From assembly GCF_006345805.1 (NCBI RefSeq), contig NC_043010.1:20708001-20772000 (forward strand): DNA of 64,000 nt. The letters are read 5' to 3'. The first letter of the stretch is position 1. The number at the start of each line of letters is the position of its first letter. The notes below the pieces were generated by a model. That model saw only the letters and a list, made by a program, of their open reading frames with translations, searched no databases and was not told where the DNA came from. Positions 1-64,000 of the stretch are shown here, one piece after another. Source of the stretch: Octopus sinensis. Its lineage: Eukaryota. The position numbers were made by a program, and so were the translations under genes.

Positions 1-229
1 CCTTTACACTTCATATTGACATTTCTGTGATTACGATCCCTATTGATCAACTTTTTTTTCCTATCCCCCCCCTTTTTTTTTAAATCCTCCCCCTTTTTTG
101 TCCTCTTTCTTTCCTTTTACGATCCCTTTTGATCGAAAACTAACCCCCTTTTTTTTACCTCCAAAAGAAAAGCTCTACCTTGTAATTTGTTCTGTCTGTG
201 TGCAGCCGGGTGTGGCTAATAAAGAAACA

Positions 230-230
<1 letters not shown>
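1..230 (+). mobile_element. 3' end (3' UTR, AATAAA at 218-223) of a probable L1/Tx1-type LINE, running into (ATCT)n
   Basis: Pyrimidine-rich UTR-like sequence ending TGTGGCTAATAAAGAAAC directly before the microsatellite; the end resembles the tail of the SINE at 16803-17036. Family assignment is inference. Confidence 0.45.
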
Positions 231-270
<40 letters not shown>

Positions 271-313
271 GTATATGTATGTATGGATGCGTGTGTGTAT
301 GTATGTATGTATG

Positions 314-383
<70 letters not shown>

Positions 384-395
384 CCTACCTACTTA

Positions 396-434
<39 letters not shown>

Positions 435-575
435 CTCCCACCTCTCTCTCCCTCTCCCCGCTCTCTCTTTATCTATCTCCCTCCCTCCCACTCTCTCTCT
501 CTATCTATGGACACACACACGGACATATACACACACACACACGCACACACTCACATACATGCATCCATACATATA
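231..575. repeat. Compound microsatellite (ATCT)n/(ATGT)n/(CT)n/(CA)n
   Basis: Read directly; explains the ORFs at 98-852. Confidence 0.95.
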
Positions 576-792
576 TAGATCATATCTGGTTGTTTTTTGT
601 TTTGATAACCCAGTATTTGCTTCAATCATTAGACTGCAGCCATGCTGGGACATCGCCTCGAAGGGTTTTAGTGGAACGTATCAACGAGGGAGTCAGTTCT
701 TGGAGTCTGCTACATTTTATATCAATCTGTCATTTTCTCAACCGTTAAGTTACAAAGAGTCAAACAGGATCGCTAACACAAAGACACACACA

Positions 793-849
<57 letters not shown>

Positions 850-1010
850 TAATACATACATGCATACACACAGACACACAAACACACTCACACACATTTT
901 AGAATTGGAAAAAGAAAGGCTTTAAGGACAGTATTATATATTTCAAAAAATGAATTGAAATGCCAGTTCTGATAATTTTTCCACTTTAGTAATCAAATGT
1001 TTATAAATTA

Positions 1011-1422
1011 CTTGCAGTATCGCCCGGCGTTGCTCGGGTTTGTAAGGGAAATAACTATATAAGCATTTTTAGAGATGTAAAGCATAATAGCCATCTCAAT
1101 ATGGCTAACCACAAAGAGGGGGTGTTACTGTAGGTTTTTACGTTCTGAGATTTAATAATAAATTTTTAGAGAGTTACTTCCCTTATATATGCCAAAAATG
1201 CATTAATGGTAAAAATGGTAAAAATGGTAAAAATTGATGGTAATTCTTTTTTTAAATCGTAGACTCATCGTAGACGCGCGCTTAATACCCAGAAGGGCTC
1301 GATATGAATCACGACTATAAGATACCCGGTTTTGGTTAAACTGCACCGCAAAATGTGGGAGTAGTTAGGAATCTAAATCGTAGGAGACAGACAGCACACA
1401 ACCTCACTTTTATATATAAAGA
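1011..1422 (-). mobile_element. Non-autonomous Helitron-type element
   Basis: Minus strand begins A|TCTTTATATATAAAA and ends with the hairpin CCCGAGCAACGCCGGG, then CGATACTG-CAAG|T (CTAG-like terminus, A|T target). Confidence 0.7.
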
Positions 1423-1499
1423 TTACGTGTGATAATATAATTATTAAAGTGGAAGGATTATCAGAAATGCCATTTCTATTCAGTTTTTCAAATATACCT

Positions 1500-1551
<52 letters not shown>

Positions 1552-1699
1552 AAATGTCGAACGATGAAAACGAGTGCTCAATAGCGCATTGGTGGTTAGA
1601 ATTTTTTAGTTGCATATTAAAGCTACCATTGGTTTCATGTTAAGAAATATAGAAAATAATCTGAATATCTTAACATTTTTTCGAGCCAATCACATGGAG

Positions 1700-2181
1700 A
1701 AATGACGTTCGTCTCCATCTTTGATGAAAACACAAACTCTCGTTGAATTCAGGGAGGTTCTCGTAAAGAAAAATATAAATCAAGGAAGTGTTACTCTTGG
1801 AAGACATCTTCTGAGTGGTTATCTCCCTTGGATTTGGATTGAATATGTTTTCTATGATTTTATATTATATTCTGGGTATATGAGATGTTTGTATGCTTGT
1901 GTGCTGGGGTATATTTCTTCTGTGTGACGAGTTCGCGTGTTATGTATATTTAAATTTCACGTTCAAGAAAGGCACTAGCCGGGTGGTTGGTTCCTCTTTG
2001 AAGTGTTTAAGTGCGAAATATTGCTTGTGTATGCAAGAAAGGGAAGATGTCATCCCTAATATTTAGGATGTTAACTATTGACCGTAAGATATTTAGTTTT
2101 TCAGTGATACAGGGTTCACACTTGGTACACCGTCCTCTGTGTTTTCTTTGTTTAGCAATGATGTTCCATTTTATCTGGGGC

Positions 2182-2185
<4 letters not shown>
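1700..2185 (-). pseudogene. Very decayed remnant of a Penelope-like GIY-YIG endonuclease region
   Basis: Fragmentary minus-strand translation (C..RTVYQV..) resembles a PLE endonuclease start; many stops. Confidence 0.3.
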
Positions 2186-2238
<53 letters not shown>

Positions 2239-2285
2239 GTGTATGTATGTATGTATGTATGTATGTATGTATGTATGTATGTATG

Positions 2286-2349
<64 letters not shown>

Positions 2350-2351
2350 TC

Positions 2352-2598
2352 CATAAAAAATACAGTGCATTTAAACACATAAGAGATGACTATAATAGGA
2401 CATCTGACTCACTAGAAAGAGCAGTTAAACTCCAAACCACTAATAGTTGTAATTCTGAAAGGGTAATGTTTTTATTTCTCTTTCCCTTTCAGAATTACAA
2501 CTATTAGTGGTTTGGAGTTTAACTGCTCTCTCTAGTGAGTCAGATGTCCTATTATAGTCATCTCTTATGTGTTTAAATGCACACTGTATTTTTCTATG
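2352..2598. repeat. Fold-back hairpin, ~112-bp arms, 20-nt loop, directly after (TA)n
   Basis: 2352-2463 is the reverse complement of 2484-2598 with few mismatches. Confidence 0.92.
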
Positions 2599-2699
2599 AA
2601 TAATATATAGTCTATTGACTAATCTTTCCTTCTCGCTAGACCATTGGTAGCGGAGAATTTTTCTAAAACTTTTTTTGCTACCCTAAGATTTATATATAT

Positions 2700-2903
2700 G
2701 TGACCGCGTGTGTACCGTTGGCGATTTTTTTCCTCCGTCTTCTCTTCTCTGGATCTTTCCTTTTCCTATGTTTCTGACGAAGAGCTCCGCTCGAAACGTT
2801 AAACTCTCCTTCTTCCCTTCCTTCTGAGCGTCCAATATAATATATATTTGTTCCACGTCCTCGCGTTGTTGTGTTTTCTCTTTGTGTTTTCATGTTTGGA
2901 TTA
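2700..2903 (+). mobile_element. Short non-coding element with a minimal hammerhead motif (retrozyme/PLE-pLTR-like), flanked by (TA)n
   Basis: HHR motif at 2770-2804; its 3' part recurs inverted at 15665-15726 and 25249-25323, each beside (TA)n. Confidence 0.65.
2770..2804 (+). ncRNA. Minimal type I hammerhead ribozyme motif
   Basis: GTTT-CTGACGA-A-GAGC(tcc)GCTC-GAA-ACGT-T-AAAC: stem I GTTT/AAAC, stem II GAGC/GCTC, palindromic stem III ACGT. Confidence 0.7.
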
Positions 2904-2954
2904 CGTTTTATATATATAGTATGTATATATATATATATATTATATATAATATAT

Positions 2955-2987
<33 letters not shown>

Positions 2988-3291
2988 ATATATATATATA
3001 CATATATATTCTCTTTTATTCTTTATTTTATTCTTTTACTTGTTTCAATTATTTTGCTTGCAGCCATGCTGGAGCACTGCCATGAAGGGCTTTAGTCAAA
3101 CAAATCGACCCCAGGACTTATTTCTTAAGCTTAGTACTTATTCTATCGTTCTCTTTTGCCGCACCGCGAAGTTTCGGGAAAGTAAACACACTAACACAGG
3201 TTGTCAAACGGTGATGGGGACCAAACGCAGACACAAACGCACAAATACACACATATACACACAGATCTCATCTGTTGACTACACACACACA

Positions 3292-3343
<52 letters not shown>

Positions 3344-4349
3344 TATTAGAAATATTGAATTTCTAAATGTCTCAGAGAGACATGAGCGGTGGTGGAGCGA
3401 TATAGTTTCCTGTCGGCTTTGACACATTTTCTGTGTCCTTATATTTGCAAAGAGGAGGCAATCACCCCCACCGCTCATGTCTCTCCGAGACATTTAGAAA
3501 TTCAATATTTCTAATTTTGGTGATCAGTAAATAAATTTTACTGAAAATAGGATATATTTGCCGAGCGGTTGCAGTTATCTCAGCGAGCGAGACTGACTAC
3601 CCTGGACTGACAACGAGCAATACACTCAGAAACATATGTCTTCAGGTGGCAGGGGCGTGCACTCTCAGGTATGCAAGGTATGCGTTGCATGCCCTGTGAT
3701 TTTTTTATCCATATGATCGGAAAATTAGATAAAATAGTTACTTTGTTTCAAAGAAAATCCGTCCAGTTGTATTTTCTCCCCTTCTCTCTCAGTGACTCTA
3801 CTTCTGCTTTTAGAAGTCATGCATTGACAAGACCAGCATGTTAGACACTCCCCCCCTCTGTCTCAGTTTGTCCTTCCTTCTCTCTCTCTCACTCTTAGCG
3901 ACTTGTTTAAAAGACATGCTAAGGGGATAGGGCATTTGAATATTTTTACCCCTTCCTCTTTCTCTTAGTGGCTATGCTGTGGGAAGACCCCATGACCTCC
4001 CTCTCTGTCTCTTAGTTTGTCCCTCCTTCCTCTCTCTCTCTTAGTGAATTGATAAAACAGATGCTAGGAGGAAAGGTCGTTCATAATATTTTGTACCCCC
4101 TTCCACTTTCTCTCAGTGGCATGTCATGCTATGAGCTGACCGCATGATGCCCACTTTCTGTATCTTTCTGTTTTGTTGAAATTGACTTACAATTTACGAC
4201 GGCGCTTCCACGTGTGTTCGTATATAAGAACAGCCTTTTACGAAATGAGTGAAATGTGTTATAAACGATATTTTGAGAAATAGTTTTTCGAAAGGAGAAT
4301 TCGATGGAAAATAATTAATTATATCGGTGGGAGACCAACACCGAAAAGG

Positions 4350-5220
4350 GCTAATGCATTAGATAACATTGTTAAAAAAAAGATTTCCGAAGGCAACAGC
4401 CTCACGGCTTATTATTACCACAAAGGAAAATTATCATTTCATAATCAGCCTTTTTGAGCACATCATTGAAAATCCTGAAGCATGGGATGATACCACCATA
4501 AATTCAGCAATTGGATTCTTACAAACTTTAAAAGCTCCTGATTTCTTATTTTTGTTAGAAGTATTCAGTGAGATTTTTTCTTTTTTCATATTTAACATCC
4601 TCCAGAGTAAAAGTCATGACATAGTGTATTGTAAAGATCAAATAGATAAAACTAGAACTGTACTCGAAAACAAACTTGATAATTTTTCAATCTCTTTTAC
4701 TTGTTTCAGTCATTTGACTGCGGCCATGCTGGAGCACCGCCTTTAATCGAGCAACTCGACCCCGGGACTTATTCTATCGGGCCATTTTGCCGAACCGCTA
4801 AGTAACGGGGACATAAACACACCAGCATCGGTTGCCAAGCAATGCTAGGGGGACAAACACAGACGCACAAACACGCACACGCATATATATACATATATAC
4901 CACGGGCTTCTTTCAGTTTCCGTCTACCAAATCCACTCACAAGGCTTTGGTCGGCCCGAGACTATAGTAGAAGACCCTTGCCCAAGGTGCCACGCAGTGG
5001 AACTGAACCCGGGGAGAAAAATATGGAGTCGATGCAGGAATCGGAATTCAGAGATCCAAGAATATATCTATTGAGCCCCAACGACATTATAAAATGCTTT
5101 ATAACAAAATTATCAGTACAATAGTTGACCAAATAAAAGCACGATATTCATCCTTAGAAGAGTTTAAATTCATGGAACTTTCGAATTTCAACAAATTTGA
5201 TGAGTATTGCAAACAATTTT
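4350..5220 (+). pseudogene. hAT transposase C-terminal fragment interrupted by a SINE
   Basis: AIGFLQTLKAPDFLFLLEVFSEIF..FNILQSKSHD (4369-4690), then IVDQIKARYSSLEEFKFMEL after the SINE. Confidence 0.7.
4691..5012 (-). mobile_element. Composite tRNA-derived SINE (CORE-like head, internal microsatellite, 3' module)
   Basis: Same family as 35202-36000 and 39119-39517; B-box-like GGTTCAGTTCC and CCTTGGGCAAG on the minus strand. Confidence 0.85.
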
Positions 5221-5229
5221 AAAATCATG

Positions 5230-5481
5230 GGTACTATTTAAGAAAAGTGGTCCCGGTGCGCGCACCCGAGCATCCACGCCAGCTAGTCATGACTAGTCGA
5301 TCCTTACTTTGTGTTTTATTTACTTTGTTTAAAACATTATTTACTTTGTGTTTTTGTGTTTTATATATTTTGTTTAAAAAATTTATTTACTTTGCTAGAT
5401 AGTCGTAGGATCGACTAGTCACGACTAGCCAGCGCGGATGTGCGAGCGCGCGCAACGGGACCACTCTTCTTAAATAGTACC
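5230..5481. mobile_element. MITE with ~75-bp GC-rich terminal inverted repeats
   Basis: GGTACTATTTAAGAAAAGTGGTCCCG...GTCGATCCT (5230-5304) pairs with 5406-5481; AT-rich interior. Confidence 0.8.
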
Positions 5482-5830
5482 AGGGTGACGTTTTTTTTTT
5501 TCTTCTAGGTCATTGCATATGGGGTTGATTGCATATTCAGAATCTCCCATATGTAAATCGTAGGAATTCTAAAATTTCTTTTACTGAAAAATTGCCCCGG
5601 GGGGGGGGGGCAAAGAAATTCATTGCATGCCCAGCCCCGGAAGTCACCGCACGCCACTGTCAGGTGGTAATCCCAGCTGGCGGGGGTGATTGCCTCCCCT
5701 TTGCAAATATAAGGACACAGAAAATGTGTCAAAGCCGACAGGAAACGTCGATGTTTCCTAGGGCTAAATGGCGTTGGTGTAATTACCTTACGGGACTGTC
5801 ACGTTGAATTGACAGTATACACCCACCATA

Positions 5831-5861
<31 letters not shown>

Positions 5862-5914
5862 CGTACGCACACACAGATCTCATCTTTTGACTATATATAT
5901 ATATATATATATGT

Positions 5915-5948
<34 letters not shown>

Positions 5949-6211
5949 CATACACGCACACGCTCGCAAACACACACATACACACACACATATATGTACA
6001 TCCAACCCCTCGCCCATCTGTGTACATTTTCAGTATTACCATGAACTAACCTTCATAGCACAATGATTAATTCAACGTTTTATTCTCTCTGCCCTATTTT
6101 GCTCACACCATTTCCCTTTGACTTGGGTTTTATCCTCAGCCATCGGGCTGGATAATTCCCTCATGTCATGGAAGCTATAAAATTACAGAATTACATTTTA
6201 TGTGATATTTA

Positions 6212-6387
6212 TCTTCTTCTTCTTCTTCTTCTTCTTCTTCTTCTTCTTCTTCTTCTTCTTCTTCTTGTTCTTCTTCTTCTTCTTCTTCTTCTTCTTCTTC
6301 TTCTTCTTCTTCTTCTTCTTCTTCTTCTTCTTCTCTTCTTCTTCTTTTCTTCTTCTTCTTCTTCTTCTTCTTCTTCTTCTTCTTCTT
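6212..6387. repeat. (TTC)n microsatellite
   Basis: Read directly; explains the poly-L/F/E/K ORFs. Confidence 0.97.
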
Positions 6388-7547
6388 GGTTCGTCCGGTA
6401 TATCGTAATAAAAGGTTTAAATGAACCCCGTCACTACAAGTTTTTCTTTTTAATTGGAATCTGTGGGGATCGGTTGCAGTGGCAGCAGCCATTGGTCTAA
6501 TTCCCGTTCGAGTGGAGCAAAGTGTTTATCGAGGACATCACATGTGACATCTTCTCCAGTACCCAGCCTTGTTACTTTGGCCTTCAACCCAGAACCTGTT
6601 GTCCGCTGAATAGAAGAGCAGCAAGGATTAAGTACGACCCATTGCTGAACAGATCTCTTTTCATGCTGATCCTTGTTGGGATTTTTAGCGTCTTCTCTCT
6701 CGATTGTTGCTCTCATCCTCCAGACGGACGGTGTGGTCTTTGAGGAAAGATCCTCAATGGCTGCACTTAGCGGGGAGGTGGATGAAACTAATCGTTTAAT
6801 AGAAATGTAGAATTTATTTCAATAAACTCGACTTTTAGCAAACACACACACAATTGATATCTATCAATTAACATCAATATAAACCAGCAAAAGAGACCGA
6901 TAGAATAAGTACTAAGCTTAAGAAATAAGCCCTGGGGTCGATTTGCTCGACTAAAACCCTTCATGGCGGTGCCCCAGCATGGCTGCAAGCAAAATAATGA
7001 ATACAAGTAAAAGAATAAAAGAAAGAATAAAGAGAATATATATATATTTTAAAAAAATCTGAAGATTTAAAAATTATATTACGATTAATAAGTGGAATGA
7101 CCACTAAAGTGGATTCCTATACGCTAGAGATAGTTGACTTCCACTATGATAAGTTCTGTATTTTGAATATATGATAGACTTCACAATAAAAAAATCAGCC
7201 AGAAAAAATGAAAAAAGATTTACATCGCCTTAGCTAGGAAATATATCCACCGAATTAGCTAAAAAACATTATATTCCCTGATTATCCCCCTTGAGCAATA
7301 CTCTCCTGTATAGCTGCAAAATTGTAACATACCTGCTTCTACGCAAGATTAAATCAAAACTTTTATGATTTCATAACACTGAGTCATGATTAACGAAGTG
7401 AAACCAGGCGACTCTGTACATATTCTAATGGATTAAATAATCTTTATCTACGTAAACAAGGTTTCTGTGCTTTTATATATATCTTATACATACATTACAT
7501 ACATACATACATACATACATACACATATATATATATATATATATATA

Positions 7548-7634
7548 ACCCATACAGAATTGACAATGACATGCTTGTGTGTAAATACATGACTATAATT
7601 CATATAAGTACATATATACATAGATGTGTGTATA

Positions 7635-7678
<44 letters not shown>

Positions 7679-7777
7679 ATATATATACACACCACACACA
7701 TCTATGTATATATGTACTTATATGAATTATAGTCATGTATTTACACACAAGCATGTCATTGTCAATTCTGTATGGGT
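7548..7777. repeat. Palindrome with ~83-bp arms around (TA)n
   Basis: 7548-7630 is the reverse complement of 7695-7777. Confidence 0.92.
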
Positions 7778-8429
7778 ATATACCCATTTTCGTACGAGTA
7801 CATTATTCAAGTTAATATTTAGCATATTTTTACAGGTCCATTGATGTCTTGTAATTGTTGTCTGCAAGTTAACCGTATCGGTTCCGATTTTGTGGAACGT
7901 GTTCTTAAGATTTTTTCTGATACATTTCGTCAGATAACCAAATAACTCATTAACCATAGATATAAATCTAAAGTGTTACTCCGGCTGTTGTACCGCATAT
8001 TTCTCATTCAATCTTTGTTGATTTTTAACATTATATAAAAGAAAAAATAACATATTTGAAAGGTAACTGATCTCTATTAGTACGCTTCACTTTCTTTTCT
8101 CACGTCCAAATAATTATTTTGGGTGTGTTGTGCCTTCATTTTTTTAATGTGTTACCTCTCAAAAAATATATTCCTGGTCATCGTTTAGAATATGCACTTC
8201 AACGAACAGATTTCACCACGCTATTTGCCTTGCGTATGCAGACTTGATTCAAGGCTGCACTTAGACATTTGGCGGTTATTAGATGCCATCGATCGAATTA
8301 TGTTGCGCCATTCAAAAGCAAATTCGGTCAGTGTCAAGTTTCTGGTGGCGGTTTGTAGAGTTAAGGTTCTACCATCATCTGCCCGTGTCTCATCTAGCCT
8401 CAAGTGGAGTATCCACAAAATTCGTTAAA

Positions 8430-9062
8430 ATATTTTGGCACAAAGCCAGCAATTTCTGGGAAGACGGTAAGTCGATTTTATAGACTCCCTAGTGTTCAAC
8501 TGGTTATTTATTTTATCGACCCAGGAAAGATGAAGAGCGAAGTCAACCTCGGCGTAATTTGAACTCAGAACGTGACGACAGACGGAACGCCGCTAAGAAT
8601 TTTACCCAGCGTGCTAAAAATTCTTTTCTACTCTAGGCACAAAGCCCGAAATTTTGGGGTAGGGGCCAATCGATAAGATCGACCCCAGTACGCAAATGGT
8701 ACTTAGTTTATCGACCCTGAAAGGATGAAAGGCAAAATCGATTTCAGCGGAATTGAACTCAGAATCTAAAGACAGTCGAAACGCCGCGAAGCATTTTACC
8801 CGGCGTGCTAAAGATTCTGCCAGCCCGACGCCTTAAGAGAAGCCCTAATACTGATTTCAAATTTTAGTACAAGGCCAGCAATTTTGGAGGCGGTGGTAAG
8901 TCGATTACGTAGACCCCACCCCCACTAGCGTTTTTCGGGTACTTATTTTATCGACTCTGAAAGGATGAAAAGCTAATTCGACCTCAGCGGAATTTGAAAA
9001 GACGACAGAAATGCCGCTAAGCATTTTCTCGGTACCGTAACGATTCTACCAGCTCGCCGTTA
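8430..9062 (-). mobile_element. Cluster of three tRNA-derived SINEs with a Meta-like core (two nested)
   Basis: Repeated GAAAGGATGAAAGGCAAA..GAACTCAGAA..GTGCTAA..CTGCCAGC motif. Confidence 0.85.
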
Positions 9063-9725
9063 GATGTACAAATACCAGTTTTCAAAATAGTTCTGCGTTT
9101 AAGGAATAACGACAAAAATTAAGGTTACAACATGTTATGAAAAAGGTGTCACAACAAAGGCGAAACCAATACATTATTTGTAAGGCACTTTTATCGTTGA
9201 GATTCTTATGATTTAGTGGAGTTCAGGTCTATCTGGGCCAGCAGAATTACTGCTGCCTCCAGTCAAAACTCTCTTTGTATCTCAGACAAGAGTGTCCTTT
9301 TTTTTATGGCAAGACATTCTAAATATTTTCAACGCTGTATCAATTCATGTATAAAACGATAACGTATTTGTTCGTTTAACAATAAATAATGTTAATTCAT
9401 GTTAATTTATGTAGATTTTAACTTTTAATATCAGCAAAACAGCTTTTAAAAATCCACTCATATTGTTTCTTAACGCCAAAATCATTTAACATATTATGTA
9501 TGTATGTATGTATGTATGTATTATGTATGTATGTATGTATGTATGTATGTATGTATGTGTGTGTGTGTGTACATATATACATACATACATCCATGCGAGA
9601 GAGTGGATAAACGAAAGAGAAAAGGCACCCAACACATTTAATAGTAGTTATATATATTATGATTTAAAACAGTTTGGTTCGGCTCCATGCAGCTTAAAGT
9701 TTCGCAGGCTTTTAACTTCAACTTG

Positions 9726-9915
9726 AGCGGCGTGGTCCAGTGGTTAGGGGTGTTGGACTCATAATCGTAAGATTGTAGTATCGATCCCCAGATCGGTGAT
9801 GCGTAGTGTTCTTGAGCAAAACACTTCATTTCACGTTGCTCCAGTCCACTCAACTGGCAAAAGGGAGTTAATCCTGTGATGGACTGGCCCTTATGAGTCG
9901 GTATGACTCGAGAAG
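9726..9915 (+). mobile_element. tRNA-derived SINE, third family (also 33450-33660 + and 42535-42830 -)
   Basis: A/B-box-like head followed by CTTGAGCAAAACACTT..CACGTTGCTCCAGTCCACTC. Confidence 0.75.
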
Positions 9916-9967
9916 GTCTCTTTATTTTAAACTCCAAATCGCAAATAACTGAATCAATGTTTTAAAT

Positions 9968-10612
9968 CATATCCTCATCATCTTCATCATCACCATCATC
10001 GTCGTCGTCATCATCATCATCATTTGACGTGCGTTTTCCATGCTGGCATGGGTTAGACGGCTTGACAGGAACTGGTACTGCCTCAGGTTCCATAGTCTGT
10101 TTTTGGCTTGGTTTCTACGTCTGGGGTACCCTTCCTAACGTACAGACTACACTGGGTGCTTTTTATGTGGTACCTTAACGGGTGCTTTTTAAGTGGCACT
10201 CTAGTTCTAGGATATAAATTCTGTTTTGGTGGACAGGTCTTCTTAAGTACAACAATGCACCAGATATTTCGATCGCCTGCCACCTACATCGTAAGGTCCG
10301 CGTTTTGAGATTAGCTTTCAAACTTTCGTCTCATGTCTTCCTGGGTTTCCTGGGTTTCCCTCTTTTACAATTTCTTTCTACTTTAAGTGGTCGGCACCTC
10401 TTTATGCAACTCTCCTCATCCATCCGCATCGCATGACCAAACCAGCGCAGTTTCCTCTCTTGCACACTGCATACAATCCCCCTTTATGCTTAACTTCTCA
10501 CTCAATTTACCAATGCTCTGTCGCACATGCACACTGACATTGCACATCCAGCGGAACATACCAGCTTCTTTCCTCTCCTGCCTTCGCGTGTCCTCCGCAT
10601 TTAAGGTCCACA
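9968..10612 (-). mobile_element. 3' remnant of an RTE-type LINE with a (GAT)n tail
   Basis: Minus-strand peptide ERKEAGMFRWMCNVS..LSEKL, then RLRWFGH-like in a shifted frame; ends CCATGCCAGCATGGAAAACGCACGTCAAA(TGA)n. Confidence 0.75.
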
Positions 10613-10699
10613 TCTTAATATACATGTTTTTACACATACATCACAAATCTTCCCATCACTTGGGAATATATAAATAAATAAACATATATATAACATACG

Positions 10700-10928
10700 G
10701 TATGATTATAAACGGTAAATTTTAGCCATTTCTCCCCAGAATGAGAAAATGATGAACAACCTTAAACGATTTTCAAACCTTATTAGATTCTCATCAGAGG
10801 CGTCTACATCATTCTAACAGTCTCCAGAGAAACATGAAGCTAAACTGTTTATATACTCAACAAATGCAGCAGTTACTCTGTGAAGGAGTCCCTAATTTGC
10901 GTACCGAAAGTATTTAACACTATAAATA
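10700..10928 (-). mobile_element. Short HHR-bearing element, diverged inverted copy of 15822-16050
   Basis: Reverse complement aligns along its length; HHR CCT-CTGATGA-GAATC(taataa)GGTTT-GAA-AATCGTTT-A-AGG at 10800-10759. Confidence 0.75.
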
Positions 10929-11771
10929 CCAGCGGCCTGTCAACGGGGATCTAAGTCCACACAATATCAAGGTATGATATAATATATGTGTAATATATAG
11001 TACATACACGCACGCACACATACACTCACACACACACATACATACACAAATATATATCGAAATGAATCTCGTCTGGAGCTATACGCGCTGAGCTTTTCCT
11101 GTTTTCATTGAGGTCATTGAGAGTGCTAAAGTAAATCTGCCCGGCTTCAGGTTTTATTTGTAAAGTGTTGAAAGACGGCAGTTATGGTACACACTTCTTA
11201 AGTTTTTGTTTCAACCACGACTGCGTGTTTAAACAGTTCCCAACCAGGTGAGTCCGGTTCGAGACCAGTACACGGCATCTGGCCTAGTATTTTTTTTATT
11301 CGAAACGAAGTTAATGTACCAAAAACTGACAATGTACAGAGCTACGCCTTTTATGAAGAAGGAAGTGTATAGTTTCTTAAACTGACGCATAAATTCTCAA
11401 CATATGACTTGTACTTATTCAATTCCGGAACAAACTGAAACCCGGGAATTGAATGTCAGAAAACTTGACTAAATCGCACAAACTGTTTTGCGGATATGCC
11501 CTGATTTCTGAAACTGTAATAAATATTTCTGTGTAGACGAGTCAGCAAAGAATCTCTTTGTGGTTACTCGATTTGCTTGAACAGCAGCAGAGACAAACTT
11601 TCCTTCAAATTACACCGCACTCACTCAAAAATATAAAAACATAACAAAAGACACAGGTGACACAGGAAGGGCACCTTGAGTAGGTGTCTTCTATTATAGC
11701 TCCGGGCCGACTAAAGCCTTGTGAGTGGCTCTGATAAACGGAAAATGGAAACTGAAAGAAATCTGTCGTAT

Positions 11772-11888
<117 letters not shown>

Positions 11889-12087
11889 TATATACAAAAT
11901 AAGAAAATGGAGAATTTGACCTACCACACATGGCTAATATAAGTAAAATGAGACATACTTATCTGCAGGGCCGAAACAGCTGTAAGATGTAGTTTATATT
12001 TATATTTATATTTATTTATATTTATATTCTCTTATACATATTGTACTTATTGTATCATATTACTCCTTTATGTACACTCCTTTATGT

Positions 12088-12394
12088 ACACTGTTTTGTC
12101 ATATATTATTATGTTTGACCTTAAAGTTTCTTATGTGGTGGTTTAATAAAGTATGTGATTGGGTATTATCTGGTAGTTGATATTTGATTTCGATGTATTT
12201 CTCCATTTTCTTATTTTGTATTATGAATTTGTGGTAAAACACTTTACCTTTGCCCATATAATACAGTAAATGAATTAATTGCATCACAATTCTTAACATT
12301 TATGTATTAACTTTGTTGGGTACTTCACTGGCAGTATATTGGATATATGTTATCCCATGGAGGGTTGCATTTAGAACCCCTATCTCCTTTGCAA

Positions 12395-12441
<47 letters not shown>

Positions 12442-12504
12442 GCAAATTGAGATAGGGGTTCTAAATGCAACCCTCCATGGGATAACATATATCCAATATA
12501 TATA

Positions 12505-12575
<71 letters not shown>

Positions 12576-12882
12576 GTTGCAAATTGAGATAGGGGTTCTA
12601 AATGCAACCCTCCATGGGAACATATATCCAATATACTGCCAGTGAAGTACCCAACAAAGTTTAATACATAAATGTTAAGAATTGTGATGCAATTAATTCA
12701 TTTACTGTATATATGGGCAAGGGTAAAGGGTTTTACCACAAATTCATAATACAAAATAAGAAAATGGAGAAATACATCGAAATCAAATATCAACTACCAG
12801 ATAATACCCAATCACATACTTTATTAAACCACCACATAAGAAACTTTAAGGTCAAACATAATAATATATGACAAAACAGTGT
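12088..12882. repeat. Large palindrome with ~310-bp arms, centred on (TA)n + 63-bp partial arm + (TA)n
   Basis: 12088-12400 is the near-perfect reverse complement of 12571-12882; extra partial copy at 12438-12500. Confidence 0.95.
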
Positions 12883-13590
12883 TGGTTTGTCTACGTCCCT
12901 GTAACTCAACGGTTCGGTAAAAGGGACCGATAGAACAGGTATCAGGTTTAGAAGAAACCCTTTGAGGCGGTGCCCCAGCATGGCCACAGTCAAACGACTG
13001 GAACAAGTAAAAGAATAAACGATAAAAACAAAAGACGAAAACATTTGATCATGTGGTGTTTGGCAGTTAACGTTTCAATGAAAAGACAGGATGATCACCA
13101 TTGGAACGCCTTTAATCGTCGCTGCATCGGGTCTACACAACAGAAGTATTATTTCTTATTTCTACAGAGAAATGTAAATAGTGTGAGGTGGGTGTGTGAA
13201 TGCGAAGGAATATCTTAAACGACACAGGTAGTCTTTTATATTTTCTTATACAAACAACAAAGAACAAAAAAAAAATTGCATTTGGACAGTTGCCTTGGTG
13301 TGCCATGGCCGTGTGATTAAAACGTTCGTTTAGCAACACCTGCTTCCGGATTCGATCTAAGAGTACGACTCTTTGGAAAGTTACGTAGCGAAACTAGAAA
13401 ATATAAGAAAGAACAATCTGGCACCTTTTAACATGACAGGAAGAAACAAGACGTTGTGGTTTTTAAGAATTTAAATGATTGAATGAAAAGAAAAAAAAGG
13501 CACCGAACAATACAATCTTTTATCTTTTTCTTGTTTCAGTTTTTAAACTGCGGCCATACTGGGGCATCACCTTGGAGAATTTTAGTCGTA

Positions 13591-13634
<44 letters not shown>

Positions 13635-13956
13635 CGTCCGTCCTTGTTTTGACATCGTGATAATTTCAAACGAGTGTAATACATACGTGTCATTCATTTC
13701 CAGTTTGCCGTGGAAGACATGTCTAGCTTTGCGGAAATCCCTTGCGTGGAAACACGAAACGGTTGGCGACAGGAAGGACCACCAGCCTCTGTGTGACTTC
13801 AGTCCAACCCATGCAAGCACTGAAGAATGGTTGTTAAAATGAAGACGATAATGATGATGATGAAGAGGAGGACGCTTATGCGAGATATATTACAGTATGG
13901 GATATCAAGGGCTGTATGTACGAGAGCAAATTGTTCAAAGTTTTGTTGAATTCATA

Positions 13957-15157
13957 TCAGGTTGAGTAAAAAGTAAGCAATGTTTTGAATCATGAAGAAT
14001 TTCTACCGGATTTTTGCAGGGTTTTAATTATTAACATTGATATTTTTCGCCGTTGTTACAATCATCTGAAATGTAAGTGTCAAAGCGCGATATTCGAGCA
14101 CTTTTCAATTTCAAAAAAAAGACGTAAAGCAGCTGAAACTGTTTATGATATAAACGAAACGTTTGGTGAAGAAATGAGCAGTGAATAGTCAGCTCGAAAA
14201 TGATTTAAACGATTTCACAGTGGAGTCCTAAGCCTCTGAAGATCATGAGGGTAGTGGATGCCAATCTGTCATCGATGACGGTCAATTAAAGATCGTCATT
14301 GAGAAAGGTCCACGTAAAACCATTCGAGAACTGGCAAAAGAATTTGAAGTTAGCCAGAAAACTGTCTGTAACTATTTGCATGCGATCGGAAAATAAAAAA
14401 AAAAGCTCAACAAATGGGTACCACACGATTTGAATGAAAATCAGAAAATACGCAGATATGAAATTTGCTGGTCACTTCTCTGCAACCGGACCGATCCGTT
14501 TCTCAACCATATTGTAACTTGCGATGAAAAGTGAATTCTGTACAATAATAAAAAACGTTCTTCGTAGTGGTTGGACCAAAATGAAGCACTGAAACCTTCC
14601 CTAAACTCAAGCTCTTCAAAAGGAAGGTTATGGTGACTGTTTGGTGGTGTACTGCTGGACTCATCCACTATAACTTCTTAAAACCCGGAAAAAAAACCCA
14701 TTACTGCAGAAACATATTGTCATGAAATTGCCAAAACGAAAAACTGCTACTCCGTCCCAGACTGGTCAACAGAAGCAGGCTGGTCATTCTTCATGACAAT
14801 GCTCAACCACATGTTTCACTAATGACACACCAGAAGTTGAGGGAACTTGGCTACAAAGTTCTTCCCCACTCAGCTTATTCCCCCAGACATTTCTCTTATC
14901 GACTACCACTTTTTCAATCATCCTGATGGTTTCCTGCGGAGAAGTTAAAAAATCAAACCGATGTTGAAAGTGCGTTCAAAGAGTTCCTCAGTTCCAGAAC
15001 TCCAGATTTTTACGTAACTCGTTGGCAAAATGTGTTGATTGTAATGGTAATTACTTTGTAATGGAAATTACTTTGATGAATAAAATTTCCGCATTGTTGA
15101 AATATATTGTGATGAATTTTATGTTTCAAAACGTTGCTTACCTTTTACTCAGCCTGA
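13957..15157 (+). mobile_element. Decayed full-length mariner (DD34D) transposon
   Basis: TA-flanked TIRs TCAGGTTGAGTAAAAAGTAAGCAATGTTTTGAA / TTCAAAACGTTGCTTACCTTTTACTCAGCCTGA; motifs WVPHDL, IVTCDEK, HDNAQPH, YSPDI..DYHFF with stops and frameshifts. Confidence 0.92.
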
Positions 15158-15487
15158 TAGATTGGAAAATCAGTTTACCAGAACTTAAAAGTATCATAAG
15201 GTGTGAGAGTCAAGCATGTAATAATCCTTCAAATAGCCGACTATTTCTATGTCGGCCACGTGACTGATTAATATTCGTTTGTTAAAAGTTGAATTAGCTT
15301 TAGTCATTCGAGCCCTACTGAGACACAATCTTCCAGGATTTAATCAATGTTGTCGATCGCAGTACCCTTTTCCTTCACCATGGTTTTATTTTATCGATTA
15401 TAATTATCGAACCGCTAAGTTACCGTTTTCGTATATAGATACAAAATTAGACATACATGCAGATACGAACACATAATTCCATATACA

Positions 15488-15519
<32 letters not shown>

Positions 15520-15606
15520 CATTACATACATACATACATACATACATAACACACACACACATATATATATTATATATAGATATATATATATATATATATC
15601 TATATC

Positions 15607-15637
<31 letters not shown>

Positions 15638-15745
15638 ATATATGTGTGGGTTGTTAATATATAAAGTTAATCCAAACAAGGAAAAAAAAACCCAAAAAAA
15701 AACAACAGCAAGGACGTGGAACAAATATATATATATATGTATGTA

Positions 15746-15806
<61 letters not shown>

Positions 15807-15821
15807 GTGTATATATGTATT

Positions 15822-16050
15822 TATAGAGTGTTAAACACTTTCGGTATGCAAATTAGGGACTCGTTCATAGAGTAACTGCTACATTTGTTGAGTATATAAA
15901 CAGTTTGGCTGCTTATTTCTTTGGAGATTATCAAAGTGATGTGGACACCTCTGATGAGAACCCAATAAGGTTCGAAAATCGATTAAGGTTGGTCATCATA
16001 TTTTTCAATCTGCGGAGAAATGCTTAAAATTTGCCCTGTTTATAATTATA
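15822..16050 (+). mobile_element. Short non-coding element with an intact hammerhead motif, between microsatellites
   Basis: Second copy at 10700-10928 (-); contains the HHR below. Confidence 0.75.
15947..15989 (+). ncRNA. Type I hammerhead ribozyme with canonical core
   Basis: ACCT-CTGATGA-GAACC(caataa)GGTTC-GAA-AATCGATT-A-AGGT: stems I and II pair fully, stem III is a palindrome, predicted cleavage after UUA (15985). Confidence 0.85.
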
Positions 16051-16183
16051 ACACATGTTACACACACACACATATATATGTGTGTGTGTGTGTATATGTA
16101 TATATATATATATATATATATAGAATGCTCAAATGAAAGAAAATTTTAATAAAATGAGAAAATTAAAATATATAAAATATATT

Positions 16184-16224
16184 TATTCAACCGGTTTTCG
16201 TCATTGTATGACTTGTCAAGAATA
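16184..16224 (-). ncRNA. Hammerhead motif (U3-A8 variant) in the inverted pLTR
   Basis: Reverse complement of 24463-24503. Confidence 0.7.
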
Positions 16225-16802
16225 TTTATGTTTTAAGAAGTTATTTTAAAAATTAGAAAAGGGGAAAAAAAGAAAATTGCATTGTTTTTTGTAAAAGAAT
16301 AATGATATAAAAATGTACAAAAAATTAAAAAATAAGTTCTCCGATACATTGTGAGTTCGTTGTGTATCTTGAGTTTTATGGTTTGTTTACCAAAAAATTA
16401 CCTTGAGGTGTTAAGATCCAAAGGGATTAAGAGCATGTGATGTTGTTGTGTTGTTAAATTCAGCATGTTGCAGGACAGGAAGTAGTAGTAATTGTGGTCC
16501 TGGTTCTTCAGTTCCTGTGTTGTGGGTAAGGGGAGACAAGTCTTTTGAGTTCTTCAATAAAACCCAAATTATAAACTATCATTTTAGCTTCATTTGCATT
16601 ATCTTTTTATATAATTGCTTGTTAACTTAACTTTCAGATTTTAACACTTTATTTATATATTTCTAATAATATAAATCTGCATAGACAATTGCATTTCAAA
16701 TTGTCATATCATTTATAATAAAAATGATAGTAATAACAACAATAGTAAAAATGATATTTAAAGAATATAAGTTTTAGCTTGAAGTGATGAATGCATGGTA
16801 TC

Positions 16803-17036
16803 GGAGAGCTGGCAGAAGCGTTAGCACGCGGGGGAAAGCGCGTAGCCGTATTTCGTCTGCCGTTACGTTCTGAGTTCAAATTCCGCCGAGGTCGACTTTG
16901 CCTTCATCCTTTCGGGTCGATAATTTTGTTAAATTAAGTACCAGTTACGCACTGGGGTCGATAAATCGACTCAATCCGTTTGTCTGTCCTTGTTTGTCCC
17001 CTCTGTGTTTAGCCCCTTGTGGGTAGTAAAGAAATA
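16803..17036 (+). mobile_element. Young SINE (Meta-like core) inserted in the inverted PLE copy
   Basis: TSD GGTATC at 16797-16802 and 17037-17042; the other two pLTR copies show the empty site. Confidence 0.92.
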
Positions 17037-19192
17037 GGTATCTTTATATATTTGTGTTAGTCCATCCATGAAGAGTGAGGTAGAGAAAGGAAGTTTGATC
17101 ACGAGGAGTTTGCATATTAAGTTGTGTTGGAATTTTTCAATAAAGAGATTCTCCTTGTTAATTCTCTCCTGTGTGGTGATCCAGTCTTTACACATTGGTA
17201 GAAGGGGAATATATAGAATTTGGGGTTTAAGTCTTTAGCACATGAGTCTAAGTGTTCACTCAGTGGAATTTGTCGGTATTCCGGGAGATTTATTTGTTCT
17301 TTATGCACCGTTACTCGTTTACGTAACGGGGGAGACTCGTTTGTCCAACATAATTATGTGGCAACCAGCGCATGTGAGAACGTAGATAAGGTTCTCGGAG
17401 GAACAGGAGAAGTTAGTCTTGATTTTAAACTTCGTACCTTGTTTGAAGGCAAATTCAGAGCCTTCAAGTAGAAAGGGGCAGGTACCACAGTTTGAGCGTG
17501 CACATTTTTTTACTGTTGGGGGTGGATGTGGTGTGTGAAGTTTGGCATTTGTCAAGTTTTTTTTAAAGATTTGTGTTGCCTTTTGCATTTGAGGATTTTG
17601 TGTGTATTTATAATGTTTTTCATTTTTGGGTCTGTTGACAGTAGACTGAGGTTTTGTATGATTGTGGTGTATGCTTCGATATTTTTGGGGTTGTGGGTGG
17701 AAATGTATGGAAGTATTTTGAGGTTGTGTGTGGTGTTAGGTTGGGTGGTTTTCAGTGTAGTGTTGTCTAGTTCTTTGGCGCGTTTTATTCCATACTCTAT
17801 AAGGGTGGAGGGATATATTGACGTTGTAATAGTGTTTTTTTTGAGGTCTTGAAGGCGTATTTCTCATGTTTTGGGATCCGAGACAATGGTGCATACCCTT
17901 TTAGCTAAATTGAAAGGGATATTTGTCTTGGTGTGTTTTGGGTGGCATGAACTAAAGAGGAGGTATTGTTGTGAGTCTGTAGGTTTGTGGTAGATGTCTG
18001 TTATGATTTGGTTCTTAGGTGTTTTTATAATTAGGAGATCAAGGAATGGGAGATGATGTTTGCTTAATTCCATAGTGAATTGGATGTTGGGATGTATGTT
18101 GTTTAGTAAGGTTTTGAATTCCAGGAGTTTTTCATAAGGTTTCTTTCCATATGATGAAACAATCATCTAAATACCTTTTCCAGTTTTCCATTAGGTAGGT
18201 GTGGAAAACATGTCCAAATTTCTGGCTTGATATTTCATAGAGTGACAGTTCGAAGTTTACCCATTATGAGGTTCGCAAGGACTGGTGCAGCCTTGGTACC
18301 CATCGCAATGCCACATTTTTGACGGTAGTGTGTGTCGTCGAAGAGAAAAAAATTGTTTGTCAGAATGAACTTAAGAGATTCTGTAATAAAAGACTTGTTA
18401 ATGCGGTCAGGGAATGTCTCTGGGTGTTTTTCTAGCCAGAAGTCAATTGCCTCTATACCATACTCGTGTGGAATGTTGGTGTAGAGGTTGATGACATCAA
18501 AGGATACCAGGAGTGCCTCCTCGTTACTGTTTTCGGGAGGTGTTTGAGCATGTCCAGATCATCCCTAATGAAACTTTTGATGTGGGTAAGGAAAGGTTTC
18601 AAAAGGATATCTAGGAAGTTACTCAGGCGGTGTGTTTCACAGGAGGTACCAGCCACGATGGGCCTTAGTTTTAGGTCCTCCGGTGCTTTGATGTTGATGT
18701 GGATGTCAGTGGAGAGTTTGCAGGCTTCGGTGATGTATTTGTTTTTATGGATTTAGGAGGCCATAAAAAGGCTGGGCTTGCATTTGAAAATGGTGATATA
18801 ATCCCTTTCTTTTTCTCTGTGAGTCCTGACCGTGTTGGCGTATGAGTGTGGTGAGGTTTCTGATTGTTTTTTGCTGTTTGTAGTTGTTAATAACCTCATA
18901 GAAAATGTTATTGTTAAGCATGGAGAACACTAGGTGTTTATAAAATTCCGTGTCCATAAGGACCACAGCACTCCCTTTGTCCGCTTCTTTGATGGTGAGG
19001 TTTTTATCCAGTTGTATGTCACGTAGGTTTTCCCATTCTCCCTTACTGAAATTGGATTTTACCTTGGTTTTGCTTGGGGTAAAGGGGAGACTCTGGATGT
19101 GTTTACAGAAATCGTCCAGTGTTTTATTTCTCCCTTTTGGTGGTAGGAAGTTGCTTTTATTTCTGATCAATGAATCGTCCCCATTGTTGATA

Positions 19193-20039
19193 TCCAAACA
19201 CAACTTAATATGCAAACTCCTCGTTGATCAAACTTCCTTTCTCTACCTCACTCTTCATGGATGGACTAACACAAATATATAAAGATACCATGCATTCATC
19301 ACTTCAAGCTAAAACTTATATTCTTTAAATATCATTTTTACTATTGTTGTTATTACTATCATTTTTATTATAAATGATATGACAATTTGAAATGCAATTG
19401 TCTATGCAGATTTATATATTATTAGAAAATCTATAAATAAAGTGGTTAAAATCTGAAAGTTAAGTTAACAAGCAATTATATAAAAAAGATAATGCAAATG
19501 AAGCTAAAATGATAGTTTTATAATTTGGGTTTTATTGAAGAACTCAAAAGACTTGTCTCCCCTACCCACAACACAGGAACTGAAGAACCAGGACCACAAT
19601 TACTACTACTTCCTGTCCTGCAACATGCTGAATTTAACAACACAACACATCACATGCTCTTAATCCCTTTGGATCTTAACACCTCAAGGTAATTTTTTGG
19701 TAAACAACCATAAAACTCAAGATACACAACGAACTCACAATGTATCGGAGAACTTATTTTTTAATTTTTGTACATTTTTATCATTATTCTTTTACAAAAA
19801 ACAAGCAATTTTCTTTTTTTCCCCTTTCTAATTTTTAAAATAACTTCTTAAAACATAAATATTCTTGACAAGTCATACAATGACGAAAACCGTTGAATAA
19901 ATATATATTTATATATTTTATCATTTTCTCATTTTATTAAAATTTTCTTTCATTTGAGCATTCTGCATTTTTAAAAAAATTTTTCCTTACTTATCATTTC
20001 TCCACGTGCGGTCAACACAACCCCACCATTTATTGATCT
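19193..20039 (+). repeat. 5' pseudo-LTR (partial tandem copy of the element's 3' end)
   Basis: Near-identical to 23798-24642; contains the HHR motif at 19860-19899 (one G missing). Confidence 0.93.
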
Positions 20040-20067
20040 GTACCCTCTACCACACGTGTGATTCAGA

Positions 20068-23000
20068 ATGCCTCCGAAAAACAAGAGCACTCTTACAGAG
20101 ACAGTCACCAATAAGACCATTCTAAAAGAACTCAAAGTACTCAATACACATCTACTTACATTCTCCAAAAAAATTGACGAACTCCTCCTTCAATCCCGGG
20201 ACAACTCAGAAAACAACCATCATCAACAACTTTCGGATAAAAATGATGTAAACCTAAACGAAATCAACACTACACTGAAAACTCTACTTTTTCGGATAAG
20301 ATAGATGTAAACCTAAATGAAATCAACACTACACTGAAAACTCTACTTACCAATTCAACGCCAAAGAGACCTCAGACAACCACTCAACACACAGAAGGAA
20401 CACATTTCAACCCCAGCACAACGCATTAAAAACCAGATCATCACTACTTGGACTAAGAAACTACACAACAGAAAACTTCTCTTCTGGAACATGCTCAAAA
20501 ACCAAAACAAAGCTGAAATTTACGACAAATGGTTAAACTCCTCCCCTATCATACTACCCCGAAAATTCCAAATCAAACACATCCCAGACGAACCTGAAAA
20601 ACAACGCTCCCTAAGAGAAAAACTAACATTGGAAAAAATGAAACCGAAGTAGAACTTCTAAAACTCAGAGCACAAAACCACGAACAAAATACACAAAAAT
20701 AGACGATGAGATACTTCTAGAACTAACCTCACACACCAACGAACAGCCCCTCGAACTTGTTATTAAACTATGGAAAGATGAATGTGAAAAGGAAGAACGA
20801 ACCTCCCTCAAACGCTGGGAAAACAACAAAGATTTCTTCCTCAACTATGAAACACAATTCATATTAAACCATAAATCCAAAACCCATTCATAAAAGTACC
20901 CACAACACAGACTTCCACTGTACCCCATAAACACCATTCCAAACCGCACCTCAAATACACATACTCTCCAAACCCCCTCCTAACAGGACACAACCTCCCC
21001 CAACCATATAAAAAACCTTTTCCCCCCCGAAACATCTCAAACAAGACCCACCACAAAACCTGGTTTTCCAATCACTCTAACACCCCTCCCCCACCGATTA
21101 GAACCTTCAAGAACCTCCCATACACTAGAAATTATCGCCCCCTCAAGGCTCCCCTCCCTCACACTAATAACAAACAAGGCATCCTACCCACACCGATACA
21201 TATAAGACCCACCCAACGAACCCCCTATAGTCCACCCATCCAATAACCACATTCCTACCACATCTCCTACAGATCTCCAAACCCTCACATCCCACACGAA
21301 CCCAATCACCACAACTACATACCCCCCTACATCCCCCATACAATCTACCAGTCCACCACCCACAAACCCATCGCATTTCTCACAAATCCTTACACCATCG
21401 CATCCCATACCAACACAAATACGACAACTACCTACCCCCCTCCAACCTCCCCACCCAAAACACTCCTACACATACAACCAGAACTTTAACAAAGAATACA
21501 CCCCTTACCTCAACAACCATTTTTTAGACAGAGGGGAAATACAAACACCACCGCTAACACAGACCCAAAATAAGAAAACAAAAATTATAAACCTCTCCAG
21601 CAAAACACTGACACCAACCCAAATCAACATCCTAGCAAGAGGTTTGAAATTCACACCCACCCCAAGAACACCCACCCCCCGGAGGTCAAGGATGACGTTT
21701 CTGAATTCTGCAGAAACTTCGCCTAACAGAAGCTTTGACAGATATCAACAATGGGGACGATTCATTGATCAGAAATAAAAGCAACTTCCTACCACCAAAA
21801 GGGAGAAATAAAACACTGGACGTTTTCTGTAAACACATCCAGAGTCTCCCCTTTACCCCAAGCAAAACCAAGGTAAAATCCAATTTCAGTAAGGAAGAAT
21901 GGGAAAACCTACGTGACATACAACTGGATAAAAACCTCACCATCAAAGAAGCGGACAAAGGGAGTGCTGTGGTCCTTATGGACACGGAATTTTATAAACA
22001 CCTAGTGTTCTCCATGCTTAACAATAACATTTTCTATGAGGTTATTAACTACAAACAGCAAAAAACAATCAGAAACCTCACCACACTCATACGCCAACAC
22101 GGTCAGGGACTCACAGAAAAAGAAAGGGATTATATCACCATTTTCAAATGCAAGCCCAGCCTTTTTTATGGCCTTCCTAAAATCCATAAAAACAAATACA
22201 TCACCGAAGCCTGCAAACTCTCCACTGACATCCACACATCAACATCAAAGCACCGGAGGACCTAAAACTAAGGCCCATCGTGGCTGGTACCTCCTGTGAA
22301 ACACACCGCCTGAGTAACTTCCTAGACATCCTTTTGAAACCTTTCCTTACCCACATCAAAAGTTTCATTAGGGATGATCTGGACATGCTCAAACACCTCC
22401 CGAAAACAGTTAACGAGGAGGCACTCCTGGTATCCTTTGATGTCATCAACCTCTACACCAACATTCACACGAGTATGGTATAGAGGCAATTGACTTCTGG
22501 CTAGAAAAACACCCAGAGACATTCCCTGACCGCATTAACAAGTCTTTTATTACAGAATCTCTTAAGTTCATTCTGACAAACAATTTTTTTCTCTTCGACG
22601 ACACACACTACCGTCAAAAATGTGGCATTGCGATGGGTACCAAGGCTGCACCAGTCCTTGCGAACCTCATAATGGGTTACTTCGAACTGTCACTCTATGA
22701 AATATCAAGCCAGAAATTTGGACATGTTTTCCACACCTACCTAATGGAAAACTGGAAAAGGTATTTAGATGATTGTTTCATCATATGGAAAGAACCTTAT
22801 GAAAAACTCCTGGAATTCAAAACCATACTAAACAACATACATCCCAACATCCAATTCACTATGGAATTAAGCAAACATCATCTCCCATTCCTTGATCTCC
22901 TAATTATAAAAACACCTAAGAACCAAATCATAACAGACATCTACCACAAACCTACAGACTCACAACAATACCTCCTCTTTAGTTCATGCCACCCAAAACA

Positions 23001-23832
23001 CACCAAGACAAATATCCCTTTCAATTTAGCTAAAAGGGTATGCACCATTGTCTCGGATCCCAAAACACGAGAAATACGCCTTCAAGACCTCAAAAAAACA
23101 CTATTACAACGTCAATATCCCTCCACCCTTATAGAGTATGGAATAAAACGCGCCAAAGAACTAGACAACACTACACTGAAAACCACCCAACCTAACACCA
23201 CACACAACCTCAAAATACTTCCATACATTTCCACCCACAACCCCCAAAAATATCGAAGCATACACCACAATCATACAAAACCTCAGTCTACTGTCAACAG
23301 ACCCCAAAATGAAAAACATTATAAATACACACAAAATCCTCAAATGCAAAAGGCAACACAAATCTTTAAAAAAACTCTTGACAAATGCCAAACTTCACAC
23401 ACCACATCCACCCCCAACAGTAAAAAAATGTGCACGCTCAAACTGTGGTACCTGCCCCTTTCTACTTGAAGGCTCTGAATTTACCTTCAAACAAGGTACG
23501 AAGTTTAAAATCAAGACTAACTTCTCCTGTTCCTCCGAGAACCTTATCTACGTTCTCACATGCGCTGGTTGCCAACATAATTATGTTGGACAAACGAGTC
23601 TCCCGTTACGTAAACGAGTAACGGTGCATAAAGAACAAATAAATCTCCGGAATACCGACAAATTCCACTGAGTGACCACTTAGACTCATGTGCTAAAGAC
23701 TTAAACCCCAAATTCTATATATTCCCCTTCTACCAATGTAAAGACGGGATCACCACACAGGAGAGAATTAACAAGGAGAATCTCTTTATTGAAAAATTCC
23801 AAACACAACTTAATATGCAAACTCCTCGTTGA
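20068..23832 (+). pseudogene. PLE polyprotein: long N-terminal extension + reverse transcriptase + Cys linker + GIY-YIG endonuclease, frameshifted as read
   Basis: IINLSSKTLT..ILARGLKFTPTP; EADKGSAVVLMD; FYGLPKIHK; LVSFDVINLYTNI; GIAMGTKAAPVLANL; RYLDD; LPFLD; IYHKPTD; CARSNCGTC; NLIYVLTCAGCQHNYVGQT. Confidence 0.93.
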
Positions 23833-24642
23833 TCAAACTTCCTTTCTCTACCTCACTCTTCATGGATGGACTAACACAAATATATAAAGATACCATGCAT
23901 TCATCACTTCAAGCTAAAACTTATATTCTTTAAATATCATTTTTACTATTGTTGTTATTACTATCATTTTTATTATAAATGATATGACAATTTGAAATGC
24001 AATTGTCTATGCAGATTTATATTATTAGAAAATAATATAAATAAAGTGTTAAAATCTGAAAGTTAAGTTAACAAGCAATTATAAAAAAAGATAATGCAAA
24101 TGAAGCTAAAATGATAGTTTTATAATTTGGGTTTTATTGAAGAACTCAAAAGACTTGTCTCCCCTTACCCACAACACAGGAACTGAAGAACCAGGACCAC
24201 AATTACTACTACTTCCTGTCCTGCAACATGCTGAATTTAACAACACAACACATCACATGCTCTTAATCCCTTTGGATCTTAACACCTCAAGGTAATTTTT
24301 TGGTAAACAACCATAAAACTCAAGATACACAACGAACTCACAATGTATCGGAGAACTTATTTTTTAATTTTTGTACATTTTTATCATTATTCTTTTACAA
24401 AAAACAATGCAATTTTCTTTTTTCCCCTTTCTAATTTTTAAAATAACTTCTTAAAACATAAATATTCTTGACAAGTCATACAATGACGAAAACCGGTTGA
24501 ATAAATATATATTTATATATTTTATCATTTTCTCATTTTATTAAAATTTTCTTTCATTTGAGCATTCTGCATTTAAAAAAAAATTTTCGTTACTTATCAT
24601 TTCTCCACGTGCGGTCAACACAACCCCACCATTTATTGATCT
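23798..24642 (+). repeat. 3' pseudo-LTR
   Basis: Direct repeat of 19193-20039. Confidence 0.93.
24463..24503 (+). ncRNA. Minimal hammerhead motif, U3-A8 core variant
   Basis: TATTC-TTGACAA-GTCAT(aca)ATGAC-GAAA-ACCGGT-T-GAATA. Confidence 0.7.
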
Positions 24643-25173
24643 ATATATATATATGTATGGGAGAGAGAAAAAGAGAGAGGTGATTCCACTTAGTTTCCGG
24701 ATACCAAATTCCGCTCATACACATTGGTAAGCTAAAGGCCCGAACAGAAGACTGAAGAAGAAAGATACTTTGTCCAAAGGGTTTCGTGATGAGATTCAGT
24801 CACAGAGTCACCTGGATAAAAAACCAATAATTTTAACAAAATCTCACCTGTGCCTTTTCAGGCCAGGATTTTTCAAACTGAAACAAAAGGAAGAAAAAGA
24901 AAAGAAGAAAAAAAGCCAAACCCTGACAGATTCAATGAATTTTATTAAAAGAGCGGAAACTTATCAATATTTATAAATTCTTTGGGAAAACTAAAGTGAA
25001 AGAAATGTTTAGATAAAATGAATAAAAAAAGAAAAGAAGAATGGTATTAATTAAAAAAAACAATAAATGGACACCTATTGTATGAAATGCAACATTATGA
25101 GTGTGTGTATATATATATATGTATATATATATATATGTATATATATATGTATATATATATATATATCTATCTA

Positions 25174-25212
<39 letters not shown>

Positions 25213-25214
25213 TA

Positions 25215-25253
<39 letters not shown>

Positions 25254-25951
25254 ATCCAAACAAGAAAACAAAAAACACAACAACGCAAGGACGTGGAACA
25301 AATAAAGTATTATTGGGCGCTCACGCACAGACACACACACATATATATATATATATAAACATACACACATATACACAGGAATATATATGCATATATATGT
25401 ATTAGCATATATGCATACACAACACACATACACATACATAGAGGCACAGAGTAACATCCACAGAATTCTGAGATGATCAGACAGCATGCCTTACAGTATT
25501 CGTTTCCAAAAGCTGCGTCCAAATACTGCCGGGGTCAGCTTACCCTTTCATACTTTCATGAAATGAGAGGCTGCCAAATGGGATATTTTACGGTTTGTTC
25601 CGGCTTTCTGAATTCTGGACACAATTCTTGCAAAGAACCTGTTTGTCGTAGAAAAGGTAGACTTGCTTGTAAAGGCCACGGCTGATCTTCTATTAAGGGA
25701 CCTTATCCTGGCGCTGCGCCTCTGGCAGAAACTCTCTGGTTGTAGATTCATAGTTTTACGAAGCATAGAGAGGGTTCCAGGCACGTAGAAACAATGGCAT
25801 ACACACACACACATGCACATACACGCACACGCACACACGCACATACACTCACACACGCTCACACACGCATATACACACATACACACACATGCACACACAC
25901 ACACGCATATACACACAAACACACACACACACTCTCTCTCCCTCTCTCTCC

Positions 25952-26040
<89 letters not shown>

Positions 26041-26439
26041 ATCGACGCTAGTACTCGACTTGTTTTATCGATCCCATAAGGTTAAAAAGCAAAAACAACC
26101 TCTGCAAAATTTGAACTCAGGACTTAAAGAACCAGAAGAAATCCCCTAACCATCTTGACCGCGGTTAACGCTTCCGCTAACTCATCACCTTAGACGGAAA
26201 GAGTGGGAAGATATATCTCAAATAATTTTGTCCGTATCTTTAACGCTTCTACCAAACCACCATACTTATGCTATAAATATCTACCGTCAATATATATGAC
26301 TGGCTTCGTGGACCTTCTCAGTGTGGCGGAAGTATGTGCTGTGCATATAGATCCGACGTTTGAAATAGACATCAGCTATACCTATGTACCTATGTACTGT
26401 TTCTTTTCAGCTGTGTAATTTGGCATGATTGTAGTAAAT

Positions 26440-27150
26440 TCGGTTCGTACACCATCGATTCCGTATCGAATGCCTAATATTAAACTGTCTTTCTATGTGA
26501 ATGGTCCGGAATATCTAATTTAATGTTGTTGGAGAGTACCTTCATGTAGGGACTACAACCCTAGCTGATTTCTCATGGAAAACTTGTTGAAAGTTTACTC
26601 TATGTTTATCGGGAAATACTTATCGAAAAATTAAGGTACTTCTTACACATATTGATCTAAACGTTTAAGAAAAAAAAAGAAAAGAAATAAAGGCAAGTAA
26701 ACCGGAAGATCTATCTGAATCTATTACTAGACTGGGAGTTGAGTGTATGGGTTGTAGAAAACTTTCTTTTTGAAGCCCTACCTGCTAGTGTTCTGTTGTA
26801 TAAGGAGTCGCTTTATAAAAAATTACGTAAATGAAGGTTAGAAATTATTTTAATGATATAAAGCATGCAACAAGAGATCGACTGTGTAAATCTGAAGTTA
26901 GACCAACCTTGCCAAATGAAACGAATATAAAGAAATATTATATAGGCATGGTAGAAGGCAAATTGAAGAAAAAGGTTTTATAGTCTGAACACATCTTTTA
27001 GACATCTCTTCAATAGGAATTCGACGACGCTAGACAACCTCGTTTAGAAACTTAAGGAATAGAATGTTGACAACAACAACAAATTGAAGCTTGAAAAATC
27101 GATTGAATCGATACGACAATGGGTGAAGACTGTGCAGGCTTTATGCAACA
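26440..27150 (+). pseudogene. Old PLE remnant (post-RT and GIY-YIG region)
   Basis: Fragments such as Y-IGMVEG..K.RFY and SFRHLFNRNSTTL resemble the Penelope endonuclease; heavily disrupted. Confidence 0.45.
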
Positions 27151-27652
27151 TAAATGGTGCAGCCCCACTCTTGGCATTCAGTCTCCTTTATGTTGTATCA
27201 GCTGAAGTTGGATTTCACCCACTCAATGACTGATTCTGTAAAGCTCAATCATTTCTAATTAATGATCTTACACGAACGCTATATTACATGTCTTTTAAGT
27301 TCATGCAACATCTTTATTCCCATCTGACTACCTGGTTCTTACTTAGGTCCGTTTGTATGTCATATGAGGGGACGGAGCAAAGTGCCAGATATGAATGTCA
27401 CCCAGTTTGATATGTTCACACTTGGTGCACGCAGAAGAATAACTTTTTCTGAACAAAACTCTTGTGAAGCGCGTAATGTGTGCTAATTATCAGATAGGCC
27501 AGGTAGGCCTGGTAGGCCTATTTTACACCTGCAGCAAATAACAGGAAACCACTCCCCTAATGAAATGAGATGGAGGTTGATGGCCTGTGGGTTCTTCAAG
27601 TTGATGGCTGCGACTTTCCACCAGTTTTAGTTCACATTTTAGAACTCATAGA

Positions 27653-28080
27653 AAGGTGGTTAGCTGGCAGAATCATTAGCACGCTGGGAAAAATGCTTAG
27701 CGATATTCCGCCCATTTTTATGTTCTGAGTTCAAATTCCATCAAGGACGACTTTGCTTTTCATCCTTTCCGGGTCGATTTAATAAGTCCTCGCTGCGCGC
27801 ACTAGGGGTCGATGTAATCGACTAACTCCCTCTCTCGAAATTGCTGTTCTTGTTCCACGTATATCGGTTTCAAATTTTGACACAAGGCAAACTTTGGGCG
27901 GACCGGGGGGCTAGGCGATTACATCGACCCCAGTACTCAGCTGGTAGTTATTTTATGGACCTCGAAAAGGTGAAGGGCAAAGTCAATTCTGATGGGAGTT
28001 GAACTCAGAACGTGAAGACGGACGAAACGTTGTTAAGCATTTTCTCCGACGTGCTAACGATTCTGCCAGCTCGTCGCCTT
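27653..28080. mobile_element. Two Meta-like SINEs tail-to-tail (+ then -)
   Basis: Family motifs in opposite orientations at 27653-27855 and 27865-28080. Confidence 0.8.
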
Positions 28081-28197
28081 ATACGGTATTTATATTGGAG
28101 CAAAATATGAACATGTTGAAAATTTTTAATCAATATCCACAGCCAATACATAGGAAATAATTAAAAGTACAGATGTGACCGTGTGGTAAGAAGCATT

Positions 28198-28760
28198 CTT
28201 CCCATACCAAAAAGAACTGCCCGAAGGACCAAAATAAGGTCCTGGAGGAGTTAATTAAAATACCGCCCCTGCTCCCTCAGTGGAGGAAGAGAGGGGGGAA
28301 GTCAGGAGGTAGAAACCTCATGGAAAAAAGGAACAAAAACGGAAGGTGGGCAACAATGGTTGCCCACCGTAGGATCCGAGGGCTGCAGGAGGGAGGGAGG
28401 ATCTGCTGGACAAGGCGGAGGAACTCCACCCTCCAGTGGTTCAAAGGAAAAAGAAGAAAAATGGGACATCGCCAGCTGTTCGGGACACACTGCTGGCGTG
28501 TCCCGAAGCATCTTTTGTGGGATTTGTGCCACCAAAGATGGAAATTTTACATCCCCGCCGTGATACAGAGGAGGAATTCGTGGTCCTCTTCCATAAGGGA
28601 GGGTCAGTAGAGGGCTTTGTCAAGAAGCTTAAAACGAAGGGCCGAAGGGAGGGGATTCTGTCCTGCACGGAGGACCCTGACTAGCCTTTGCAGGTGGCTG
28701 CGAAGGTCATGAGGGAGAACGACCTGTTCAGAATAAGGGTTCGATAAAATATAGTACCAA
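28198..28760 (+). pseudogene. Purine-rich fragment, possibly a LINE ORF1 remnant
   Basis: Starts SHTKKNCPK (end of a CCHC knuckle; compare THLKKKCP near 49090), fused to a SINE head. Confidence 0.35.
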
Positions 28761-29610
28761 TGAAATGTTGAGGTAAATTTAATTAACGACTCCCCCCACC
28801 CCACAAATTTCTGATTTTGAGTCAATACAAAGCAATTATAAAAGCCTACTGGTCGAGTGGTAGAATTTTCCTACCTTACGGTATTTAGTTAGAAGACTTT
28901 GCATTATGATTTCAAATCCCACCACGATCAGCGTTACGTTTCCTCCTTCCAAGGTCGATAACATAAAGTACCAGTCCAAGTAAAGGAGTCAATTTAATCG
29001 ATTAACCACCGGCCTCATAGTTCTTGCCTTGTATCAGTGTTAATACTAATTAATCCAGCGTTTTTCTCGCGTTCCGGCGTCTTGAGTAAAAGCGTTTCTG
29101 GCTGGTGTTTTTCTCATTCTTTTTATTTCCTTCGCTTTGTTTGGAATATCAGAATTAATACAGTTGAGAAAATTTGTCAGTTTTGTGCTTCATAGCATAG
29201 ATTCCTGATGTGACACCTAACCACCTCTGTAAATCTCAGCAATAACAAATACACAGATGTTACTCTGTAAGTTTATTTACAGTTTTTATCTAACAATGCT
29301 TAAGTTATTCTCTTATATCGGTCGACCCCAGCGGGTTTGAACACTAACCACATGTTATGTTTCCAGTCTTGTTTCTTCAGCATTTTCTCTTTTCAATTTG
29401 CCATCTTAAAAATATAATATTATTAATGAAAGGAATGATGGAGCTGTTGATGGTAAAAACGATTGTCATATGATACGATAAGCTCTTAATCTTGATCAAT
29501 TGTTTGTATGCTGGAATATATATATTGGTATTCCCTCTATTAATATGTCCTGTAGCAAAGACTACAAATGAGCGATGGTGAATGTTTAAATTAATATCAA
29601 TATATTGTAT

Positions 29611-30225
29611 GGCAGCGAGCTGACAGAATCATTAGCACACCGAGCAAAGTGTTGAGCGCTATTTCGTCCGTTCTTAAGTTCTGTGTTTAAATGCCGTCGA
29701 GGTCGACTTTACCTTTCATACTTTTGGAATCGGTAAATTAAGGGTACTAGGGCGAAGGTAAAGAATGCACCCGATGGTTAGGGTTTTTGTTACGCCGAAA
29801 ACCAGTGGTGTACGTATTCTTTACCTTCGCCGGTATTAGTGGGATACAAAAGTCCCGAAATATTGACTTAATGATTCAAGGGATCCGACAATATCCTCTG
29901 TGAATTCTTGGTTGTTTTTATCTAGTTTTTTTTTTACAAAATTTATTATATTCGTTCATTTTATGGTGATATATGATAGAAATAATTATAAAACAGTACT
30001 CTAAATACGTTCATTTTATTATATCGCTAAGTCAGTATTTCGGGACCCACGTCGAGCCCCTTGTATCGCTATGTCAGTATTTCGGGACCCACGTCGGGCC
30101 CTTGTATCGCTAAGTCAATATTTCGGGACCCTTGTATCCCACTAGTACTATATTAAGTACCAGTTGAGTACTGGGGTCGATGTAATCGACTTAACCCATC
30201 CCATGAAGTTGCTGACCTTTTAATC
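29611..30225 (+). mobile_element. Meta-like SINE interrupted by two small inverted-repeat elements (29750-29831 and 29834-30147)
   Basis: The SINE breaks at AAATTAAG (29742) and resumes at ATTAAGTACCAG (30152). The insert has IRs TAGTGGGATACAA..TCCCGAAATATTGACTTA / TAAGTCAATATTTCGGGA..TTGTATCCCACTA and about three ~41-bp tandem units at 30023-30140. Confidence 0.75.
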
Positions 30226-31356
30226 AATATTAATATATTGTTGTTGTTGTTTAATTCCCGGGTAACACATGACCGAAGAGATTTATAATTACCAGTGTTC
30301 ATGCTTAGGCCATCCCATATTTGATGTATAGATACCAAGAGCTGCTCGAGTGTTCAACGGCTCCTTTCATTTTAACTTTGAGCTTGTGTATGTGTGTCAG
30401 TATGCATAGGAACTAATGAAATAAGGATGGCCCTAGCCCCTCCTTGCGTTTGCGTGGCTCTGTATGCATATGTATTCTAGTACACAAATGCGTACATGCA
30501 TACGTACGCACGTACGTACATATGTACGTATATATCTATCGATTGATCGATCGACTTCAATTAGAATTCTAGCAGTTTATCAACGTATTTATTGATAAAC
30601 AGTTTTCCATTATATTGACTATATGAAATATACCTAAATCTTTCTGCAATATTAGTTTCAAACTTTTGGCACAATGCCAGCAACATTTTTGGCGGGGGAG
30701 GGGAGGGAGGTTAAGCTAATTACATCAACCCCAGTACTCAACCCTGAAAAGATGAAAAATAAAGTCAACCTCGACGGAATTTGAACTCAGAACATAAAGA
30801 CGGACGAAATTCTGCTAAGCAGTTCGCCCGGCGTGCGAACGTTTCTACCAGCTCGCCGCCTTGGAATCATGCCGTAATATCGCGACCTTGCCGACTGTCG
30901 CGACCTCACGTAACTAACAACGCAACGAGATAATTTTAAACGGTATTTCTGACAAAAAATTCCTGTTATTATATTACGATATATTTTCAAAATGACTGCG
31001 TCCTTAACAAAAATGTTCAAACGTTCTCTTACATCAAGATAATCTCGCGGATTTCTGTTCCAAAACGATCCAAACACGATGCAAATTGATTTCGGAAGAT
31101 CATGTTAAAAATCTGTAGTTCTATTCTTATCACAGATGCAGACATTTCTAAAGGTTAAGAAGTTCCGAATCGTAACCATACGGCTTTAGGTTTAATTCCA
31201 CTGCGTGGCACCTCGAGCCTGTATTTTCTATTGTAGCTTCGGAACGACTCAACGTTTGTTAGCGAAACTGGGAAGATGGGGATGATGCGGGTGAACTGTA
31301 ACTGTGGTGGGGGAGGGGATGTTGAATGCCATTATTTCGCTCGTAGGTATCTTAAG

Positions 31357-31592
31357 AAGAAGGCGGCGAGCTGACAGAATCGTTAGCACGCCGGGCGAAA
31401 TGCGTAGCCGTATTTCGTCTGCCGTTACATTCTGAGTTCAAATTCCGCCGAGGTCGACTTTGCCTTTCATCCTTTCGGGGTCGATAAATTAAGTACCAAT
31501 TACGCACTGGGGTCGATGTAATCGACTTAATCCGTTTGTCTGTCCTTGTTTGTCCCCTCTATGCTTAGCCTCTTGTGGGTAGTTAAGAAATG
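31357..31592 (+). mobile_element. Young Meta-like SINE with 11-bp TSD
   Basis: TSD GGTATCTTAAG at 31346-31356 and 31593-31603. Confidence 0.92.
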
Positions 31593-31627
31593 GGTATCTT
31601 AAGCAGAATTCCAGACATTCAAACTAT

Positions 31628-31746
31628 GGGCAGAGATAAATACGTACGCCACCGATTTTCGGCGTAACAAAAACCTTAACCCTAAAACTAACCCTAAACC
31701 CTAACCTTAACCCTAACCACCAGGTGTACGTATTCTTTACCTTCGC
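31628..31746. repeat. Small inverted-repeat element carrying a degenerate (CCCTAA)n tract
   Basis: AACCTTAACCCTAAAACTAACCCTAAACCCTAACCTTAACCCTAACC; homologous to 29750-29831 in reverse. Confidence 0.75.
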
Positions 31747-32345
31747 TAAACTGTCCCCGCCTGAGGATAACGCTAGAAGGTCAATTTTTCTATGTCCTTG
31801 CAACTAGTGGCAGGGTGGGGAGATAAACAATGCTTTGACTTGTTTCAACCATTAGACTGCGGCGTAGCTGGAGCAGCGCTCTGAAGAGTTTTTAGTCAAT
31901 TGAATCGACTCTTGTACTTTTATCTAAATCTATTTCTTAAGCTATCGATCTTTTTTGCAGAACCACTAAGTTACGGGGATGTAAACATACTAATACCGGT
32001 TGTCAAGTGGCGGTGGTGGGTTGATGGGGGTCGAGCACAGACATTGATAAAAATAAAGAATCGAAACTATACTTAAACCAAACTTTCACATCATGTTAGG
32101 CTTCAAAAAAATCTGTTGCACGAAGCCCCACCCCGCACTTTTTGTTTTTAAATTGAACATTATTGATCTTAGGAAATGGATTCCTATACAGTGGTGCTGC
32201 TGTAATTCATGCATGACTAAACCATCAAGTTTTCATTTTCGGTGGAATTTGAACTCAGAACATAAAGACTGACGAGGTGCCTCCAAATATTTTGCCCGGC
32301 GTGCTAAGGTTTCTGCCAGCACCTTGCATTATTTTCTCCCTATAT

Positions 32346-32740
32346 TCTTTTCTACTCTAGACATAAAGCCCGAAATTTTGGGGAAGGGGCCACTCGATTA
32401 GATCGACCCATAACGCAACTAGTACTTAATTTATCGACCCCGAAAGGATGAAAGGCAAAGTCGACTTCGGCGGAATTTGAACTCAGAACGTAACGGCAGG
32501 CGAAATACCTATTTCCGTACTACCCACAAGGGGCTACACACAGAGGGGACAAACAAGGACAGACAAACGGATTAAGTCGATTACATCGACCCCAGTGCGT
32601 AACTGGTACTTAATTTATCGACCTCGAAAGGATGAAAGGCAAAGTCGACCTCGGCGGAATTGGAACTCAGAACGTAATGGCATACGAAATACGGCTACGC
32701 ATTTCGCCCGGCGTGCTAACGTTTCTGCCAGCTCACTGCT
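32346..32740 (-). mobile_element. Dimeric (nested) Meta-like SINE
   Basis: Young tail joined to GGTATTTCG (32501-32509, minus strand) of an older copy. Confidence 0.85.
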
Positions 32741-33185
32741 TTGTTTTCTAATCGCCCCCCTCAATGCCCGTGCTAAATACCATGTCCAACAATTTCTCCT
32801 TCGATGTAATCCGCAGTCTCCAGCTGCTCAAGAAGATCAACAAGCAAAACAAGTGTCATCAAACGATTGACGGTCAACACATCTTCCTCCTCCGACTAAA
32901 ATACCTCAAAAAACAAAAACAGAACAAAACCAGCAAATTCATTTAGAAGTGCCATTAGATAATGAAGCGGTAATTTAGTAGGAAACGTATGAAAATAAAC
33001 GGTGGTATTACAAGTTCTAGTGTCAATATTTAAATATAAGTGTGTAATTAGGGTCGAGCATTCGGCTGATTAGAATTTCTTTTCTGTTTACAAAAATAAC
33101 CAGAGTTAGCTACTTTGTTTTAAGTAACGAAATCACACTTCCTAATTATATTTTCAAAACTTCGGGTAATCTATCTATCTATCTA

Positions 33186-33255
<70 letters not shown>

Positions 33256-33294
33256 ATCTATCTATCTATCTATCTATCTATCTCTATCTATCTA

Positions 33295-33337
<43 letters not shown>

Positions 33338-33780
33338 GGCTGGCTGTCAGTCTGCCTGCCTGCCTGTCTGTCTGTCTGACTATGCCTATACGAATGTATG
33401 TATGTATGTATGTATGTATGTATGTATGTATGTATGTATGTATGTACTTAGCACGTGGCTTAGTGTTAGTGCGGTATTCTGCTCACGATCGTAAAGTCGC
33501 GAGTTCGATACCCAGAGACGCGCTGTGACCTTGAGCAAGACACTTTATTGCACGTTGCACCAGTGGAGTACTCAGCCACTTGCACGTTAATTTCACAAGC
33601 AGGCTGTTCCGTTGATCCGATCAGCTGGAGTATTCGTCGTCGTAAACGACGGAGTACCTGTTAGTTATATAATTTTATTTTATGGCTGTGTTTTAGGCAT
33701 CTGCCATATTGTAAGTAAAACTGAAACACAAATGAACCAAAGGAAAGAGATCTGAGCGATCTGTTGTAGGAATAAGAACA

Positions 33781-34664
33781 CAGTAATCCCTCGCCATATC
33801 GCGGTTTACCTATCGCGGTTTATTATTATTGCGGCTTCTTTTCAACAAATTTTATTCACCGGAAACAATTACAATATTTGACAAAAACATCTTTAAATGA
33901 CGGTCTGACCGTCTGCCAAGCAAATGGGAAGCAGTGATTGAAGTAGATGGTGAATATGCTCCGGAATAATCATTTAGAGATGTTTTTGTTACATGGTGTT
34001 ATTGTTTTTGTTGAATAAAATTTGTTGAAAAAAAGCCGCAATAATTATGCACCAACCTAATATTAAAGCTTACGAAGGCGGCGAGCTGGCAGAATCGTTA
34101 GAACACCGGGCAAAATGCTTAGCAGTATTTCGTCTGCCGCTACGTTCTGAGTTCAAATTCCGCCAAGGTCGACTTTGCCTTTCATCCTTTCGGGGTCAAT
34201 AAATTAAGTACCAGTTGCGCACTGGGGTCGATGTAATCGACTTAATCCGTTTGTCTGTTCTTGTTTGTGCCCTCTATGTTTAGCCCCTTGTGGGCAATAA
34301 AGAAATAGGTATTTCGTCTGTCTAAACGTTCTGAGTTCAAATGCCGCCGGGGTCGACTTTGCCTTTCATCCTTTCGGGGCCGATTAAATAGGTACCAGTT
34401 GGACACTGGGGCCGATCTAATGGACTTACTCCCTCCTCCAAAATTTCAGGGATTGTGCCTATAGTGGAAAGGTTTATTTAAGCTTACGTCAATTTCTCCT
34501 TGGTGTTGTTTTGCATTTAAAATAATATATATATATATACATATACAAATTATAAATATGATTTAAAAAAATATATATAGTACGGTACTGTTTCTACTTC
34601 ACGGATTTTCACATATCGCGGAACGTTTTGGAATGTAAGACCCGCGGTAGTCGAGGGATTACGG
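33781..34664. mobile_element. pogo/Tigger-type MITE containing a mariner-end fragment (33821-34060) and a dimeric SINE (34075-34475)
   Basis: Ends CAGTAATCCCTCG / CGAGGGATTACGG-TA; inner IR 33825-33858 vs 34012-34045 ending GCACCAACCTAA-TA. Confidence 0.7.
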
Positions 34665-35201
34665 TATACAAATATCTGTAAAAGACAAAATTATGATTTA
34701 TTGAAATTGTTCTGGCCTCTGGAGACGATCGAGCAAACGCGTGATGACCACTGGTGCACATAGCAAATGAAAAGGAGGGCTGGTCTGAAGAATGAATGTC
34801 TCCAAAACTGACATGCCACTAAAGAAAAGACAGCCTCATTGTCTACAAAAGTTCTCTCGTGTGCAGACAAAGGCGATGTACGTCAATAAAGTCAGCAACG
34901 ATTTGCAGCTTAATGGTTTTGTTTGGCTCCGGCTTTATTTTACCGGATTCCTTGCTGTCGCACTCACTTTCCGGCTTCTTTGTGTTTAGCAGAGACTGGT
35001 CCAATACGGAAATGAGAGTGTTGTGATTCGCGCGCGCCCACACACACACACACACACACAAAAACACACACACACACACAAATACGCAAACATGCGCACG
35101 CACAAACACACACATACACACACATTCACACACAAACACGCACACATACATACACATGTATTTTCGTTTTAAAGAAGCTAAGTGCCACTTAGTAAAATAA
35201 T

Positions 35202-35358
35202 GAGTGGCTGTGTGGTAATAAGCTCGCATCCCAACCACATAGTTCCGGGTTCAGTCCCACTGCGTGACACCTCGGGCAACTGTCTTCTACTAGAGCCTCA
35301 GGCCGACTAAAAGACTTGTGAGTGGATCCGGTAGACGGAAACTGAAAAGAAGGCCGTC

Positions 35359-35445
<87 letters not shown>

Positions 35446-35474
35446 CATACATATATATATATACATATATATAC

Positions 35475-35505
<31 letters not shown>

Positions 35506-35593
35506 TATGTATGTATATGTATATATATTATATATATATACACACCACCTACCTGTCTTCGTCTTTTGTGTTTTTGTGAATTCTCCGTATATA

Positions 35594-35680
<87 letters not shown>

Positions 35681-35741
35681 CGGAGAATTCACAAAAACAC
35701 AAAAGACGAAGACAGGTAGGTGGTGTGTATATATATATATA

Positions 35742-35774
<33 letters not shown>

Positions 35775-36000
35775 CAAATATACTTATGCATGTATTTGTG
35801 TCAGTGCTTGTTCTCCCCACCATCGCTTGACAACCGATATTGGTGCTTTTACGTTCCAGTAACTTAGCGGTACGGCTTAAGACCCGATAAAGTTAAGTAC
35901 TAAGCTTACAAAGAATAAGTCCTGGGGTCGATTTGTTCGACTAAAAGGCAGTGCTCCAGCATGGCCACAGTCAAATGACTGAAACAAGTAAAAGAGTAAA
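35202..36000 (+). mobile_element. Composite SINE with an expanded internal (TA)n holding a 47-bp-arm palindrome
   Basis: Head 35202-35360, tail 35795-36000; arms 35541-35587 and 35681-35727. Confidence 0.85.
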
Positions 36001-36765
36001 AAAGTAATACTTACATACACAAGCACGCACACATACGCACGTACGCACTCACACACCCCCACACACACACGCACGCACTCAGACGCACGGAGGCACACAC
36101 ACATACACACGCACGCACACACACACGCAGACACGCACGCACACACACTCATACACACTTACACACATGTATATTATTTACTCTACACGGTACAGTACTG
36201 TATACATTAAATGATATTTACCTGTCACATGATGGAGTAACTCCTGTTCGATTTACCTTAGCGGAACAGTAAATTATATATAGTATATATATAGGACATC
36301 CCTTTAAATAGGAATCTACCCCCTAACAAAACCGCACATCCACCCGGATTACCACCGGATCTTCGATCTGTTTTGGATTGTACCTTCACGGATCTCACTG
36401 GCTTTTTATCTCTGACGGATACCACAACTTTAGAACTTTCTGGACTTTCTCAACTTTTAAACTTTGCCATTTTCTCTCCTTTTAAGCTTTCTTTGTCTTT
36501 TTTTCTCCTGTTTGTTTTCCTCTTGTTTTCTGTCCCTTTTTTTCTCTTTTTTCCCGCGTGATCGCTGACTACTACACAGTTTTTCTCTATCCTTTTTTTT
36601 TTCATTCTCTCTCAATATTTCCCCCTCTTAATCCTTTCTGCTGAAGAGCGTAAACTGGAAACGTAAAAGGGTTCCGTTTTTTCCGAGCGTTAAACAAATA
36701 TATATATATATACATATACATATATACAAATATATATATACATATATACATATATATACATATAT

Positions 36766-36782
<17 letters not shown>

Positions 36783-36797
<15 letters not shown>

Positions 36798-36922
36798 TGC
36801 ATATATGGGTTTGCTTCGTATTTCATGTTGTTATATATATATATATATATAAGAATATAGATATATATAACAACATGAAATACGAAAGCAAACCCATATA
36901 TGCATGTGTGTGTGTGTGTGTG
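36783..36922. repeat. Palindrome with ~50-bp arms around a TA-rich spacer
   Basis: GCATATATGGGTTTGCTTCGTATTTCATGTTGTTA vs TAACAACATGAAATACGAAAGCAAACCCATATATGC. Confidence 0.9.
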
Positions 36923-36985
36923 TAAATATAATATATATATATATGTATATATGTATATATATTTATACATATATATATGTATATA

Positions 36986-37017
<32 letters not shown>

Positions 37018-38403
37018 GATATATATATATTATTGTATGTATGTATGTATGTATGTATATATGCTTGTGTGTATGTGTGTGTGCATATTGGATCTATTTC
37101 TCGGTGCAGATGAGTGAACTCGACCAGTGATATTATAAAGAGAACTGTCAAGAGCCAACGAAGGCGCTCGACTTATAAATATGTTGCAGCCAAATCGACC
37201 TCAAATCGCAGCCTGACATCTTAGGAAAATAAATGGCAGATTTACAAATGTAGTCGGTTTTACATAATGGCCACAAAAAATTGTGATGATCACGACTAGA
37301 ATGTCTTTAATTGTAGGTCTGCTACGACGATGGTTGACCCGCGAGAAATAGTACCCCTACTACCATCACTACCACGACCACTCCAAGCATAATCATCATC
37401 ATCATCAACGCATAATCATCATCATCAACAACAACAACTACGACGATACCGCAACAACGGCAAGAACAATGAAGGATTGAACCTGGAAATTCATCTTTAT
37501 TCATAGAACACGTTGATTACTTTCAGCTTTTCAATTGTTTTCAAAACTTGAACGTGTGTTTTTTTTACCCTTTTGTATACCGGTTACATCGCCTTATGTT
37601 TTATTCAGAAAGTTTAAATCAACATCTGTGTTGTGTTTATTCCTTCTCGCTAAAATTCCGCCATTTCGTTTGGCCTCCAAGCCATACGGTCATTATGAAG
37701 TAACTTATGAAAGGAAAAAAAAAAAGAAGAAAAATACCCCCCCCCTCACCATCATCATTTATATCTATTTATGTTATGAGATTTCCTTTCAGTTGTGGCC
37801 GTGGGAAATATCTTGTCATTCCAACGACAAATAACTAACGATTTATTTTCGTTGGTTTTCTTGTAATTTTGATTTATAATTAGCATCGACCGACAATGTG
37901 TTTACAATTCAAGTAAAACGCTTCACCTGTAAAAAAAATCCGAAAGCTTTTACATAATCTGCTTGACATCGTTACATATACACGTTGAGTGAGTGACAAC
38001 ACACACATACTCACACACACACGCCCACATACATTCTTTGTGGTTAGATAAGACTAATGTTTCTTTTCGTCTCTGGTGTAAAAAGAAAAGAATGATTTAT
38101 GCACTTTATTACACAAATTGCAAAATAAATAAATAAATAAATATAATTTAAATAAAAAGACAAAGAACAAATTAAAAGAAGATCGTTTGTTAAGGAGCAG
38201 TCGACTCGCACCAATGGAGACCCAATTTCCATTGCATAACCTGTCTGGTTACGCACTTAAAATCGCTTTAATCATCCTGCACGCACAAAAGACTAAAGTT
38301 TCATCAATCCTATTGGACAATTCACCATCCATATATATCACATGCTTCTACTCGTGCAACCTCCTCCTTTGTGCATTCTGTGTGATCAGAGTTATTACAT
38401 GTA

Positions 38404-38633
38404 CGGCGTGCTGGCAGAAACGTTAGCACGCCGGGCGAAATGCGTAGCCGTATTTCGTCTGCCGCTACGTTCTGGGTTCAAATTCCGCTGAGGTCGACTT
38501 TGCCTTTCATCCTTTCGCAGTCGATAAATTAAGTACCAGTAACGCACTGGGGTCGATGTAATCGACTTAATCCGTTTGTCTGTCCTTGTTTGTCCCCTTC
38601 TATGTTTAGCCCCTTGTGGGTAGTAAAGAAATA
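38404..38633 (+). mobile_element. Young Meta-like SINE with 8-bp TSD
   Basis: TSD TACATGTA at 38396-38403 and 38634-38641. Confidence 0.9.
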
Positions 38634-38890
38634 TACATGTATTGAAGAGCACGCCGAAATATTGGTTTCAAATTTTGGCACAAGGCCTGCAATTTCGGGA
38701 GAAGGAGTAGGTGGGTCAATTACATCGGCCCCAGTGATCAACTGGTACTTATTTTATTGACCCCGAAAGGATGTAAAGCAAAGCCGACTACGACCGCAGA
38801 GGAATTTTGAGCATGCAGTGATATTCACTGAAGTCTAGTACGAATGTACTAAGCAATGAAGTTTCGGACATTTATGAGAGTAACAACAAT

Positions 38891-39112
38891 TTATGTTGTG
38901 CATCCCAAAGCAAATGGCACGTGTGGCAGCGCCCCACGGACATTACTGCGATGACCAACGACAGTCGCTGCAGCAACTAGCCCCATTTCGTGGGGCTCCT
39001 TTCGTTGATAGATCGTAATTATCTCGATTTTGCGGAGGAAATCGGCCATGTGTGGTCCGAGAACATCTGAAGTCTCGACGGTGACCGGTACAAACTGATG
39101 ATGGCCGGTCAG
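38891..39112 (-). pseudogene. C-terminal restriction-like endonuclease remnant of a CRE-clade LINE
   Basis: FVPVTVETSDVLG..ADFLRKI..EPHE, then WL.QRLSL-like sequence in a shifted frame. Confidence 0.6.
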
Positions 39113-39118
39113 CATTCT

Positions 39119-39517
39119 ACTCTTTTACTTGTTTCAGTCATTTGACTGCGGTCATGCTGGAGCACCGCCTTTAGTCGAGCAAATCGACCCCAGGACTTAT
39201 TCTTTGTAAGCCTAGTACTTATTCTATCGGTCTCTTTTGTCGAACCGTTAAGTGACGGGGACGTAAACACACCAGCATCGGTTGTCAAGCGATGTTGGGG
39301 GCAAACACAGACACACAAACACACACACACACACATATATGTATACGTATATACGACAGGATTTTTTCAGTTTCCGTCTACCAAATCCACTCACAAGGCT
39401 TTGGTCAGCCCGAGGCTATAGTAGAAGACACTTGCCCAAGGTGCCACGCAGTGGGACTGAACCCGGAACCATGTGGTTGGTAAGCAAGCTACTTACCGCA
39501 CAGCCACTCCTACGCCT
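39119..39517 (-). mobile_element. Full-length composite SINE
   Basis: Complete head, internal microsatellite and tail of the 4691/35202 family. Confidence 0.88.
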
Positions 39518-39612
39518 ATGCGTTTATATTCTATTATTTGTTTTTCTTGGACAATTATGTGACAAGTTGGTGTCAACATATTTAATGAAAGGGGCTTTAA
39601 AACGCTAACCAC

Positions 39613-39728
39613 GGGCATATAGCGTAGTGGTTAAGAGCGTGGGCTACTAACCCCAAGATTCCGAGTTCGATTCCAAGCAATGATCTGAATAATAATAATA
39701 ATAATAATAATATAATAATAAAAATAAA

Positions 39729-39782
<54 letters not shown>
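39613..39782 (+). mobile_element. tRNA-like head followed by (AAT)n (short SINE or tRNA pseudogene)
   Basis: A box TAGCGTAGTGGTT and B box GAGTTCGATTCC; no paired acceptor stem. Confidence 0.6.
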
Positions 39783-39784
<2 letters not shown>

Positions 39785-40063
39785 CAGGGTAGCTTGGGAA
39801 GTTAAGCAGTTGTAGTCGATGAAAAAAGTAGCAGTAGTACCAATAATTATCGAAGACCCGGGAACAGTGAGCAAAAATCTCGAGAAGTACGTGGAACAAA
39901 TAGGGGCTGCAATAAGGGTGGAGCACTTGCAGAAAACAGCACTGCTCGGAACCGCTCGAATACTCCAGAAGGTGCTCGAAAAATAAGAGGTCTTACCTTA
40001 GTTCACTGGTAGTGAACAGCTGACACCGTAGTACATCTCCAGGGTTAGAAGCTGTGCAAAGGC
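39783..40063 (+). mobile_element. 5'-truncated R4/Dong-clade LINE in (TAA)n
   Basis: VVPIII..GTVSKNLEKYVEQIG..VEHLQKTALLGTARILQKVLEK*; (TAA)n on both sides, the known Dong target. Confidence 0.75.
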
Positions 40064-40081
40064 AATAATAATAATAATAAC

Positions 40082-40125
<44 letters not shown>

Positions 40126-40130
40126 CAACA

Positions 40131-40315
40131 ACATTGAAAAATACCTTAGGAATGAGAGCCCAGGTTCGAAATTTCCCCAAGACACCTGATGAAGGCTGGA
40201 AGGTATATCAGCTGAAACGCTGTGTTAACAACAAACAAGAGGACAAATATCCGTTAAATATAAATAATGTAAATAATGTTGATAATGTACATGTTCCTCA
40301 TCTCTTAAATATAGA
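40131..40315 (+). mobile_element. Short HHR-bearing element after (AAT/AAC)n
   Basis: ACAC-CTGATGA-A-GGCTG(10 nt)CAGCT-GAAA-CG-CT-GTGT at 40182-40225; second, truncated copy at 55270-55390. Confidence 0.7.
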
Positions 40316-40622
40316 GGAGAAATAATGATGTGGTGAGGAAAAGGTAATAATATTGTTTTATCTCGGTAGAATGAGAAACAACTCTAGATAAGTTTCAGTC
40401 TCATTGGAAACTCATTAAGGAAGCATAAACTTCTTCGTAATTGCAAAGTTATCATCCGTGAACCAATGAACCATTAAAGAAATGTACAACATTGTAAACT
40501 GGTGGTTGCTGAAAGAATTGTTCAAGAGAGGAATTAATTGAGAACCACCGTCTGCATGCGAAACAATTGTTAACTTTATTGGTGATGAGTTTAATTCGAG
40601 GAGTATTAAAATCAAGCTAGAG

Positions 40623-40691
<69 letters not shown>

Positions 40692-40694
<3 letters not shown>

Positions 40695-41117
40695 TACTGG
40701 TCCGACTCCAGTTCAGAGATTCTGGTCCGGCTCCAGCCTGTCGATATCCAAAAAGGGACCACCACACACGGCGTAGATGGAGCAAGCAAATTAATGCTGT
40801 GGTCATGGAGTGTTACTACCTCAGCAACCCTGTAGATGAAAATGGTGCTCAAATTAGGGGTTACCGACAACGTATGTGTGGATAGTAGTACCAATAATTG
40901 TCGGAGCCCTGAGAACAGTGATGTAAAAAAATCTCGAGAAGTACATGGAACAAACAGGGGCTGCAATAAGGGCGGAGCACTTGCAGAAAACAGCACTGCT
41001 TGGAACTGTTCGAATACTCCAGAAGGTGCTTGAAAAATAAGAGGTGTTACCTTAGTTCACTGGTAGTGAACAGCTGGCACCGTAGTAGATCTCTAGCGTT
41101 AGAAGCTGTGCAAAGGC
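40692..41117 (+). mobile_element. Internally deleted R4/Dong-clade LINE in (TAA)n
   Basis: N-terminal RRRWSKQINAVVMECYYLSNP..RGYRQRM fused near 40881 to the same C-terminus and 3' UTR as 39830-40063. Confidence 0.7.
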
Positions 41118-43044
41118 AACAACAACAATAATAATAGCCATCATCATCATGAAACGCTTGTCTTCTATGCTGACATGGGATGATCAGTTTGGCGAGATCC
41201 GACTTCTACAGCTGGGAGGACTGCGTCGTTCTCCACTGTCCTATTTGGCGTGGTTTCTACTGCTTGGGTGCGTTTTTTAGTGGCAATGGAATGTAGCACG
41301 CGATTATGTGGTGAAGATTGGAGGTGGGGAAACCAATATTGAGTCAGTGATTAATATTCGATGAACACGGGAATAACTAGACATTACAATCTCGCTCATG
41401 TTGTAACAGAGTGAATTACTTGCAAAAAGGAGAAAAACACATTTGCATAGATCAACGTCGATAAATCTTTAAATCAGGGACGTGTCGCCTGGGTAGGCAA
41501 GGTAGGCAGTGCTTACCTAGAATAAAATAAGATCGATAGCAACGTTGTCCTTTTATGGCAAAATACGCGTCCAATTCAATAAAATTATGATTCCTAAGCA
41601 TAAAATGCAAAATATTTTATTTTTCATAGATTAGGTAGGCATAATTCGTCCCTACTATTCAATCTCAGTATTAAAGCTCAGTATTAAAGCTATGCAAAGT
41701 ACTGCTGTAGTACACGTACTGCGTACACTCTTACAACACCGTTTTCTTTACGTGCTATAAAGTCAAAAGTAAATCTGCCTTCAACTCGGTCGTGCGTCCG
41801 TGTTTCGCACGTGCCTGCTTTAAATATTTCCTTCCTCACAGCTTTACGTCATATCAGAGACTTAAACACCAAATGAAAAACCGATGACGACACTGAAAAG
41901 CAGGTATTATCGATACTGTTTAGACTCCAATCAACTCTAATCGAGGAGTTATTCTGATCGTAACCATACCCCAATCTTACTTTTTGGGCTGTCTATCTAA
42001 AACATTTTTTAATGTATATATCAGCCCTTCCAGTCTAAAGATACTTGGATGTGATATGATGAGAATCGGTTGTTATGTCGAGTAAGTTTAGTGTTTACAT
42101 CAGGTGTGGGTAACCCTTTATGTGAAGTGAGCCACAGAAGACATTGTTTATCATCAGATCAAACAGGTCGCACCACCAAAAAATTAAAGGTAGGTTTTCA
42201 GAAGGTTTCACAGGTCGCAGTTTGGCAATGACTGGTCTCAATAGAGGCCGCAGCTAGTAGCACTGAAGAAATGGTATTATATAGCATCCAATAAAGGGAT
42301 GGCGAGCTGACAGAATCGGTAGAGTGTTGGACAAAATGCCTCCTACGTATGATAAGAATTTTGCCTTTTATCTTCCAGGTCGACAAAAAAAAAAAGGCAC
42401 CAGTAAAGGGTCGACGGTTTCTACCGATCCCTCTCTCTTCAAATTGGTAGCTTTGTGCTTCAATTTGAACCCATTATTATCGGAATTGCATTTGGTGACA
42501 TCGAAGAGCTGTTGTTACTGCGCTGGTTAAAAAACTAAACTAACACTCCGTCGGTTACGACGACGAATGTTCGAGTTAATCCGATCAAGTGGTTGAGTAT
42601 TCCATAGACACGTGCACGTCTGACGTAATTCTCAGGGAGATTCAACATGACAGAGTGTGACAAGCCAAGTCCCTTTTGTATCACAGGTACGGCTCATATT
42701 TGCCAGCTGAGTGGACTGAAGCAACAGGAAATAAAGTGTCTTGCTCAAGGACACAACGAGATGCCGGGGAACGAGCTCAGAACCTTACGATCTTGAGACG
42801 AATGCCCTAACTACTAAGCCGCGTGTTCTCGCTTGTTTCTTTAAAGAAAACTAATGCAACGTTAATTATGGATTCCAAACAAGTAAAAACGAACAAACAA
42901 ACCATTACGATTCCCCATTCTTACATTTACCTCATCAGTGAAAAGTTCAAAGTAAATTAAACAGAACAGAACAAATCTACTTACTGCAAATTTGTATAAA
43001 AGAGAACGTTTATTTAATCCCGTTTAGTATGGGAATATCAAAAT

Positions 43045-43422
43045 AGGTCGGCGAGCGGGCGAAATGCTGAGCGGTATTTCGTCTGCCGTTACGTTGTGAG
43101 TTCAAATTCCGCCGAGGTCGACTTTGCATTTCATCCTTCGGGGTCGATTAAATAAGTACCAGTTACGCACTGGGGTCGACTTAATCCGTTTGTCCGTCCT
43201 TGTTTGTCCTCTCTGTGTTTGGCCCCTTGTGGGTAGTAAAGAAATAAGTATTTTGTCCGTCTTTATGTTCCGACTTGAAATTTTGTGGAGGTTGACTTCG
43301 CCTTTCATCTTTTCGTGGTCGATAAAATAAGTTCCAATTGAGTACCGGGATGGGGGTCAATGTCATCGACTTAATCTCCACCCCCACCCCGAAATTGCTG
43401 GCCTTGTGCCAACATTTGAAAC
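43045..43422 (+). mobile_element. Dimeric Meta-like SINE
   Basis: Young tail GAAATA joined to AGTATTTTGTCCG (43247) of an older copy. Confidence 0.8.
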
Positions 43423-44056
43423 TATTATTTTAAAATCTAAATATTACTGAGTCACTGATACTTATTTTATAGCAATTAACGTGTACACACACACACGTAC
43501 ACACACACATGTATATGCACACGCACGCACAAAAGTACACACATGCACATGCACACGCACACACACACACATACACACATACACGCACACATGCACACAT
43601 GCACAGACGCACGCACGCACATACGCGCGCACACGCACATACGCACGTACACTGACGCACACACAGACGCACACGCATACACCTCCCCCCACACAGAGAA
43701 TATGTATAATTATGTATGTATACATACACATAAGTTGGTCTCTTGGCAGATTCGTTAGATAGAATTTCTTTGAGGTTTCAGCTTTCTGCGGCCTGAGTTC
43801 AATTCCCGTCCAGGTCAACTTAGGCTTTCATCCTTTCGGGGACGGTAAAGCAACTGTCCAATATTGAAGATTGATTATTTCCTTTCTCTCTTTCTTTCTT
43901 TCTTTCTCCCTGTCTCACTCACTCTCGCTCTAGAAGATATTTACGGTTGTCAGACTTAGAGAGGGATGGGCTCCACCAGATCTAAAATTATACACACCAC
44001 ATGCCTTATGTCACAATGGCACTCCTGTGAATCATCAAGACGTTAAGCGCAAGTGT

Positions 44057-44099
<43 letters not shown>

Positions 44100-44354
44100 A
44101 ACATATATATGTGTGCGTGTGTGTATGAATATTTATAGTTTATACATGAATACAGGTTTACATATTCGTGATGGTATGTGATGATTTGTTGCCACAAATG
44201 ATCCGTCCATTTTTTCCTTGTTCTTCTAATTGTTGTTTCTCCTGTCCGCCTTTGTATCGTCTACCTGTCCGAATGTTTAATTGTCCTCTATTGCGTTTTG
44301 CGTTTTTGATACATACATACAGATATATATACATATATATATATATAAATACAT

Positions 44355-44415
<61 letters not shown>

Positions 44416-44852
44416 ATACATACATATATATATATATATATAAATACATATATATATGTATAAAAATATATATAAAAATACAAAATGGGACAAGAACGCA
44501 AAACATTCAAATAGATGATACAAAAAACGGAGGGGTCATTCGAAGCCTCTAATCTTCAGTCAAGAACCGGATCATCTTCGCAATTTCGGCTAATTAATCT
44601 TGAGATTGCTCCGATCTGGCCAGCCCCAAGGAAAAACTAAGCTACGAGCATTAGATTTCTTGGAAAAAGGATCGAATGTATACGAAACTAGGACAGAAAA
44701 ACGGACGATGTTACACGAATATAAATACAAAAAACAAAAAGTAATACGAATATAAATACAAAAAAACAATAATAATAATAATGACAGGACAAAAAGAACA
44801 TTATTACTCATAAGAGCTAATAATATTAGTGGCTGCAAGCATAAAACCGTAC

Positions 44853-44990
44853 AGGCAAAATTAATAGATATATATAAAAATGTATATAAAATCGGGGTGC
44901 TAAGAAGCACCAGCTTAGCTAAAAATAGCTGGTGCTTCTCATTGCCCCGATTTTATATATATTTTATATATATATCTATTAATTTTGCCT
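44853..44990. repeat. Hairpin with ~63-bp arms and 11-nt loop, abutting (CTAC)n(CTAT)n
   Basis: AGGCAAAATTAATAGATA...AGAAGCACCAGCT vs AGCTGGTGCTTCT...TATCTATTAATTTTGCCT. Confidence 0.88.
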
Positions 44991-45028
44991 ACCTACCTAC
45001 CTACCTACCTACCTACCTACCTACCTAC

Positions 45029-45132
<104 letters not shown>

Positions 45133-45365
45133 TTATCTATCTGTGTGTGTGTGTGCGCGTGTCTGTCTCCCTGTCTATGCATCAACATTTTGTAAACAAG
45201 CTTTAGAGGCGTCGAATGTGTTTTGCATTTTACAGACAAGAAAGTAACATTGCTTCCTTGCAGTTTAGCTGTGAAAATAGCATAAGACAAATGGTATTTT
45301 ACCCTGATAAGACGGGAAAAGTTCTGAAGTTTGCTTACAAAATGTTGTTGCATTCCAAAATCTAT

Positions 45366-45660
45366 GAGGCTGTGTGGTAAGAACCTTGCTTACCAACAAC
45401 ATGGTTCAGGGTTCAGTCCCGCTGCGTGACACCTTGTGCAAGTGTCTTCTGCTATATCCTCGGGCCGATAAAAGCCCTGTGAGTGGATTTGGTAGACGGA
45501 AACTGAAAGAAGCCCGCCGTATATATATATATATATATATATACGACGAGGTTCTTTCAGTTTCCGTCTATCAAATCTACTCACAAGGTTTTGGCCGGCC
45601 CGATGTTATAATAGAAGACACTTGCCCAAGGTGCCAAGCAGTGGGACTGAACTCGAAACC

Positions 45661-45663
<3 letters not shown>
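45366..45663. mobile_element. Two SINE heads tail-to-tail sharing one (TA)n
   Basis: 45366-45520 (+) and 45542-45663 (-), diverged from each other. Confidence 0.85.
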
Positions 45664-45752
<89 letters not shown>

Positions 45753-46455
45753 ACAATGGCTGTCCACTGGTGTCCGAGGAAAAGCATCACTAACAATTGC
45801 CCATGCAAAATGCAAGTAATACCCATGCATGAGGTTAGTGCAGCCGCGGTCAGCTTCAGCCACGGTTTCTATATTCGCTATGGCGCCCTACTACTCGACC
45901 GGGCATCAGACAGTTGTCTCGCTTGCGATTGCACAACCTGATAACGTTTGCACAGCTCCTCCCAAACCCCCTGCACTTTATTGACACAACAAAAGAAACA
46001 AAGCTGGGCAAGATATCCAGTACTAATATGGGCCGCAGTCTCAGGAGTGTGGGAGGGCCATGTCTCAAATCTCAAAATGTCCAATGCCATTCGCAGCCCC
46101 CCCCCCATATATATATATACATACACTTGCATATTTATGTGGTGCAATTTAAACTTTAACTTGTACAAAAAATAACCAGGACTTAATAACAAGAAATTCA
46201 TGTGAATTTCCATAAATCTGAAACTAGGTCATGAGGAGGACGCACAATTTGATTCTATAATTTAACATTATGTAACTAATAACCATTTTAATGAAACGAC
46301 TGTAAGAATGTGTAATTAAATATCTTATAAACAAATTACGTCTATGATATTTTTCTGTTACATATATGTGTGTGTGTGTGTGTGTGCATTCATATATATA
46401 TATATATATATATATGCGTTTGTATGTATATATGTGTGTGTGGTGTGTGTGTGCA

Positions 46456-46489
<34 letters not shown>

Positions 46490-46612
46490 TTTGTATGTAT
46501 ATATGTGTGTGTGTGTATTTATGTATGTATACATGTAGCTGGATAGCTCTACCAGTACGAAAGCGTTTTAAATAGAGAGTGAGTGAGTGAGTGAGAGAGA
46601 GAGAAAGAGAGG

Positions 46613-46648
<36 letters not shown>

Positions 46649-46961
46649 GGAGAGAGCGCCTTTAACGATTTCAATTGAATGTCACTCGGATGTCCTCCTT
46701 ATTGAGAGGAGACGAGGGACGTGTTTCCACACAGTGTGGGCGTTGACAAATCAGTGAGTGATTCTCCAGAATGACCTTTAATGCGATGGCTAGAATAAGA
46801 AAATAAAAACAAAAAGCAAAACACAACGATGACGACAAACAGAGAATTATGAACTAGAGAACATTTCCCTTCTAACCGTTCTCTTCACGGATGAGGGAAA
46901 AAATTGGTTTCAGGTCGGCTGAAATTGTGAGTACAATAATATTCTATCGCGAGTGTCAATA

Positions 46962-47346
46962 GAGTAGAACCTCGCAGTACGAATGCACCATTATACGAGT
47001 AATCTGCTGTACGAGCTGAGACTCGTACGAATTTTTGTCTTGAAGTACGAGCAGAAATCCAGAGTACGAGCACACAAATCGTCCCATCTTTAAGGTAATT
47101 CAGTTAATAAAACCCGTTGACATATTTCTTTTGCATTCTCTTTTTTATAATTGTCATTTTACTTGTAACTACACCTTTCCTGTTTTAAAAACCATGAAAA
47201 ATTATTTTTGATTGGTTTTTGAGGGCTGGAACGGATTAATTATATTTTAGTTAATTTCAATGGGGAAAATTGATTTGTAAAACGGGTAAATCGTAAGACG
47301 AGCTCGGTCGTAGAACAAATTAAACTCGTACTGCGAGGTATCACTG
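46962..47346. mobile_element. pogo/Tigger-type MITE
   Basis: TA-GAGTAGAACCTCGCAGTACGA ... TCGTACTGCGAGGTATCACTG-TA. Confidence 0.7.
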
Positions 47347-47678
47347 TATTTAGCTGATATCTGGGAAATATGGTGTGTCGATCTGACCTTTAGATACTGT
47401 CTTAACGTCCCTGAATTACCTGATCTTTAGAATAAAAAAAATACCAAAACTTACAGGTGTACACCGTAAAGCTATCTCTAGACTTCACCTTCAAATTACT
47501 TTGTATTTCTATTTCTTTTTCCGTTTTCTCAATCTGTAAGAAACCTTTTTACACATTTCCAAGAACCTGGTTTTGTATTTCATTGGTGTTCTGTTAATCT
47601 TCCAATTGATTCAAATATTTTTCTTTCGATACTTGATTAAATCAACATTTATTATTCTACACCCCACTCTATTCCACC

Positions 47679-47794
<116 letters not shown>

Positions 47795-48008
47795 GGACGG
47801 ACGCTAGTCAAATGGGCTCCACATAAGTTGACCACTTTTACATGTTTAAAACTCCTTGTTGTCAAATATTTTGTTTTAATCGTTGTGCAAGTTCATTCAC
47901 TAAAAAACCTGAGAATTATTCACGTAGAATTCCGCCCCTGTATGGGCGAAATTACAAAAAATTTTCAAAACTTTCGTGGGTTCCTTTTAGCCATTTTTCA
48001 TTTTGAAA

Positions 48009-49933
48009 ATGGCAACTAGAAACCACGTGGCTAGCCCGTCAGTCATGCGGAACGGTAGCGAAACACTATTACTACCACTAGCTGCTAAACCTCGCAGCTT
48101 GAACACCGCTGTCACCACCACCACCAACAACAGCAACAAAACTAACGTTGCAAGACCATTCACCATCGCCGCGACCAAAGACATTAACTTAGATTTTTCC
48201 CCACTCCCTACACCACTTGTCGATGAAAAAAGGACGGAGAAAGGGATTTCAAAAACGAATACAGACGCAAACATGAATGCCAGCACCACCACCATCACTA
48301 CCAACAACAACAACAACAACAACAACGAGATCAGCACAAAGCCGCCTACCGAAGACAACACCGCCAACACCAACACCACTACCACGACTTCAACTGCTAC
48401 AACTAACTCCTCTGCTGCTAACACCGCCAAAATTAAAACGAATTTCGCTGATGCGGCAAAACAAAAACGAACAATCGTAAAATTCACCACACAGGAAATA
48501 AACCTCACAAAAGCACTCTTCACCAAAGGAGGAGATAAATTGCATCTTCACATTCCACAACACACCGTGGAAAACACACACACAAAAAAACAATAATCTA
48601 CAAAGTCATCAACAAGAAAACAAGACGACCAGAAAATGCACCGCAGGAAAAAATTGAAAAATGCCTTCGTCTTGCATGGGACTCAAAGGAGTATATCAGT
48701 TGGGGAAATAAATTTGGCACAGTCCAAGTACGTTTCCTCAACGAAAATCTAGCAAAACGGTTTTCCACATTGGAGCTGCATTCAGACGACTTGGTAATGA
48801 TACCAATCTATTTAGGCCAGAGGTAACGAAAGTCTAAATAAAAAATTTACCACCTGAAGTCGAAATACAATGGTTAGTCTCTGCCATCTGCTTTGAAATG
48901 GCAGAGACAAACATTCTTGAAATCGCTGTTCTAGGACAGAAAAACTGGGTGCGAAAAATCAATCCAATTCCTCCATCAATTGGATGAAACAACAAGAGAA
49001 AAGATACCCACCACTATAGAACTGCCAGAAGGCTACAAACTCTATATAGTGGCAGAGGGCAGGCGACCACGTTGCTATTTGTGTGGAAGCGAAACACACT
49101 TGAAAAAGAAGTGCCCAACCACTGCACATCAAGAGCAACAGCAACCACTACCACAACCAAAACACCCCGAGAAAAAAAGCTCTACTACCCACACCACCAT
49201 CAACACAGAAGACGACAAAAGAAGCACACCAAGCTAATCCAGCAACAACCCAAAATTACTCAACACCTGAGAAAATACCAACACCACCAATAACAGCAAG
49301 AACCAAAGGAACAGAAAAACAAAGAAAATATACAAAAACTGATTCCCCATCCCTTATACCGCACTCACCACACACAAACACTCAACAACCAACAGCAACG
49401 AAAACAACAACACAACCACTTACACAGACATACATAGAAGCCTACAACATACCCCTACCCCCTTCTGATTCCTCAGAAAATTCGTCGGAAGACGAAACCA
49501 GTGAGGAATGGCAAATAGCTAGAAAAGGAAGGAAAATAAAGAGCAGAAACACAACCAAACCAAATGCAAACACGAACAAAGCAGGGGGAAATACATCTAC
49601 CAAAGACATTTCAAAACCCAACACAAACAACAGCCACACCAACACCACAAAAATATATACATCAAACATGCTCACAGCTATAGACACCAAAAACACAAAT
49701 TTGATGGAATACATCAAATCAAAACCAAACATAACAGAAGATGACATAAAAACAAACAATCACCCATACACAACATCAAAATATTACGTATCTCCAGAAG
49801 TCTGCACCACACACTAAAAGGCATTTTCCCCAGTGCGTTTGGTAAATGCCAAAAATACCTCACAAAGAAACTTTACTGGGATCTCCTCGAGGACAAACCA
49901 AAGGAGGAGAAAGTAAAAACTTTCGAGCAGTAA
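48009..49933 (+). pseudogene. LINE ORF1 (Thr/Asn-rich, CCHC zinc knuckle), disrupted
   Basis: VAEGRRPRCYLCGSETHLKKKC knuckle (~49050-49113); several stops and frameshifts. Confidence 0.8.
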
Positions 49934-49977
49934 GTAACCCTCTGTTCCTTTCACTTGTATTCTAATTCATTAGGATT

Positions 49978-52080
49978 ATGATCAAGATTGGTTGTGTAAA
50001 TGCGCGTGACTTGGGGTCCCCTTGGAAACAAGGGTACCTCTTAAATGACATAAAGTCACACAAGTTAGAAATCATAGCCATAAGTGAGACCAGACTCCAC
50101 AATCCGCGGGCCCTAAAGACCATGTTTGGCGGACAGTTCAACATTTATTTTCCCCCCTGTCTGCCAAGAATGGGCGGTAGTGACACCGCGGTACTTTTTC
50201 GCAAGAGTCTGGATCTCAAAGTAAAGACAATATTCGTAGACCCGGAGGTTAGACTGGTCGTCCTGGATGTCGACGGCAGCAATGGGTGCGCTTTTCGATT
50301 CGTATCAGTCTACGCACCGCTAACGGGTCGAGCGTATTTCTTTCAACGTCTAGAAGTATTCTTGGGAACGTCTCGTCCTTTACTCTTAGTGGGGGATTGG
50401 AATACTACCTTGGACACGCATGTAGACTACGTGGGCAGATAGGAATAGACAGGGATGCACATGCCTCAGAGACCTGCTCAGACGCTTTCAACTGTCTGAC
50501 AGGTTCCGACTAGACCACCCGAATGCGCCAACGTGGACATAGAGCAACCGCATCGGGTCATCGAGATCGTATCTAGATAGGATACTGTGTAGGACAGTAG
50601 ATAGAGATAGCATAGGATGTCCACAATTCCACATAGTCAGCTACATGGATCACAAACTTGTGACATGTACGCTAGACTTAGGTAAGACACATAGGCAGGG
50701 TCCCGGATACTGGAAACTAAACGCGTCTTTCCCATCGAGACAGGTTTTCAGAAACCGGATTAGCACACTAGTAAAGAGGGCTTTGACGGGAGCCATCATC
50801 AACAACAAATGGTGGTTTGCCCTCAAGAGAGCAGTAAAAGCAGAAGCGATTAGGTACAGCAAAGCACTAGCCATAGATAGAAATAGAGTAGAGGGTGAGC
50901 TAGTTAAGAAGCTAGAAGAGGCAATTAGAATTGCTCGAGCCAAGTAAAATGTGTGAGGCCTTTCAACAGCATTTTGCCCGACTGTTCGGGACGAGTGGCG
51001 GGCAAGAACGTAGGGTGGACTTCAGTGCCTACCTACACAGCCTACCACGACCCTCGACAAGAGAGGCAGGGCGCTGCCAAGGTACCATCACGGCGGCGGA
51101 AGTGCAGGACGCGATGGCAGAATGCTCGAGGGACAAATCGCCGGGTCTGGATGGTCTACCCTACGAGCTTTACAGTTGTATGCCAGACTTGTTTGGAGAC
51201 GTCTTGGCAGCGATGTACTGCAACTGGCAGCAAAACGGGAGCATTCCAGGTTTTGTGAGCTGAGGAGCCGTAACACTGCTGAAGAAAGATCTAAACAAAG
51301 GGAATGTAATAGATAACTTTAGGCTCATCACTCTGCTTAATGCAGACTTGAAAATTTTGCCCAAGGTGTTAGCCAAGAGGTTGGCGCTTGTCATCGAGAA
51401 ATTGGTCGACAAGGCGCAAACGTGCGCCGTGCCGGGCCGAAGCATCCATGACAACCTCCACCTGATGCGCCACATCATAGACAGGGTAGTTAAGGAACCT
51501 GGCATGGGTGGGGCGCTAATCAATTTGGATCAATCGAAAGCTTTCGATAGGGTAGACCATCGATACTTGGAGAGTGTCCTCAGAGCGGCTGGTTTCGGTC
51601 TCGTCTTCCGCGGCTGAATAGCCGCTTTGTACAGAGGAATCCGTTTGGCAATTCGCGTGAATGGACATCTATCGAGACCTTTCGATATCGCACGTTCGGT
51701 CCGTCAGGGATGCCCCCTCTCGTCGCTTCTATACGTATTGACTCTCGAGCCATTATTGCGGAAGCTGACAACTCTGAGGTGCATCCCGCGAGAACTGGGG
51801 TGCGGGACGAGCGTGTCTGCATACGCGGACGACATCACCGTCATAGTGTCTAGCCACGAGCACATAGAGCAGGTCGGCGAGACACTGAAAAACTACGAAG
51901 CGGTGACAGGAACGAAAATCAACCGGGAAAAATCAGTGGGCTTGCGACTCGGCACCTGGTGAAGCAAGCCCATGCCGTCCACCAGCGCCTCCGTCGTGGG
52001 ACGCTGGACCGACGGTCCGCTCGAGTTGCTCGGGGTCTGGTTTGGTCCGGACCTCCAAATGGAGAAGAACTGGAACGCAG
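49978..52080 (+). pseudogene. LINE ORF2: APE endonuclease + reverse transcriptase, disrupted
   Basis: NARDL, IAISET, SVYAP, GDWN, DHK, GPGYWKLN; KSPGLDGLPYELY, LDQSKAFDRVDH, RQGCPLS, SAYADD. Confidence 0.95.
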
Positions 52081-52094
52081 TAACTTACCAAGTC

Positions 52095-52637
52095 CATAAG
52101 TTACATTTAATCGTCTGGTGGGATTGCATAAGTTACATTTGATCGTCTGGTGGGGTCGCATAAGTTACATTTGATCGTCTGGTGGGATCGCACAAGTTAC
52201 ATTTGATCGTCTGGTAGGATCGCATAAGTTACATTTGATCGTCTGGTGGGGTCGCATAAGTTACATTTGATCGTCTGGTGGGATCGCATAAGTTACATTT
52301 AATCGTCTGGTGGAATCGCATAAGTTACATTTGATCGTCTGGTGGGGTCGCATAAGTTACATTTGATCGTCTGGTGGGATCGCATAAGTTACATTTGATC
52401 GTCTGGTAGGATCGCATAAGTTACATTTAATCGTCTGGTGGAATCGCATAAGTTACATTTGATCGTCTGGTGGGATCGCATAAATTACATTTGATCGTCT
52501 GGTGGGATTGTATAAGTTACATTTGATCGTCTGGTAGGATCGCATAAGTTACATTTGATCGTCTGGTGGGATTGCATAAGTTACATTTGATCGTCTGGTG
52601 GGATTGTATAAGTTACATTTGATCGTCTGGTGGGATC
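52095..52637. repeat. Minisatellite, 17 x 32 bp (CATAAGTTACATTTGATCGTCTGGTGGGATCG)
   Basis: Contiguous units, 543 bp, variation limited to a few positions. Confidence 0.97.
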
Positions 52638-53699
52638 TTGATTAGAATTGGTGGATTTTCCGTCTTTTTTGTTTGTCGTCTATGTTTCCATGAAGTTTGT
52701 CAAAGAGCAGTTCTGCAATAGCCGCGAAAGCTTTACGATTGAATTCTTAGGCTAGTTTTCGTTGGTCTTCATAATTTGTTCCAAATAATCATTGTAACAT
52801 CGTAGAAGGATTTTGCAGAAACTTTTGCAAAATGGATCAGGTGAGCCGCACCGTAGCTGACGGGGAAGCAAGGTGAGAGACTGCTCCTCCCGAGTACATT
52901 TTTAAAATCGGCTCCTTTTCAACAATTATTTTAACATTTTAGTTCAGTTGTGCAATAAAAATCGAATCTCTCTTTTTTCTTTTGTTAATCATATGGCCTT
53001 AAGAGAACTTTCTGGAGTTAGAGTTTTATTTCACCAACCTTCCGTATTTTTGAACTGTTCTCAATTTTCGATGATGTTTTGGTGGGCGCTGGCATCTGAA
53101 GAACGAAAACAAGCCCTGACGTCATAACCTCTCAATACTGGATGATCCCGTGGAGTTTCATCATTTTCACGCCACACCTATATCAGCAACTGTAAGTTTA
53201 ATGACATTACTGAAACACGAAATTAATGAATGTCAAAGACAATTAAGTAGATTATAACTAATGAAATATTTCGCGTAATATAGGAGAATTGAGTTAAAAA
53301 TTGTTTGGTATATGCCACAGCTCCCTTTTTTATGTGCTTGCTTCCCCTAACTTTAGAACCTAGCATCAATTCTGTTACAGTGGACCCCTTGTGTTATTAC
53401 AGCATACAAGACCTGTTTACCTGAGCCTTGTTTGATGATAGTGACTTCGAAGCTGTCAACATCAGATTTCTCCTTGACTGCAATGCTGGTGACGCTGTTT
53501 TCTTATTTTATATTCGTCATTGACAGAATATTCTGTTGGAGAAATCTTACACATCTCATAGATTTCTCGATGGTATAGGGTCCATGTTGAGCATCCGTCG
53601 AGTAAGGTTAATACACCATGTAAAAGAAACTCTTATATATATCCAATTTATTTACTCATCATGCTAGGAAAAAGCCTTGCCATACCCAAAGCTGAAAAT

Positions 53700-54310
53700 T
53701 GGTCAAAGTGGTCCGGGAAAACCCTCAGGTTGTTTGTAAAACCGCAAGTGTTGATGCAGTTGGAAGTTGGCGAATGTCAGCAATGTTTGGGGAAGTCTTT
53801 CAAATTCGTCACGTGAAAGATTAGAATAAAAGCTTCTGCCATGACGAGACGAAAGGAATGTTAATTCGTTGAAAGCGTAGGAAAATTTTTGTGACAAAAA
53901 TGGAAAAGAGAAAATGTAGGTGGCTAGATGATGGCTTTGAGCTAATTCCCCCAACGAAAAAGACAATGCTCGTTTTCCGGCACTTAGGCGAACAAGGAAA
54001 TGATTCAGGAGTATCTGCAGTTATCAGAGCCTGCGTTGAGTCAAACGGTGCCCCTAACCTACACAACATTTGCATATCTGGTAAAACCGCAAGTGCAGAC
54101 GCCCAAGCAGCTAAAGGGTCCTTTCAGATATTTAAAAATATCATCGCAAGTAGCTACTTGACCTACGGCTTGACTTCAAAACGTGAACGAAACAAGTCTT
54201 TTCCGTTAAAGACTCTCATTCCACGCGTTTTTTTCCCGAGAAGAAAAGATGCTTCTGGATTCAAGGCCGGAAAAGACATTTTAACATCAATATCTGTCGA
54301 CTGTAGTCAT
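53700..54310 (+). pseudogene. pogo/Tigger (CENP-B-like) transposase remnant
   Basis: ISGKTASADAQAA..FKNII, NETSLF-like, KDASGFKAGKD. Confidence 0.6.
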
Positions 54311-54816
54311 CCTAAATATAGCTTCTTCTATTTTTCGCTGACGTAATTCAAATGAATTAAGTATGAACAGAGCAGTGTACTCGTCATGGAAGTTAATTGT
54401 TTCAAAACGTTCACCAATAAGTAAACTTATATCATAATTCTAATCATAACATAATTTCAGCTGATCACGTATAAGCATCATATTATGTAATATTAATTGA
54501 AGTTATTAAGTGCTTAAAGGGAGCGACTGTAAGTCTCTGGAATTTTCAGTAGTTTCGTTTGCGTTTGTATTACAAATAACCGAGCGCACTCGTGTTTATG
54601 TTCATATCTATGCTGTCACAGCCTTCCGCTCCCCGCGAATAGCACGATTTCAGTTAGCACTGCATTTAGCTTTGGCGTGTATCAAAGCGTTAATCGAGAT
54701 ATTTTGTATAATTTTAATCTCTCATGCTGACAGATGTTATTACTATCTGAGGAGTCGTTAGACTTTTTACAGAGAAACAGATCATTCATATTCTGTGTAC
54801 AATTATCATTTAATAT

Positions 54817-55043
54817 AAGGCGGTGAGCTGGCAGAAACGTTAGCACGCTGGGCGAAATACTTAGTGGTATTTCGTCTGCCGTTACGTTCTGAGTTCAAAT
54901 TCCGCCGAGGTCGACTTTGCCTTTCATCCTTTCGGGGTCGATTAAATAAGTACCAGTTACGCACTGGGGTCGATATAATCGACTTAATCCGTTTGTCTGT
55001 CCTTGCTTTTCTCCTCTATGTTTAGCCCCCTGCCGGCAATAAA
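54817..55043 (+). mobile_element. Meta-like SINE
   Basis: Family consensus head to tail. Confidence 0.88.
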
Positions 55044-55196
55044 CAGTTTCTCCCAGTTTTAATCGGATTCCGATACACTGCATTTTTTTCTGTAATTCCC
55101 AGTAAATCGTTTACCCACGTTTGTTACAAACTTCTACCGAGGGACTCATGTAACATAGTTCACCTCTTCTTCCACTGTTACCTTCCACAAATACAG

Positions 55197-55390
55197 TATT
55201 TAAATTATTTACGTTTGACTGATATTTGTCCCCATCTTGTTTGTTGTTAACACAAAATTTCTCCTGGGGGGTATATATCAGCCGAAACGTTGTGTTAACA
55301 ACAAACAAGATGGGGACAAATATCAGTCAAACGTAAATAATTTAAATAATGTAAATAATGTACATAATTCCTCATCTCTTAAATATAGAA
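55197..55390. repeat. Hairpin (~59-bp arms) formed by a 5'-inverted copy of the 40131 element
   Basis: 55197-55255 vs 55290-55348; the loop holds the HHR 3' half CAGCC-GAAA-CG-TT-GTGT. Confidence 0.85.
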
Positions 55391-55469
55391 CTCTACTTCC
55401 ACAAATAGTTAAAATATAAATATATATCTATGTATATACATATATACATATATAAAAATATATATATGT

Positions 55470-55515
<46 letters not shown>

Positions 55516-55647
55516 ATACATAGATATATATGTATATATGAATTCACCTACATTTTGTTTTGCTTTTGTTTTATTTATATACATTTTATATATATGTATG
55601 TGTATGTTTGTGTATATGTATGTAGATACATATGTATGTATATATAT

Positions 55648-55711
<64 letters not shown>

Positions 55712-56016
55712 GTATATATGTATATATATATTTGCCTAATTTCTTTTATTTCATCGGTTATCGATTAACCAACCATAACTGAGGCGAAGCCATTCAAAGC
55801 AATTGATGACCAATTAGATTACGTAACTGAACAAAAGTAACCCCTGCCCACTTCTCGCAAGATTTCACCTACTGCATAAAGAAAAAAAGTAACGGAGAAA
55901 TAAACATATCACGTTTATATGAGAATATATATAAGTTTGTGTAATATTGTTATAATTATATTATATAATTACAATGATACAAGCTACTGCACTTACCCTC
56001 CCTTCTAAAACATATA

Positions 56017-57307
56017 CGAGGGGCGTTCAATAAGTAATGCCCCTGACCCACTTCCCATAGCAGTAGAGCAACGAAACTTGGCACAGTTATTAGTCTTTTT
56101 CTACATAGGAACCACCCAGAGTTATGCATTTCTCCCATCGTTTGATGTGGCTCTGGAGACCGTTTTTGTAGAAGAACCTAGTTTGGTCCTCTAACCTCAA
56201 CGTGACTTCAGAAATCAAGGCTGCATCATCTGGGAAACGCTTTCTTTTCAAAAACAACTTCATGACTGGGAAGAGGTGAAAATCAGAGGGTGCAAGGTCA
56301 GGAAAGTAGGGTGATGGGGGAGGAGTTCATAGCCATACGTCTGTGCTTCTGATCTGGCGACAAGCGAGTTGTGGACCGGAGCGTTGTCCTGCAGGAGGAG
56401 GATGCCTTTGCTGATCTTGCTCCGCCTCTTGATTTTGATAACTTCTCTTAATTTACTCAAAAGTGAAGCATAATAGGCTCCTGCAATTGTGGTACCCTTT
56501 GCCAGGAAATCTGTCATCACTACTCCGTCCTGGTCCCAGAAGATTGTGAGCATGACCTTGCCAGGGGAGGGCTGCACCCTTGCCTTCTTTGGAGGGGGTG
56601 AGTCACGGTGTTTCCACTGCATTGACTGGGCTTTGGTCTCTGGATCATCGTGATGGACCCAGGTTTCATCCTGTGTAATCAGTCTTTTGAAAAATTTTGA
56701 CTCATCTTCTTGGCACATCTCCAAATTCACCCTCGAGCACTCGACGCGTTCTTGCTTCTGGAAAGGCGTGAGCAACCTGGGAATCCATCTGGCAGACACC
56801 TTTTGCATATGCAAATGGTCATGAATGATAGTTTCCACAGACCCGGTACTAATCTTGACCTCATGGGCTATTTGGCGAATAATTATGCGTCGATCTTCCA
56901 AAATGGCAGCCTCAACTTGACGGACAGATGCCTCATCAATGGCAGAAGGGGGCGACCAGATCTGGGAACTGTTTCCACAGAGTTCCGACCATGTTTGAAT
57001 TCACGATGCCAGCGTTTTACAAGGTCATATGATGAGGCATCATCACCATAAGTTACTTTCATTTCATCAAAAGTCTCCCGTGGTGTGCGTCCTTTCAAAT
57101 ACAAAAACCGGATCACTGCTCGACACTCAACAGGCTCCATTTCACAATTGACTCAGTTCAAACATCTGTAAATCAGAAACCACAATTAGTTCAGAGCTGT
57201 AATTCGCCTCTTAATCTATAGAGATATAAACGATTACCCATGCAAAATTTCAGCTAGATCAAACAACTGCAAGTGGGTCAGAGGCATTACTTATTGAACG
57301 TCCCTTG
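56017..57307 (-). mobile_element. Full-length mariner (DD34D), transposase broken by two frameshifts
   Basis: TA-flanked TIR CGAGGGGCGTTCAATAAGTAATGCC; WIPRLL, ITQDETWVHH, LLQDNAP, PDLAPSDFHLF. Confidence 0.96.
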
Positions 57308-57367
57308 TATAATACGTATGTATCTACGAGTATGTTTGAGCGGAAAAATATATGTATATATATATAT

Positions 57368-57404
<37 letters not shown>

Positions 57405-57414
57405 GTATGTGTAG

Positions 57415-57950
57415 GCAGTGGCTCTCATGGCTTCTGATCTTAACTGATTGGAAGTGTTATCATGTACATTGTTTTGTCTTGGTATAAAAGATGGGCTACA
57501 GCAAGTATTCTGCTCAATACCACAGATTTGCTTGTCAGTTGTTTGACCTTAACCAGTTGAGCATGTCCCTTAGTGGCTGACGATATGTGCATCTCTGATC
57601 ACGAGCAGAAGTAGTGGGGGAGCATCATACCCATGTGTTGAGAAGGATTCTTTGGGGTTTGAATAATTCACCTCTAGAAACATGGGTGTTTCGTTCAACG
57701 TCCTTAAACAACCCTTATTCAGGGACCTTTTGAGCGGGATGGGTTACTCGATCTGAAGAAAATTCTAACTGGGCTCTACCTGCAAGGTCATGTGCTGTTT
57801 ATCTTGATATGAGATCACCATGTCGCGCACATATGGTTGTGATGCATGTGCCTGGTGTACCCTTATCAGACGTGTAGTCATGATGGGTATACTGGGCTTC
57901 GTATATTTTACCCCAGTGTCACTTTGATGGCATGCTCTGCTCGCTCACTC

Positions 57951-57984
<34 letters not shown>

Positions 57985-58010
57985 TAATAATAATAATAAT
58001 AATAATAATG

Positions 58011-58072
<62 letters not shown>

Positions 58073-58075
58073 AAT
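57415..58075 (+). mobile_element. ~535-bp non-coding segment ending in (AAT)n, probable non-autonomous retroelement
   Basis: GC-richer block between (TA)n and (AAT)n; single copy in this window. Confidence 0.4.
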
Positions 58076-58532
58076 GTGTATGCATATACATTGTGTATGC
58101 ATATACATGCAAATATGTATGTACATGTAAGTGTAGGTATATGTATTTATGTATATTTATTTACTAAAATTACAATTACAACAATATACATACATGTATA
58201 ACATATTATGCTTTACATATATAATATGAAAAGATACCAGTAATTATTAAAATATTTAACATACATGAATAGAAATTTGGAAAATATCTTACAGCTGTTT
58301 TAGCCAAGAGGCAAAAATATCTCATTTCTACAGCTGAGGTATAAGGTCACTTTGATGTTTTGTCCCTTGTTTGAGTTTGGTCCAACTGGTTTCCGGCATG
58401 TATTTTAACCATATAGTACCCATATAAGTCAGTAAATATATTAATGATTCACATAGTTAGAGTTATACATATAATGTTGTATAAATGTTTTTTTATAATA
58501 AATTTGTAATAATTTACCTCTCATACGTATTA

Positions 58533-59822
58533 CGAGGGACGTTCAATAAGTAATGCCTCTGACCCATTTCAGTTGTTTGATCTAGCTGAAATTTTACATG
58601 TGCACTTATTTATATCTCTATAGATTAAGAGGCGAATTACAGCTCTGAACTAATTGTGGTTTCTGATTTACAGGTGTTTGAACTGAGTCAAGTGTGAAAT
58701 GGAGCCTGTTGAGTGTCGAGCAGTGATCTGGTTTTTGTATTTGAAAGGACGCACACCACGGGAGACTTTTGATGAAATGAAAGTAACTTATGGTGATGAT
58801 GCCTCATCATATGACCTTGTAAAACGCTGGCATCGTGAATTCAAACATGGTCGGAACTCTGTGGAAACAGCTCCCAGATCTGATCGCCCCCTTCTGCCAT
58901 TGATGAGGCATCTGTCCGTCAAGTTGAGGCTGCCATTTTGGAAGATCGACGCATAATTATTCGCCAAATAGCCCATGAGGTCAAGATTAGTACCGGGTCT
59001 GTGGAAACTATCATTCATGACCATTTGCATATGCAAAAGGTGTCTGCCAGATGGATTCCCAGGTTGCTCACGCCTTTCCAGAAGCAAGAACGCGTCGAGT
59101 GCTCGAGGGTGAATTTGGAGATGTGCCAAGAAGATCAGTCAAAATTTTTCAAAAGACTGATTACACAGGATGAAACCTGGGTCCATCACGATGATCCAGA
59201 GACCAAAGCCCAGTCAATGCAGTGGAAGCACCGTGACTCACCCCCTCCAAAGAAGGCAAGGGTGCAGCCCTCCCCTGGCAAGGTCATGCTCACAATCTTC
59301 TGGGACCAGGACGGAGTAGTGATGACAGATTTCCTGGCAAAGGGTACCACAATTGCAGGAGCCTATTATGCTTCACTTTTGAGGAAATTAAGAGAAGTTA
59401 TCAAAATCAAGAGGCGGAGCAAGATCAGCAAAGGCATCCTCCTCCTGCAGGACAACGCTCCGGTCCACAACTCGCTTGTCGCCAGATCAGAAGCACAGGC
59501 GTATGGCTATGAACTCCTCCCCCATCACCCTACTTTCCTGACCTTGCACCCTCTGATTTTCACCTCTTCCCAGTCATGAAGTTGTTTTTGAAAGGAAAGC
59601 TTTTCCCAGATGATGCAGCCTTGATTTCTGAAGTCACGTTGAGGTTGGAGGACCAAGCTGGGTTCTTCTACAAAAACGGTCTCCAGAGCCACATCAAACG
59701 ATGGGAGAAATGCATAACTCTGGGTGGTTCCTATGTAGAAAAAGACTAATAACTGTGCCAAGTTTCGTTGCTCTACTGCTATGGGAAGTGGGTCAGGGGC
59801 ATTACTTATTGAACGCCCCTCG
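58533..59822 (+). mobile_element. Full-length mariner, near-identical inverted twin of 56017-57307
   Basis: Same TIRs and the same 85-aa + 213-aa ORF split. Confidence 0.96.
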
Positions 59823-60004
59823 TATATTAAATATTTTCACCGTATGCATGGATGACTGCTAGTCTTCCATAAACAACCTTGCCCGGACTGTGCAATCCCA
59901 TGGTCAGTCATGATCGAAGGGGGTCTCAGCAATGTATATGTATGTATATTATAAGTATGCATATGTGTGTGTATTTATATTTATAACTTAGCCTTATGTA
60001 CTTT

Positions 60005-60225
60005 CTAAAATCTCTGACGAAGCCTAGAGAAACACCAAAGTACTTCAATTTCATCTACTGGAGGGATAAAGGTAGAATGAGGTATTTTTGCCTCTTGGCT
60101 AAAACAGTTGTAAGATATTCTCCTAATTTCTATTCATTGGTATCTTTATATATTATATATGTAAAGCATAATATGTTATATATGTACGTATATTGTTGTA
60201 ATTGTCATTTTAGTAAATAAATAAT
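60005..60225 (+). mobile_element. Element with a degenerate long-stem-II HHR; inverted partial copy at 58155-58331
   Basis: ATCT-CTGACGA-AGCCTAGAG...CTCTTGGCT-AAA-ACAGTTGT-A-AGAT (60010-60116); the G of GAAA is lost. Confidence 0.55.
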
Positions 60226-60288
60226 AAATTGACATAATATAATGTCTAAAAGTTGATGAATACCACCGACTGATCCCCTCCATTTTCT

Positions 60289-60440
<152 letters not shown>

Positions 60441-60446
60441 CATACA

Positions 60447-60610
60447 TAGGTGCAGTAGTGGCTGTGTGGTAAGTAGCTTACTTACCAACACATAGTTCCG
60501 GGTTCAGTCTCACTGCGTGGCACCTTGAGCAAGTGTCTTCTACTTTAGCCTCGGGCCGACCAAAGCCTTATGAGTGGATTTAGTAGACGGAAACTGAAAG
60601 AAGCCCGTCA
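60447..60610 (+). mobile_element. SINE head (composite family)
   Basis: GTGGCTGTGTGGTAAG..CCGGGTTCAGTC..CCTTGAGCAAGTG. Confidence 0.85.
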
Positions 60611-61841
60611 TATATATATATATATAAGTAACGGGAAGCTTTATGAAAATAGACAAAAGACGAAGGCAGGTTTACGGAAATAAACAAACGACGAAGGCAA
60701 AGTACCAGTTACGCACTGTCTGTCCCTGTGGCCAATAAAGAAATATACATAGATGTGTGTGTGTGTGGAAGCTGTATATTTAGATATATATCTAAGTATC
60801 TATCTGTCCGTCTATCTATCTGTCTATACAGAGAGAGAGGGAGAGAGAGTAGTTTCGTCTCGTTAGTTGCAGCCTTTGTCTAGCGTTTTGACTTTAACTT
60901 GGTGTTGTGTGAAGACATAAGGTTAACACACTTATGAAGCTTTTGTGCAGAATATTTAGTGCGTGACGAGGAAAGGTACATAGAAAGATGCATGCACACA
61001 CAAACACTCACGCACACACACATACGAGCACATACACGCACACACACACGCGCACGCACAAATACATTCATTTGTTCATTCATACATGTGTGCGTGTGTA
61101 TGTGTGTATGTCTATATCCTCATATATTGAAACAAACAGATATATATATATATATATATATATGTATTTGTAATATATATATATATATATATATAATATA
61201 TATATATATATATACGTGTGTGTGCGTGTGTGCGTGTCCATGTATGTATATATATATATATATATTATATATATATATATAATATATATATATATATAGA
61301 TGAATATATATATATCGTATATTTTTCACTTGTTTATTGCTATGGTTTTGTGTTGAGTTTGATCTGAGAACATAATCTTTTGTGGTGAATGGCGATTTGA
61401 CGTCTATATCTACCATGTTGACTGTCCACTTTTCGTGTTCAGTCCTTAATTGGTATATATATATATATACCTATATTTTTTCTGTATCTTCCTTTATACA
61501 TACATATATATATGTACTTATGTGTGTGTGTGTGCATATATGTGTATATATGTGTATATATGTGCATTTGTTTGCATATACAGGCACACTCAGGGACACG
61601 TGCCTACACGTACAATTCAGCTCAAGACATTAGAAATGTATCCAAATTGACATAAAGAGTCGTTTGGTTATTAGAAACATCACCGTCCGGCTGGTGATGG
61701 AGGTGGGGGGGACCTCCGTCCCACGCCGACGAGGGTTCGTTGGTTCAATAATTGGCTAACACGTGATGTGTGATATGTGTTCTGCTATCGTAACTGTGAA
61801 GCGAATTTTTATATCCTCTAGGCAATACTGCCCCTACTATG

Positions 61842-62132
<291 letters not shown>

Positions 62133-63014
62133 GTCTGTCATTTCAATATTTTTCTTCTACATAACACTCTAGGTCACAGGTTTGCAACTGACCATTTACT
62201 AGTTCATTGAATTTACAATGCCAAAAGGGACTAGCGATTCCCTGTAAAAATACAGCAGTAAAAGGACCACAAGGTAATTTTGCATCGAGGCATTGGTTGC
62301 CGTTTTTTTCGCTGATGTCTCCGTGCAAGACACGCACATACGCATCCCCACACACTAACACACACACGTCCAGTGATGTTTTTGTCTCGTATTCGTAGTC
62401 ACTATTCAAAGAACATCTCTGTCTAATTAACGAATAACATGCTCAATAACTATTCTTAGCTTTCCTCGTTTTTACTGGAATCTGGCGCAGTTTTTACACC
62501 AATTACAGTTTTAGAAAGCAATCACAAGTTTTCAAAAAGTACTTTAATATTTTTTTAATGAGAGAGTAACCTTGTTTTATTTTTGTACAAACCTCTTTCA
62601 AATCTGGTTTTAAAGCAAACCGTTGAATTCTCATTTCTGCCTCGGCACCCGATCTATTTTAACAATTAGTTTTTTTGTTATTTTGACACAAGCAGAAAAT
62701 CATTGTTTGAGGAGAGAAGTACTTTAACAACCGATCCTGAAAATAGGGGGTTCCTTTCCTTATTTGTCCAAAATTCAAACATTGTCAATCATTTGATTGA
62801 TGTACGCAAAAAGAAATTTGAATAAATATATTTTTCCTCTGCTTTGTTTTTGCTCGTTTCAGGAATTAGACTGCGGCCATTCTGGGGCACTGCTTTAAAA
62901 GTTTAATCGGACTTCTATTTTTAAAGCCGAGTTCTTATTCTATCAGCCCCTTTGTGGCGAACCACTAGGTTACGGGGAGGTAAGCAAACAAACACCGGTT
63001 GTCAAATGGTGATG

Positions 63015-63069
<55 letters not shown>

Positions 63070-64000
63070 CTCTCTCTCTCTCTTTCTCTCTCGCTACACA
63101 TACACACACACACACACATGCATATGACGGGCTTCTTTCGGCTTCCGTCTATCACATCCACTTATAACGCTTTGCCCATGATGCCATGCAGTGCAACTAA
63201 ACTCAAAGCCACGTGGTTAGAATGCAGGCTTCTTAGCACACAACATCACCTGCGACTATAAGGTCAATATGTTTTCTCTGTTCGAGGGTCTGACTTGCAT
63301 ATTGGATGTATCACGAATCTAACTTCCTTTTCTAATTCCATCCATTGATCATTTCATATATTGATCATTTGAAAAGCATTTACTTTCTGAATTACAAAAG
63401 TCTTCTCTGTGTCGACATGCTTCATTAAGTTGAATAATTATTAAAAATAATTAACATCACCAATAGATGAGCTGGAAATATATTTGCAAACAGGGATATG
63501 AGGGTAGGTTTTCTCCAAAATTCAAATTTACTTTCGAAAGTTTGACTTACATTACTGGTTGGTTTGAAATTCGGACAAAAGACCAGCAAGTTCTACCTCT
63601 GTGCTCAGCTGGTACTAATCGCATCGAGACTCCGAAAATGTGAAAGGCAAAGTCGACCCCGGCGGAATTTGAACTTAGAGCATAAAGACAGACGAAATGC
63701 CGCTAAGCGTATTTCCCGGCTTGCTAACGATTCTGCCAAATCGCCAACTTTGATTGTTCCATTATCAACAGGAAGAAAACTGTTACTTGCTTCCCTTATA
63801 ACGAAAGGTTAACATAATTCGGCTTGACAAAAATGTCAACCAAATAATCAAATCTGAGCAATCACATTTTTTCTGTTAATCGTTCTTCTAAATGGAAATT
63901 ATATTCCGTAAAAATGCCAATAGGGCATTTCTTAATTCCAACAACCAGGTTAATGTCCCTTATCGAGACAATCATGGTAATTATAAACCAAAAATCTCGA

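Follow-up and report, generated by a model that had tools for sequence, protein, structure and literature searches.

The window analysed here, a 64,000-nucleotide stretch of the Octopus sinensis genome, contains two copies of a short repeat that carries a hammerhead ribozyme motif. Copy 1 lies on the forward strand at 15817-16062, is 5'-truncated (unit positions 57-302 of 305) and is 93.5% identical to the family majority; copy 2, on the reverse strand at 10686-10984, is nearly full (unit positions 2-305) and 91.4% identical to it. The identity between the two copies is 85%. Comparison of flanks defined the repeat unit as 305 bp, AT-rich and non-coding, with the end of the unit joining its own start at a period of 305; the ~230-bp unit of the preliminary description was the overlap of the truncated copy with the whole one. 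Behind the fixed 3' end of copy 1 follows a (CA)n/(TA)n tract (16063-16121), and directly behind this tract starts the inverted arm of a decayed, Neptune/Nematis-like Penelope-like element (PLE; 16122-24640, forward strand) with reverse transcriptase (RT), CX4CX2C linker and GIY-YIG regions, the RT and GIY-YIG matches being below Pfam cut-offs. The PLE has a 3-kb inverted 5' arm, arms that are 97–98% identical and a 3' end in (TA)n; a SINE-like insertion occupies 16802-17037 in its inverted arm. No PLE frame was found in the 4.8 kb between the two copies, where microsatellites, SINE-like repeats, a mariner-like remnant and a large palindrome occur.

Several other features of the window were recorded. 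A near-perfect 800-bp palindrome at 12088-12882 is centred on (TA)n, as are palindromes at 2343-2608, 7542-7782, 35463-35799, 36698-37006 and 45399-45664; these may be inverted insertions of other repeat families. An element of ~1.2 kb with 42-bp inverted ends lies at 13955-15159, and we take it to contain a decayed mariner-like transposase region. Two inverted arms of 1.3 kb each, 98% identical, at 56012-59827 are possibly another PLE-type inverted insertion, and a tandem array with a 64-bp period (~8.5 copies, 93% identity) is found at 52095-52637. Hammerhead-like core patterns with a pairable stem II occur on the forward strand at 2774, 36641 and 40186, some of them near palindromic repeats.

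The hammerhead of copy 1 is of type I and spans 15936-15999 on the forward strand, with a predicted cut after 15985. Its CUGAUGA core starts at 15951; stem II, of 5 bp with a 6-nt loop, is followed by GAAA, a palindromic stem III and a UUA site, and stem I consists of four proximal base pairs, an internal loop and a 6-bp distal helix (15936-15941 with 15994-15999). A canonical hammerhead had earlier been placed at 15947-15989: its core, stem II, stem III and UUA site stand, but that interval covered the inner part only, and the extent was corrected because stem I goes on past the internal loop into the distal helix. Both the stem I internal loop and loop II are present in the predicted structure, and presumably they resemble the docking elements of Sm-alpha. 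The hammerhead of copy 2 (10749-10812, reverse strand) has an intact core; the G-C pair closing stem II has become G-U, a further stem II pair has become U-G, and stem III has a U-U mismatch at its third pair. The reverse-strand copy with its kept core had been described correctly but the damage understated, as two stem II wobbles are joined by the U-U in stem III, and from these stem changes the copy 2 hammerhead is probably weakened.

A CUGANGA core, GAAA and NUH arranged around three helices, with the ends in stem I, are found in copy 1 and in the family majority. In the 2.72-Gb genome searched, the exact 38-mer of the copy 1 hammerhead gave 22 matches and a looser hammerhead pattern gave 180, against none for the reversed control in either case; the motif therefore occurs beyond chance. 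The Rfam match on the local stretch was below threshold (HH9, 13.8 bits, E 0.64; gathering threshold 52), and the 150 of 160 Rfam matches listed for the whole window included no hammerhead family. The motif is identified by its anatomy and by its conservation between subfamilies (see below). On these grounds of sequence we regard the hammerhead as genuine and as a canonical motif of type I, with self-cleavage predicted.

Three DNA searches returned 2,097, 2,301 and 2,043 first-look candidates, the best 40 of each being scored. An exact 36-mer near the 3' end of the unit had 43 matches in the genome, which, with a non-CpG divergence of 7.6%, gives a rough floor of 730 copies, and we put the family at roughly 700–2,300 dispersed copies. 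The main sample comprised 104 of the 180 hammerhead-pattern matches, chosen so as not to select on length (subfamily A, 74; an older subfamily, 22; inside a DNA transposon, 8; the tandem duplicate L082 was left out). A second sample comprised 30 of the 43 matches to the 3' pattern, 29 of them distinct. The older subfamily (loci L115-L141; e.g. L102, L154) has a unit of ~307 bp, a majority 88% identical and copies ~80% identical to subfamily A, and partial tandems as in subfamily A; its 1,187 candidates overlapped with those of subfamily A.

We examined the ends of the insertions. The 3' ends of 57 of the 74 subfamily A copies stop at unit positions 294-305, mostly 75–80 nt downstream of the predicted cut site. 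A microsatellite is present within the next 30 nt in 38 of these 57 copies, compared with 376 of 3,420 control windows. The 5' ends of subfamily A copies in the main sample are spread across the unit. Among 55 A copies with an intact 3' end, the longer length classes held 8 copies at 222–259 nt, 6 at 260–297, 10 at 298–335, 0 at 336–373 and 9 beyond (maximum 594). Ten of the 19 A copies that reach one full lap end within ~35 nt of it, although this stop zone is TA-rich and one or two of the ten stops may be alignments extending into (TA)n. The 9 of 55 that extend well beyond one unit include 8 that cross the cut site twice; in two-ribozyme A copies both ribozymes are usually decayed, and in the hammerhead-pattern sample such copies had a doubled chance of being drawn. 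Tandem copies, a check proposed in the preliminary description, are thus present as partial head-to-tail tandems of up to ~2 units. The longest of the 74 A copies measures 1.94 units and one older-subfamily locus ~2.5 units; no long array was found among the best 40 matches, of ~2,000 candidates, to a 1.8-unit query, and the assembly may collapse arrays. Locus L187 has a head-to-head inverted arm. The copies therefore combine a fixed 3' end, 5' truncation, partial tandems or an inverted arm and a microsatellite target, which is the pattern of PLE mobilisation.

In the 3'-pattern sample a start near the cut site was seen at just one of the 29 distinct loci; 6 begin 15–26 nt downstream of this site. 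The absence of a 5'-end pile-up at the cut indicates that the template was mostly not a linear RNA ended there, and this candidate template was mostly ruled out. A weak 5'-end cluster was seen at unit positions 237-260, in a U-rich tract 12–35 nt downstream of the predicted cut (L210, L214, L219, L223, L226, L230 and several others); it could reflect enzyme slippage, or cleaved templates that were later trimmed.

The genomic copies decay neutrally and the ribozyme core is not spared. In the 3'-pattern sample the copies have a non-CpG divergence of 7.6%, with 33% of CpG sites changed; the core was changed at 15 of 276 sites and other sites at 383 of 5,057. Similarly, in 88 similarity-picked segments, not fully de-duplicated, 36 of 725 non-CpG sites were changed in the core and 827 of 12,915 elsewhere. 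All core bases are kept in 6 of the 29 hammerhead rows of the 3'-pattern sample (one row is a duplicate). The closest of the best 30 matches is 3.6% from the family majority, with no young copies among them, and from the neutral decay of its copies the family looks extinct. Between subfamilies, in contrast, the ribozyme is conserved: the older subfamily and subfamily A differ at 3 of 63 ribozyme positions versus 32 of 223 elsewhere (Fisher p 0.049), and the 41 consecutive core bases at unit positions 188-228 are identical in both. Conservation of the motif, a lack of which had been named as the point that would speak against the element, is accordingly found between the subfamily masters but not among genomic copies.

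The predicted circular folds of both majorities are rods with the ribozyme at the tip (z –3.5, with 1 of 100 shuffles as good; z –5.2, with 0 of 100), so that the monomer or circle is highly self-paired, by prediction. The joint fold of the subfamilies scored –63.4, compared with –43.0 ± 5.3 for random placement of their differences (0 of 200), a null that also places changes inside the conserved ribozyme; this excess suggests that the subfamily differences avoid the rod common to both. The common rod holds one two-sided compensatory pair only, and the older subfamily has lost 16 of the 102 subfamily A pairs, mostly ones distant from the ribozyme, the distal part not being conserved. Such a rod also forms in linear RNA and is no proof of a circle. 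Derived changes were common to two units of one locus at 42 of 4,241 sites (0.99%), against 0.50 ± 0.09% between loci (31 pairs, one empty; 0 of 2,000 permutations; most loci similarity-picked). This sharing fits one template per insertion, the circle and the homogeneous tandem not being separated by it, or it could come from gene conversion or fine subfamily structure. Four putative RNA runs, under two organism codes in total, gave 48–161 contigs each, of 80–99% likeness and no start or end signal; assembled contigs are uninformative on RNA ends or circles, and the unit junction occurs in DNA too.

Part of the unit has also been carried by another kind of element. A non-autonomous DNA transposon of 3.8–4.9 kb with terminal inverted repeats (L084:3690-8616; L086; further loci L062, L064, L072, L074, L075, L157, L200, L202 and L254-L265) contains unit positions 185-305 with the hammerhead core intact. 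Five of the 22 exact ribozymes lie in this transposon, which was found at ~20 places in all, and four distant relatives of it lack the ribozyme fragment. Five flank bases could pair and so rebuild the outer stem I helix. Both loci with two visible ends have 8-bp target duplications; an 8-bp duplication is typical of hAT elements, and we call the transposon hAT-like for this reason. No Pfam match of weight to a transposase was found in its 5 short frames.

The unit falls within 150–450 bp, has a GC content below 50% and carries no LTR and no linked frame (104 + 30 loci), as defined for non-LTR retrozymes. We conclude that the family is a new animal non-LTR retrozyme, the class itself having been published already, and that it was probably mobilised by a Penelope-type enzyme. 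Its anatomy, its end pattern, the lack of a linked frame, the two subfamilies and the neutral decay of copies are direct observations. We consider it likely, given these, that the retrozyme owes its genomic copies to a borrowed Penelope-type reverse transcriptase-endonuclease. Under this scheme, a two-hammerhead locus would be transcribed and the transcript would cut itself to a 305-nt monomer; this would fold into a long rod, the ribozyme lying at the tip, and a host ligase may close it into a circle. A Neptune/Nematis-like or Naiad enzyme would nick (TA)n DNA, and reverse transcription would begin internally, 75–80 nt downstream of the cut site. The enzyme would pass through the ribozyme, still intact, and on some occasions cross the unit junction as well, on a circle or an uncut multimer, and would halt at variable points; this activity would have ceased long ago. 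Against the scheme, a partner element was not found, the unit has no sequence in common with the neighbouring PLE, and no long array was seen, whereas published retrozymes often have longer ones. The single compensatory pair and the broken pairs of the rod, and the lack of selection on the core among copies, also count against it. In addition, a circle is not required, as an anole PLE used uncut RNA in vitro (PMC11167929), and 8 of 9 Xenopus retrozyme dimers were reported as uncleaved (bioRxiv 10.64898/2026.07.22.740005).

The same element and enzyme could have used another template, namely a linear read-through RNA, left uncut, from a short tandem master, with ribozyme and circles uninvolved in insertion. 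We regard this as a possible reading that we do not favour. Every long copy passes an intact cut site and few copies exceed 2 units, both of which it would explain, and for the anole PLE insertion is normal with ribozyme mutants, uncut RNA being the main substrate (PMC11167929). However, the core was kept between subfamily masters, which implies that cutting mattered at some step, and the clustering of 10 of 19 one-lap copies within ~35 nt is what a circle predicts. The one-lap stop is equally explained by target microhomology, because the zone is TA-rich. Within the scheme of a retrozyme moved by a PLE enzyme, we lean slightly towards the circle rather than the uncut multimer as template. The signs of a circle would be the fixed internal start, the passage of a re-ligated cut site and the private changes common to units of one locus, with the preferred stop just past one lap representing an enzyme that meets its own starting point. 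The combined proposition, that the fossil copies record Penelope-type reverse transcription round an RNA circle and that a ribozyme fragment later spread as hAT-like cargo, we put forward tentatively and regard as less probable than not.

The preliminary description had offered a non-autonomous ribozyme retroelement or a solo pLTR of another PLE family. The former is supported by dispersed non-coding copies without a linked frame: the suggested search for linkage to an RT ORF found none joined to the unit in the 104 + 30 pattern-picked loci. Less than 2 kb away, PLE fragments were found at 4 of the 104 loci (that of the window included) and at 2 of the 30, never joined to the unit. Frames were sought by tblastn with the PLE protein of the window as single query, which distant PLE clades could escape, yet flanks in common would have shown up, and the flank-versus-flank comparison revealed no shared sequence beyond simple repeats, the cargo transposon and SINE-like pieces. 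The fragments near L043, L048 and L070 were rejected as partners, being separate insertions without this ribozyme, and no sequence in common with an autonomous partner was found for the window PLE or the three flanking PLE fragments compared. Alternatively, the copies might derive from an autonomous PLE as its solo or truncated pLTRs, the coding copies of that PLE being lost, rare or absent from the assembly. Their end pattern is PLE-like, most PLE insertions are 5'-truncated (bioRxiv 10.64898/2026.07.22.740005), and the set examined comprised 104 of 180 and 30 of 43 matches. But the 5' end of the unit runs into its own 3' end and not into an RT or endonuclease frame, no non-unit flank recurs between loci other than those named, and the ribozyme is canonical here, whereas in animal pLTRs it is mostly minimal (PMC4209133, which treats canonical and minimal hammerheads and dimer folding). 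We consider a pLTR origin improbable.

Within the window itself, neither the ~70-bp proximity of copy 1 to the PLE nor the inverted pair 5 kb apart proved meaningful. The dissimilarity of the unit to the large PLE was borne out (best blastn E 1.3), no canonical hammerhead was found in the PLE repeats by regular expressions, and the PLE and the unit have the (TA)n target alone in common. The identity of the PLE arms indicates that the PLE is younger than copy 1, and most likely its insertion, unrelated in sequence, went into the (TA)n tract that follows copy 1. Copies 1 and 2 have 16 and 23 differences from the family majority and no derived change in common, and ~10 pairs less than 5 kb apart are expected by chance for 2,300 copies; the two look like independent insertions. 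That they are arms of one inverted insertion, or parts of one composite element with the adjacent PLE, is very improbable: the copies do lie head to head, and PLE-type insertions form inverted arms (L187; PMC8557442), but the intervening repeats are unrelated, close pairs are also found elsewhere (L005 with L124, 4.5 kb), the lack of common derived changes points the same way (at low power, with ~2 expected from one event), and the younger age of the PLE argues against a composite.

As the class of animal retrozymes is already published, the weight of this family is modest. It contributes counted insertion-end statistics on two questions, the identity of the enzyme that moves animal retrozymes and the circularity of the template, and it offers a clear contrast between a ribozyme that the master lineage retained and copies that decay neutrally. 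Because copy 1 is among the few with an intact core, a direct assay is possible.

A literature search of openly available papers yielded none that deals with this family or with a hAT element carrying a hammerhead; the family may already be catalogued in Repbase, Dfam or supplements. Non-LTR retrozymes were defined from coral, mussel and axolotl, with circles shown and PLEs named as likely movers (PMC7229834); the main text of that paper does not mention octopus or cephalopods. Vertebrate retrozymes were linked to pLTRs, with many monomers and cleavage of 1 of 9 dimers (bioRxiv 10.64898/2026.07.22.740005). As reported for these metazoan retrozymes, the octopus family has a non-coding unit within 150–450 bp that is low in GC and contains a single canonical hammerhead of type I, whose stem III is short and palindromic; its repeats run head to tail and its predicted circle is rod-like. 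It likewise has many monomeric copies and PLEs in the same genome. Unlike them, its copies are mostly shorter than one unit and reach ~2 at most, no long arrays were found, and the family is old and decaying. Circles were shown for published retrozymes, whereas the octopus family is known from genomic DNA copies, for which a fixed 3' end and (TA)n targeting are documented.

Similarly to Schistosoma Sm-alpha and newt satellite 2 (PMC6155905, PMC7229834), the octopus element is non-autonomous, a few hundred bases long and equipped with a type I hammerhead; those two are transcribed and were shown to cleave, whereas the octopus hammerhead is a predicted fold. Non-autonomous Chlamys elements (MRC1; PMC8557442) are also non-coding PLE dependants with head-to-tail insertions, but they resemble their autonomous partners at the 3' end, and no such partner was found for the octopus family. 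EN+ PLEs differ from it in that the octopus family has no reading frame, a canonical rather than minimal ribozyme and no match to the PLEs compared. It nevertheless shares with them (anole Poseidon PAc; Neptune, Nematis, Naiad) variable 5' truncation, partial tandems, an occasional inverted arm and AT-rich or (TA)n targets (PMC11167929, PMC8557442). The latter paper describes the (TA)n bias, partial tandems and inverted arms of such insertions and places Naiads in cephalopods; the former reports internal initiation downstream of the ribozyme, AT-rich targets and an uncut RNA substrate for the anole PLE. In PAc the cut falls at ORF position 26 and initiation at 111-118 (PMC11167929), so that its 3' end is fixed 85–92 nt after the ribozyme cut, compared with 75–80 nt in the octopus family.

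Follow-up and report, generated by a model that had tools for sequence, protein, structure and literature searches.

A head-to-head Neptune-type Penelope-like element in Octopus sinensis and the pairing of end types in its family

Structure of the locus

The window analyzed here is a 64,000-nt stretch of the Octopus sinensis genome (NC_043010.1, positions 20,708,001 to 20,772,000, forward strand). It harbors a young Neptune-type Penelope-like element (PLE) arranged head-to-head in a (TA)n target (Table 1). The layout consists of an inverted 5'-cut copy followed, over 19193-24642, by a short tandem piece and then a full unit. Self-BLAST recovers two inverted matches, 17037-19194 with 21741-23894 (98.2%) and 16122-16802 with 23889-24568 (98.0%), and one direct match, 19193-20039 with 23798-24642 (98.4%), in agreement with the original prediction of an inverted RT-EN-pLTR copy fused at 19193 to pLTR-ORF-pLTR. 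In element coordinates (E, window position minus 19192), the inverted arm is E2549-5376. The 847-bp 5' "pLTR" is itself a 5'-cut tandem copy, the length of which varies among family copies. No host gene was found around the element among frames of at least 150 aa.

Table 1. Features of the element and its target, in window coordinates.
Feature	Position	Strand	Remark
Left (TA)n target remnant	16099..16121	.	sequence
Inverted 5'-cut copy: RT core, GIY-YIG endonuclease, 3' UTR; no tail or start codon	16122..19194	-	
Minimal hammerhead-like motif (U3-A8 core) in arm	16184..16224	-	motif scan
tRNA-like SINE, 234 bp, in arm only	16803..17036	+	junction single-copy in genome
Inversion junction, 2-nt overlap (TC)	19193..19194	.	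single occurrence in genome
5'-cut tandem copy (E4606-5450) serving as 5' pLTR, tail at its end	19193..20039	+	
Hammerhead-like motif in 5' pLTR	19860..19899	+	motif scan
Predicted two-stem RNA hairpin across pLTR-ORF junction	19956..20074	+	z -2.75, 0/200 shuffles
Single ORF, ~1250 codons, frameshifted in this assembly	20069..23832	+	
RT core (YLDD near 22762)	~21945-22900	+	within ORF 20069..23832
C-x4-C-xx-C linker	near 23429	+	within ORF 20069..23832
GIY-YIG with CCHH	~23546-23830	+	within ORF 20069..23832
3' pLTR stretch, matches tandem piece	23798..24642	+	
Hammerhead-like motif in 3' pLTR	24463-24503	+	motif scan
Tail, ...GATCT at end; 45-48 nt between two family end points	24595..24642	+	
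Right (TA)n target remnant	24643..24654	.	sequence

Both outer ends of the element read ...TCT/ATATAT and are 74 nt apart in element coordinates, close to the ~70 bp originally estimated. The family's usual offset between its two end types is 45-48 nt, and the left end in the window is ~26 nt shorter; this exact left end occurs once in the genome and accounts for 1/105 ends in one scan. Apart from the SINE, the arm differs from the main copy by 12 substitutions and 32 short indels. The indels lie mostly in or beside short runs of 1-2 bases and are probably long-read errors.

The SINE, on which the original prediction was silent, breaks up the arm and has a 6-bp duplication, GGTATC, on both sides (16797-16802 and 17037-17042). 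Because of this duplication and the uniqueness of its junction, it appears to have jumped into the arm after the element inserted. Its family numbers 4103 first-look candidates in the genome; the best of 40 candidate sources scored reaches 93%, largely via an 8-nt private insertion.

Coding content and classification

Coding content was compared with P0001, the unbroken 782-aa frame of a sister copy, which the window pieces match at 93-100% where in frame. P0001 matches RVT_1 with an E-value of 1e-7 and GIY-YIG with one of 0.003, the latter below the Pfam cut-off. The arm begins at residue 86 of P0001 and contains the RT core and endonuclease with no start codon. It lacks ~557 N-terminal codons, including the conserved IINLS...LARGLKF block (21584-21652 in the main copy), and is therefore not a coding unit. 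The ~2.8-kb inverted repeat is as first described, but the claim that it holds the whole coding RT/EN fails on these missing codons.

RT and GIY-YIG endonuclease share one ORF, as in EN+ PLEs, and the CCHH endonuclease motif is present in P0001 (IYVLTCAGC...YVG...VHKE...DHLD). The partial tandem of the pLTR, the inverted 5'-cut copy and the tail all match the description of PLEs by Craig et al. (2021, PMC8557442). The resemblance to the Neptune PLEs of that study extends to the single ORF with C-terminal GIY-YIG, the C-x4-C-xx-C linker, the 24-residue spacer, the adjacent position of the inverted copy, the restriction of the tail to one end and the microsatellite target. The CX2-5CxxC linker before the endonuclease is CARSNCGTC at P0001 649. 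The spacer from CxxC to the next Cys is 24 aa in P0001 and 23-30 aa in 117/121 proteins scanned, compared with 25-27 aa in four Neptune-type rows and 7 aa in three Nematis rows of Fig. S2 in PMC8557442. With respect to targets, exact matches to a tail end joined to (TA)n number 379 in the genome and those to a no-tail end 122, and control patterns gave 0. Differences from the published Neptune elements are the tail of 45-48 nt (30-40 nt quoted there) and a long low-complexity N-terminal extension within an ORF of ~1250 codons.

Two other placements were rejected: Naiad/Chlamys, for which an N-terminal rather than a C-terminal endonuclease is expected, and the Penelope/Poseidon clade, the reference rows of which lack the cysteine linker. 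The young Neptune-type PLE originally predicted is thus supported at the sequence level by linker, spacer and target features. Neptune is paraphyletic according to PMC8557442.

Predicted RNA structures

The hammerhead-like motifs were found by a pattern for the U3-A8 core; a minimal hammerhead variant is described in PMC4209133. The motif is identical in 44 of ~57 occurrences and has a folding z of -0.18. No Rfam match, hammerhead or otherwise, reached the gathering score, and the hits obtained are microsatellite noise. The idea that 5' truncations accumulate where the hammerhead would cut was considered and rejected, as a single locus (L092) showed this.

The upper stem of the predicted junction hairpin consists of the self-complementary CACGTG twice, and the family end points (~19991 and 20039) are located in its two unpaired loops. 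No covariation was detected in the hairpin; the 24 copies compared are too similar to one another to show it.

Family frequency and end types

The PLE family is abundant, with 2358 first-look candidates. In samples picked by best score or exact pattern rather than at random, an inverted arm is present in 18/39 long copies and the three-part layout in 13 of the 23 copies with a pLTR-ORF junction. Two loci, L060 and L039, have inverted repeats of 3.0 and 2.9 kb, similar in length to that of the window. With arms so common, the window's element does not stand out as initially supposed; it is real but ordinary, and its layout is textbook for PLEs.

The outer ends of inverted insertions follow a near-strict rule. 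One end carries the tail and the other does not in 47/48 resolved inverted insertions, or 34/35 once pairs picked by end pattern are removed. Among 39 RT-selected loci, all 17 resolved non-mirror inverted loci, including two with mini-arms of 11-24 nt, are tail/no-tail. A search of C1, C2 and the first 72.6 Mb of C3 yielded 100 tail and 33 no-tail ends that form 15 outward-facing pairs, 13 of them new; every pair is tail/no-tail, with 0 tail/tail and 0 no-tail/no-tail (p 3e-5 at best-case odds). Twenty further tail ends include 10 with an inverted no-tail partner and none with a tailed one, and 7/8 resolved tandem copies sampled later obey the rule. The exception, L154, is no-tail/no-tail, and its tail loop lacks 20 nt, a deletion seen in no other copy (n=1). 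Tail/tail loci L034 and L051 were set aside, since host sequence of ~2 kb and 0.6 kb, respectively, recurs as a mirror image on their two sides. Five loci (L033, L049, L061, L064, L065) combine a tailed shorter arm with a longer, non-tandem arm that has no tail. Junctions overlap by at least 2 nt in 11 of 19 cases.

Probable common source of the two arms

Arm and main copy share subfamily and locus-private alleles. Across 30 loci they mismatch in 19/1319 subfamily-site comparisons, where random pairing would predict 243.8, and 32 locus-private alleles are common to both arms versus 7 in the control. In the window, a G>C change at 24154 is found in all three pieces and in 0/74 other pieces, and 2/78 informative mismatches compare with ~10 expected. 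Site 21823 is discordant, with T in the main copy and 6/31 pieces and A in the arm; the main copy nearest to the arm is that of L048 (0.37%), narrowly ahead of its own (0.39%). Allele sharing could alternatively have arisen through gene conversion between the arms after insertion.

Proposed mechanism and alternatives

We favor, at a probability of about 85%, a single insertion in which both target strands were nicked, two reverse transcriptions ran on RNA of one source and the unfinished cDNA ends were joined. The element's protein would nick both strands of the (TA)n target and reverse transcribe RNA of one source copy twice, with one run primed at the tail site and the second farther upstream. 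The tail-primed run would pass beyond one unit and leave the tandem "pLTR", which presumably needs tandem or circular RNA. The other run would end after 2.8 kb, and the unfinished ends would be joined via the 2-nt overlap. Nicking and extension of both strands, two internal start sites bounding the tail and a predicted dimer are taken from work on the Poseidon protein (PMC11167929). To the directly observed anatomy, end types, allele sharing and family frequency we add two inferred steps, the use of a single start site on each strand in a given event and the joining of the ends. End pairing and allele sharing fit two primings, one per in vitro RT start site, on one RNA source; a single RNA molecule and two RNAs from one source fit the data alike. 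Of the original prediction, the single integration event is supported by the private allele in all pieces and the few arm/main mismatches, and priming on both strands of (TA)n by the pairing of tail and no-tail ends.

The template switch that it also invoked fits less well than two separate runs joined at 5'-cut ends. Single priming followed by fold-back self-copying, a cDNA template switch or antisense self-priming (PMC3846280) seems improbable. Such a route accounts directly for shared private alleles, near-perfect hairpin junctions exist at L044, L082, L084, L092, L093 and L100, and it is possible in the window, where the arm is fully contained in the longer tailed copy. However, it cannot yield the five loci with a tailed shorter arm and a tail-less longer one, because there neither arm can be a copy of the other, and it leaves unexplained why almost every locus has its second end at the other RT start site.

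It is very unlikely that a fold-back read or repeat mis-join created the arm, an artefact that the original prediction had itself raised. The assembly is rich in short indels, and L034 and L051 in the same sample show mirrored flanks with identical ends. The two flanks in the window, by contrast, show no relationship (local score 10 versus 508 and 550), and the offset ends, the SINE in a single arm and the substitutions between arms mark the element as real. Positions 19100-19290 were also compared with contigs of 4/24 public runs (X1, ~76% read; X2, ~80% read; X3; X16), and among the pieces listed none bridged 19193, nor was any RNA record listed; the records are filtered and may represent other individuals, and they provide evidence for neither side.

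Two independent insertions, with one copy landing at another's 5' end, are suggested by the abundance of the family and the discordance at 21823, but can hardly be reconciled with the private allele in all three pieces, the arm divergence well below expectation, a junction without (TA)n in a family whose 3' ends join (TA)n, the head-to-head orientation and the family-wide end pairing.

A more specific version of the favored two-run insertion is tentative, and we consider it rather less probable than its negation. PLE integration may be asymmetric by design: a dimer on one pLTR-ORF hairpin would have subunits priming from different loops and on different strands, with the same RNA molecule copied. 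Every insertion would initially be two-headed, with exactly one end of each type, and simple copies would have had one of their heads truncated or lost. The sole no-tail/no-tail locus, L154, is also the one with a deleted tail loop.

Comparison with known systems

In L1 twin priming, both target strands prime, microhomology is found at the inversion junction and the products cover non-overlapping template parts of one RNA. L1-type twin priming was rejected here, as the arms overlap over E2549-5376: both copy the same 2.8 kb, and the element's 3' ends face outward. Closer parallels are found among PLEs. Poseidon PAc, a green anole element described by Frangieh et al. (2024, PMC11167929), resembles the octopus family in its AT-rich target and in its two internal start points, which delimit the tail and lie in a predicted stem-loop dependent on bases from the ORF side; near its pLTR end it has a hammerhead, where the octopus copies carry a hammerhead-like motif. 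Its starts lie 111-118 nt inside the ORF, whereas both end points here precede the first AUG, by 30 and ~78 nt. Adineta Pen2a (Arkhipova et al. 2013, PMC3846280) also combines two direct pLTRs with an adjacent inverted one and an optional tail at one end. Its inverted part is a 181-bp pLTR rather than a 2.8-kb arm, and it displays a 9-bp target duplication, whereas (TA)n hides any duplication here.

The locus itself is of little weight, being one among many alike. How PLEs form tandem and inverted structures is a stated open question in PMC8557442 and PMC11167929, and the family provides a good natural data set on it. With the near-strict end pairing and the allele sharing, "tail often at one end" becomes a rule backed by counts, which is testable in the existing in vitro system.

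Possible implications for double-stranded RNA

The original prediction also proposed that read-through would yield a very long dsRNA that might be edited by ADAR or silenced through siRNA. Family copies show no A>G excess (locus-private A>G 8.7 versus T>C 12.9 per 10,000 sites), and no hypermutated copy was seen among them. An ADAR footprint in DNA is rejected on this basis, a result that is silent on RNA editing. The halves of the element face apart, and its own sense transcript would therefore exclude the arm. Young inverted repeats of 2-3 kb could form dsRNA if transcribed as part of a host transcript that runs through them.

Structure and identity of the locus

The locus is a real, young, ordinary two-headed insertion of a Penelope-like element (PLE). 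Insertions of this kind are already known; the interest lies in the counted rule for their ends rather than in this copy. Its layout is as originally predicted: a partial tandem copy (pLTR), ORF and pLTR, with an inverted RT-EN-pLTR copy (the arm), all set in (TA)n.

Features of the inverted insertion (E coordinate = window position minus 19192)
Feature	Window position	Strand	E coordinates	Remark
Left (TA)n	before 16122			outside the arm
Inverted copy (arm)	16122-19194	-	E5376 to E2549	from self-alignment
Inversion junction	19193-19194			2-nt overlap
Direct piece	19193-20039	+	E4606-5450	
Full unit (main)	20040-24642	+	E848-5450	
Right (TA)n	after 24642			

The inverted repeat is 2833 bp long with a 2546-bp loop. 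The arm was expected to be coding and to hold the whole RT/EN. RT and endonuclease sequence is indeed present, but the arm starts at residue 86 of P0001 (the unbroken 782-aa frame of sister copy L031) and ~557 N-terminal codons are missing, including a conserved block at 21584-21652; it is no coding unit. It also contains a 234-bp tRNA-like SINE (16803-17036) with a GGTATC copy on each side, overlooked in the original prediction. Both the SINE/arm junction and the inversion junction at 19193 occur once in the genome. The N-terminal part of the ORF has a 59-bp stretch duplicated in tandem (20231-20348), which the other long copies also have.

A search of 7998 candidates gave 1378 homologs with an E value of 1e-30 or lower, and the 120 listed carry no clade labels; the element is classified as Neptune-type by motifs rather than by tree. 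In the alignment excerpted from PMC8557442, four Neptune-type rows have a spacer of 25-27 residues from the linker to the next Cys, three Nematis rows have one of 7, and the cysteine linker is absent from Penelope/Poseidon rows. A hammerhead-like motif of minimal form, whose U3-A8 core has been reported for PLEs (PMC4209133), lies in each pLTR; an Rfam search did not detect this motif.

Frequency of the layout and control for artefacts

The RT region gave 2358 first-look candidates in the genome. The best 40 were scored (96-100%), and the 38 at other loci were retrieved for comparison. An inverted arm reaches the 3' end in 18 of these 39 long loci (the window included), and two further loci have mini-arms; inverted repeats measure 3.0 kb in L060 and 2.9 kb in L039. 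Among 23 copies holding a pLTR then the ORF (a 24th match, without pLTR, was excluded), 13 have an inverted piece next to them, within 1.5 kb, as in the window. A pLTR with an inverted 5'-cut piece is a typical PLE layout according to excerpts of PMC8557442 and PMC3846280, and the excerpted text of a bioRxiv preprint (10.64898/2026.07.22.740005) holds nothing further on inverted arms. One copy, L140 (G000:C2, near 25073410), begins at E849, just past the tail point, and adjoins (TA)n without a pLTR.

Mirrored host flanks served to single out possible assembly artefacts. L034 and L051 have identical ends on both sides and flank local scores of 508 and 550, the mirroring extending about 2 kb and 0.6 kb, respectively. 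They arose through fold-back or mis-joining, or else by later rearrangement such as secondary inverted duplication, and were removed before end types were counted. The other 15 loci tested score 9-23; the window, in contrast to the mirror loci, scores 10, has unlike ends and carries the SINE on one side only.

A rule for the two ends

Family 3' ends fall at two points separated by a 45-48 nt tail: with the tail at E5450 (...GATCT/ATAT; 379 exact genomic matches) and without it at E5398-5405 (mostly ...TTACT/ATAT; 122 exact matches). The 'CT/ATAT' originally spotted at both termini is a feature of both normal end types. All 17 resolved non-mirror inverted insertions of the RT-selected set pair one tailed with one tail-less end (L066 falls outside this resolved set; in L063 and L065 the tail-less junction is degenerate). 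The same holds for 15/15 outward-facing end pairs from listed coordinates on sequences C1, C2 and part of C3, 13 of them previously uncounted and with confirmed interiors. For 20 further tail ends, a tail-less inverted partner was found in 10, a broken arm in one (L075) and no partner in nine; a tailed inverted partner was found in none of the 20. Fifteen later junction-bearing copies include eight arms with both ends resolved, seven of which follow the rule. The exception, L154 (G000:C15, near 32453830), is the only insertion with two tail-less ends; it lacks 20 nt of the tail loop at the pLTR-ORF junction, a deletion seen in no other copy. The rule holds in 47/48 resolved inverted insertions, or 34/35 once the 13 pairs picked by end pattern are left out. 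The window's left end, ~26 nt upstream of the usual tail-less point, is unique and would reflect either a start at a shifted site or bases lost afterwards.

Probable single source and two reverse-transcription runs

Arm and main sequences match closely within loci: 19/1319 subfamily-site comparisons are discordant versus 243.8 expected, and 32 locus-private alleles are common to both arms versus 7 in the control. These comparisons cover 30 loci with sufficient overlap; six were too short, and mirror and internal-inversion loci were excluded. In the window, a private allele at 24154 is present in all three pieces, and one subfamily site, 21823, is discordant between arm and main. At five loci the shorter arm is tailed and the longer arm tail-less throughout, which rules out arm-from-arm copying there. 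The 19 non-mirror inversion junctions, approximated from BLAST end points, show overlaps of 2-9 nt in 11, 0-1 nt in four and 3-8 extra bases in four. Separately, six short alternating pieces make up a 934-bp chain at L084, with most turns at E5277-5278 inside the hammerhead-like motif.

Excerpts of PMC11167929 describe a Poseidon protein that in vitro cuts both target strands and extends them, with RT starting at two places inside the RNA, one on each side of the tail; a dimer is predicted for the protein, and later integration steps are left open. On the simplest reading, each event would use each start site once, on opposite target strands, both runs copying RNA from one source, and the two cDNA ends would be joined afterwards. 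For RNA spanning the pLTR-ORF junction, the predicted fold is a two-stem hairpin (z -2.75) with the end points in its two loops; copies show no covariation for it. For copies longer than one unit, the template would have to be tandem or circular. Most upstream pieces run beyond the predicted hammerhead cut, which fits either circular or uncut RNA.

Age and possible double-stranded RNA

Of 2541 cleanly aligned sites, 10 (0.39%) distinguish the arm from the main copy; main copies at different loci have a median divergence of 1.03% (741 pairs). The SINE type and the microsatellite load suggest an octopus as host. If that holds, so that the calibration excerpted from PMC13282606 (distance 0.09 = 25 million years) suits the host, the insertion is roughly half a million years old at most, an upper limit because errors inflate divergence. 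Arm and main carry different frameshifts, mostly in or beside short runs, which are probably sequencing errors.

It was also proposed that read-through would yield long dsRNA for ADAR editing or siRNA silencing. Since arm and main point away from each other, only an outside transcript would hold both. Frames at least 150 residues long include no host exon around the element, and A>G is not in excess among private changes. The idea would hold just as well for dozens of other loci.

Other repeats in the window

Two inverted 1.3-kb copies, 98% identical and 1.2 kb apart, lie at 56012-57320 (-) and 58522-59827 (+); each has a transposase frame that we take, by its motifs, to be mariner-like. Frames at about 47990-50450 presumably represent a non-LTR retrotransposon ORF1 and the start of an AP-endonuclease. 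A 32-bp unit repeated in tandem, its copies about 94% alike, occupies 52092-52637, and an 800-bp stretch at 12088-12882 shows a 90% match to its own reverse complement.
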